This document shows, piece by piece, positions 1 through 64,000 of a DNA stretch of 64,000 nt (positions within the stretch are counted from its first letter, which is position 1; the number at the start of each line of letters is the position of its first letter). The position numbers were made by a program, and so were the translations under genes. The stretch comes from Leucoraja erinacea. Its lineage: Eukaryota. Location: contig NC_073386.1 of assembly GCF_028641065.1 (NCBI RefSeq), forward strand, positions 16,864,001 through 16,928,000, given 5' to 3'. The notes under the pieces were generated by a model, which was given only the letters and a program-made list of their open reading frames with translations, was not told the origin of the DNA and ran no database searches.

Positions 1-360
1 CCATTTAGGGCTTGAGCTGCCTGCATGGCCTTGTGTCATCTGAAGACACATCTGGATGAACAATGAATCATTTACCTTGTAAATGCACGAAAACTATGGC
101 TCAACTTCATTGCTCACTGACACCTCAACATAATCAGACCCGTGCACATAATTTTAATATTATAAAATGACATTCTGCCAGAACTGCAGAGTAGATGATT
201 CACCTTAACTTGCTCCCATGTACCCACAACAGTCTATAGCTAATTTGATTCACTCTATTTGGTATCATTAAACGGTGACAAAACAGGACACAGCAGTGAC
301 AAAACAGCATTACAGTCCTGAAAAGCTGTACACAGAACTGACAGTGCCTCTAGAATCAGT

Positions 361-388
361 CTGAAGAAGGGTCTTGACCCGAAACATC
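361..388 (+). ncRNA. Minimal hammerhead ribozyme-like motif in a Penelope-derived terminal repeat (representative copy)
   Basis: CTGAAGA-A-GGGTC-TT-GACCC-GAAA-CA-TC: CUGANGA box, stem II, GAAA box, NUH site; family consensus GAAACGTC. Confidence 0.6.
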
Positions 389-880
389 ACCCATTCCTTC
401 CTCCAGAGATGTTGCCTGTCCCCGCTGAGTTACTCCAGCATTTTGTGTCTACCTGTGAGTGCCCCCTAGACAGTTTGTTTCAATGTTTACAACACTGACA
501 TCCATGTAACAAAGTGCAATGTTGCCACAAAAAGCATAACCAATCCAATCAGATTGATTACCTGCCCAATCGGTCAACTTGCAACCAATAGTGATGGAAG
601 CCATCACCAATGGTGCTACTCGTCTAAAACTGCTTATGTGTAGATTCTGATGCTCCCAATACCTTCTCACATCTACATAGCACATATCCGATGTGTCATG
701 GAATGCCCTGCACATGCCTGGTAGCTCCAAAACCTTTAAGAATCTTGACATGATAGCACTGCCCAACTGAAACTACTCTGCCACCTTAAACATCCATTTC
801 CCCCCATTACTGGAGCACAGTTGACCGAGCATGACATCAGGGTGAACTATCTGCAGAATGCATGGTAGTTACCCACCCAG

Positions 881-1878
881 TAGCAATGTTACAACATCTT
901 GAGATTTAAAAAATCAAGTCTGCAATTTATCCCATCAGATAAAGCACAAAAAGAAGTTTAATTTGACACCTAATTCACTTTCATAACTTCAGTATTAAAA
1001 GAGTTATGGCCATTTTCATACTCGGAAATTAGCATATTGTTCCCTATTGCTTTTCCATCGACTTAACTCAAAAGCTGTGATCGAGGACAGTCAAAAGCCC
1101 ATAACTTTCTTAAAAATTAAGAGAACTGAAAGAAATATGAAACAATCTTACTTAGATGACTTGAAATTAAATCATATAATTAGTTAGTTACCTAATTGTA
1201 GCTAGTTACAAAATTACTAGATCTAAACATCTATCAATTTCTTAAGAATAGATTAACATTTTTAAATAGCCTAAGTGTCCAAATAACATTCACACAAGAA
1301 TTCACAATATAACATAATTTTTAAATCTCATTGACATGGATTTATAGGCCAAATGGTAGTAATTTAATGTTTAATACCTGTAAATTAATGGCCATTTAAA
1401 TCATCCTGCAGGTGGGTTTTTCTGGAACGCGATCATTTGGAATGTTGCGGTTGCGGTGAATTTAAACCGCATATCGGCAAGAAAAATACTGCCTGTTCAT
1501 ATGTGGAAAACATCACCGTTTCGCAACGTAAGTTGTGAATTAAAGGCATCTTAAGGAACACTTTTATACATAAAATAAACGGCTTTCCTTTACCTGTTCC
1601 GTACGTGAAATCCTTCCCCGGCGTTTAGAAGCTGATTTTAAAATTACTCCAGCACTGAACTTGTCGGGCAATTTTTAAAGAAATACACAGAACGCCCGTT
1701 GGAACGATTCTTCAGCAAAAGCTTGCACTCCAACGAAATATAATCCAGGACAAGGTAGGAGAAACCCGCGTTTTAACCCCCCCCCCCCCCCCCCCCCCCC
1801 CTCAAAGGGGCAAAAATCGCGCACACGGCCAGTGGCAGAACTGCAGCGTCGCTGAAGGTAAGTATTGTAACATACCTA
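881..1878. mobile_element. Non-autonomous DNA transposon (998 bp), TAG...CTA termini, 7-bp TSD
   Basis: Imperfect TIR TAGCAATGTTACAA / TTGTAACATACCTA; flanked by CACCCAG at 874-880 and 1879-1885; interrupts an old LINE-like fragment. Confidence 0.75.
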
Positions 1879-2597
1879 CACCCAGGCCTCTCCAACAGCA
1901 CATCCAAAAATCTACAGCTTCTACCATCCAGACAACAAAGGGGAAACTGCCAAATCAAATCATTAGCACCTGTAGGTTCTTCTCCAAGTCCTACACTGAT
2001 GTGGAAATACAATTGCCTGTCCTTCATTGTAAATTCTGGAACATCTCACCCAAGTATCTTGGCGAAGAGGACTCCAGCAGTTTCAAGGCTCACTACCACA
2101 ATCTCAAGTCAATTAGTTAATAGCAATACATGTTGGCCTTGCCAGTGATAGCCAGGTCCCTAGCTATTGCTGTGCTGCAAAACCAAAAACCCATCAAGTG
2201 GGCATATTTAGAGATGGTTACTAAAAAGTACCTTGATGACTGATCGTTGTTTCATTCAGTGTTCAATCGCGGTGTATGAATGGCACTGGTGGTTTTAGCA
2301 GTTTATCTTGGAGCAATCAAAAGGGAGTGTGTTCTCAATTCAATTCAGTACTCCCGTGACATCTTTAAAAATATTAGAAGTAGTTGCTTTCGTTCTAATT
2401 AGATTGTATGTTCAGCGGCACAGCCGTGTCCACTGCTAGCACCTTAAGGACACTGGTTTGCAAATTATCAGGCCCTGGGGATTTATTGGCTTTCAATACC
2501 ATTGACTTCACCAGCTCTATTTCCGTACTAATACTAATTTCCTTTACCACCTCACTTTTCTCAAACATTGCATGTTAATTGCCACATGCCTAGTCCA

Positions 2598-3118
2598 GAG
2601 GGTTGCAAACTGTCCCGTATTAGCCGGGACATCCCATATATTTGGTTAAATTGGTTTGTCCCATACGGGACCGCTCTTGTCCAGTATTTGACTGCTACTA
2701 CTCGGGTCGAGGGGACTGTCGGGTCGGAGCAAAGTGCAGCCCATGTAGTACAGCAGCAGCGCCTCGCCAGTGGCCCTGTCGGTCGGCCGCCCGGCCAGCT
2801 GTCCGAACATCGGACCTTCGCTTGCCGTCGACACCACCACCCCTCCTTCTAATGGCCAATCATCAGTTCATGAGTTGGATGGGGTGCTGGACTTTGCGTG
2901 TAGCAGAACACAAAGCCCAGCCGGCAGGCCAGCTGAGGAGTTCTGAGGCACAAGTCCTCAGATGGCCCGCCAGCTAGGCTTTGTGTGCAGGCCAGCACCG
3001 TGCCAACTCATCATTCACCCAGCCCACGGCCGAGTCGGTCAACGAATTGCCGTCGGGATTTTGTCCCTTATTTTGTTCTTTGGTCCCTTATTTGGGAGTT
3101 AGAAAGTTGGCAACCCTA
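2598..3118. mobile_element. hAT-family MITE (521 bp)
   Basis: TIR GAGGGTTGCAAAC / GTTGGCAACCCTA; 8-bp TSD CTAGTCCA at 2590-2597 and 3119-3126; subterminal tgtccc/gggac repeats. Confidence 0.85.
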
Positions 3119-3568
3119 CTAGTCCAGGATAGTGTGCTCTATGGTCAGCTGCCCAACATACTGGTCCAAAACAAAATAAAATCCATAAAAATACTCCAGG
3201 GTTTCTTCCTCCTGATTTAGTTAAGCTGGAATGTATGCAAATTTAAAGATCACTTATGTTTACTGCAGCACCCTTGCTGCATACATTTCTAATTTCCTCT
3301 TTGATGGTACCCCCTGCTTCACCAGTACTGTTTGTAAGCCTGTGGATAACTCCCACCAACACTTTTGTCTCATGATGCTATTTGACTCTACCCACATCTT
3401 TATTTTCTGAAATAACATCCTCTACATTGAAGATGAAAGTAGTAACTTGCCAAAAGAAATCAAAGGATAGGTCACTTGATCAAGACAGCAGCAACTGAAA
3501 TTCAAGTTACATTCCCAAAAGGAAAATAAAACCAGCCACTCTTCCACAAAATTAAATAATAAACACTT

Positions 3569-9140
<5,572 letters not shown>

Positions 9141-9439
9141 TCCTGAGCGCCGCCCACATCGGTCCGCAAGAAACTCGCTCCCACCTCAAACGTTCCGCCG
9201 CCGCTCGAAAGTGAAGGCAGGCGGCAACTTTGAATTTTCAGTGACTCAAGATCAAACAAGGAACATAATATGTAGAAAGGAACTGCAGATGCTGGTATAT
9301 ACCGAAGATAGACACAAAGTATCAGCGGGTCAGGCAGCATCTCTGGAGTAAAAGGATGTAACTCGAACACAGTCTCAACACAAAGTGCTGCAATAACCCA
9401 ATGGGTCAGTTAAAAAAAGATACTCAGTCTGTATTAGAA

Positions 9440-9728
9440 AAATAGAAATTAGGTGCAGGAGTAGGCCATTCGGCCCTTCGAGCCTGCACCGCCATTCAAT
9501 ATGATCATGGCTGATCATCCAACTCAGTATCCCGTACCTGCCTTCTCTCCATACCCCCTGATCCCCTTAGCCACAAAGGCCACATCTAACTCCCTCTTAA
9601 ATATAGCCAATGAACTGGCCTCAACTACCCTCTGTGGCAGAGTTCCAGAGATTCACCACTCTCTGTGTGAAAAAAGTTCTTCTCATCTCGGTTTTAAAGG
9701 ATTTCCCCTTTATCCTTAAGCTGTGACA
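9440..9728 (-). repeat. CR1 3'-tail repeat (short truncated LINE or SINE tail); near-identical copies at 51133-51338 (-), 56230-56398 (+), 27525-27782 (+)
   Basis: Shared sequence gtgcaggagtaggccattcggcccttcgagcctgcaccgccattcaatatgatcatggctgatcatcc. Confidence 0.85.
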
Positions 9729-10054
9729 TCCTTCATGATCTGGCTGTCCCAACTCAGTTAATCTTATAATTCTTTAAACATGTACTTCACTGCAGCACAG
9801 CTGCAATCTAGAATTGTGCCAGTGCCTTAAAATGGAGCCACACTCCACACCTACAAGCCTAACTTAGTTTAAGGAACTTTGCTGATATACCCGCACACTA
9901 TATGGCCTGCAGAATCGGCATCAGGCTTTCCTATGCAGCGCGATGAAGTTCTCAGGATTATTTATTTAAAAGGCAAAATACTACAAACCAAATTGTGCCA
10001 CAAAATCTAGAGTTTTTGACAACACAAAGAATTATTTTAAAAAAATCAACATTC

Positions 10055-10448
10055 CTCCTAATGGATAAATCAGACCAATTCATAACGAGTTGGTCTCCAT
10101 TCGTCGTTTTTTTGGAATCATATGGTGCAACACAATTGTAAAAAATAACTGTTTCAGGACTCGACGAGGGTTGGTCAAGATTATAAATAATGATCTTTTC
10201 TTTTTTATTTTCTTTTATTTTCTATTTTCTCTCTCAACTTTCTTCATTTACTCGTTTTCTTTCTTCACACACTATATATTTCACATCTTTCTATCCTTTA
10301 CTATCTAACTTCTTTTTCTTATTCTCATCTTTTTTCAATGTAACAAAAAAAAAAAAGTTGTACATAAAATGCATTATGAAAATATATATTAGGCACTTTG
10401 GTGCCATATGACTGTACTTACTTCTAATAAAATAAAATATTAAAAAAA
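10055..10448 (+). mobile_element. 5'-truncated L1-clade LINE (ORF2 C-terminus, 3' UTR, poly(A))
   Basis: Reads LLMDKSDQFITSWSPFVVFLES* (L1 ORF2 end-like); AATAAA then poly(A); TSD AAAAAAATCAACATTC (10039-10054, 10449-10464) at a TTTT/AAAA endonuclease site. Confidence 0.8.
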
Positions 10449-11084
10449 AAAAAAATCAACATTCTAATCGTGTGTATTTATGTTATAACCTGATTTGCAG
10501 GAGTCATTATGCATACTAAATACCAATGTCACAGAAATTATGTTGCTACCTTAAACAATTTACATTTAAATAAATGGTAACAAATAAATCATTGTACCTA
10601 TTTGGAGGTTTATGCAGTGTTTTAATACACTTGTTTAACTTGGATGGATAAAAATGTTCAGCAGATTGAACTACATAATTTTCCTTTCCTGATGTTAAAA
10701 ATGGAATGTAACAAAGACAGTTAAATTAAGTTGATATAAATCAGTCAAAATCCAAAGACATATAAAGGAATCCTAATTTTGTAAATTAACAATTTTAAAA
10801 GGGCAAAGGTAAAATAATTCATTTGCAGAGGGATGAACCATCACAATCGTGAACAGTTGAAATATATATGAAATGAAAAACAAATGACACATATTCAAGT
10901 TCAATAAATTTATTAACAACCAACAGTTGGTGGCACCAAACTCAATTGCAAATACATAAAAGCAATACCCGAATCACTGTGCAGTGGACCACAAGATTAA
11001 TATGCTGTATATACAATCAGAAATCAGTGAATAAACTCAATTCACAACTAGTACGAATCCCAGCACTTTCTTCGGAATTGGATT

Positions 11085-14000
11085 TCACTTCAACTTACTG
11101 AAGATTTTTTCAGCCACCTGGGGAAAAAAAAAATTACGCTTTATTCAATGTGCTGTTATAGTTGTGAAACATGTGCATTTATTAACTGTTCTTTAAAAAG
11201 ATTGTAACAGACAACATTGCTCAATTATTCAAGATCTGACAGACAGGACAGTCAAACTCCCTTTGTAATGTTTTATTTTTTTGACACCAGATCTAGAAAA
11301 CAAAATGCTATCTCTTTAGAATGAATTCAGACCATGTAATTTCCCCAGATGTTCAATCCTAATCTTTGAAATTACTAGCAGTTTTGTCATAATTTGTCCT
11401 TCTTCAACATAAGCACTGGCCATTAAAAACAGCAAAATTCCGGTATTTATAGTAACGTCCAATAAAAGAGGAAACATTTGCTTGATGAACTCCAAAATGG
11501 ATTCGAGGAGGATTTTTTTTAGGAAGAATAAAAGAAAACATTCATGACTAGTACTACAAGTAGGAACATTAGAGTTGAGCCACAGGGACACTTTTCCCAA
11601 AACAAAAACACAAGAGGGTGAACAACACTCAATGAGTAAATTGGATCTCTTTTTGGACTCCAATGTGAAGAATTAAGTGCTTACACAGTGGTCACGGGCA
11701 TGCAGGAAGTCAAACAGCTCCTCGGTGCATGTCTCTTCTGTTTGCGATCTCGAGTTCACTCGGTCTGTGCACTCGTCCAGGCGTGACCGCAGTTGCACAC
11801 ACTTTTCATTCTTCTCACATTGCTCTCTGACGTCTATCATAGGATCCTACATCAAGTCAAATGTTTTAAATAATCAAAATGCACGTCAATAGCACAGATG
11901 TTTTAACATTAATAAGAATTTGCCACATACAATCTTAGATTTTACACATAACTTGAGAGCACAATATCAGCAAAGGTAGATGCCCGAAAACCTTTCTTGT
12001 ATGCACTGACAGTAGTTTACAATGTTTGTGAGGGTAGCAAAAGGAAAATAAGATTTAGCACAAAGCTGTTTTCACTAAACCAGAATCAGATTGCAATCAG
12101 ACCAAATCTATATTCTCCAATTGCCCCCAATACCAATGGTAATATTCAATTCAGTTATGTTGTCATTTCAATGAAGTATCAGATCACTGCTTTGTATATT
12201 GTTAAATTTGTCTTGTGATCAAGCAGTAAAAATTAAAATACCGAGATGACAGCAGAAAAAAAATTGCATTTACTTATTATACTTTGGTTCATTCGCAGCA
12301 CAGCAGATAGATTGATTAAAAAGCAATAAGACCAAAAGTTGGCAACTGGAGAAAAAGCATTTTACACTTATCTCACCCGATGAAGAAGTAATAAATTGTC
12401 ATATGATGGAATAATTAGGTCACGTCAAGTCCTCTGCTATGAACATCCAGGGCCACAAGTGACAAAAAAATAACTGGGGTTAGTCATATCTCCCATATTT
12501 GGAAGATTTGGCAGAGGTTTGGCACTTAACAAAACAGGTTAACCTCCCAATTCCTCATATTGAACAAGATTCAGGGTGCACATAAGAAAAACACAAATTG
12601 CTGGAGCAACTGCAGCAGAGGAACGGCAACATGTAAAGGAGCAAGCATTTCAGTCTAATAAAGCAGATATCCAATAAATAAAGACACCACCTCAAAATAA
12701 AAAACAAATGAAAGCTTCCATCTATCTATAATTTACGCTGAAAGCCTTACCACCACATCTTCCTCCTCCTCTTCCTCCTAAGTAGAGAAAAAACTTGGAT
12801 TAGCAAATATAAATAAGAAATGCAAGAAATTGATTCAGTATTGTTATTTGCATTCATGTAGCAAATTTCACCAAGGAGCAAGTTTCACCAAGAAAACATG
12901 GACACAAACAAAATGTGACATCCAGAGATGGATAAATTCTGCAAGTAAATGCCTTATATTTAAGTCCCTTCAAATTGTGCCTGAGCTATTACACGCGTGG
13001 CTTAAAATGATGGGCAATTGACCAAAGCAGAAATTTAGGGAAAGGACATTCAACAGTGGAGGAACTGAGAAGTTCAAACTTGGAGGAATTTAAACACTTG
13101 GATAAGAACTAAATGAAGTGCAGGAGCCACAGCTTTCCATAATGGGCAAGTTCATATTTTCAAGGTAAAACTTTATTCACTACAGGTAATTAAGCTAATC
13201 GAATAGGTACCAAAATGGTGAAAGTTCTGCACAAGTCCTCATGAGCCAGTGTGGGTCTGGCTCAAAGGAACATATGAACTCACGTGTACGATAAAATAAA
13301 TAGATATCCTGGTTTATTAGGTCGATTCACATAACGTCTCTCATCCCTGGACTTCCACGACACCTCTAAAGTCCATACCTCTTTCTGAAAGCATGTTTTC
13401 AGAATAAGAGAAATTTCCCACTGAGGCCAAATTATGGTTTCATAATAGTTCATTGTTATTTCCTTGCTCTTGTATTCTATGTCTCTCTTTATAAAATCCA
13501 GAGGTTCTATGTGCATTTTAAACTTTCTTAGCCTGTCCTGTCTCTTTCAATTAACTGTGCATGGAACATAGTCAAAACTAAAACAGACCTCTCAGCCCAC
13601 AATGTTTGCACTGACCATGACGCCAAGACTAATTCTTACCTGCTTGTACACAATTCATTTCTCTCCATTCCCTGGATATCCATATGTCTATCCAAAAGTC
13701 TTTTAAAAGCCACTACCACCTCTGCCTTAAGCGCCACCCCAGGCGGCACATTCCAGCCACTAACAATACTGGGTAAATAAAAACTTGCCCCTCACACCTC
13801 CTTTAAAGTTTGCCCCTCTCACCATAAAGCTATGCACTCCAGTATTTGATTTTCCACACTGGGAAAAAAGCCCCAAACCCAGGCATAATTCTGGTAAATT
13901 TCTTCTGAATACTTTCAAAAGTCTCCACATTATACCTGTAATGGGGCAACCAGAACTGCAGGCAAAACTCCAAATACAGCCTACCCAAAGTTCAATAAAG

Positions 14001-16820
14001 CCGCATCGTGACTTCCTGACCTTTACTTCGACCACTTACCACTTTCGCTGCTCATGGTGGCACTTTCAAGGAGTTGTGGACTTGAACCCTATGATTCTCT
14101 CTGTACATCAATTATGTTAAGAATCGTGCCATCAATTCTACGTTTTTCCATTTTAATCTGACCTCCAAAAGTGCAACAACTCACGCTTGCTTGGATTTAA
14201 CTCCATCTGCATTTCCGTAGCTGATCGCTATCCCACCGTATACTTTTAACAGCCAGTCAACAAACCCAGCAATCTCGGTGTCATATTAATCCTATTGTTT
14301 TAAGATTTGGAATGGAACCCTCTAATTTTGACTGGCGTGTTCACATCGCAGAAGCATCGTACGACAACTGAAGGAAGATCTTAATTTGAAAATGTCGTTT
14401 GTTGGTACAAGACGCTGAGCAACGCTTAGCAAGTACAGGTTTGGTGGAAGGTGGAAACTGCGACGCTCAATACTGAAGGCAGGTCATTTAGAGCGTTGAC
14501 ACAAAGAACATAGAAACATAGAAATTAGGTGCAGGAGTAGGCCATTCGAGCCTGCACCGCCATTCAATATGATCATGGCTGATCATCCAACTCAGTATCC
14601 CGTACCTGCCTTCTCTCCATACCCCCTGATCCCCTTAGCCACAAGGGCCACATCTAACTCCCTCTTACCACATCCGGTAGGCGGCGCGGCTCTGGCCAGC
14701 AGCGGCCTCTGCAGTCTGTCCGCGTTTTTATTATTTTTCTGTCTGTGTTTTTTAATGTAGTTTTTTGTTTTTTTTTGTTGGGGTGTGTGTGTGGGGGGGT
14801 GGGGGTGGGGTGGGAGGGGGGGGGGGGAACTTTTTAAAAATCTCTCCCTGCACTGGAGACCCGACCCTTTTCTCGTCGGGTTCCGTTGTCGTTGAGGCCG
14901 CAACGAGGAGCGGCCTCCAACAGGAAGAAGCCGGGGACTCAGGTGCCGACTCACCGTTGCCGTCGCGGAGCTGGCCGAGACCGGAGCGGTGGAGGAACGC
15001 TGCTGCTGCTGCTGCTGCCGATGCCGCTGCTGAGTCGGGGGCTGCTGCTGCGGGTCTGCGGACAGCGGCGCCGGGAGCCCGCGGCTCCCTGGAGAGAGAC
15101 CGCTTTTCGGGGCTCCTGCAACGGAGAATTCTCCCGCCCGCGTTGCGGGGTTGGGGAGCTACTGGAGCGGGGCTTAGCACCACTGCCCCGCGCGGCTGGA
15201 ATGGCCGCGGGTACTTGCGAGCGCACACCGGGGGCTCTAACACCAAGACCCGGTGTGTGACCTTGCACCACCCGGCGTGGCTTCAATGGCCGCGGGACAA
15301 TCGCCATCGCCAGCCGGGGGCTTTGACTTTGACACCTGGGGGGGGAGAGTGCAGTGGAGAGATAAGTTTTTTTTGGCCTTCCATCACAGTTATGTGATGG
15401 ATGTTTATGTAAAATTGTAATTGTGTTGTGTCTGGGGTCTATTTGTGTGTAATGTATGGCTGCAGAAACGGCATTTCGTTTGCCTCTAGGGGTCCAAATG
15501 ACAATTAAATTGACTCTTGACTCTTGAGCCAATGAAGTGGCCTCAACTACCCTCTGTGGCAGAGAGTTCCAGAGATTCACCACTCTCTGCGAAAAAAAAG
15601 TTCTTCTCATCTTTTTTAAAGGATTTTCCCCTTTATCCTTAAGCTGTGACCCCTTGTCCTGGACTTCCCTAACATCGGGAACAATCTTCCTGCATCTAGC
15701 CTGTCCAACCCCTTAAGAATTTTGTAAGTTTCTATAAGATCCCCTCTCAATCTTCTAAATTCTAGAGAGTATAGACCAAGTCTATCCAGTCTTTTTCATA
15801 AGACAGTCCTGACATCCCAGGAATCAGTCTGGTGAACCGTCTCTGCACTCCCTCTATGGCAATAATGTCCTTCCTCAGATTTGGAGACCAAAACTGTACG
15901 CAATACTCCAGGTGTGGTCTCACCAAGACCCTGTACAACTGCAGTAGAACCTCTCTGCTCCTATACTCAAATCCTTTTGCAATGAAAGCTAACATACCAT
16001 TCGCTTTCTTTACTGCCTGCTGCACCTGCATGCCTACCTTCAATGACTGGTGTACCATGACACCCAGGTCTCGCTGCATCTCCCCCTTTCCCAATCGGCC
16101 ACCATTTAGATAATAGTCTGCTTTCCTGTTTTTGCCAACAACTGGTTGACAATTAAAAAAAACACAAAGGGCTGGAGTACAAGAAAACGATGCCTATCCC
16201 TGACCCCCACAGATGTTGCCCGAGCCGCTGTTACTCCGGCACTTTTGTTGTGTGTGGGTCACTCAGCATGGCGAGGATGGGAGGAACGCAGTCTGAAGAA
16301 GGGTTATTTCCATAGATGCTGCTGCACCCGCTGAGTTTCTCCGGCATTTTTGTGAACCTGGGAGGAACGCAGTCTCCTTGGAGTGGAATGACCTTATGGG
16401 GGAAATGTGGAGCACTAACGGTCAGATTAAACCCTCTCATCCTTCTCCCTTTAACCGGCGTTGCCCACACTACAGCTGGCCGAGCTGGCCCCCCGTCTGA
16501 CCTCCTCCTCGTCCCTCTCCCTCCTACACCTTCTCCTCGTCTCTACTTCCCCTCCTCGTCCACCTTCTCCTCCATCTCCCTCCCCCGCGTCCTCCTCCTC
16601 AGTCCCGCCGCGGCGCCGAGCTGGCGGCCTTGGTTTGCCCTTGGCTCTCCGCCCAGGCCCAGCCTCGGCGACACGGCTGGGGGGGTTGACAACAGGCCTC
16701 CATTCCCGCCAGGTGGTCGTTCCCCTGTCTCCCCCCCGCCCGCCACCTCTCCTGCCCACCCTGGGGCAGCCTCACCTCGGGCTCTCCGTTGTTCACCATC
16801 TCTCTGTCCTCCACACCCAT
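11085..16820 (-). CDS. UQCRH: Cytochrome b-c1 complex subunit 6 (hinge protein), 4 coding exons, 88 aa
   Basis: Exons (minus): 16820-16776 ([15 protein letters not shown]), 12777-12751 (EEEEEEDVV), 11846-11685 ([12 protein letters not shown]...[15 protein letters not shown]), 11117-11085 ([10 protein letters not shown]). GT-AG introns, all phase 0; AATAAA on the minus strand at 10909-10914. Confidence 0.96.
14510..16140 (-). mobile_element. CR1-clade LINE 3' fragment in UQCRH intron 1, split by a GC-rich insertion
   Basis: [12 protein letters not shown]...[13 protein letters not shown]; 3' tail ending in catagaaa repeats; interrupted at 14668-15526. Confidence 0.88.
14668..15526 (+). mobile_element. 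GC/CpG-rich non-autonomous retroelement with a LINE-like 3' tail
   Basis: Inserted inside the CR1 tail; ends catttc...tgacaattaaa(ttgactc)n like the Rex/Babar-type 3' end; same architecture as 21930-22748. Confidence 0.6.
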
Positions 16821-16990
16821 GGCTCCGACCCTCGCTCGGCAACTCCACTGCGCCTGCGCAACGTGCCCGCACCGCCGACCTCCTTCAAGGCCCCGGATGA
16901 TCGCGCTCCGAATAGACCGTATTCCCGGACAGGAAGTACTGCGGGCGAGTGCGCTTCCGGGTCACAACATCAGCACAAGCGGGTGGTGAA
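16820..16990 (-). promoter_or_regulatory. UQCRH CpG-island promoter with NRF-1 and ETS/GABP-like motifs
   Basis: TGCGCCTGCGCA at 16849-16860 (NRF-1-like), CAGGAAGT near 16930, CTTCCGG near 16954; CpG-rich 16450-16990. These factors typically drive respiratory-chain genes. Confidence 0.7.
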
Positions 16991-17769
16991 ATGAGAATAT
17001 TCAATTGGAAACCGGATTTATGTCACAGAGTGGGTAGACACAAAATGCTGGTGTAAATCAGCGGGATCTTATAGCGGAGCAAGATAGGCTACTCCTGCTA
17101 AATACAATGGGCTGACGTGTAGTACGCTACGGAGGGGATCCTGGGCATTTTAGTAACCGGAGCCTACCTGACCCGACCCGACCCGACTCGCAGTGTAATC
17201 AATGAACAGTTTGTGTGTGTGATATAGGGTTAGATTCATCATTCTGTCAGTTCATACTTCTTGTCAAGAATAAAATTTGACTCTGGTAATTGTCTTTTTT
17301 AATATATTTTAAATCATTTATTTTTAAATGGCTCACAAGCAGTGTTTGAGTTGATTTTGTAGTAACCGGAACCGACCCGACTCGCAGGGTAATTGACATT
17401 GCGGGGGACGTTTTTGTGCGTGATGTTACATATGCTACATATTCATTGTAGCAGTCCCAACCTCCTGCACTACTTTGTATCAGGCACACTCACCACACAC
17501 ACACACACACACACTGTGATTAGGTATGTAAGCACTTTAGTATTACTACGCCACACAGACAAAGGAGCTGAATAAAGGAGTACAATAAGGCAACTGAAAC
17601 AACCTGAATTGTGTCGTTTATTATCAGGATATCAAACACGAAGACACAACATGGTGGCAGCGGTGACTTTCGAGTAAAAAACCGCGCTATTGTGAATCGC
17701 TATTGGGAATTAGGAACAGCGGCTGCAGAGAAATTGATTTTTTTTTGTGCACCCGCCTAACAACACAAG

Positions 17770-18372
17770 ATGGCGGCCTCCACAGCGGCTGTTGCCGCAG
17801 CAATGAACCTCCACCCTACGATGAACTGGGACGCCGATGACGTGGTGGAGGCGTTCAAGAAATTCAAACAAAAGAGCCAGCTGGCATTCAAAAGCTTCCT
17901 GAAAGGAACTACAGATGAAGAGAAGGTCAGTTATATTTTACTATGGCTCGGGGAGAAGGGTCTAGACATTTTTAACAGTTGGAGCTTAACAGAGCCCGAC
18001 TGCAATAATCCGGGAATAGTCCTTGAAAGGTTTGCGAACCATATGGAGCCCAAATCAAACCACAGAATCCATCGGTATGAGTTCCAAGGGCTAAGACAAG
18101 ACCCACAAGAAACAACCGACACTTTCCTGTCGAGACTAAGGAACGTGGCCAAGAAATGCAGATTTGGTGATGAAGATGACAGAATTGTCGACCAGCTAAT
18201 ATGGGGGTGCGCCCACCAAGAGGTCCAAAAGTCCCTAATAGGGAAAGACACCCTCAACCTAAAAGACGCCGTAGATGCTGCCAGAGCTTTCGAAGCCACA
18301 AGGAAACTCTGGAACAAATCGAAAAAAAAAACCTCACCAAAGCACCAGCCAGACTACAGAGACTATTACTGA
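17770..18372 (+). CDS. Gag (capsid-like) ORF of the LTR element, truncated by the internal deletion near 18300
   Basis: Gag-like motifs LLWLGEKGLDIF, RYEFQGLRQDPQETTDTFLSRLR, CRFG...IVDQLIWG typical of Gypsy gag. Confidence 0.8.
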   Translation: MAASTAAVAAAMNLHPTMNWDADDVVEAFKKFKQKSQLAFKSFLKGTTDEEKVSYILLWLGEKGLDIFNSWSLTEPDCNNPGIVLERFANHMEPKSNHRIHRYEFQGLRQDPQETTDTFLSRLRNVAKKCRFGDEDDRIVDQLIWGCAHQEVQKSLIGKDTLNLKDAVDAARAFEATRKLWNKSKKKTSPKHQPDYRDYY

Positions 18373-19886
18373 GGCTACAGCACTACGACTACAACATCAG
18401 ATACAAGCCAGGAAAAGACCTGCTGCTAGCTGACGCCCTATCCAGACTATCAACACATGACAAACAAGAGATGGAAGGGCTGAGCATAAAGATCCACCAC
18501 ATTGTGAGTGTGACAAGCGTGAAGCTGGAACAGATCAAAGAGGAAACAGCCAGAGATGAAGAACTCCAGCTCCTCACCCAAATGGTAATACAGGGGTGGC
18601 CAGAAAAGAGACAACAAGTTCACCCTCTCCTCCGCGAATACTGGACCATCCGTGATGATATTTCGGTAGAGAATGGAGTCCTGATGGCCGGATCACGAAT
18701 CATCATACCCAAGTCCATGCAAAAAGAAATCCTCGAAAAGATCCACCAGGGACACTTAGGAATGGAAAAGTGCAGACTCCGTGCTAAATCCGCTGTGTAC
18801 TGGATAGGCATGTACAAGGACATAGAAAAGCTGGTATCTACATGCCACATATGCCAAAAATACAGGAATTCACAACAGAAAGAGGAAATGACACCCAGTG
18901 ATATCCCAAGCCGGCCATGGCAAACCATCGGAGCAGACCTGTTCACAGAGAACCAGCAATGGTATTTGATTATGGCCTGCTACTACTCCAAATTCCCATT
19001 TGTGAGAAACGTAAAGGATTTGAAAGCTAAAACAATTGTGTCAATTGTTAGAGGGTTGTTTGCAGAGCAAGGAATACCTGAGCAGATCGTATGTGACAAT
19101 GGAACCCAATTCACATCTCGGGAATTCAGAGAGCTAGCCACCGAATACGGGTTCAAAATCACAACATCTTCACCACATTACCCAAAGGGCCATGGGTTTA
19201 TTGAAAGGCAAGTACAGACAGCCAAGAAAACACTAATAAAATGCCGAGAGGCAAAGGAGGATCCAAACCTGGCACTTTTATCCTTACGGGCAACTCCACT
19301 AAAGGCTGACATGAAGTCTCCTGCAGAAATGCTAAATGGCAGGAAATACAAAACCACCCTGCCAAGCAAAATCCAACCCCCTATCGACCAAGAAGAAACA
19401 AGGGCAAAATTGGCAGCTGCCCAGGAGGAGGGGCTGAAACAATACAACAAAAATGCACAGTACTTGCCTGAACTATTTCAAGGCCAAAACGTACATGCTC
19501 AGGATCCAACAACAAAGAAATGGACCCCAGCACAAATCACCAGCAGGGCTGGAACCCCAAAATCATATATCATAGAGACAGAACCGGGCAGGCAGTTGAG
19601 ACGAAACAGAATTCACATCCGCCCGACACCTGAAATGTCAACACCTGCAACTTCAAAGACAACACCAGCAACTCCTAGGACACCACCCACAGCAGCAGCA
19701 ACACCTACCATTGATGACAACACATTCTCACAAACTGCTACCAGTGAGTCATATAGTCAACCAGCACCAACCAATGGCCACAAAACAACTCAACAAGTTA
19801 CCAATACATCGAGTGCAACACTGCAGGCAACAACCAGATCTACTAGATCCAGGAGCAACATCTTACCCCCAGCGCGTTATCGCTAG
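18201..19886 (+). CDS. Pol remnant: RNase H C-terminus, integrase zinc finger and DDE integrase core; protease and RT absent
   Basis: RLQRLLLRLQHYDYNIRYKPGK...ADALSR (RNase H end); HQGH...CHIC zinc finger; PWQTIGADLF, IVCDNGTQF, GFIERQVQT catalytic D-D-E. No protease DTG or RT YxDD motif. Pol similarity starts at about 18305. Confidence 0.85.
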   Translation: MGVRPPRGPKVPNRERHPQPKRRRRCCQSFRSHKETLEQIEKKNLTKAPARLQRLLLRLQHYDYNIRYKPGKDLLLADALSRLSTHDKQEMEGLSIKIHHIVSVTSVKLEQIKEETARDEELQLLTQMVIQGWPEKRQQVHPLLREYWTIRDDISVENGVLMAGSRIIIPKSMQKEILEKIHQGHLGMEKCRLRAKSAVYWIGMYKDIEKLVSTCHICQKYRNSQQKEEMTPSDIPSRPWQTIGADLFTENQQWYLIMACYYSKFPFVRNVKDLKAKTIVSIVRGLFAEQGIPEQIVCDNGTQFTSREFRELATEYGFKITTSSPHYPKGHGFIERQVQTAKKTLIKCREAKEDPNLALLSLRATPLKADMKSPAEMLNGRKYKTTLPSKIQPPIDQEETRAKLAAAQEEGLKQYNKNAQYLPELFQGQNVHAQDPTTKKWTPAQITSRAGTPKSYIIETEPGRQLRRNRIHIRPTPEMSTPATSKTTPATPRTPPTAAATPTIDDNTFSQTATSESYSQPAPTNGHKTTQQVTNTSSATLQATTRSTRSRSNILPPARYR

Positions 19887-20604
19887 CACTGGAAGGGACA
19901 AGTCACGCCAACACATGACTCTTGACTGGCTACGCACTACCTGAAAGAAAACAAGCTGCCATTATATATTTTGTTGTGTAGTATATTAGAAAGCAGAATG
20001 CCACGAATGTGGGCAGAATAATCCCACGGTATCTGCTACAGGATTGCCACCCTCGCTCTGGCAATCCTCTAGTGTCACTAATTTTTGTTCCTTTCTTTTG
20101 AGAAGGGGGGATGTTACATATGCTACATATTTTTGTTCCTTTCTTTTGAGAAGGGGGGATGTTACATATGCTACATATTCATTGTAGCAGTCCCAACCTC
20201 CTGCACTACTTTGTATCAGGCACACTCACACACACACACACACACTGTGATTAGGTATGTAAGCACTTTAGTATTACTACGCCACACAGACAAAGGAGCT
20301 GAATAAAGGAGTACAATAAGGCAACTGAAACAACCTGAATTGTGTCGTTTATTATCAGGATATCAAACACGAAGACACAACACGTGATATAGGGTTAGAT
20401 TCATAATTCTGCTAGTTCATAATTCTGTTAATTCTTGTTAAAGAATAAAATGTTTATAAACACACATACATGAATGTGATATAAATGTATATAATCATAT
20501 AACACACACAATTATATTTCTTCTGATCCAATGATGAACTTTATTTCAGACTAGACAAGGGACATTAAATAAGAAACATTGTAAACCTCCCCGCAACTTC
20601 ACAC

Positions 20605-21750
20605 AGTGGGTAGACACAAAATGCTGGTGTAAATCAGCGGGACTGGCAGCGTCTCTGGGGGAGAAAGAATGGGTGAAGTTTCGAGACGACACCCTTCTTC
20701 AGACTCAGGGGAGAAGTACACAGAGAGAAGGAAGTGTTAGGAAACGAGACATCAAAGAGGAATTGGCCAAGGAAAAAGTAAAATAGATCATGGTTAACTA
20801 GGAGAAAACGACAATGAAGTATACATATATAACATTTAATCAGGGGAACCATATAACCATATAACGATTACAGCACGGAAACAGGCCATCTCGGCCCTTC
20901 TAGTCCATGCCGAACACTTATTCTCCCCTAGTCCCATCTACCTGCGCTCAGACCATAACCCTCCATTCCTTTCCCGTCCATATAACTATCCAATTTATTT
21001 TTAAATGATAAAATCGAACCTGCCTCCACCACCTCCACTGGAAGCTCATTCCACACAGCTACCACTCTCTGAGTGAAGAAGTTCCCCCTCATGTTACCCC
21101 TAAACTTCTGTCCCTTAATTCTCAAGTCATGTCCTCTTGTTTGAATCTTTCCTACTCTCTACGGGAAAAGCTCTATCAAGTCCCCCCCTTAACCTTCTGC
21201 GCTCCAAAGAATAAAGACCTAACTTGATCAACCTTTCTCTGTAACTTAGTTGCTGAAACCCAGGCAACATTCTGGTAAATCTCCTCTGTACTCTCTCTAT
21301 TTTGTTGACATCCTTCCTATAATTAGGCGACCAAAATTGTACACCATACTCCAGAATTGGCCTCATCAATGCCTTGTACAATTTTAACATTACATCCCAA
21401 CTTCTGTACTCAGAACAGTCAGAATGGTTGGAGAACGAGGGAGAGAGGGAAGGGTTACTTGAAGTTAGAGAAATCAATATTCATAACTGCCCAAGTGAAA
21501 TATGAGGTACTGTTCCTCCAATTTGCATTTGGCCTCACTCTGACAATGGAGGAGGCCCAGGACAGAAAGATCAGTGTGGGAAGGGGAGTTAAGTATTTGG
21601 CAACCGAGAGCACACTTAGGCCCAGGCGGACTGAGCAGAGGTCTGTCAGGAAAACGATCGCCCAGTCTACGTTTGGTCTCGCTGATGTCTAAGCGTCCAT
21701 ATCTGGAACAACAGATAGTACAGATGAGGTTGAAGTGAACCTGAATATGC
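20605..21750 (-). mobile_element. Penelope-like 3' remnant (interrupted by CR1)
   Basis: LDISETKRRLGDRF...DLSVLGLLHCQSEAKCKLEEQYLIFHLG plus terminal repeat at 20605-20710. Confidence 0.78.
20850..21410 (-). mobile_element. CR1-clade LINE 3' fragment inserted into a Penelope-like remnant
   Basis: LYKALMRPILEYGVQFWSP...LERRRLRG; aaccatat tandem tail at about 20848-20862. Confidence 0.88.
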
Positions 21751-21929
21751 TCTGAGAGACCGTATTCCCAGCCAGGAAGTACTGCAGGCGAGTGCGCTTC
21801 TGGGTCACAACACTTACACAAGTGGCTGGTGAAATGGAAACTAGATTTATATCACACCACTGTCTCCTTTTAAGGGAGTTGAGTCCCACAGCTAGGGGAA
21901 ACAAATCTTATTCATCAATTTAAACAACT

Positions 21930-22748
21930 GCCAGCAGTTGTCTGTCTTTTCACCGTTTTATTTTATTTTTTTTTTTAGTTAGTTAAAGTGTTTTGTTTGG
22001 AGGTCTAGACTTTTTTGTTTGGGGGGGGGGGGGGGGGGGGAAACTGCCTTTCAGGGTCCCTACCTGGTCGGAGAGGCAGCTTTTCTCCGGGCTGCAGCTT
22101 CGACCCGTCCTCGCGGGCCTGGAGCGGCGTTTCCTGTCGCGGACCGCCCAGAACCTCGGCTTTGGCAGCGGCACAGCACTGGAGCGCTATCGTGGAGCGG
22201 GCGATGCCTTGCCTGGGTCGCCGCGCTGGAGCTCCGGTGAGCTGAGACCGCCGGAAACAACATCGCGGAGCTGCGGGACTGTGGAGCGGCCAGCTGCGGG
22301 CGGCGGCACCGAACTTTACACCGGGAGCCTGGGATCCCGCGACGAGATCGCCATTTGTGGAGCTCCATCTGGCGCGGCCTTGTTGGCTTTGGAGGCCGCG
22401 GCCTCCAGTACGGAGGCGGCCGTTCCAGGGTTCCCATGCCGCTGTGAGGACTCTCCCGACGCCAGGGCACCACCACCCGGCGAGAACGGCCAGGAACATC
22501 GGGCCTCCGTAGAGGCAACTGTGGAGGCCTCAATAGGCCCGACTATGGGTGAACTGGGGTTGGGGACTGGACTTTGTGCCTTCCCTCATGGTGGGAGCCA
22601 TTGTGGGGGGATGTTCTTTGTGTTTAAGACTCTCATTGGTGTTATGTCTGTATTTCTTTTGTGTGCTGCAAAATGGCAAAAAGCATTTCACTTCATTACA
22701 CCTCGGTGTATGTGAATGTGACTAATAAAAACATTTGAATACTTTGAA
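21930..22748 (+). mobile_element. GC/CpG-rich non-autonomous retroelement with a LINE-like 3' tail
   Basis: T-rich then poly-G leader, GC-rich core, tail catttc...tgactaataaaa then tttgaa repeats; parallels 14668-15526. Confidence 0.55.
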
Positions 22749-25700
22749 ATCTATGCTTCTAGTTCATATGATAGGAGCAGAATTGGGCCATTCGGCCCAT
22801 TGTCTACTATGCTATTTAAATATAGTGATTATCTTTCCCTCTCAACCCCATTCTCCTGCCTTTGCCCCACAACCCAACACCCTTACTAATCAAGAATCTG
22901 GCATTCTCTGCCTTAAAAATATCCATTGACTTGGCCTCCACAGCCTTCTGTGGCAAAGAATTCCACAAGCAGGAAGAAATTCAGACACCAAGTACACATC
23001 CTCCTATGCTCCAAGGAATAAAGTCCTAGCCTGTTCATCCTCGTATATCATCTCTGCACTCTTCCAGCTTGGCAACATCTTTCCGATAACGTGGTGGCCA
23101 ATACAATGTTGCTTTTGTTCTTCTTGATAATAGAATTCAGGTGTTTGGGAGGTGCTGTCAGAGTAACCAGAACATAGAACGGCACACCATGTCTGCACGG
23201 CCAATAATGTCAAACTAACTAATCCCATCTGCCTGCACGTAGTCTGTATCTCGCTATTTCCTGCCTATTTACATGATTATCCAAATGCATCTACAGTAAA
23301 CCCTCACTATAATGGACCTGGGGGGGGGGGGGGGGGGGGGGATTGGTGTGGTGTCTGTTATTGCCAGTTGTCCACTACAACCGAGTAAGGTATTATCATT
23401 GTATGAGTAGTAGAAACAGATGCTGGTTAATAAACCAAAGGACACAGTGTGCTGGATGAAACTAACAGGTCAGGCAGCATCTCTGAAGAACATGGGTAGG
23501 TAAAGTTTCAGTTCCGAAACTGGACCTAGAATCTAGGCGAGTTGACGGCCCCAAACCAGGGACCTAGAATCAATGGTAGCTGGAACGCAAGTTCAGCAGC
23601 AGGCCCTGCAAGTGGCAGGAAACTGTGGGTCAGCAAGGTGGCAGAAGCAATGGCCTGGTGGTGTCAATGGTGGCACGGCCCGCATGTTCCAGCAGCTGGA
23701 GACGCTAAAGTTGATGGTGAGTAGTAGGTCAGCAGCAGGCACAAAGCCTGTTGTGGCCATCTGTTAAAATTGATGTAGTGTACTTCTACCACTTCTCCTA
23801 GAAGCACATTCAAGACATCTATCACCCTATGTGTAAATTAATGGTTGGTTAGACTCGCTTATTGAAGGTGGTCATTGTCTGACAGTTTTGTGGCACAAAT
23901 GTTAACTGGTGTTGGCATGGACTGCATCATTTGCTGAGACTAAACATGGAATTAAACATTGCAGTCATCAGGGAATACTCATCATCTAATCTAGAAGCAA
24001 AGTTTTTGATAATGCGGGTGAAGATTGTTGGGCCTAGGATATTGTCTTTAGGAATTCCTGCTGTGATTTTCCAAAAGGACTCTGGCAATCACAAATGTCT
24101 TCCTTTGAACAATGTATGATTCCAACAATTGGAGTACTTGCCCTTTGAAGCTCATTGATTTGAGTTGTGTCTGGGCGTCATAACATAATAAATCATTCTT
24201 TTCCTATTTCTTCCATCCAGAGATGCTGCTCGTCCCAACAAAAATTAAAACTTGGAATTGCTGATTAATTGCATCAACAACAGGTTCCATTGCTTAAAGA
24301 GTCATACAGCATGGAAACGGGCACTTCAGCCCAACTCATCTATGCCAATCATTTTGCTGACGATTGAAGTTGATGCAGCTAAATCTCCCTTCAGTATCTT
24401 TGTTCCAGAGAATTCAACTCAAGATTATCCAATCTGTCCTTAGAGCCAGCCCCAGCAAACTTCCCCAAACCCTATTCAGTGCAAATTGGATTAAGGATTC
24501 TCATCTAAAATTAATTTTGCCCATTTGCACCACTCTTGGAAATTGGTCTCTATTATAATTTTTGATTCTGATAGCACAAATATAAATTTCCATTGTTTAT
24601 GAACAGTACCTAATTGGCTGTTAAATGCTCCAAGACCATCAGCTTTGTGCGAACTTTCGGAATAAAGTCCAAGCCTGCCCAACTTCTCCCTTTTGATCAT
24701 GCAATGGTTGCTGCACCTTTTCCAGCTTAATATCATATTTCCAAAAGCAGAGTGATCAAAGCTGCACACAATAGTTCAAGTGCAACCTCACAAATATATT
24801 GTACAACTCCAAACAAAACTTCCAATTCCTATACTCAATTTGCCGACTGATGATGGCAAAGGTACCAAAAGCCGTATTCAACACTATCTACCTATGACAC
24901 CATAAATACACATTTACAATGTATTAAAACATTAACAATTAAATAATTCCAATTGCTAGATAACTTTTTCAGACTACATTTTTTGCATTGCTTAAATTTA
25001 AGCAGATAAATACGATATTGCACTTGGTGAATGTTCAATACAGCCAATTTATAGTACCATGACCATCAGGTTACAGATTCTTATGCTGGAGGTGGGATTA
25101 GGTTAGCCATTTTTTTTTAAATCAACTGTTCACACTGGGCTGAATGTAATAGCTGATGATTTTGGATCATCGCAAAGCCAGTTTATAGCATTGAGTTTCT
25201 ATAGTCATGTCTTTCCAGGATGAGATTACTATTCTTTCACTCCATGGCATAGCATTATTAGCTTGCATAACATCTAGCAGATGCAGGTGGAATCTGTTGC
25301 AATCACATCATCCATTCTGATTAAAGCACATTAAACTAAAGAAGGGTTTGGGCCTGAAACATTGCCTATTTCCTTCGCTTCATAGATGCTGCCTCACCCG
25401 CTGAGTTTCTCCAGCACTTTTGTCTACCTTGCACATTAAACACTTTAGCTGAGTGAGCTGTCTTCATACTCATATTCCTCGACATTATATAACCAGTCCA
25501 ATCACTAATAGACTACTCCATGCATGTAAATTTACTATTTTGACATCTTAGTTTGACATGCTCTGAATGCAACTTGCATATAAAAGGTACAATAAAAATC
25601 ATTCGCTAAAGATTATCACTTTACAATGTCAAAAGGATCTCTAAGATTGTCTTCACACATCCTAAATGTGCCGCTGCTGCTGCAAGCAACATTTTCATTG

Positions 25701-26044
25701 TACCTGCACCTCACTACCTGTGTATACATCTCAATAAACTGATCTGCCATACCGATGAAAGGAATGTTCTATTCTAATAAATATTATTGTGAGCTTAGCA
25801 AGTTAAAATTCACAATATTCATATTAACCAGTTTTGATAACACACTTTACGCAATTTGGACTTACTGGTCTTTCTCTCTCCCACCTCAGTACTATCTGTC
25901 ATTGAATAGTTAAAGATACCTTTAAGCCTCAACTTGGAATGTTCAGAAATAAAGACAATAGATTTGAAGAGGAAACAGATTTATAAAAAACAATTACAAC
26001 AGTAGATACATCTATGTACACATTTAAATGTTTTGAATCACCTA

Positions 26045-29000
26045 TTATCCATTCATTTTTCTTTCAAATACATGAATATGGCTTCCTGTTCGGCCCTCTG
26101 GCACATGAGTGTGAAAAAATGTTGCTACTTTTATGTAGCTTTTGGTCCTTAGGAATGGTTCAATGTTCTTTGAAGACAAAGAAGCAAATAATGAGGTTAG
26201 ATGATGCAAAAAACACAATAGACTCAACACTTTTTTAATCAACTTTACAATGATGTTAACAGGAATGTGTTCATAAATAAAAAGAAGCTACTCAATGCTT
26301 TGGTGGTCGTAAAGGTGGATTACTCCATAGAACTGGATGGGATTTATCCTAGACTGCTACAGGAGGCAAAATAAAGAGATTGCTGGGACGTTGTCTGTGA
26401 TTTTTAAATTTAGTCACAAGTCAGATACCATAAGACCATTAACACATAGGAGCATAGTTTAGCCATTCAACGTCATATCTGTTCTGCCATTCAAACATGG
26501 CTGTTCTATTACTCGCTCTCAACCCCATTTTCCTGCCTTCTCTCCATAACTTTTGTTGCCCTTACCGATCAAGATGACAACCAGATGGCTGGAGGACAGC
26601 AAAGGTGGTCCCCATTTTCAAGAAAGTCAGCAGAAAAGCCTGGCAACGAGAGACCTGCAAGTCTAACATCAGTGGTAGGGAAGGTATGGGAAATATTTTG
26701 ACGGAGAGCATTAGTGATCACTTGAAAAGACTGACTAATCAAAGACATTTTACATGGTTATATCATGGGCATATCCTGCATGACAAATTTGATTGAATTC
26801 CAACCGTTGAGTTCTAACCATTAATCTTTGGTTTCCCATTCCCCTACTACTATACTCTAATAGAAACACCAAACCAAATATTTTTCTAAATTTGAATAAT
26901 CTGGCAGGATTCTACAATGTCAATTTAGAATATTATAGTACTTCATCTTTATTATTGGGAAATACTGCTCATTGGCAAGACATGTAATGATAAACTGGGC
27001 AACCCACATCCTCTATAACACTGGCCAATTCAAGACAGGGACAAAAACAAGTGTGTGCATACCTGTTCCAAGACATTGAAAATTACGAGATGAGTGGGAA
27101 GGGAGGCCTGAGCAGAAAATCTTATGTTCAGCCACGTAAGGGGCTCCTTGAAAAATAAGTCAGCTTCATCAATGTAGGTATTGTTTCCACTCAGGTCCGG
27201 AGGGCATTCCAGAAAGTGCATTTTTATTGGGCAATGAACGTAACTGGCGAAGCAAGAAAGAACAAATATTTAAACATCTAATCATGCACAAATTGGAAGG
27301 AGTATTACTTCTTTATCTGATTAGTGATGTAATGACTTTTCCCAGTTGTGAAAAATACTTAAAGACCCATTCCCACCCACACTCTATTCTTGCTGCTACC
27401 ATTGGGAAGAAGGTACAGAAGCCTGAGAAAGGTTCAAGAACAGCTTCTTTAATCAACCATCAGGCTCTTGCACCACCTTGCATAACCCTTACCATGATAG
27501 TAAACCGAATAAGGGGTTGGCTATTTAGAACGAAAATGAGGGAAAACTTTTTCACCCAGAGTTGTGAATCTGTGGAATTATCTGCCTCAGAAGGCAGTGG
27601 AGGCCAATTCTCTGGATGCTTTCAAGAGAGAGTTAGATAGAGCTCTTAAAGATAGCAGAGTCAGGGGATATGGGGAGAAGGCAGGAACAGGGTACTGATT
27701 GTGGATGATCAGCCATGATCACAGTGAATGGCGGTGCTGGCTCGAAGGGCCGAACAGCCTACTCCTGCACCTATTGTCTATTTTTTTATTGACAATGGAC
27801 TTTGTGTAAGGTTGCACCAGTTACTTCAACTCGCATTGTTCTGGTTTGGTTAACTTGTACAACCGGTAATTTATTGTATATTTATTTGTTGTGTTGTTGC
27901 ATTCATGTGCCTGTAAAGCTGCAGCAAGTAAGAATTTCATTGTTCCAGTACCTGTACTAAAAACGCTCACCATTCTTAACTTGAATTTACATACTTAGCA
28001 TACCTGTAGAATGGTGTTGAATGGCAAGGCATCAGAAAGAACAAAGATGGCTCTTCTTTCTCCAGCAGGTTGTCCGTGCAGAGTTTCTGAGCATATTGCA
28101 TTACATCTAGTGTCCCACGCTGATGAATTAATCCAGTATATAGAACTAGGCACACGTTGGATAGAAACAGAAAACTGACTGCTCGTTTCTTCCAAATTTT
28201 TAAATTAGCGAGTGAATAGCCTGACACAAATTGGTGGGTTGGGTGTGGGGAGAAAAGGGAAAAGTAAACATTTAATACGTGTTAATGATTGTTTAAAAAA
28301 TAAATAAATAAATCACATTTTCTTATAGAAAGAGGAGTAGAAAATATAAAGGCCCACCAAACATCCACACAGAGATCTTTATGGACAGCTTTTTGAAGTC
28401 AGCTATCAAGGCCAAGCATGCGGAATTGATCACATTATCAGGGCCATTATTTATTTAAATTGTTCATCCAATCTATACTTTTCAAAACCACATTCTATTT
28501 GTGGAAAACTTTTAAAGTTAATTGTTTTTATAAATGAACAGAAGTTACACAAGTGGTTATTTTCTCAAGGTAAAATTATCAACAGAATACATACCACAAA
28601 ATACCATGCAGATGGGCATTGCCGGATAAATAAATCTGAATTCTTTATGGCTTATGAAGCTGTAATAAAGGACAGTTTTGTAACTGATAGGCATTCTGAA
28701 TGGCAGGAAATAAAATAGCATGTGGATGAACTTAATAAGGCTGTATAACAGTGCATCAACAGTACATCTCCTGGTATATCATCTCCTATTAATCCCTCAA
28801 AAAATATCCTAGATATATTTGGGTTATTAACTACAGTTGGTGGCATTTTATGACCATATTTTCTATATTAAAACAGTGACTATATTCACAACCTGCATTT
28901 TTGGTACCAAACCTTTTTTTTAAATTTTTGTTGGTATCAAATCCTGTTTGGGATTCCCAAGGTCATGCAAGGCTTCTTAGTGGTGGATTACTCCAGTAAA

Positions 29001-32000
29001 AATCTGAAGTGGATGGTGAGAGATAAATGGTTTGTATAACTATGTTTAGGAACTATGTGGAATTCTCTGCCACAGAAGGAAGTGGAGGCCAATTCACTGG
29101 ATATTTCAAGAGATTGTTATATTTTGCTCTTAGGGCTAACGGAATCAAGGGATTTGGAAGAAAGAAGGAACAGGGTACTGATTTTCGATGATCAGCCATG
29201 GCCTACTCCTGCACCTATTTTCTATGTTTCTTTAATGGTTCTGGTTTTAGTTGTCACTTAGTCACTTTTCTTTACACGTGGAGGTACGCACCTATATACA
29301 ATAATTGTCCAAAGAACTGCAATTAATAAAATTCTGTTCTTCTTGGGCACCAAAAGACATCCATGAATGAAGAATGGCAGATGTGTTCCCATGATGACAG
29401 GAAATCCTTGAGTGAAGTACCAGTGCCAAGAATGAGAGCCATAGAATGATCCCAAGTTCTGAATTACATTGAACCTGAGGAAATTCCACTGAACGACAAC
29501 CCACTGAAATGTGTGAGGGAATGAGACAGGGGGAGGGAGAAGAGGGGAAAATCAAAGATTTACAGGAATTAATTGTTAGTATTAGCATATTACATATAAT
29601 GCTTACAGAATAATACAAGATATATACTAACAAGGAGGAATGAACTCAAATATCCAAGGTCACCCCACCCCAGTATATTTTCTACTCAAAATTGGTTAAA
29701 TTAACATCTCAGTTTATATTTCTTGTCCTTTTTATTTCCGAATACAAGTTCATTCATCCCTTTAAGGCAAATCTAAGCAGGGGTGCATAGTTTTATTTTC
29801 ACAGATGCAAATTAATATAGTTAGGATAAATAAATTAATGAGACAATGTACTATAATCCTCTCTCTATTTACCCAGTTTACTCACAGCCAGATTAAAGGC
29901 AGGAGTAAAGGAACCTATTTCTATAGCCTCGTTAAATCGTACCATTTCACCAAAAGACATTTCGCTTAAAAAAAACCAAGAATAATTTATTTAGCTGGAA
30001 ATTAAAAAAAATATACAAGTTTATTAAAACAATACATTGCAGTGCATTAATTTTTTTCCAAAGGAGGTGCAGGTCATTAAAATTAAGAGACTGATTAGCT
30101 ACTCAGGAACACCTCAAATTCCAACACAAATCTATTTTTTTCAAAAGCATGAAAAATGCCCACCTCACCATAAAATATTCGGTCAACGATCAGTGAAAAC
30201 CCCAGTGACAAGCATCTGCAAAATGAACATAGTAACAATGGGAAAAAAAACATTTTGGGGGAAAATACATTTATTAGGCCAATCTTAAAACCAATGGCCA
30301 CATTGGCCTGAAGTCCTCGACAGGCAGTGCATACTGTTTTTGTACATCACCGTACAAAATCATAACATGGGGTGCAACAGCAGAATTATATATGTCCTAT
30401 AAACCATGGTAACCAGCTGCTGAGCGTTTCTGCAAAGTAATAGTATTTCTGGAAGATTGGTGACAGGGACCCGCCAACAAAACGTACACAATGTGCAATG
30501 GGAATAGTTCCCTTCACAAGATGTTTAACATTGTAAATATTCCACAGGGGAATCAGAAGTACTCTTCTATTTCTTAGGATTTCTGCTACCAGCAATGAGA
30601 AATAATTACATGTCCTAGGTAACCATCCTTCTGGACATTTGCAAGAGGATAAAAGACTTGGACCTGCATTGAGGAATTTGATTTTGTGTGTAAAAATCCA
30701 GACTTGTTTAGCTCTGTAACTAATGATTTCAGAGGTCACCTCTTAGGATAAGTCTAATTCAAAGCTGGGTAAGATTCCCGCAAAGAGTAGGCCATATAAG
30801 TGTGGGAGGCGGAATCCTAAGTACAACTGCAGAGTGAATAATTTCCATCAAATCAAAAATCTATATGTAGTAAGGAACTGCAGATGCTGGTTTATTCCGA
30901 AGATAGACACAAAATGCTGGAGTAATTCAGCGGGTCTGCACCCCCCACTCCACCCCCGTTGTCCAACGAGTTCTACTGTTCGCATCCTTATATCTCTCCC
31001 GGTAGCACATCTTCCCCAGCCAACAATAGGCGATTATGAACTCCACCGTTCCTGAGGTAATTGGTTACCAGCCCCAATTTGTTGTCCTTTTCTCACCTCC
31101 AGTTTCCCACACCACCCCTCAACCCCCACCTCTATCTTTCGTTCTGAAGAAGGGTTCTGACCCAAAACGTCACCTATTCCTTTTCTCCAGAGATGCTGCC
31201 TGACCCGCTGCATTACTCCAGCAATATGTTTCTGTCTTAAGTCAAAAATCAAATTTAGTTTGGAGATACAGCACGGAAACAAGTCCTTCGGACCACCAAG
31301 TCCACACTGACCATCGATCACCGGTTCACAGTAGTTCTTTGTTATCTCACTTTCTCATCCACTCCCTACACTGAAATAGTAAAGTGTTTCTTGTGCTGCT
31401 ATTTAGAGACCAATTAACCAACAAACAAGCACATCTTTGCGGTGTGGGAGGAAACCCACACAGTCACAGGGAGAACATGCAAACTCCACATAGATAGCAC
31501 CAAGGTCAGGATTGAACTCAGGTCTCAGGCAATGTGAGGCACCCGGCGCTACCTGTTGAGCCACTATGCAGCTGGTGGAACTTAATAGGTCAAGTTCCTG
31601 GACATTCCAGCAGAGGGTACAGTTCCTACATAGGAGTGACCCAAAGACAGGATTTGAAATAGTAAAGAGTTGCCTGGGCTGCTATTGTTACAGATCGTTC
31701 CTTGCTCCTCCATTGTCACTGGTACTTCTATCCAACAGCACAGGGTACCACCTTCTCCAGGATATTTAGGATGAGGCAATAAATGTATAACCATATCAGT
31801 GACACCTACATAAATAGATTAGAAAAAATATCTTCACTGAAGTATCACTTTGCATATCTGGGCTACACTCAATTAATTTCAGCTATACCAGAAATAATTC
31901 AGAGCCATGAACATTGGATAGTGAGGAAATTAAGTAGGGAAACAATTAGTGTGTCTCAAGTACACTGGAAATCAGTGAGACCATGTCAACTTTTCAACTC

Positions 32001-35000
32001 CCTTTACCTACATTAAAAAGAGACTGAAGAAGGGTTCTGACCTGAAACACACATATTCTTTTTTCCAGAGATGCTATCTGACTTGCTGAATTACTCCAAC
32101 ATTTTGTATCTATCTTATAACTCCCGTGACTTGTCCTTACAGGCTTTTTTAAATAATGGCATAACATTATTCCAGTCTACCAATACCTCATGCGTGACTA
32201 ACAATTAGTTAATAACAATTTTATAAATATCTCTACCAAAAGTTAATCCTTCCATTCGAATCAAGCTTCTCCCATCATGAGATTTTACCATTGATCATTT
32301 CGTCAACAACTCTTGTAATGTTTATCCTTTTCATTTCCAGAATAAGCACTGATCTTATCACGAATGCACTTTTAATGTCTTAGCAGTGAAATCATTTTGT
32401 TTTGTTACAGTATTCAACAGCAAAAAAGACAGAATGGGCTCTTGTGTATAATGTGCCTCATAATGTGTCTCAAATCGTAGGTGTCCGAACGATATGAAGG
32501 GAACTCCTCCCTTCTCTTTACATACCCAGCTGGTAGACATTTGTACAAGAGCAGATCCAGTTTCTTCGCTTCTTGCCAGAAATGAGAAAACAACAGTGGC
32601 AGCCAAAGAATGACTGCAGTGGGACGCACAACAAATGCAAACGCAGTCAAAGCGAGATATTTCGAACTGTGAATAGAAAAATACAAAATCAGATGCAGGA
32701 GACTTACCCAAAGCAGCCTCAAAATTCTTTCACAAATATAAAAAGCATTACTTTAGCCTTATCCCATCTATCAGCATTCGATATTGCTTCCCTATTCAAA
32801 TTTATTAAGGTCCCATCTTGCTAGATGAACTCCACTGTTCAATCATAATTTACAGATGGGGTAGCACAACGATTAAGCTGTGTAGAAAGGAACTGCAGAT
32901 GCTGGTCTATACCGACGATGGACACAATGTGCTGGAGTAACTCAGTGTGTCAGGCAGCACCTCTGGCATTTAAACCAAAATTAGAATAATCGAACATTTT
33001 CCTGACCTGCTTCCAGTCTTTGTACCCTGAAGAGGGTAGTAATAAAATATAAAACTAGTTAGAACAGCTTCCATGCTATTTGTAATAGTTCGCGTACTGC
33101 AATACCATGTGAACCAGGAACACAGTTGAGAGAAGTACTAGAAGAAATAAACAAAACAAAAAATTAATATTCATCAAATTCACAGTCACTTTCTACACAC
33201 CCAAATATTTTGTTTTTTCTTAAAATTGGCAAGACACCTATGGCAAGCTTTAAACATAATCTGCAAATATTACGAGTTGCCATCCATTCATCTGGTACAT
33301 AAAAGTAACTTAAATCTGCAATGTTGTTAAATAGAATAAATTATTCAATGAAATCTGAAACCAGAAATGTTAATACCATAGTCATCTACCCCCTTTGATT
33401 TGATAGTGCATTGCAAAAATGTTGACGTATTCGTAATAATCCTGTTAAAGAAAGGGGTAAATGAAACAGCACTAGTGAATGCTCCTAAACAGTATGTCCC
33501 TCTTGAATAATTCATTGAAATGGCAATGAATTACAAATTCATACCCATTTCTATCTCACTTTTGGTTTGGTAATAGTTTTATTAGCGTTCATAGCACACA
33601 ATCAGTTAGAATTTGCTTTAATTTTTCTAATACATGGTTCCAAAAGTTTGTCAGTTTGTCCAAAGAATAAGTGCCCTCACATTATAATTTGGTTGTTATG
33701 CCAAGAACCATAGATACAATCTACATCAGGGTAGCGGAGCAAGTAGTGGTTGTATATCATAGCTTCAGTCATTTTGGTTGCATCCTGACCTCCATTGTAG
33801 AAACAAGGAACTGCAGATGCTGGCTTATTTTAAAAAAGGCACAAAGGAGTAACTCAGCGGGTCAGGCAGTATCTCTGGAGAACACAGAGAGGTGACGTTT
33901 CGGGTCAGGATTCTTCTTCAGGCTTATTCTGGGGGCGAGCGGAGGGGAGTGGCAAAACAAAGTGTGGCAGGTAATAGATGAACAAAAGCAAGGTGAGGTT
34001 TTGATAGACAGATGGTTGGACAAAGGCCAGAGATGAAAAAAGGTGCAAGACAAAAGGATTGAAGAGATGTGAATTGTTATGTTGGAGAATACATTGTGTT
34101 GAAAAGGGAGGGAAGAAATAGGCTGTGAGCCCAGGTGGGGCAAAGGGGAGGGGTGAGGGAGGAAAAGGGGGGAGCATATTGTTAGATAATTCAATGTTCG
34201 TCGGGCTGCGAGACAGGATGATCGTCAGGCTGTGGCTATCCCCCAGCTGCCGGCTTGGCTCACCCGCCACAGAACCTGAAAACCAATCCTGGCCCCTGCT
34301 CGTCAACCAGAGAGTGCAGGGAGTGGCCATGGCGGAGATAACAAAGGGCCAGTAAGTGGGTCTTTGTGCGCCCTCAAGGTCAACTGCAGGAGGCGCCCCT
34401 GGGGCACAAAAGCTGAGGGTGGCTGGGCGAGGAGAGGGACAACAGTTCGCTGGACGATCAATATTGAGCCAACAGCTGGAGCCCCTGCTGCCAGGACAAC
34501 AGGCCTTTATGGCTATCTGTAGCATGGACTTTGAAAATGGTGCAAAATCCTGCTGTCTCTTGCACACGGTCTCAATGGGCTATTTCTATCCACTTTGCAT
34601 TTGATCTAGGATTGTGCTTCAGTAATAATTTACTGAAATTATTATTATTTACAGAGCCAGCATGGACCCGATGGGCCAAATGTCACTTTCTATGTCAGAA
34701 GGAAATACTGAGTCATCAAGTACTTTTTCCATAGAAATTCCTCTACGTTCAGCATTTTTGATTCTCACACACAAGCTGGATTCATCAGGATTTTTTTCTA
34801 CATCAATAATAAGAAAATAAAAATATGCAAACAGCTTACCACCCACTTTGCAACCTCTTCATTTGCCTGTTTTTTTACTACGCAGTATAATGTTACATCT
34901 GCCAGTGCTGCCAGAAAAGACTGGGCCAGTCGAGGAACCCAGATCTGCAAAACACAATCCATGTTTACTGACAGTTTATACCAGAGGGCACATTTCTGAT

Positions 35001-38000
35001 GCAAATTGTAATTTGTTTATTGTCGTGTGCACCGAGGTACAGTGAAAAGCTTTTGTTGCATGCTAACCAGTCAGCGGAAAGTCAATACATGATTACAAAT
35101 GAGCCATCCACAGTGTGCAGATATATGAATCTTAATGAGTAGGAAGGAACTGCAGATGGTGGTTTACGCCAAAGATAGACACAAAATGATGTAGTAACTC
35201 AACTAGGCAGGCAGCATCTCAGGAAAGAAGGAATGAGTGACAATTCTGTTTTCTGTTCGACACCCTTCTTCAGACTGAGAGTCAGGGACTAGAGATATGG
35301 AATAGTAAGATGTGAAAACGCGAGATCAAAGGGGACGAAGCTCAAGGAAAATGAAAAATGGATCAAAGTCAGCTGATGGGGAAGGGGATACTTAATGAGG
35401 GTCACCCTACCCTGGTCTTATTTCTGCTCTCTCACACCATTCGTGCAAATAACTACATAGAAAGATGTGAAAACTGCACTGCTAGAAAATTGATACCAGG
35501 TACAAATGGGACCTTCTGCATATAGTTTGAATTATTTCAATCCTCGGTATCTTGCAGAGCATGGTCCAATTTAACCATATATAATAACCATATAACAATT
35601 ACAGCACGGAAACAGGCCATCTCGACCCTTCTAGTCCGTGCCGAACACATAATCTCCCCTAGTCCCATATACCTGCGCTGAGACCATAACCCTCCATTCC
35701 CTTCCCATCCATATAACTATCCAATTTATTTTTAAATGATAAAAACGAACCTGCCTCCACCACCTTCACTGGAAACTCATTCCACACAGCTACCACTCTC
35801 TGAGTAAAGAAGTTCCCCCTCATGTTACCCCTAAACTTCAGTCCCTTAATTCTCATGTCATGTCCCCTTGTTTGAATCTTCCCTACTCTCAGTGGGAAAA
35901 GCTTTTCCACGTCAACTCTGTCTATCCCTCTCATCATTTTAAAAACCTCTATCAAGTCCCCCCTTAACCTTCTGCGCTCCAAAGAATAAAGCCCTAACTT
36001 GTTCAACCTTTCTCTGTACCTTAGTTGCTGAAACCCAGGCAACATTCTATTTTGTTGACATCCTTCCTATAATTAGGCGACCAATTTGTGCTTTAAAGAT
36101 TTCAGTTAGATACATAGAAAATAGGTGCAGGAGTAGGCCATTCGGCACTTTGAGCCGGCACCGCCATTCATTGTGATCATGGCTAATCATCCACAATCAG
36201 TACCCCGTTTCTGCCTACTCCCCATATCCCTTGATTCCACTAGCCCTAAGAGCTCTATCTAACTCTCTTTTGAATGCATCCAGTGAATTGGCCTCCACTG
36301 CCTTCTGTGACAGAGAAATTCCACAAATTCACAACTCTCTAGGTGAAAAAGTTTTTCCTCATATCAGTTCTAAATGGTCTACCACTTATTCTTAAACTGT
36401 GGTCCCTGGTTCTGGGCTCCCCCAACCACGGGAACATTTTTCCTGCATCTACCCTGTCCAATCCCTTAATAATTTTATATGTTTCTATAAGATCCCCTCT
36501 CATCCTCCTAAATTCCAGTGAATACAAGCCCAGTCGTTCCATTCGTTCATCATATGACAGTCCCGCCATCCCGGGAATTCACCTTGTGAACTTATGCTGC
36601 GCAATACTCCAGGTGTGGTCTCACCAGGGCCCTGTACAACTGCAGAAGGATCTCTTTGCTTCTATACTCAAATCCTCTTGTTATGAAGGCCAACATACCT
36701 TATGTTAGCTTTCTTCACTGCCTACTATACCTGCATGCTTACTTTCCATGACTGATGTACAAGGACACACAGGTCTTGTTGCACTTCCCCTTTTCTTAAT
36801 CTGACCCATTCAGATAATAATCTGCCTTCTTGTTCTTGCCACCAAATATTCATATTATACTACATCTACCATGCATTGCCCACTCACCCAACCTATCCAA
36901 GTCACCCTGCATCCTCTTCATAGCTTACACTGTCACCCAGCTTTGTGTCATCTGCAAATTTGCTAATGTTACTTTTAACTCCTTCATCTAAATCATTAAT
37001 AAATATTGTAAATAGCTGCGGTCCCAGTACTGAGCCTTGCGGCACCCTACTAGTCACTACCTGCCATTCTGAAACGGACCCGTTAATTCCTACTCTTTGT
37101 TTCCTGTCTGCCAACCAATTTTTTATCCATGTCAATGCCCTACCACCAATACCATGTGCTCTAATTTTGCCCACTAATCTGCCGTGTGGGACCTTATCAA
37201 ATGTTTTCTGAATGTCCAGATACACTACATCCACTGGCTCTCCCTTATTCATTTTACATTACATCCTCAAAAAATTCTAGAAGATTAGTCAAGCAAGATT
37301 TTCCCTTCGTAAATCCATGCTGACTTGTACCGATCCTGTTACCGCTATCCAAATACGCCACTATTACATCTTTATTAATTGACTCCAGCATCTTCTCCAG
37401 ATGTCAGGCTAACTGGTCCATAATTCCCTGCTTTTTTCCACCTTCCTTTCTTAAAAAGTGGGATAACATTAGCTCCCCTCCAATTCTCAGGAACTGATCC
37501 AGTATCTATAGAACATTGGAAAATGATCACCAATGCATCCTCAATTTCTAGAGCCACCTCCTTGAGTACACCAGGATGTAGACCACCAGGCCCGAGAGAT
37601 TTATCAGCCTTCAGTCTCTTCAGTCTACCTAACACCATTTCCTGACTAATGTGAATTTCCTTCAGTTCCTCCGTCACACTAGAACCCCTGTCCCCCAGTA
37701 CATCTGGGAGATTGGTTCTGTCTTACTTAGTGAAGACAGAACCAAAGTATCTGTTCAACTCGTCTGCCATTTCCTTGTTCCCCATTATAAATTCACCTGT
37801 TTCTGTCTTCAAGGGAACCACATTTGTCTTAACTAATCTTTTCCTTCTCACATACCTAAAGAAGCTTTTACTATCCTCCTTTATATTCTTCGCTACCTTA
37901 CCTTTGTACTCCTTCCTTGCTCCCCATATTGCCTTTTTAGTTACCCTCTGTTGTTCTTTAAAAGTGTCCCAATCCTCTGGCTGCCCGCTCATCTTTTCTG

Positions 38001-41000
38001 TTATACATCTTCTCTTTTAGTTTTATACTGTCCTTGACTTCCCTTATCACCCAAGATTGCCTCTTACTTCCCTTAGAATATTTCCTCCTCTTTGGAGTGA
38101 AATGATCTTGCAACTTCTGGATAATTCCCAGAAGTTCCTGCCATTGCTGTTCCACCATCATCCCTGCTAGGGTGCCTTTCCAGTCAACTTTGGCCAGCTC
38201 CTCCCTCATGCCTCCATAGTCCCCTTTGATCGACTGTAATACTGACACTTCTGATTTTACCTTCTCCCTCTCAAATTACAGATTAAAACTTATCATATTA
38301 TGGTCACTACCTCCTAATGGTTCCTTTACCTTGAGTTCGCTTATCAAATCCGGTTCATTACACAACACCAAATCCAGAATTGCCTTCTCCCTGGTCAGCT
38401 CCAGTACAAACTGCTCTAAGGATCCATCTCGGAGCTCTCTGCAAACTCCCTTTCTTGGGGTCCAGTACATAACTAATTTTCCCGTCTACCGGCATATTGA
38501 AATCTCCCATAACCACCGTAGCATTACCTTTGCTACATGCCAATTTTAACTCCTGATGCAACTTGCATCCTCTATCCAGGCTATTGTTTGGGGGCTGTAG
38601 ATAACTCCTATTGGAGTCTTTTTGCCCTTACAATTTCTCAGTTCTATCCACATTGACTACATCTTCTGATTCTATGTCACCCCTCGCAAAGGACTGAATT
38701 TCATTCCTTACCAACAGAGCTACCCCACCCCCTCTGCCCACCCGTCAGTCTTTTAGATAGGACCTATAACCCTGAATATTCAGTTCCCAGCTCCGATCCT
38801 CTTGCCGTCATGTCTCTGTAATTCCCGCAACATCAAAACTACCAATCTCTGAGCCCCAACCCTATCCACTTCATTTCTTATACTTCGCGCATTCATATCT
38901 AACACTTTTAATTTGGTATTCATCTCCCCTCTCACACCGGTTCCTATTTCACCTGACCTTACTCTCTTAACCCTTCTTGAACTTTCCATCCCATTAATTG
39001 GAGTGTCTTTCGTAGCTTTTACTGTACTCTCTTTCCCTTTAACTCCATCCTTATACTTCCCCTTTGACGCTCGGCCCCTCCCCCCACCGCTATTTAGTTT
39101 AAAATGTTCTAAATCTTAATGTCTCAAGCATGGCGGCAGACAGAAAAAAAAAATCAAACAATACCCTGACCACTGCACTTGTCTAAGCTTTGAAGCACAG
39201 TGTAAAGAGGAAAGTGGAAGGTGAAACAGAATGTTCAGGTTAAATGTCTTGCAATGGTGATGCTTTTAAATTAATGTTCAACTTATATCCATCCTTGATT
39301 TGTTTTAATGAGAATAATTAAGTGACAACTGGCAAAATAATGCAACTGGCAAAAGAACTAGAAGCAAAACAAAGGAACTGTATTTTCAAACTAAACCAAT
39401 AATTTGTTGCGATCTGGAATGTGTTGCCTGACAGGGAGTGGAGAATGAATCAATGTCAATATTCAATGTGGATTTAATAATTTTCTGGAGAAAATAAATA
39501 TTAATATAAGCAATGAACAAGAATAGGACTAATTGCATAATTTGGCAAAAGTACTGGGGCAGGCGGAATGGGCCCAATGGCTCCTCCGACACTGTGTCAT
39601 TCACTACATTGATCCAATCAGGAGAAATACAGATAGGTCTCCAAATTGAATGATAGTTTTGCCAATAGGTTTCCCTGTATTCAATAATATAAATCTCATT
39701 TGAGATGTGTCTGATTAGTCAAAAGCAACTGTTTTATTCTTACCAGCAGTTGTACTGTATCCTTCTTGAATATTTGCAACAATTTATAGAAGCTTGCAAA
39801 AATCAATGGGTAGGTGTAGCCTCGGAGCTTTTCTTTCCATTCCCAGGTTAAATAACCATACTTGAGAAAGTTAAGAATATTATAAAAATAATGATATTGA
39901 TCATCAAAACATGAGCACGACAAACATGAATTAAGAGCAGGAAAATTAGGGCACTCGACCCTTTAGGTTTTAAGGCAGCAGTAGATTGATATTTTTTTAA
40001 GCAAGGTGAAAGATTATCATAGTTCGATGGAAACGTGGAGCAAGGTTACTTTCATATCAGCCTTCATCTTTTTAAATGACCAAGCATGCATGAGGGGCCC
40101 TGCTCCTGATTTGTATGTTCCAATCTACAGAAAAATTGCTTTCACCAAAGAACTGAGGAATTTGGTGTACGTTTAAGAAGGAACTGCAGATGCTGGAAAA
40201 TCTAAGGTAGACAAAAATGCTGGAGAAACTCAGCGGCTGAGGCAGCATCTATGGAGCGAAGGAAATATGGTTCAGTTTTTAATCTCACGTGATGATCATA
40301 TAAGTAATGCACCTCGACAAGATGCAAAATATGTGCAAAATCCCTCGCGTTCAAACAATTGGCATATTTGTGATGAAGAACCAAAACTTTTTGTTTTCCA
40401 TTATGCATTTAGTTAGTAAACCCAAAGGATATTTGAAGACCATGTTGTGAGCAACTTCGAGCGTCTGCCAGTACTCATCTGGAACAAAGCTAGTCTGGAC
40501 CAAAAGGCAGTTCACAGACCTTAAAGCTACTGAGAATATAATTAAATAGGTGTTTGGACCAAATAATCCTGTTGTTAAAAAAAAGACAGAAAAAAGACAA
40601 TTACAAAATATATAAAGCAGCAAAATAAATAAATCAATCCGTCCAGATGTGTTTATCCAATGGAAACAGATCTACTCCAGTCATTCCAGAGCTTGAATTA
40701 TTTAAAGAGTGAATATCCCATTACAAGTATTCATTTAGGATACTGCTCATAACCCCACACTCCACGTGTAAATTACCCTTTTGGTTTGGGAGGGAACCTA
40801 CTCTTTCCTCAGCTACTTTCTGGCAATGTTACTATTAACTGGAAAAACATCATTGTGACTAATTGGCTGACATTGAGCACACATGATGTAGGGGGTATAA
40901 TCAGTATGTTCAAGGATGATAAAAATTGGCGGAGCTGTCAATAGTATTGAAGATTACAGGATGGTGACAATAAGTCAGTGAAATGGGCTGAAAAATGGCA

Positions 41001-42096
41001 GACAGAAGTTTAATCTGAATAAACACAACATTTTAGCACTAATGAGATTAGGACATACATCACGAATTGCAGGGCCCTCGGGAGTACTGAGGAACAGAGA
41101 CCTTAGTGTGCATGTACAACAACTCTTGAAGTTGGATGTACATGTAGATAATGTGATTAAGGCATAAGGGTTAGTGGCTTTCATTAATCAGGGTACTTAA
41201 TGCATAAACAGGTTTTGCTCCAACTCTATAAAATACTAGTCAGATCTCAGCTGGAGTACTACCTACTATCTGTAAAATGCCATAGTGCTGGAGAGAGCAC
41301 CAGAGGAAATTCCACATGATTCTGCCTGAATGCATCATTTCAATTGCAAGGACATTCAAGACAGAATAATTTTGTTTTTTGGGCAGCGGACCACCTTAAG
41401 AAGAGAAGACATGAATGAGATATATACAATTATAAGGAGTATAGCTAGGGTAAACTGCAGAAACTCAGATCCATATCTGAGGCAGGCAAAACTAAAGTCT
41501 GTGTTAGGGTATGGGGATTGGGGTAAGAGATTTAGGGGGGATCTGAATGCTACTTTTTTTTTTAAACCTAGAGAGTGGCAAATACCTTGAATGCACTACC
41601 CTACAGTTGTGATGATAGCAGGGTCGCGACTGCATTTTAGAAGTGCTTAGGTAAGCACTTACATCGCCTAGGTTCAGTCGGCTCGCAGCCAAGTGCTAAA
41701 GGGATGCGATTAACACTGCAAGATGCCCAGTGGTCAGCCTGGAAGTGGTGGTCTATTTCAATGGTGTATCAGTAAGAACATCAGTAAGAACATTCCCCTT
41801 TTGGTTGTGAACAAAAAAACGAATAGAAATAAAATACATAAATAAAAACAGAAAACGTTGGAAGTGCACCACACGTCAGGTGCAATGTGGGAACAGAAGT
41901 AGTTATAATTTGCAGAGAGCTGCAGTGAAGTGAACACAGGATAATACACCGAACTATCTGCACAACCTGTACCTCGTCCCTGCTCAGAGTTGGAGCATTC
42001 TGCAGCATACAGCGTCGATTTTCTTTTTCTCAGTCTGACGGGCTCTGAAGCAGCGGACCGCCGGGCCCGAAAGAAACTGTTCCTGAGCTTCTCCAT
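26045..42096 (-). CDS. PIGB: GPI mannosyltransferase 3, 12 coding exons, 534 aa
   Basis: Exons (minus): 42096-41973, 40568-40433, 39861-39744, 34944-34840, 33137-33007, 32666-32526, 30215-30164, 29503-29292, 28659-28595, 28220-28004, 27243-27063, 26167-26045 (1605 nt). Motifs [54 protein letters not shown]. An in-frame upstream ATG at 42195 could extend the N-terminus. Intron 2 is U12-type. Confidence 0.96.
35575..36085 (-). mobile_element. CR1-clade LINE 3' fragment (second subfamily)
   Basis: [15 protein letters not shown]...[12 protein letters not shown]; near-identical relatives at 20850-21410 and 53670-54000. Confidence 0.88.
36115..39102 (-). mobile_element. CR1-clade LINE, degenerate ORF2 (endonuclease and RT) plus 3' tail, in PIGB intron 3
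   Basis: Frameshifted ORF pieces: [22 protein letters not shown]...GGSDHN (APE), [17 protein letters not shown]...VPQGSVLGP...KFADDTK (RT), [12 protein letters not shown] (C-terminus). Confidence 0.92.
39862..40432 (-). other. U12-type (minor spliceosome) intron 2 of PIGB, apparent AT-AA termini
   Basis: 5' splice site ATATCCTTT starting at 40432; branch-site-like TTCTTAAC at 39877-39870; in-frame junction TTC AA|G TAT GGT (F-K-Y-G) needs the intron to end ...TCTCAA. Confidence 0.85.
40860..41750 (+). mobile_element. Old, degenerate CR1-like LINE fragment in PIGB intron 1 (similar remnants at 13280-14290, 24550-24900, 26270-26800, 42750-43300, 56850-57350)
   Basis: Decayed RT/C-terminal motifs (atcagtatgttcaaggatgataaaaattgg, gagaccttagtgtgcatgtac, ctctataaaatactagtcagatctcagctggagtact). 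Boundaries approximate. Confidence 0.65.
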
Positions 42097-42320
42097 GCTG
42101 ACTCCTGCTCTCCATTCAGCGCCTCTTCCCTCGGCTTCCGGACCCCGCCGCCGTCCTCTCCAGCGCGCAGGTGCTGGGCCCGGGGGAGGCGCCATCTCCG
42201 CTGTCGGCCGGGCGGCTCCTCCTGCTGGGCCGGGTAGGCGGCGCCCTCGGTCAGGGCCATGCAGCCCAAAGATCCTAAAGCAGAGCTCCGCTATAGGATC
42301 GTTGATGCAGGCCGCTCCTG
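42040..42320 (-). promoter_or_regulatory. CpG island over PIGB exon 1 and promoter
   Basis: High GC and CpG density around the start codons at 42096 and 42195. Confidence 0.65.
42267..42304. mobile_element. 38-bp palindromic mini-element at the PIGB 5' end
   Basis: CAAAGATCCTAAAGCAGAG|CTCCGCTATAGGATCGTTG flanked by ATGCAGCC / ATGCAGGC. Confidence 0.7.
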
Positions 42321-43339
42321 AGCACGACAGTTCTCTCTCATCTGCTCTCTCGTCCCACTATAACCATTTCGAGCTGAATGAATTAAAACACATTTAAACG
42401 ATTACAATCCCAAATAGGTTTGAGCTCCCTAGTCTTTACTCTAAAACAGAGGCTTCATAGGCAATGGACAGAACGCATTTGGTGTTTTGTGGATACTGGA
42501 GCGTTTATAAAGCTGTAAGCTCAGTCGACTCAGTCGAAATCGTCACCCATTCCTTCTCACTAGAGATGCTGCCTGGCCCACTGAGTTACTACAGCATGTT
42601 GTGTATCTTCGGTTTAAACCAGCATCTGCAGTTCCTCCCTGCACCAATATCTGAGGAAGGATGCGCTGGCGCTGGCGCTGGAGAGGGTCCAGAGACGGTT
42701 TACGAGAACGATGCAGAAATGACTGGGTCAACATGTAACATATGGTCTGTACTCGTTGGAGTTTAGATGAATGGGGGCGGGCGGGAGGGAAGTCATTGAA
42801 ATGTACAGAATAGTGAAAGGCTTGGATAGAGTGGATGTAGATAGGATGTTTTCACTAGTTGGAGAGTCTAGGTCAAAACCTCACCATCAAATGATGTTGT
42901 TTTAGGAAGTACATGAGGAGGGATTTCTTTAGGCAGAGGTTGGTGAATTTGTGGAATTCTTTGCCACAAAAGTCTGTGGAGGCCAAGTCTGGATACTTTT
43001 AATAATAATAATAATAATAATCTTTATTTATATAGCACTTTTCAACAAAACCAGTATTTGAACCAAAGTGCTTTACAGAGATTGATTAAATTAATTGAAC
43101 AGATCAAATGCCAATATATCCATACAAAACAAAAAAGAGAAAAAAGGCAGAAATAGATAAATTCTTGATTAGTACAGGCGTCAGAGGTTATGGGGAGAAG
43201 GCAGGAGAATGGGATTGAGAGGGAGAGATAGATCAGCCATGATTGGATGGGGGAATAGACTCGATGGGCCGAATGGCCTAATTCAGCTCCTATCACTCAT
43301 GACCTTGTGAAAGACTACAAATCCCATGATGCTGCTTCT

Positions 43340-43500
43340 CGCCGCGCATGCGTAGATTCCTAATAGAGCGTAACTGGCCTGAACTGATTGGCTCCGCCTT
43401 GAGAAACGTCATTGAGCCCCTGAACCAATCAGAGTGGCGTTGGGCTGGGATGAGAGTGGGTTGAGAGCGGGGATCCCAGGACAGGAGAAGTCAGTGAGTA
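43340..43500 (+). promoter_or_regulatory. Probable promoter and non-coding first exon of the TMEM205-like gene, divergent from PIGB
   Basis: GCGCATGCG 43344-43352 (NRF-1-like), ATTGG 43387-43391, GC box 43392-43398, CCAAT 43425-43429, overlapping donors GTGAGTAAGT from 43494; matching acceptor tgtag| near 46061. Confidence 0.6.
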
Positions 43501-46105
43501 AGTCCTTACTCCCTCAAAAGCTTGATAAAATGCTTGTTTATGTGGCAAATGCAACTTTAATAACATATTCCTTGACCGAGTATTAGAAATTGCTAAAGCT
43601 TCCTCCCCCCCCGTTAAATGCAAGTGATTCACCCATACATATTTCATCTTAAAAATCTAAATTTTTAGATTTAGAGACAAAAAGCTACATCTGAAACAGT
43701 CTTTGAACGACGTATCTGTTAAGGGGGGATTGGAAATGTCCTTGTTTCGGAGAAAGTTAGTGAATGCAAACTTACTAGTTTTGTTAAAGTTTGTATTGTT
43801 TATTTTATGTGGGTCACAGATCTAACGTTGTACTTAAGCAGTCGCCGCGAAACATCGATCGGCCCCAGCAAACGTTTCAGACATTTCCTCCCCTGCACCC
43901 ATTAACTTCACCAAGATCATACTTAAAACTCAGCTCACCATAATTTCGAGTTGCCTGTCCAAAGTCTATTGACCAAGTCCAGACACTTTGTCTGCACATG
44001 GTCAATAGTCATCTAAGAACGAACGTAGTCAAATTCGAGAATGTTGCGTTCGTACTATTGGATCGCTTCCCATAATGAACACACCAGAATACACGATATT
44101 CTCAAGTCACTAGTCCAGCCCATTAACCAATGCCACACCACCTAATTAATTGTTGGTGTATAAAGCAAAATATGTGACAAAACCTGACCATGGAAGTTCC
44201 GGAATTCAATCCCTAAGAAATATGGTCTACCTTAAACTAAAAGTTGCAAGCACTTGTTAGACGATCAAAGTCCCAGCTGTAATTGTGACGATAGTTGTCA
44301 AAACAAATTCTTGTAACTGCATTTGTTCACTTAACTTCTCCCGAAGCTCTGAAGCCCACAGAATGAATACACAACTTTAAGCAGATGTTCACGAGGATAT
44401 ATGCAAGGAGAAAAAAATGATTTACCTACCATCTCTCAGTCAGGACTTTATATAATAATATATGTACTCCGCCACATTTTTGCACTGCTGCAAACTTCAT
44501 ATCCACTTTCGCTGGAAGCTCATACTGCCATCCAGTCAAGCACGACGGTCACATCATCCAGTGTACACCACACTCGGGGTATGTCTGATATGGGATGTTG
44601 GTGAATGGGGAATTGCGATAGCTGTTACTAATGTCACACTTGGGTGAGTACTTGTGGACTGCCAAGTGATAGAAAACGTCTCTAGATTTCTACCTCTGTC
44701 TCCTTTGCTGCTTACTTGGTGGTAAGTTATGTGTCTGTCCTCCAGTTGTGTAGCAGTCTATCTTAAATCTGGTCATGCACTCCACTGAATACTTTGGGTC
44801 TCCTCCTGAACAATACAGGGAAGTAATTCAGCATGCCAGTGGTTTGCTCTGTTGCATTTCGTATGGTAATGGGGTTGTCAACTGTGTATGAATTGTATAC
44901 CAGCGTTGTCATCATGTCATAGGTAAGTATCCCATGCTGGCTACTGGCTACCTTTTGAAATCCTATAATGCTCAGATGTAGCTTGTGCAGTGGACTACAA
45001 TGGAAAGAGGGCAATACCAACCTCTCAAGTTCCATGAGTTGATTATTTATGGTCAACCACACGCTATATGTTCAGGAGTGTTTCTTTTGAGTGCCAGCAC
45101 ATAAATGGTGTACCGTGCCCACAATGCTACATCTGTGATCAGAGACATTCTGCTCCACAGCAAAACCAGTAATTCTGGCAAAATCATGAGCCACCTCTGT
45201 CAACTGAACTCTAGTAACAGTGAATGAAATGTAGTTCCTGTGAATCCTGTCCTCCCTTTCGCAAGAGAACAGCAAACTAAATGTTGCAAACACCACTCTC
45301 CTATTGACTTTTGCAATGGTGCAAAGTACCAAACTGTTGTATAATCGCAGAAATCACTAATAACAAATAAATTTAGCAACAACTAACCAGCGACTAGTTA
45401 ATAATCCCTTCCAAAAATCCTGGTTGGTATCCTTTCTGCTGTGTTCATCTCAGAAGCTGGGAGGGTGCTATTCGATACACTGAAAGTACGATGACAGTAA
45501 TGGCATAAATTCAGCCTGGCATTTGCTACTTTGTTGACTGAATGTAAGCAAATGCTTTTGTTAATATGCTTTCTATTGTGATTTGTCCACACAAATGTGC
45601 TGAGTGCCATCTAACCGTTTTGAAATACAAGGGTTTCTATTTCTTTCCTTGTTGTGCCTTTGCAGGTTTAACAGAATCTAAAAAAAAATAAAATGGGTTA
45701 TCTCTGCATATAAATGCTCCTGTTTTATAACAGAAAGATTAGTTAATTGGACTGTAAAAAAGTAGGCTGGGTAACTGAAACGGGGGAAAAAAGCATTTGG
45801 GTTAGGGTGAATGGATGTTGTGGGTGGGATATGAACATGCCTATCTTACCTTGTGAGACTGAAAACCTGTCTCCAACCAATCTGAGAATCCAGCTAGAAT
45901 CCATTTCCTAATTCAGGTGGGATGCTAACAATAACGTAAGTGGCACAGCCACCACATCATATTTTGTATTCTGCTAACCATATATTGTTGGAGATCATCT
46001 TGCATGCAATTTGATTTTATTTCTCCATGGTCTTTCTCGTTTTTTTTTAAACTTGATGTAGGTTTTAATCTACCTTGCCTATTAATGTCATCTGTGCCAA
46101 TTGCC

Positions 46106-49100
46106 ATGGCTGCTGAGGGAGAGACCACAACACTTGCAAAACTTCTGCAGCTGATTTTCCTGTCCACATTCTGGGGGATGCAGATATGGGTGACATTTAT
46201 ATCCGGTAGGTGTCTTTCCTCTTTGCTGCACCAATTCCTTTTGAGAATTGTGACTTGTTTCAGGTAGAGCCCCAACAATGGACAAAGTTTTGCTGGAATT
46301 AGCCAATAGTACTGTGGAAGACCTTCACAAGAGGGACTCCAGTAGTTTAAGAAAGCAGCTTGTCCTTCTCAGGGACTTTTTAAAAATTAATTTCAGAATC
46401 AGGGCTTTACTGACCAGACCACAATTTATTGCTCATGGCGAGCTATCCATGAAGATTCTTTGATTAGCTGCTTTTTCAAAAAATACTGCAATCATTCTGC
46501 TGAAGGTATTTCCACTGTGCTTTTGGGTAAGGATTTCCAGGATTTAGACCAATATCAAAAAAACAGCAACATAAGTGAGCAGGGTGAGTAACAGTGTCAG
46601 GATGTTGGTGTTCTTATTTATTGGCTGCCTTATTCAGCTTGGCGCAGGGTGCTGTCAAAATAGCCAAAGTGAATAATTGCAATATATTTTGTAGCCAGTA
46701 TAGACTGCAAACCAACTTTCTCCAGCATCTTTGTCTATCTTTGATGTTCCCAGTATCTGCAGTTCTTTCTTACACACCACTGTATTCCAATCAATGTTTA
46801 GGGTTAATAGGGTAGCAATCAAGTGTATTGCTTTGATTTGAATGGTGCTGAGGTTATGAAGTGTTACACTAAGTCCTAGAGGAACATCTTGGTTCCTGGT
46901 TGATTTAATTAACTTTACTACTACTACCCTGCTCTCAATTCACTTGTACTATCTCTGACGCCTCTGTACCCTTTTCTGATCTCTCTATCTCCATCACAGG
47001 GAACAGGTTATCGATTAGCATCTACTACAAATCCACGGACATCCACAGTTCCTGCCTTCTCCTCATACCCTTTGACTCAGCTAGCCCTAAGAGCTAATTA
47101 TCTAGACTACACCTCCTCACACCCTGCCTCTTGCAAAGACGCCATCCCGTACCCTCAATTTCTCTATCCCCACGTCTGCTCCCAAGATTAGACTTTTCAT
47201 TCTAGTACGTCAGATATTCTTTTTTTTTTAGTAATAGTCCACTCCTTCCACCCCCCGCTGTCATAGATGGATCCCTCACATACATCACCTCAGTGTTCTG
47301 AAGTTCTGCTCTCACTCCCCCCAGATGGAACAAGGATAGTTCACCTGGTCTTCACCTTTCACCTCATCAGCTTCTGCATCCATCACATCATTACCTGCCA
47401 ACTCCAACAATATCCCACCACCAGTCACATCTTCCCATCCACATCCCTTTCCGCCTTCCACACAGACCACCCCCTCCACATCTCCTTGGTTCACTAATTC
47501 ATTTCCACCCAAACCACCCCTTCAGTTATTTATCCCAGCAACTGCAGGAGATGCAACATCTGTCCCTATAGCTTCTCCCCCACATCAATCCGGGGACCCG
47601 AGCAGTCCTTCAGAAGTTCACATGCACCTCCTCGAAGCTCATCTACTGCATTCTCAATGTTGCCTCCTTTACATCAGTGAGACTAAGCGTAGGGTCAGTG
47701 ACTGCTTCACCGAACTCTTGTGCTTGGTCCACCAAGGCCTACCGGATCTCTCGGTTGCTAACTATTTAAAGTCCTCCTCCCATTCCCATACTGATCTTTC
47801 TGTCCTGGGCCTCCTCCATTGCTCGTGAAGCCACACGCAGCCTGGAGAAGCAACACCTCATATTCCACTTTGGTAACCTACAACCCAATGGCATGAGCAT
47901 TAAATTCTCCAGCTAACCACTCCTCTCCCCTCCCCTGTGCCCCATTTTGACGTGCATCAATTTCTCCCCAACCCCCCCCCCCCCCCCCTACTCAACCAAC
48001 ATTCCTTCCTCTATTCACAACTTGCAATACCAATCCTCATCCTGCACCTTTTGTCTTTTCATCTCTGGCCTTTGTCAAATCATCTGCCTATAAAACCCCA
48101 CCTCCTCCCCTTGCATTACCTATCACTTCCCAGGCTTTGTCCTGCCCCCTTCTCTTCCAGCTTTCCTCTCCCCCACTACAATCAGTCTGAAGGGTCCCGT
48201 CACGAAACACCATCTATCCATGTTCGCCAGAGATGCTTCTTGATTAGTATGGGTGTTAGATGTTATGGGGAGAAGGCAGGAGAATGGGGTTAAGAGGGGA
48301 AAGATAGATCGGCCATGATTGAATGGCGAAGTAGACTTGATGGGCCAAATTCTGCTCCTATCACTTATGAACGTATGCTGCCTGACCCGCCAAGGTACTT
48401 GATTTTTTTCAATGTAAGCATTGAAGGTTATTCATGGGTAATTGCATTTATCTTCTTCACTACCGCACTTACAATGAAAATAGCATAAGACATCATTTTT
48501 CTGACTAGTTGGTGATGATGGGTTGGGGCGGTGTGGTGATAGTGGGGGGATGGGGAGGTATGGCAGTGGGGGGCTGTAGGGTCTCCCTTTACTATTAGAA
48601 GCAACTGTCCATTTCTCCTCAGTTAATATCATTGTTCCATTCTGCAGGTTTTATCATGGGCAGCAATCTCACCAGACACACGTTTGGCTTCATCCAGAGC
48701 AAACTCTTTCCATCCTACTTTCACCTAGGGTGTGCCTGCGCATTCTTTAACTTAATCATCTTTGCGCTGCATCATCCCAGTGAACGGTTAAACGAAGAGG
48801 AGACATTTCAGGTACCATGCACAGTACTGATCAACTGCATAAGTGATTTGTAATGAATATGTAATGAATGCAAAGATGGGTAGCATTGGGAATGATGTCC
48901 ATAGAAGTCTCTTTTCAATTGCTCATTCCATTTTTTTTCATTGTGAGTTTGAATCGTGCACAAGGTCTGTATGTAACTTCACGTTCTGCAACTTTGAACC
49001 AAATGCGAGTGGTGCAGGGGTGCAGCTCATTTTCCTTGCCTATGTGGTCAATCGACCGATTGACCAAATAGTGCCAGCACAACAACCTGGCTCTCAACAT

Positions 49101-50793
49101 CAGTAAAACCAAGGAACTGATTGTGGACTTTGGAAGGGGAAGGATGAGGACCTACAATCCTGTTTATATCAATGGAACGATGGTGGAGAGGGTCAAAAAC
49201 TTCAAGTTCCTGGGCATGCATATTTCCAAAGATCTTTCCTGGACCCAGCACACTGATGCAATTATAAAGAATGCACATCAGCGGCTCTACTTCCTGAGAA
49301 GATTATGGAGATTCGGCATGTCAAAGAGAATTCTCCTGAACTTCTACAGGTGCACAGTAGAGAGCATACTGACTGATTGCACCGTGGCCTGGTTCGGCAA
49401 CTTGAACGTCCAGGAGCAGAGAAGACTGCAAAAAGGTGTGACCACTGCCCAGTCCATAACCGACTTTGACCTCCCCACCATCGAAGGGATCTATTGAAGT
49501 CACTGCTTCAAAAAGGCAGCCAACATCATCAAAGACCCACACCATCCTGGCCACACACTCATTTCACCATTGCTATCGGGAAGAAGATACAGAAGCCTGA
49601 AAACTGTAACATTCAGGTTCAGGAACAGCTTCTTCCCTTCAGCCATCAGGCTATTAAACACAACAAATAAGCTCTGAAATGCAACAGACTATCATTATTA
49701 TTGCACTGTATTTGTTATTTATTGAGATTGAGTATGTGTGCATGTATATATACACACATTGAACTTTTTTTTCTTCTCCTGTTATGTACTATGTTTACAT
49801 ATTCTGTTGTGCTGCAGCAAGCAAGAATTCCATTGTCCTATCTGGGACATATGACAATAAAACAGTCTTGTCTCTGGAGTCCTGAGATGATCTCCATTAC
49901 AGCCAATTGTTTTACTGCGGTTGAAATGCACTCTGGTATCTGATTTTATTTCAGACATTGAGTTGGGAAGTTCAAGTTCATATTAGAAGGTTTCTATTAT
50001 ATTTCTTGACTGGACACAAGCACTTATTTACTGTCAATTTCTGGAATGCCCACTTCTGTCCATTATTGGAGGGCGAGGGAAGTGTATGCAAGCCTGTCAT
50101 TCTATCCAGAGCATCTTTAACACTCTCTTTTAAAACAAATAGTGGAGTGCTTTGTTATTATGTAGACTGCAGTAATCATGTTGAAGAATGTAAATTGTTA
50201 AATTATGTCTGCTCACTTGCAGATGCCTGTTATGGCACCTTATCTATGCATAACAAGCTATGCAGATATGTGTTATATTCTCAGTCTATTTTGAAGAGGA
50301 TTTAATATCGTAAGTAGTAGTTGTTAGGGGGCTTTTTTTGTGGTCAAATATGCAATGTTATCCATCTGTGAGATGTCTGTGCTCTTTGTAACCCACAATA
50401 GATATTACCCTTCATTAAATTGACAGCAGAGTAGGAATCGACTTTAGTCAGAGGTACTGATTCATACTGTTTATGCCATTTTTTTTACAGATTGTAATTT
50501 TGTTCATTTGTGTGGCTTTTGCTGCACTCAACGCTCAATGGTTTGGGCAGATAACCTCTGAAATCATGGCCGACATGCATCTGATTGAAAAGAGTTGTGG
50601 GCTTGGTCAGGACATCGGAATATCAACCAACAGAGAGGCCTACAACCAGCTGAAAGAGAGCAACCCCAAATACAAGGCGTTTTCTAACCAACTTGCACTG
50701 TATCACAATGTCTCCTCTTCATGTAATCTGTGTTGTCTTATTTGTAATGGGATAAGTTTGTACTACATGGCAGCCAATTTATCCAGATTATAA
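46106..50793 (+). CDS. TMEM205: Transmembrane protein 205-family (TMEM205-like) protein, 3 coding exons, 188 aa
   Basis: Exons 46106-46205 (MAAEGETTT...FWGMQIWVTFISG), 48648-48811 (FIMGSNLTRHTFGFIQSKLFPSYF...FQ), 50491-50793 (ALNAQWFG...GLGQDIG...YHNVSSSCNLCCLICNG...*). GT-AG introns with phases 1 and 0; AATAAA near 50964. May be a paralog rather than the strict TMEM205 ortholog. Confidence 0.88.
46900..48250 (+). mobile_element. Penelope-like element remnant (RT thumb and GIY-YIG, degenerate)
   Basis: YYKSTD..., CKDAIPYPQF-like and YISETKRRVSDCFTE...DLSVLGLLHC pieces, then the terminal repeat. Boundaries approximate. Confidence 0.78.
49040..49870 (+). mobile_element. Rex1/Babar-clade LINE 3' fragment in TMEM205-like intron 2
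   Basis: NNLALNISKTKELIVDFG...VERVKNFKFLG...AHQRLYFLRRL...FYRCTVESILT; 3' UTR ending tgacaataaaacagtcttgtctc. Confidence 0.88.
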
Positions 50794-52981
50794 AAATGGT
50801 AAGAGTAAAATACCCAAAGGAATGGTGGCACATATGGAGAAGTTTTATTTTTAAACCTGAACTTGAAATGTAAATCACTGCCTTGTTGACTGGGGGACAG
50901 CAAACCAAATGGATCTCTCCACCATTATTGTTTTAAGTATCAACAGCACAACTACAGCATGTAAATAAAGAAGTGAATCCAAAATCTTTGAACTCAGAAT
51001 ATTTTATTGCATTACTTAGGCCAGCTGGGATCATTGAGGTAGTTCTTCTGGCCAGCTCTGTCTTTGTTGCTTGCCAGGGTAATGTGTCATGATGGGTATG
51101 CATGGGGTCTTTCATTCCCTTCCCCACAATTTAGAAACATAGAAAATAGGTGCAGGAGTAGGCCATTCGGCCCTTCGAGCCTGCACTGCCATTCAATATG
51201 ATCATGGCTGATCATCCAACTCAGTATTCTGTACCTGCCTTCTCTCCATACCCCCTGATCCCTTTAGCCACAAGGGCCACATCTAACTCCCTCTTAAATA
51301 TAGCCAATGAACTGGCCTCAACTACCTTCTGTGGCAGAGTTTAATGGCAGTAAGCAAACAGTGATAAATCCATCTGGGCCTCGGCAGAGTGTGGACATAT
51401 TTATTGTCATATGCGCAGGTGCCTTAAAATTCCCATCACTGCACCAGGACATTACCATAAAGTGTTGTAATTTTGTCAGTGTATGCTGATGACTGAGATG
51501 TATAACTTCTGAACTGTTCTAATATGAAGTTCAGTATCAACCTGAATCGTTAACATGTGTAGGAAGCAACTGCAGATGCTGGCTTATACCAAAGATAGAT
51601 ACAAAATTCTGGAGTAACTCATTTGGTCTCTGGAGAAAAGGGATAGGTGACGTTTTGGGTCAGAACCCTTCTTCAGTATCCTTCTCCTAATTGGTTAACA
51701 TGGTGATTTTCTCTCTAGCTAATGTTTGACCTCATGCCTATTTCCATCTGCAGTATGTTATTTTTGTAATCAAATAATGGTAATTTAAGGTTGATTAAAA
51801 AAAAAACACAAAGATTTTATGCCCCTTGGCAGTACTGGTGACGAAGAAATGTATTTCTCTTCCTCACTCCCATCCCAAAAGAGGGCAGTGCATGTTTTTC
51901 CACACCATGGGAAGAGAAGGGGGAAGGGTATGGTAGGCAAAATAAATATCTCTCATAGGCTGAGGCCACAGTAGATACGATGATGAACTATAGAGATTGC
52001 CTGGTTCAGGGACAGCGAGTGAATATACAAACAAATGAGAGTAAAAATCTAAAATGCAGGGCTGGGCATCATGCCGACATCCTGTGTTGATGTAATCAAA
52101 AAACGGAGCCATGTCATAGATGGATGACTTGCAACAGGAGTGGAACAGACAGAACACATTGGCTTTCATCATAGAATTTTAAATTCATTGCATTTAGCAT
52201 GATTATACCCAGATGGAAGAAAGAGGTACTGCTCCTCAAAAATGTATTAGGCATTGTGTAAACGCATTTCCAACTTTCTCAGTCACACGGTACAGACACA
52301 AATCCTTCGTCCCAATCCATCCATGCTGACTAAGATGCCTCATCTAAGCTAGTCCTATTTGCCTGCATTTGGCCCCTACCCCTCTAGACCTTTCCTATAC
52401 GTGTACCTGCCCAAGTTTCTTTTACCCTTTTGGGTTCATGTTTCAGCTACAGCCAGTGTACATCCCACAGATTTAATGCTCGTTTTCTTCTCTGCAACTG
52501 AACCAATTAATTTCTCAACAACAGTGCAAACATGAGAATTGCTTTGGTAATTTCATTCAGACATCTCCATTGTTCTGTTCATCCCTCTCCAGCCTCTAAG
52601 TTGCTTTCTCACTTTTGCTGTTATGATCTCAAAGTTAAATTCTCACTCACCTCATATGCTGGCTGACCTCAGTAGCTCCAGCCATCTTACTTCAGGTTTC
52701 CAGTATCTACACTATGATTTCCAAGTTATTGTTGAGAGAAATGTCCATGGTGCTTGTCATAGAATCAGCTGGATATTAAAAGGCTCAACACCTTATAACT
52801 TAAAACCAACATTTACAACATTTTTAGAATGATAAAAGATAGCATTGGAGTTGCAGTCAGATCCTTTCCCCAACACTCTCCTGCCCTCTTGCCCACAACA
52901 ACAACAAAAAAAGTCATTTTTGTTCAGCTTCCAGAAGTCAGTTACTGGTATTGATTGGATTCAAATACAAATATAGACATT

Positions 52982-55900
52982 TTAATTTTCTTGAAGATTT
53001 TTTCCTGATAAAAATTCTTTACAGAACGATGAACCTCTGACCAGAATTATGATTCTTGGATTGCCAGCCTTCACAACGTATCTAGAGACAAAGATTCAGA
53101 GAAGTTTGGAACAGAAGAATCAACATTTAAAGCACAAAGTCTTAGCAGATATTTGCACCTGTGGTATTTTGAGTGCCATAGAAGACATTGGTAAATATGG
53201 TAAATATACAATCCAGCTCAGGTTTGACTGGGGAGTATGCCGCTCAGACATTTTGTGTACTACCATCCATTTAGCTTGAATAATCCCTACAGTTCAGAAT
53301 GGTGTTCATGAAATTTTAGAGCAAAATTCAAAGCAGTCCAAAGTCCAATGCCTAAAGACTGCTTTTAATAACTAATGTCTAATAGATTAAAACGATAAGT
53401 CTGATAGGCCACACAACTGCCTAACTTTCATAAATTTGTAACGCTCCCCGCTAGAAAAGTCACTCCTGACTTGCACAAGAGTTACGTCCCGTGTTTAAGT
53501 CAGATGTTGCGCAAGTCGGAGACGGAAAAGCTACTGCGCACGGGTTAATTTTACTATTCGACACGGAGGCCATGTGGGTGCATCCACAAAAACAGCTGAC
53601 TGGCTAGCGGAAGTGGCCACATGCGGGAGCAGTAGCGCACTGCTACCAAGACTACCGGCACGAGCAACTTAACCATATAACAATTACAGCACGGAAACAG
53701 GCCATCTCGGCCCTACAAGTCCGTGCCGAACAACTTTTTTTACCTTAGTCCCACCTGCCTGCACTCATACCATAACCCTCCATTCCTTTCTCATCCATAT
53801 GCCTATCCAATTTATTTTTAAATGATACTAACGAACCTGCCTCCACCACTTCCACTGGAAGCTCATTCCACACCGCTACCACTCTCTGAGTAAAGAGGTT
53901 CCCCCTCATGTTACCCCTAAACTTCTGTCCCTTAATTCTGAAGTCATGTCCTTTTGTTTGAATCTTCCCTATTCTCAAAGGGAAAAGCCTGTCCACTTGG
54001 AAATAAAGAATCGCTTACGCGACTGAGTTAACATAAATTGCTTACTACCCAAGATGGGGAGTGCCTATATTCAATTACTTTAAAGGTGGCACAAGGATAC
54101 TTCATACAAAATATTACCAACAAAAGATGCAGCATGAATTGAAGGCAGGTATCTGGCTAGAAGGTACGTTCTGCTCACCTGGGGTGACTCAACACCTGCC
54201 GCAGGGAACACACTGGGTCCACCAGGAAAAGATCCCCCATCTGCTCATCTTCAAAGTACAGCTGTGGCCACAAATATTCCAAGTACCACATTAATAAAGT
54301 AGCTTCAGTTATATTTCAATATTACCAAAGACATTTAAGATAATTTGCGCATTCCTTGATTATTACAACAATGAATTTGTTTACAGATTTTGCAACAGAT
54401 AAAGCGTTCCTTCCTGCATCTTACAATGGTCTACCTACAAGCACTTGTATGCCCGATTGTCTTGCTGTTCAATAACTTTTGGCACTTGTTGAACTGATTT
54501 CTGTGTAACAGGATCATTACTATTGGATTTTGATATATAAAGACTATTGTGTGTGAAAATATTCAGCATGTAGTTAGCTGTCCAAATAAACACGTACTAC
54601 AGGTTTTGTTCTTATTCTCCGTCAAACTCATTCCTATAATAAAACCAACAGTAAATGAAAACCACACAAGAATAAAAACCTAAAAGGAATGGTTACAAAT
54701 GCATGTTCTGAGGCAGTATTCACAGAGATATGAATTAATTAATTTTGCCTCTTCAACCGTAATCATTTATATTTCCTATTCTAGACTGCTTTTTTTTTTA
54801 AGCACACAATGATTTCAAACAGATATTATGACAATACGTGTCTAGAACCGATTTTCCAGCAACTGGTGGTCCGGCATCTCCTTTAATCCGGACAAAATTA
54901 CGAGAGCATACTTCCCCCAAGAATTTTCAGGTCCCCCCAAAAATGTGGACCCTAGGCAAAGTGAGACGGCTGATCTCGACCTCATCGGGACCTCCGTCTG
55001 ATCAGCGGGTCGAAATTGCCACCTGCAGCCGGGTGTCTGGAATTCCTGCCCAGCTAAAGTTGGCAGATCCGTTCCCTTGGCTGAGGCTAACTTTGCGGGC
55101 AGATACCTCAGCTGCCTAGGCAGACAGTTCCGGTACCGTTAGTCTCCTCTCGGAAGCCGTGACCCCAGTTATCCGGCAAAACAGATCATCTAGAAAAGCT
55201 CTAGTACCAAGGATGGCAGAAAATCACTGGTAGACCTGTACTGGGAGCTCCACAGGGGACCAGAATGTATTTAATTATAGGTGTTTATGAAATGGATTGC
55301 AGTTCATCTAAAATAAAAGGGTCTCCTTCCTAAATTCAGCATTATATTTAAAAATATATAGATTAAAAGCTATCCAAACAAGAAAATCAAAAGTCCAAAT
55401 TAGCTTTTTTTTTAAAAATATGGTCACAATCTACTTAGAACGTTTTTTACTCTCTTATCTGGACAATGTAATTTAAGTCATACCTCCAAATTGGCTGGCT
55501 TATATTTTTTTTCTGTATCCCATGGGGGTAATTGCTCACCAAACATTTCTGATAAATGATCAATAAACCTGAAATGGAAACAGCCAATGTTAGTTCTGCA
55601 TAAAGCATAAAAATTCACCCTCTAACATGTCATAAAAATACATTTATGTCCACATAGAAGGTGCTCAATGACATGATTAGTCAGTACACACCAAGTCCAC
55701 GCATACCAGCGGTCCCTGCACTCTAGCACTATTCTATGCACAATAGGGACACTTTACAATTTTACCAAGCCAATTAGCCTACACATCTGTACGTCTTTAG
55801 AGTGTTGGAGAGAACCAGAGCACCTGGACAAAACCCACAAAGGTCACTGGGAGAATGTACAAACTCATACAGAAGCACCTGTAGTCAGGATCAAAACCAG

Positions 55901-58900
55901 GTCTCTGGCGCTGCGCCATCGTGGCGCCCGTGTAGGAAGCAAATGCAGATGTTGGTTTCTACCGAAGATAGACACAAAATTTGAGTAACTCAATGGATTT
56001 CTGGAGAAAGCAATAGGTGACGTTTTGGGTCGGAACCCTTCTTCTGAATTGTTGACATGGTGCTTTTCTCTCGAGCTATTGTTTGACCTGGAGTCTAATT
56101 CCAGCATCTGCAGTTTGTTACTTTCGTAATAGAATAATGGTAGTTTTCTATTTATTCTAGGTCAGCAGAAAAAAAGACAAAGATTTCATTCCACTTGGCA
56201 GTACTAGGGAAGAAGAAGACATGTCATGTATATTTAAGAGGGAGTTAGATGTGGCCCTTGTGGCTAAGGGGGTCAGGGGGTATGGAGAGAAGGCAGGTAC
56301 GGGATACTGAGTTGGATGATCAGCCATGATCATATTGAATGGCGGTGTAGGCTCGAAGGTGCCGAATGGCCTACTCCTGCACCTAATTTCTATGTTTCCC
56401 TACCTCCATCCCAAAGAGGCCAGTGAAGTTTCACCCCACTCCAAGGGAGCAAAAGGGGGAGGGGTCATCGATGGGGGAGGGGGGGGGGGATGTTAGACAA
56501 AATAAATCTTTCATAGGCTGAGGTCACAGTAGATACGATGATGAATATCAGAGATTGCCTGGTTCAAGGACAGAGAGTGAGAATAAAAGGAAATTAGTTT
56601 TAAAATCTAAAATGCGGGCCTGGAAGTCATGCCCATATCCTGTGATAATGCGAGCAAAAAAGGGAGCCATGTCATCGATGGATAACTTGCAGCAGTAGTG
56701 GTCTGTTCTGGTACAGATAGAATACTTTCTAAAGTTATAGAATTTGAAATTAATTCCATTTAGCAAGAATATACCCAGATGGAAGAACAGGTACTGCTCC
56801 TCCAATAGGCATTGGGCATTGTGTAAATGCATTTCCAGCGTTCTCAGGTTCATACGGTACGGAAACAGACTCTTCGGCACAATCCATCCATGATGCCCAC
56901 CTAAAATAATCACATCTTCTCGCATTTGGCCCATATCCCTTTAAATATTTCCTATCCGTGGACGTCTCTTTAAAGTACTTTTACTGTAACTGCCTCAACT
57001 ACTTATTCTGGCAGCTCATTCCATATACCCATCACCCTCAGTGAAAAAGTTGCTCTGAGGTTCGCATTAAACCTTACCGCTCTCACCTTAAACCTGTCCT
57101 CTGGTTCTTAATCCTACTACTCGGAGCAAAATATTGTGCATTCACCCTATCTATTCCCCGCATGATTTTATACACCTCTATAAGATCCCTCTCATCCTTC
57201 TGCGCTCCAAGGAATAAAGTCCTAGTCTGCCCAACCTCTCCCAATAGCTCAGGCTCTCAAGTCCTGGCAACATCCTTGTAAATTGTCTCTGCATTCTTTA
57301 GCTTAATGACATCCTTCCAATAGCAGGCTGAATACAGTGCTCCTCAATACATCTCCATTTAACTGTTAGTTCACGTTGTTTCAAATATATTTGTTGCAAA
57401 GTAGTCTGATACCAATTCAGAGCATAAAATAAGAATAAAGATAGCAAGATACCAGTAGTTGCAGGTTATCAATAACTTCCCAGGATATATTACCTCCAAT
57501 GTAGCAAAACACCCTAAGTTGTGTAATAGAGATGTTAGTGAAGATTAAAATTAACTAAATAATGCAAGGAGCATTAGGGCACATCAACGTTTGCTCAGTG
57601 GTAGATTTTAAGTAGAACCTTACAAAAAGGTGGGGTGTAAAGCAGATGCTTTTGGAGAACATTCTAGAGCTTAAAGACATGCCAGGTGAAGGGACATTAC
57701 TGTTGGAGCAAATAAAACCAGATTTCAGCAGCAGCCAAAATTTAGCAGAATGCCAACAATCCTATAGCATTAGTGATCTGGGGAAATTCGGACAATGAGG
57801 AGTAGTTAGCTACAGGAGCATCTGAAAGTGATTTTTTAAATTCTGGAGATGCTATTTAAATGGGAACTACGGTGTCTCAGCAAACATACAGGTGGTTGAA
57901 GGGTGCCAGCTCAAGAACAGCAGAATCTCGATACCACATGCACCAACGCGATCAATAACGAGAAAACTTAATTTCAAGTTGTTGCTCATTTATCCGAGAA
58001 CATTTTAAAAAAAAAATCAACATAGCAATAAAGTATAAGCCAACAGGAATATTTGACTATACTGAATCATTTTCTCCCTCTCAATCATACTTAGACAAGA
58101 GATAATTTTGAATCCTATTATCAAAAAGACAATGGCATCAATTAAAAAAAAAAAAAATCAAAATTAATCTTACGCTTAATAAATACTTACTGGGTATCTT
58201 CGTGAAAGGCTGAGATGAAGTCCATTTGTTCATGCTCAGGATATAGGAACAATACAGGCCAATGCAAGCTGCCATTTTCATCCAGGTGTACTACATGACT
58301 TTCAGCATTCACTCCATTAAACAATGTCCTTACTATGTTATTGTCCTTCTTTCCATCATTTTCATCATCAGAGCTTTGACTGGACAGCTCTGGAGGCTCA
58401 AATAATTTGATCTTTCTTTCCTAAAGGACCATAAAGAAATCAACTGAAGCACAAAAAAATATAGAAAATGCACGAACATGCCACTATCTCCACGTATCAA
58501 CATTAGAGGCTATGGTATTAACTAGACTATACCAAGAACTTGGGACTGGGAAGCACTCGGCAATCCACTTTGAAGAGGCACACAGTACTTTCTTTAATTG
58601 AGTGTGATAAATGATTCCACAATATCCAACTCAAGATTTTAGTTTAAATTAAAAGTAATTTATTTATTTATTTAATCAGTCACCACACACCATTGCCAAT
58701 TCAAAGGATCGGATACCTGAATTGTGTGAAACTTGCATTTAATTTCAAACATGCCATTCTTCCTACCCCTCCACCCACAACCCTCTCCCACCACTTTCCC
58801 TACCTGGATGGCTTTCAGTAATGCCTCTGCTTGCACCCTTTGCTTCTTATCACTCAATGTTGCCTTCCTTCGATTACGCTCTTCAACCCGCTATCAAAAA

Positions 58901-61900
58901 GAATATAGAGTGATTCAACAACAGAAGCCATAAACAGTCAGGAACTCATCTGTCCACTGGGTTTAACATCAATTCAAAATTGTGGTTTAAAGTCATCTGG
59001 TCTTGGCCCTGCTGTGGAGATTTTTTGTATATTGGGCATTTGAGAGTCTGCATACGTTGCCACAAGCATTCTTACACTATAAAGACATGTTAGAACTTTA
59101 CCAGTTTCATCAGCAAGCACTTTCCATATCGGCAAGCTCTTTGCTGCCCTGGAGAAGCACACCGACCATCTCTGGTAACCATAGAGTAATGTACGATACG
59201 GTGACTACATCTCCTGCATTCGGAGCCACTCGATAACAGTCTCTCTTAGAGTCACTTTATAACACACAACCCCCTCCCCAGGTACGTTCCCCTGCAACAC
59301 CTGTCCTGTAACCTCTCCCCTCGACTCAATCCGAGGACCCCAACAGTATTTTCAGGTGAGCCAAAGGTTCACTTGCACCTCCTCCAACCTCATCTATTGT
59401 ATCCGTTGTTCCAGGTGTAAACTCCTATACATCGGCGAGACCAATCTCAGGCTCGGCGATCGTTTCGATGAACACCTCCGCTCAGTCCGCCTTAACCTAC
59501 CAGATCTCCCGGTTGCTCAGCACTCCCTCTCCAATTCCCAATCGGACCTTTCTGTTCTGGGCCTCCTCCATTGTCAGAGAGAGGCCCAGTGCAAATTGGA
59601 GGAACAGCACCTCATATTTCGCTTCGGCAGCTAACAACCCAGCAGTGTGAACGTTGACTTCTCCAACTTCAACTAGCCCTTGCTTTCCTTCACTCTCCAT
59701 TCCCTCCCCCTTTCTCCCACCAGTCTTACTGTCTCCGACTACATTCTATCTCTGTCCTGCCCACTGCCCTGACATCAGTCTGAAGAAAGGTCTCGACCCA
59801 AAACATCACCCATTCCTTCTCTCCAGAGAAGCTGCCTGTCCCGCAGAGGTACTCCAGCAGTTTGTGTCTACCTACAATTTAAAGCAGCATCTGCAGTTCT
59901 TTCCTACAAATAACTATACCTTCTGCTTATCAGTTTTGGCTCTCAGTTCAAGGAGTTGTTTTTCTTTTGGTTCAATCTGGAGGCCCTCATCACACCATGA
60001 TACTGCACTGCTGGAATCCTTCAGTTCAATGTGGCACAGGACACCTGTCAACATCACAAGCTAAATTTAAGATACCAGAGCAAATGCCAAAGAAGAAACA
60101 ATTATGCAAAAAAAATATATTCATCAATTTAAGAAATCACAGTGAAACATTACGAAATCAAAGAAAGTTCCTTAATTATTGTTCCTTTTGTAATTATCAA
60201 TGTGCAACTATCAGCTATTGACCAGAATAAATAGTTCTGGAGCAAGTAGCGATTCTTAGAATTGTTCTATTAAAACAATGAACAACAAAAAGATTGGGAA
60301 TGGGTGGAACTCAATCAGCAAGCACAGCTCTGAATGATTTTGTATAGCACTGGTGTATCTAAATATTAATGACGAAAGCCTCAATTCACTTTTTGGCTAT
60401 AACTTTCTGCAGAAACAAATAGGAGGGGTGCGATTAAAATAGAGAGGGAGCAGGAAAGACTCACACATAAAATTGTTGCCTGGATTGGATGGTTTTAGTT
60501 AGAGAGAGATTGGATTGGCTGGGTTTGTTTCTCCTGGAGTGAAGCCAGTTGAGTGATGACTTTTCAGAGGTTTATAAAATGACAAAGGGCAGAGACAGAC
60601 AAATTATTAATGAGTATTTAAGGACAATACTCGAGTTATATTGTGCTATTGTGGAATTTGTGTTCCTTCTTCTGGTTCTCTGCTTATGGAGTTCCAAATG
60701 TCTTTTCTGTTTCTCAAGAATAAAAAAACCCCGGGAATAGGTTCCCATTAATAAAGACTAAACGGGAGGAAGGACACGAACACAAAAGCTGTTTTGGAGA
60801 CAGTGCATTTGCAGCTCCTACCTCTGATTATTGCTTTCAGATGATTTGGTTTCAATTTTCGAGCTGCAATCACATCATTTAATGCTGATCGATTATTACC
60901 TAGAGACAGAATATCAAATCCAATAGTTAGCACACTCATTTTACTTTTGCATTCTTCACATTTTCTATCCTTAACAATTACCTGCCATTACCTTGGTGCA
61001 ATGCCATAAGCCGGAGCGGCACGGTGGCACAGCAGGAGAGTTGCTGTCTTACACGCTTGCAACGTCAGAGACCCGGGTTCGATCCTGTACTACGGGTACT
61101 GTCTGTACAGAGTTTGTACGTTCTCCCCGTGACCGCGTGTGTTTTCTCCGAGATTTTCGGTTTCCTCCCACACTCCAAAGACGTACAGGTTTGTAGGTTC
61201 ATTGGCTACAAAAATTGTCTCTAGTGTGTGTAGATAGTGTTATCGTTGGTCAGTGTGGACTCGGTGGGCCGATGGGCCTGTTTCCACGCTGTATCTCTAA
61301 ACTAAACTGAACGGTGGGCCTTATGGAAGATAGCATATTACACATTTCCCCTCAGCTGTGCCTTCTAATTTACGAGACGTTACAGCTTTGAGAGCTTGTT
61401 GCACTTAAATATACTGCCTCACCTCAGCAAACAATCAACTGTGTTGCAGAACAATTCCACTAAACACAATATATACTCACTATTTTCCAAGTAAGATTGG
61501 CTTTATGAAAAGATGGGGGAACACATTGTCTGTGTGGGCTGGTTGTGTTGCAACTATTTTCTTATTTTCAAGGGTTTAATCATGAAAGCCAAAAAACAGT
61601 AATTAATTTTAAATTGCAAACTCCTGTTGACAAAGGAACACAATTCAGCCCCAAACAAATCCACAAACTAAATTTTAATCATATTACTCTGATCCAAATT
61701 CAATTCTAAATCTCACCTGATTTTTTGAACAAACCATAAATCCCAGTCCCACCCATCCACCAACTTGTTAAATACCAGAAAGTTATACCTAAATAAAATT
61801 GTGCTGCAGCTCTGTTTGTATAGAGTATGACGGTTAGCTCTGTGTCGGAGCATTTCCTCCTCAGACCCTCTGTGTAAGAGACGACTGCCCTCTTGTAATT

Positions 61901-62355
61901 CTTTTCCTTAAAATATTCGTTTCCTTCATTCTTGTATGTTTTTGCAAGCTCTGTAAATTGTAAGGTAGAAGCACATTACAATCAGTAAATATATAAAAAC
62001 TCGCAATCACACCAATTAAGTGAAAGTTTAGGTTTATTTTTTCACCTGCACCAGCTGTGGCTGAAAGTGCAGTTTAAATCATTTTACCAGCTTTGTATAT
62101 AAAACACAAAAACCCTGCCATTGATAGATAACTTTTTTGGGACATAACATTTTCTCTGAGGAAGGAATCTGACAATTGTCTACAATGCTGAAGTTTTAAA
62201 TTTAGAGTAAGATTTGCTTTAATTATTTTTCTTGTACCTTCTGGAGATTGATTCTCATCGTATAACATGGACTGGATGCAGGCAACTTCTGGGTGCTCCA
62301 TTGGATCAAGGTCTTCTGGTGCCTTTTTCATGAACATTGGAATTTTATCAAACTC
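52982..62355 (-). CDS. TTC4: Tetratricopeptide repeat protein 4 (Hsp70/Hsp90 co-chaperone), exons 2-10; exon 1 outside the window
   Basis: Exons (minus): 62355-62238 (EFDKIPMFMKKAP), 61950-61789 (AKTYKNEGNEYFKEKNYKRAV...LYTNRAAAQFYL, TPR), 60899-60822, 60044-59920, 58890-58804, 58420-58191 (WPVLFLYPEH...DFISAFHED), 55568-55484, 54261-54179, 53081-52982 (stop). All GT-AG with consistent phases. Confidence 0.95.
53670..54000 (-). mobile_element. CR1-clade LINE 3' fragment in TTC4 intron 9
   Basis: LFPLRIGKIQTKGH...[13 protein letters not shown]; same subfamily as 35575-36085. Confidence 0.85.
54835..55240. mobile_element. Degenerate Tc1/mariner (pogo/Tigger-like) MITE
   Basis: TA-flanked imperfect TIRs tacgtgtctagaaccgattttcc / gaaaatcactggtagacctgta. 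Confidence 0.5.
59263..59908 (+). mobile_element. Penelope-like element 3' remnant (GIY-YIG endonuclease end plus pseudo-LTR)
   Basis: FTCTSSNLIYCIRCSRCKLLYIGETNLRLGDRFDEHLRSV...LEEQHLIFRFG, followed by the ctgaaga...aaacatcacc terminal repeat. Confidence 0.88.
61015..61310 (+). mobile_element. tRNA-derived V-SINE (HE1-like); other copies at 31250-31570, 55680-55930, 63070-63245, 63280-63420 (all -)
   Basis: A box (tggcacagcagg), B box (ggttcgatcc), central domain gagtttgtacgttctccccgtgac...cctcccacactccaaagacgt, taaac repeat tail. Confidence 0.85.
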
Positions 62356-63776
62356 CTTGACAGGAAAAACAAAAAGACACATTGTTAGCTTTAAAAAAAA
62401 TCCCTTTCTGCCTTTAATTTCATCCTTCTGATATTCTTCTCTAGCTCCTGGTCGCTACTCAACAAGAAAGGAGTAAATGGCTCTAATTGATCACAATTTG
62501 CAAATAATCTACAAATTTAGCTCTATTCACAAGCCAAGAGGAAACCCTTTTTGAACTAAAAGTTTCATATTTTATCGGACGTGACATAATGGTGGGTGTT
62601 TTACCACATGTGAAGGAAGCTGCCTTATCTTTTGTTAAAGGATTAACATGAAGACCAATTCTCTGGCAAATGGTGCTGTGTTTGGCTTTGTAAAAGCGTT
62701 TTATCTGGATGCACAAAGAATGTCATGGAGATATGCAGCATGGAAACAAACTCTTATATTCACCAAGATAAACACAAAATGCTGGAGTAACCCAGTGGGC
62801 CAGGCAGCATCTCTGGAGAGATCCCATTCCTTCTCTCCAGAGATGCTGCCCGACCCGCTGAGTTACTCCAGCATTTTGTGTCTACCTTCGATTTAAACCA
62901 ACATCTGTAGTTCTTTCCTACTTATATTCACCAATTCTCTACCCGTTACACGAATCCCACATTAATCCACATTTTAAAATTCTCTCTACATTCCTTCTGA
63001 ACCTTCTGAATTTTGTAGTCGGCAGGGCAGTACTCTGCATATCGCCAACTTGGACAATTTACATTTTTATCAAGCCAATTAACCTACAAACCTGTACGTC
63101 TTTGGAGTGTGGGAGGAAAACGACGATCTCGGAGCAAACCCACGCAGATCACGGGGAGAACGTACAAACTCCATACAGATAGTACCCATAGTCGGGATCG
63201 AACCCAGCTGCATTTTGCTGTAAGGCAGCAACTCTACCGCTGTGACATTCTCATCAACTTCCTCCGCCAGACATACGAAGGCCAATTAACCTACCAACCC
63301 GCACACCTTTGAAATACGGAAGAAAATCAGAGCACCCAGGGCAAACGCCACATGGTGAGGACCCGAGGTCAGGGTTGGACCAGGTTCTCTAGCATTTGAG
63401 GCAGTGGTTTCTCCTGCTGTGTCAGATAATATTTTGCAAGACAAACAAAGTTGTGGCACAAACAAGGATAAGTGGGATTAATTTAAAAAATACTGGCCTG
63501 GATTATACAGAGTTGCTGCTGGCAGTTGTTTAGTGATGAGTGAGGGCACTTCTGATTTCTACACTTGGACATTACAATGATTAAGGAACACTATAGATTA
63601 AACGTCTTTGATTGATTGAAAGATACGGAATGGAAACGCACTCCTCGGTCCACTGAGACATGCCTGCAATCAATCACCAGTTTATACTAGTTATGCTGGT
63701 TTATACCTAAGATAGACACTGGTGTACTCCAGCACTCTGTGTCTATCTCTGTTATTATAGGTGGCAATATGCGGTG

Positions 63777-63812
63777 CAAAGATACTAGAGGAGCGCTCCT
63801 CTAGTATATTTG
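63777..63812. mobile_element. 36-bp palindromic mini-element in TTC4 intron 1 with 8-bp TSD
   Basis: CAAAGATACTAGAGGAGC|GCTCCTCTAGTATATTTG flanked by ATGCGGTG / ATGCAGAG; empty site present in the inverted paralogous segment 62997-63047. Confidence 0.8.
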
Positions 63813-64000
63813 ATGCAGAGTACTGTCCTGCCGACTACAAATTCAGAAGGGTCAGGTATCTTTACATCTTAACTTTTCAGGAAGGCTCAGACTTCGGCAA
63901 CATTTCGTCACAATATACCGCCCGATACAACATATCTGACAATTGAAAAATCACAAGCTGCCTGCATTTGCAAATCATGCAGTCGTAAACTGTTAAGAGG

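What the first reader, a model, noticed from the sequence alone, without database searches (positions are those of the whole stretch)
39862..40432. PIGB intron 2 is a U12 intron that needs a rare AT-AA boundary, with a frame-breaking AG one base downstream
Seen: on the minus strand exon 2 ends ...GTC TTC AA followed by the U12 donor ATATCCTTT; the intron ends TTCTTAAC-TTTCTCAAG-TATGGT. The conserved F-(K/N)-Y-G-Y-L-T-W frame survives only if splicing is after CAA (AA|G TAT GGT). Using the adjacent AG gives AAT ATG GTT ATT TAA, an immediate stop. There is no AC at the expected position. Established: U12 3' ends are set mainly by branch-point distance and tolerate non-canonical dinucleotides. 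Inference: either a natural AT-AA intron or a built-in AA/AG competition that could tune GPI-anchor synthesis through nonsense-mediated decay.
Basis: partly seen in the sequence, partly recalled or inferred. Interest (0 to 1): 0.7.

Follow-up and report, generated by a model that had tools for sequence, protein, structure and literature searches.

The report
Skate copy of known AT-AA intron
The second intron of a skate gene for a GPI-anchor enzyme (PIGB) is cut out at the rare ends AT...AA, likely by the minor spliceosome, but the same human intron is already catalogued with the same ends and no use of the frame-breaking AG next door was seen, so this is an ordinary conserved intron rather than a new switch.

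Summary
Observation confirmed. Minus-strand intron 40432-39862 (571 nt) of PIGB starts ATATCCTTT, carries TTCTTAAC and ends CAA|G. RNA contigs of 3 of 3 contig runs join exactly 40433 to 39861 (AT-AA); none shows the AG joint, but contigs drop rare forms and the one raw-read run did not cover the exons. DNA contigs of 4 of 4 runs (four organisms) match the acceptor, so it is no assembly error. It is not new: human PIGB intron 2 is catalogued as U12 AT-AA, with the same 9-nt branch-to-end spacing, and is retained when CENATAC or ZRSR2 is lost. AT-AA is the commonest non-canonical minor terminus in animals. The AA|G layout also has human precedents (ABHD18, THOC2). The AG is likely a poor rival: it has A at -3, whereas 21 of 21 human AT-AA/AT-AG rows seen have a pyrimidine there. 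The NMD-switch idea has no support and was not quantifiable here. The scan noted this intron before in a shark and a ray genome.

The parts
26045..42195 (-). PIGB (GPI mannosyltransferase 3), 12 coding exons, 569 aa
   Evidence: exact match to P0001; Pfam PF03901 E 2.6e-112; single locus in the genome for these exons
40433..40568 (-). exon 2, ends GTC TTC AA (phase 2 junction in the Lys codon)
   Evidence: RNA contigs end their match at 40433
39862..40432 (-). intron 2, 571 nt, U12-type, AT...AA
   Evidence: joint 39861-40433 skipping 571 in X15, X19, X16
40424..40432 (-). U12 5' splice site ATATCCTTT
   Evidence: consensus RTATCCTTT in PMC1635337
39870..39877 (-). predicted U12 branch site TTCTTAAC (adenosines 39872, 39871)
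   Evidence: sequence; same place as the human CTCCTTAAT, 9 nt from the second A to the intron end in both; unchanged in 4 of 4 DNA runs; lariat not mapped
39862..39864 (-). used acceptor CAA
39861..39863 (-). adjacent AAG, frame-breaking candidate acceptor, use not seen
   Evidence: 125-aa product; no joint skipping 572
39744..39861 (-). exon 3, begins G TAT GGT
39848..39850 (-). TAA that would end the AG-spliced frame, 104 nt before the end of exon 3 with eight more junctions behind
39847..39848 (-). in-frame AC 15 nt into exon 3, candidate minor acceptor (would drop YGYLT)
   Evidence: a stingray RefSeq isoform (P0142, Hypanus sabinus X2) lacks exactly these five residues; not seen in RNA here
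40171..40267 (.). multi-copy short interspersed repeat inside the intron

Best explanation
This is the skate orthologue of the known human PIGB AT-AA intron: the intron is removed at AT...AA, likely by the minor spliceosome, giving the full-length enzyme, and the AG one base downstream is likely an unused by-product of the Lys codon AA|G. Shown: the ends (RNA), the bases (DNA of four organisms), the human orthologue's ends and its dependence on CENATAC and ZRSR2 (papers). Inferred: U11/U12 binds the donor and TTCTTAAC; the second step takes the first Y-A-N at workable distance, CAA, because an intron starting with A tolerates any last base while AAG lacks the -3 pyrimidine and AT-AG pairs are disfavoured; the AA end arose from an older AT-AC intron before sharks and bony vertebrates split; any rare slip to AG (+1) or AT (+4) would be cleared by NMD as noise. 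If the intron limits PIGB output, it likely does so by slow splicing and retention, as in human.
For:: 3 of 3 contig runs (three studies, two organisms) join 39861-40433; X15 and X19 have 0 other letters in both exon pieces; 4 of 4 DNA runs span the acceptor in one contig with no difference between 39835 and 39957; human PIGB 862-nt intron listed ATAA, U12_ATAC, 372 reads in 14 tissues, plus a +4 AT acceptor with 16 reads; the skate has AT at the same +4 offset; human row AT_AA, donor TTCAA|ATATCCTTT, acceptor CCTTAAT GTTAC TAA|TTATGG; retention rises 0.29 to 0.76 on CENATAC depletion (padj 2e-16) and 0.20 to 0.60 with ZRSR2 mutation (padj 2e-7).: -3 is a pyrimidine in 10 of 10 AT_AA and 11 of 11 AT_AG rows shown; 2 of those 10 AT_AA rows are AA|G; 8 of 10 mis-spliced protein models that read through the intron end have N (AA|Y) there, four with the same L-N-x-x-N spacing as skate L-N-F-L-K; 4 AT-AC loci read T as control; 4 of 57 metagenome loci have a U12 AT-AC intron at this position.
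Against: No junction reads were counted: contigs hide rare forms, and NMD would hide AG products further. U12 dependence and the branch point were not tested in skate. 2 of the 10 read-through models (both rat) show C, not N. Distance alone would favour AG slightly. A 2026 preprint lists a PIGB AT-AC 3' site in human without saying which, so more than one acceptor is annotated there. Human databases hold more AT-AG than AT-AA introns (15 against 6), so AT-AG as such is workable.
Confidence: 0.9

Rival explanations
1. Regulated AA/AG competition: elasmobranchs use the AG in a share of transcripts, sending them to NMD and so tuning GPI-anchor synthesis.
For: AG is 10-11 nt from the branch adenosines, nearer the reported 11-13 nt optimum than AA; its product has a stop 104 nt before the next junction; Lys (AA|R) stands at the junction in 23 of 23 elasmobranch records; U12 3' site choice is described as error-prone; human PIGB has a minor out-of-frame acceptor (16 against 372 reads).
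Against: 0 of 3 contig runs show it; AAG lacks the -3 pyrimidine seen in 21 of 21 human rows; AT-AG is described as disfavoured; human keeps AT-AA with no AG beside it; Lys may be AA|A in other species, whose DNA I could not see; Lys also occurs in 8 of 129 non-elasmobranch records.
Confidence: 0.05
2. The weak AT-AA end is kept by selection as a rheostat acting through intron retention, not through acceptor choice.
For: Human basal retention 0.20-0.31 in three control sets and mRNA log2 change -1.57 after 48 h of CENATAC loss; AA and its spacing appear conserved from skate to human; the retained skate intron stops the frame at 148 aa.
Against: Conservation may reflect only the short branch distance and the need to keep frame; no skate retention figure; A-type minor introns in general show raised retention, so this is not special to AA.
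Confidence: 0.25
3. Assembly error: the true acceptor is AC or has an extra base.
For: One other base of the intron (39958) differs from all four DNA runs, so the window is not free of private differences.
Against: 4 of 4 DNA runs from four organisms, depth 22-39, agree at 39860-39864; human has AA too.
Confidence: 0.01
4. The major spliceosome uses an in-frame GT-AG junction instead (for example ATG|GTCTTC at 40440 to the AG, dropping V-F-K).
For: 6 of 12 GT sites scanned give an open frame with this AG; human PIGB is listed with cryptic 5' and 3' events (CAT5, CAT8).
Against: All 3 contig runs keep the full exon ends; 0 of 183 proteins show the H-x-M-Y-G deletion.
Confidence: 0.02

Closest known systems
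Human PIGB intron 2 (hg38 chr15:55320411-55321272; hg19 chr15:55612608-55613470), U12 A-type, AT-AA (PMC4176328, PMC8280824, PMC6717393 supplements)
   Same: Same gene, codon position and phase; donor TTCAA|ATATCCTTT; AA end; 9 nt from the second branch A to the end; AT at +4
   Different: 862 against 571 nt; human ends TAA|T (Asn), skate CAA|G (Lys), so only the skate has an AG at +1; human has an AC 3 nt upstream, the skate does not
Human AT-AA minor introns followed by G: ABHD18/C4orf29 (357 nt, TTCAA|GATG) and THOC2 (CATAA|GTCC)
   Same: AT-AA used although an AG lies one base downstream (159 and 322 reads)
   Different: Other genes; both are listed for a subset of transcripts; I did not check whether their AG is used or breaks frame
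AT-AA subclass of A-type (AT-AN) minor introns (MSH3, RASGRP4 and others)
   Same: Ends and signals; 823 conserved animal introns, 1.117 percent, ahead of AT-AT 701 and AT-AG 658
   Different: Nothing found

Membership tests
U12-type (minor) intron | 5' splice site RTATCCTTT at the intron start | tested here: met
U12-type (minor) intron | branch site near TTCCTTRAY close to the 3' end | tested here: met
   TTCTTAAC 9-10 nt from the end, core CTTAAC intact, same place as in human; by sequence only
U12-type (minor) intron | removed from the RNA at those ends | tested here: met
   3 of 3 contig runs
U12-type (minor) intron | splicing depends on U11/U12/U4atac/U6atac machinery | not testable with these tools
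   shown in print for the human orthologue only
AT-AA subclass | terminal dinucleotides AT and AA in genome and transcript | tested here: met
Orthologue of human PIGB intron 2 | same gene, position and phase | tested here: met
   one locus for these exons in the genome; gene order not examined
Regulated AS-NMD switch | unproductive junction is used in RNA | tested here: inconclusive
   absent from 3 of 3 contig runs, which cannot show rare forms; raw-read run without exon cover
Regulated AS-NMD switch | product has a premature stop more than 50 nt before a junction | tested here: met
   104 nt; rule as stated in PMC6717393
Regulated AS-NMD switch | use varies with tissue or signal and rises on NMD block | not testable with these tools
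   no countable reads
Regulated AS-NMD switch | competing site conserved wherever the intron end is | tested here: not met
   human AA|T has no AG; AG conserved only among the four close relatives laid

The most novel reading that the evidence does not exclude
In sharks and rays the Asn-to-Lys change put an AG one base behind an ancient AT-AA acceptor, and the minor spliceosome now slips to it in a tissue-dependent share of transcripts that NMD hides, making a one-nucleotide switch on GPI-anchor synthesis.
Probability: 0.05. Interest if true: 0.5.

Novelty: already known. Interest (0 to 1): 0.1.

Why it matters
Little as a discovery. It extends a catalogued human AT-AA intron to cartilaginous fish, implying the odd end has lasted over 400 million years (date recalled). 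The skate sequence is a handy natural test of how the minor spliceosome ranks CAA against an adjacent AAG, and the junction is a common trap for gene predictors (10 of 161 protein models are wrong or variant here). If the AG switch were real it would be a rare case of regulated one-base acceptor choice by the minor spliceosome.

Tried and rejected
Raw-read run X22 (about 6 in 100 read) laid almost only repeat reads and no exon cover, so no AA/AG count. The run search listed no holder on record as RNA; the three contig runs are RNA by guess, and X16 is marked probably DNA, though their spliced joints show RNA origin. A search of short proteins (27 hits) found no AG-frame product and no elasmobranch fragment; weak. 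Motif counts alone are at chance. The metagenome scan gave no locus I could name as a vertebrate, so shark and chimaera intron ends were not seen. Rfam found nothing at 39600-42600 above gathering score. PDB gave one distant mannosyltransferase that does not cover the junction. I first took human PIGB to be AT-AC from a preprint; rejected after the supplement rows. Dietrich 2005 and Levine and Durbin 2001 are not held; their results are taken second-hand. Searches for a paper on the shark or skate intron: PIGB + minor intron (1 hit), PIGB + U12 + shark (0 hits), PIGB/U12/minor intron/AT-AA (9 hits); main texts only. Supplements not seen: file 1 of PMC4176328, file 13 of PMC8280824, all of the bioRxiv preprint (which may name the PIGB AT-AC site).

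Full report
Observation. The sequence is as described. The gene is PIGB: twelve exons between 42195 and 26045 translate exactly to RefSeq XP_055497541.1 of the little skate (Pfam PF03901), and the exon stretch has one locus in the genome. Ten of eleven introns are GT-AG. Intron 2 (40432-39862, 571 nt) begins ATATCCTTT and ends TTCTTAAC TTTCTCAA. Of nine junction placements that give the same protein, only this one starts with a U12 donor. Cutting one base later, after AAG, gives N-M-V-I-stop at 125 aa, 104 nt before the next junction. The motifs alone are at chance level in 64 kb; their position at the spliced joint is what counts.

RNA and DNA. Four runs were laid on 39700-40600. Three contig runs (X15, X19, X16; three studies, two organisms) each hold one contig joining 39861 to 40433, skipping 571 with ends AT...AA; X15 and X19 match both exons without a difference, X16 with four. 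No 572-nt joint was listed (14 lesser joints were not shown). The fourth, a raw-read run, did not cover the exons, so no ratio could be measured. Four DNA runs of four organisms were laid on 39700-40160; each spans the acceptor, three over the whole stretch and one from 39703, with 1 to 8 other letters, none between 39835 and 39957. One of the four may be the window's own sample.

Relatives. All 23 elasmobranch records examined have Lys at the junction (22 K-Y-G, one K-W-E); among 129 other records with standard spacing the residue is N 83, G 10, S 10, K 8, R 7, H 6, D 5. Ten of 161 models carry extra residues at the junction; eight show N before Y-G, which is what an intron ending in AA gives when read through, and four (bat, two lizards by name or likeness, a frog) repeat the L-N-x-x-N spacing of the skate's L-N-F-L-K, that is branch CTTAAC, six bases, AA; two rat models show C and do not fit. 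As control, four metagenome loci with an AT-AC U12 intron at the same position read T. Of 57 loci, 4 have the U12 AT-AC form and 13 a GT-AG intron there; most of the rest lack the intron. Their organisms are unknown. Inference: an old AT-AC intron became AT-AA before jawed vertebrates split. This rests on predicted models, not on vertebrate DNA.

Literature. PMC4176328 (passages, supplement rows) lists human PIGB, 862 nt, as ATAA U12 with 372 reads in 14 tissues and a +4 ATAT form with 16 reads, and states that a 5' A can splice to any 3' base with a preference for C. PMC8280824 (passages, supplement rows) gives the human ends, with the same 9-nt spacing, and shows retention rising on CENATAC depletion (0.29 to 0.76) and ZRSR2 mutation (0.20 to 0.60); in patient cells the rise (0.31 to 0.51) missed significance (padj 0.065). 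PMC6717393 (passages, supplement rows) lists PIGB as a minor-intron gene in mouse and human with cryptic events. PMC10639083 (passages, supplement rows): AT-AA is the commonest non-canonical minor end in animals, 823 introns. PMC3584512 (passages): optimum distance 11-13 nt, AT-AG disfavoured, 3' choice error-prone. PMC1557818, PMC1635337, PMC13602164 (passages) give AT-AA examples and counts. PMC7367187, PMC1874599, PMC11347168, PMC8283771 (passages) added nothing decisive. The preprint 10.64898/2026.10.16.759739 (passages, section 8) names a PIGB AT-AC site without coordinates in the text seen; the human AC 3 nt upstream would add one Asn, as in the chimpanzee model P0079, so alternative AC acceptors exist there (inference).

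Mechanism. Shown: removal at AT...AA. Inferred: U11/U12 recognition, and choice of CAA over AAG. Distance does not decide it (9-10 against 10-11 nt). The -3 base likely does: in the rows shown (11 of 16 and 11 of 53 places; one place was a match in another column), 10 of 10 AT-AA and 11 of 11 AT-AG human introns have a pyrimidine at -3, which CAA has and AAG lacks. Two of the ten AT-AA rows (ABHD18, THOC2) are followed by G, so the AA|G layout is not special to the skate. Slips to +1 or +4 would be NMD substrates; the human +4 form at about 4 in 100 reads shows the scale of such noise. If this intron throttles PIGB, retention is the likelier route.

Verdict. A true but ordinary member of the AT-AA subclass, orthologous to a catalogued and functionally tested human intron, and already implied by the RefSeq skate model. 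I found no paper on the cartilaginous-fish copy. Two earlier notes of this scan reached the same reading in a shark and a ray; they are not independent support, but they pointed me to two papers that I checked. The AG/NMD switch is unsupported and untested at low frequency (about 0.05). Interest 0.1.

Noticed in passing
window 39847-39848 (-): In-frame AC 15 nt into exon 3; the Hypanus sabinus isoform X2 model (P0142) lacks exactly YGYLT, as use of this site would give. Not seen in skate RNA contigs.
   Followed up: partly
window 41967-41973 (-): PIGB exon 1 seems to have two donors 6 nt apart; isoforms X1 and X2 differ by two residues in both Leucoraja and Amblyraja models.
   Followed up: partly
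window 39958: All four DNA runs read G where the window has A (+ strand): a private allele or a base error in the intron, 96 nt from the acceptor.
   Followed up: no
window 40171-40267: About 100-nt interspersed repeat with many copies in the genome, abundant in RNA runs.
   Followed up: partly
window 3569-8482 (-): Exons of an RsmB/F-type RNA methyltransferase gene (PF01189, E 1e-5, below the curated cut-off); looks like NSUN4 (name recalled, not tested).
   Followed up: partly
window 17761-19886 (+): LTR-retroelement-like ORFs with integrase zinc-binding and core domains.
   Followed up: partly
L006, L024, L026, L027; L007, L031, L041: The same PIGB intron position is U12 AT-AC in four unnamed eukaryote contigs and GT-AG in thirteen; three of the GT-AG donors begin GTAT or GTACC, possibly converted U12 introns. 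L024 and L026 are two PIGB-like copies on one contig.
   Followed up: no
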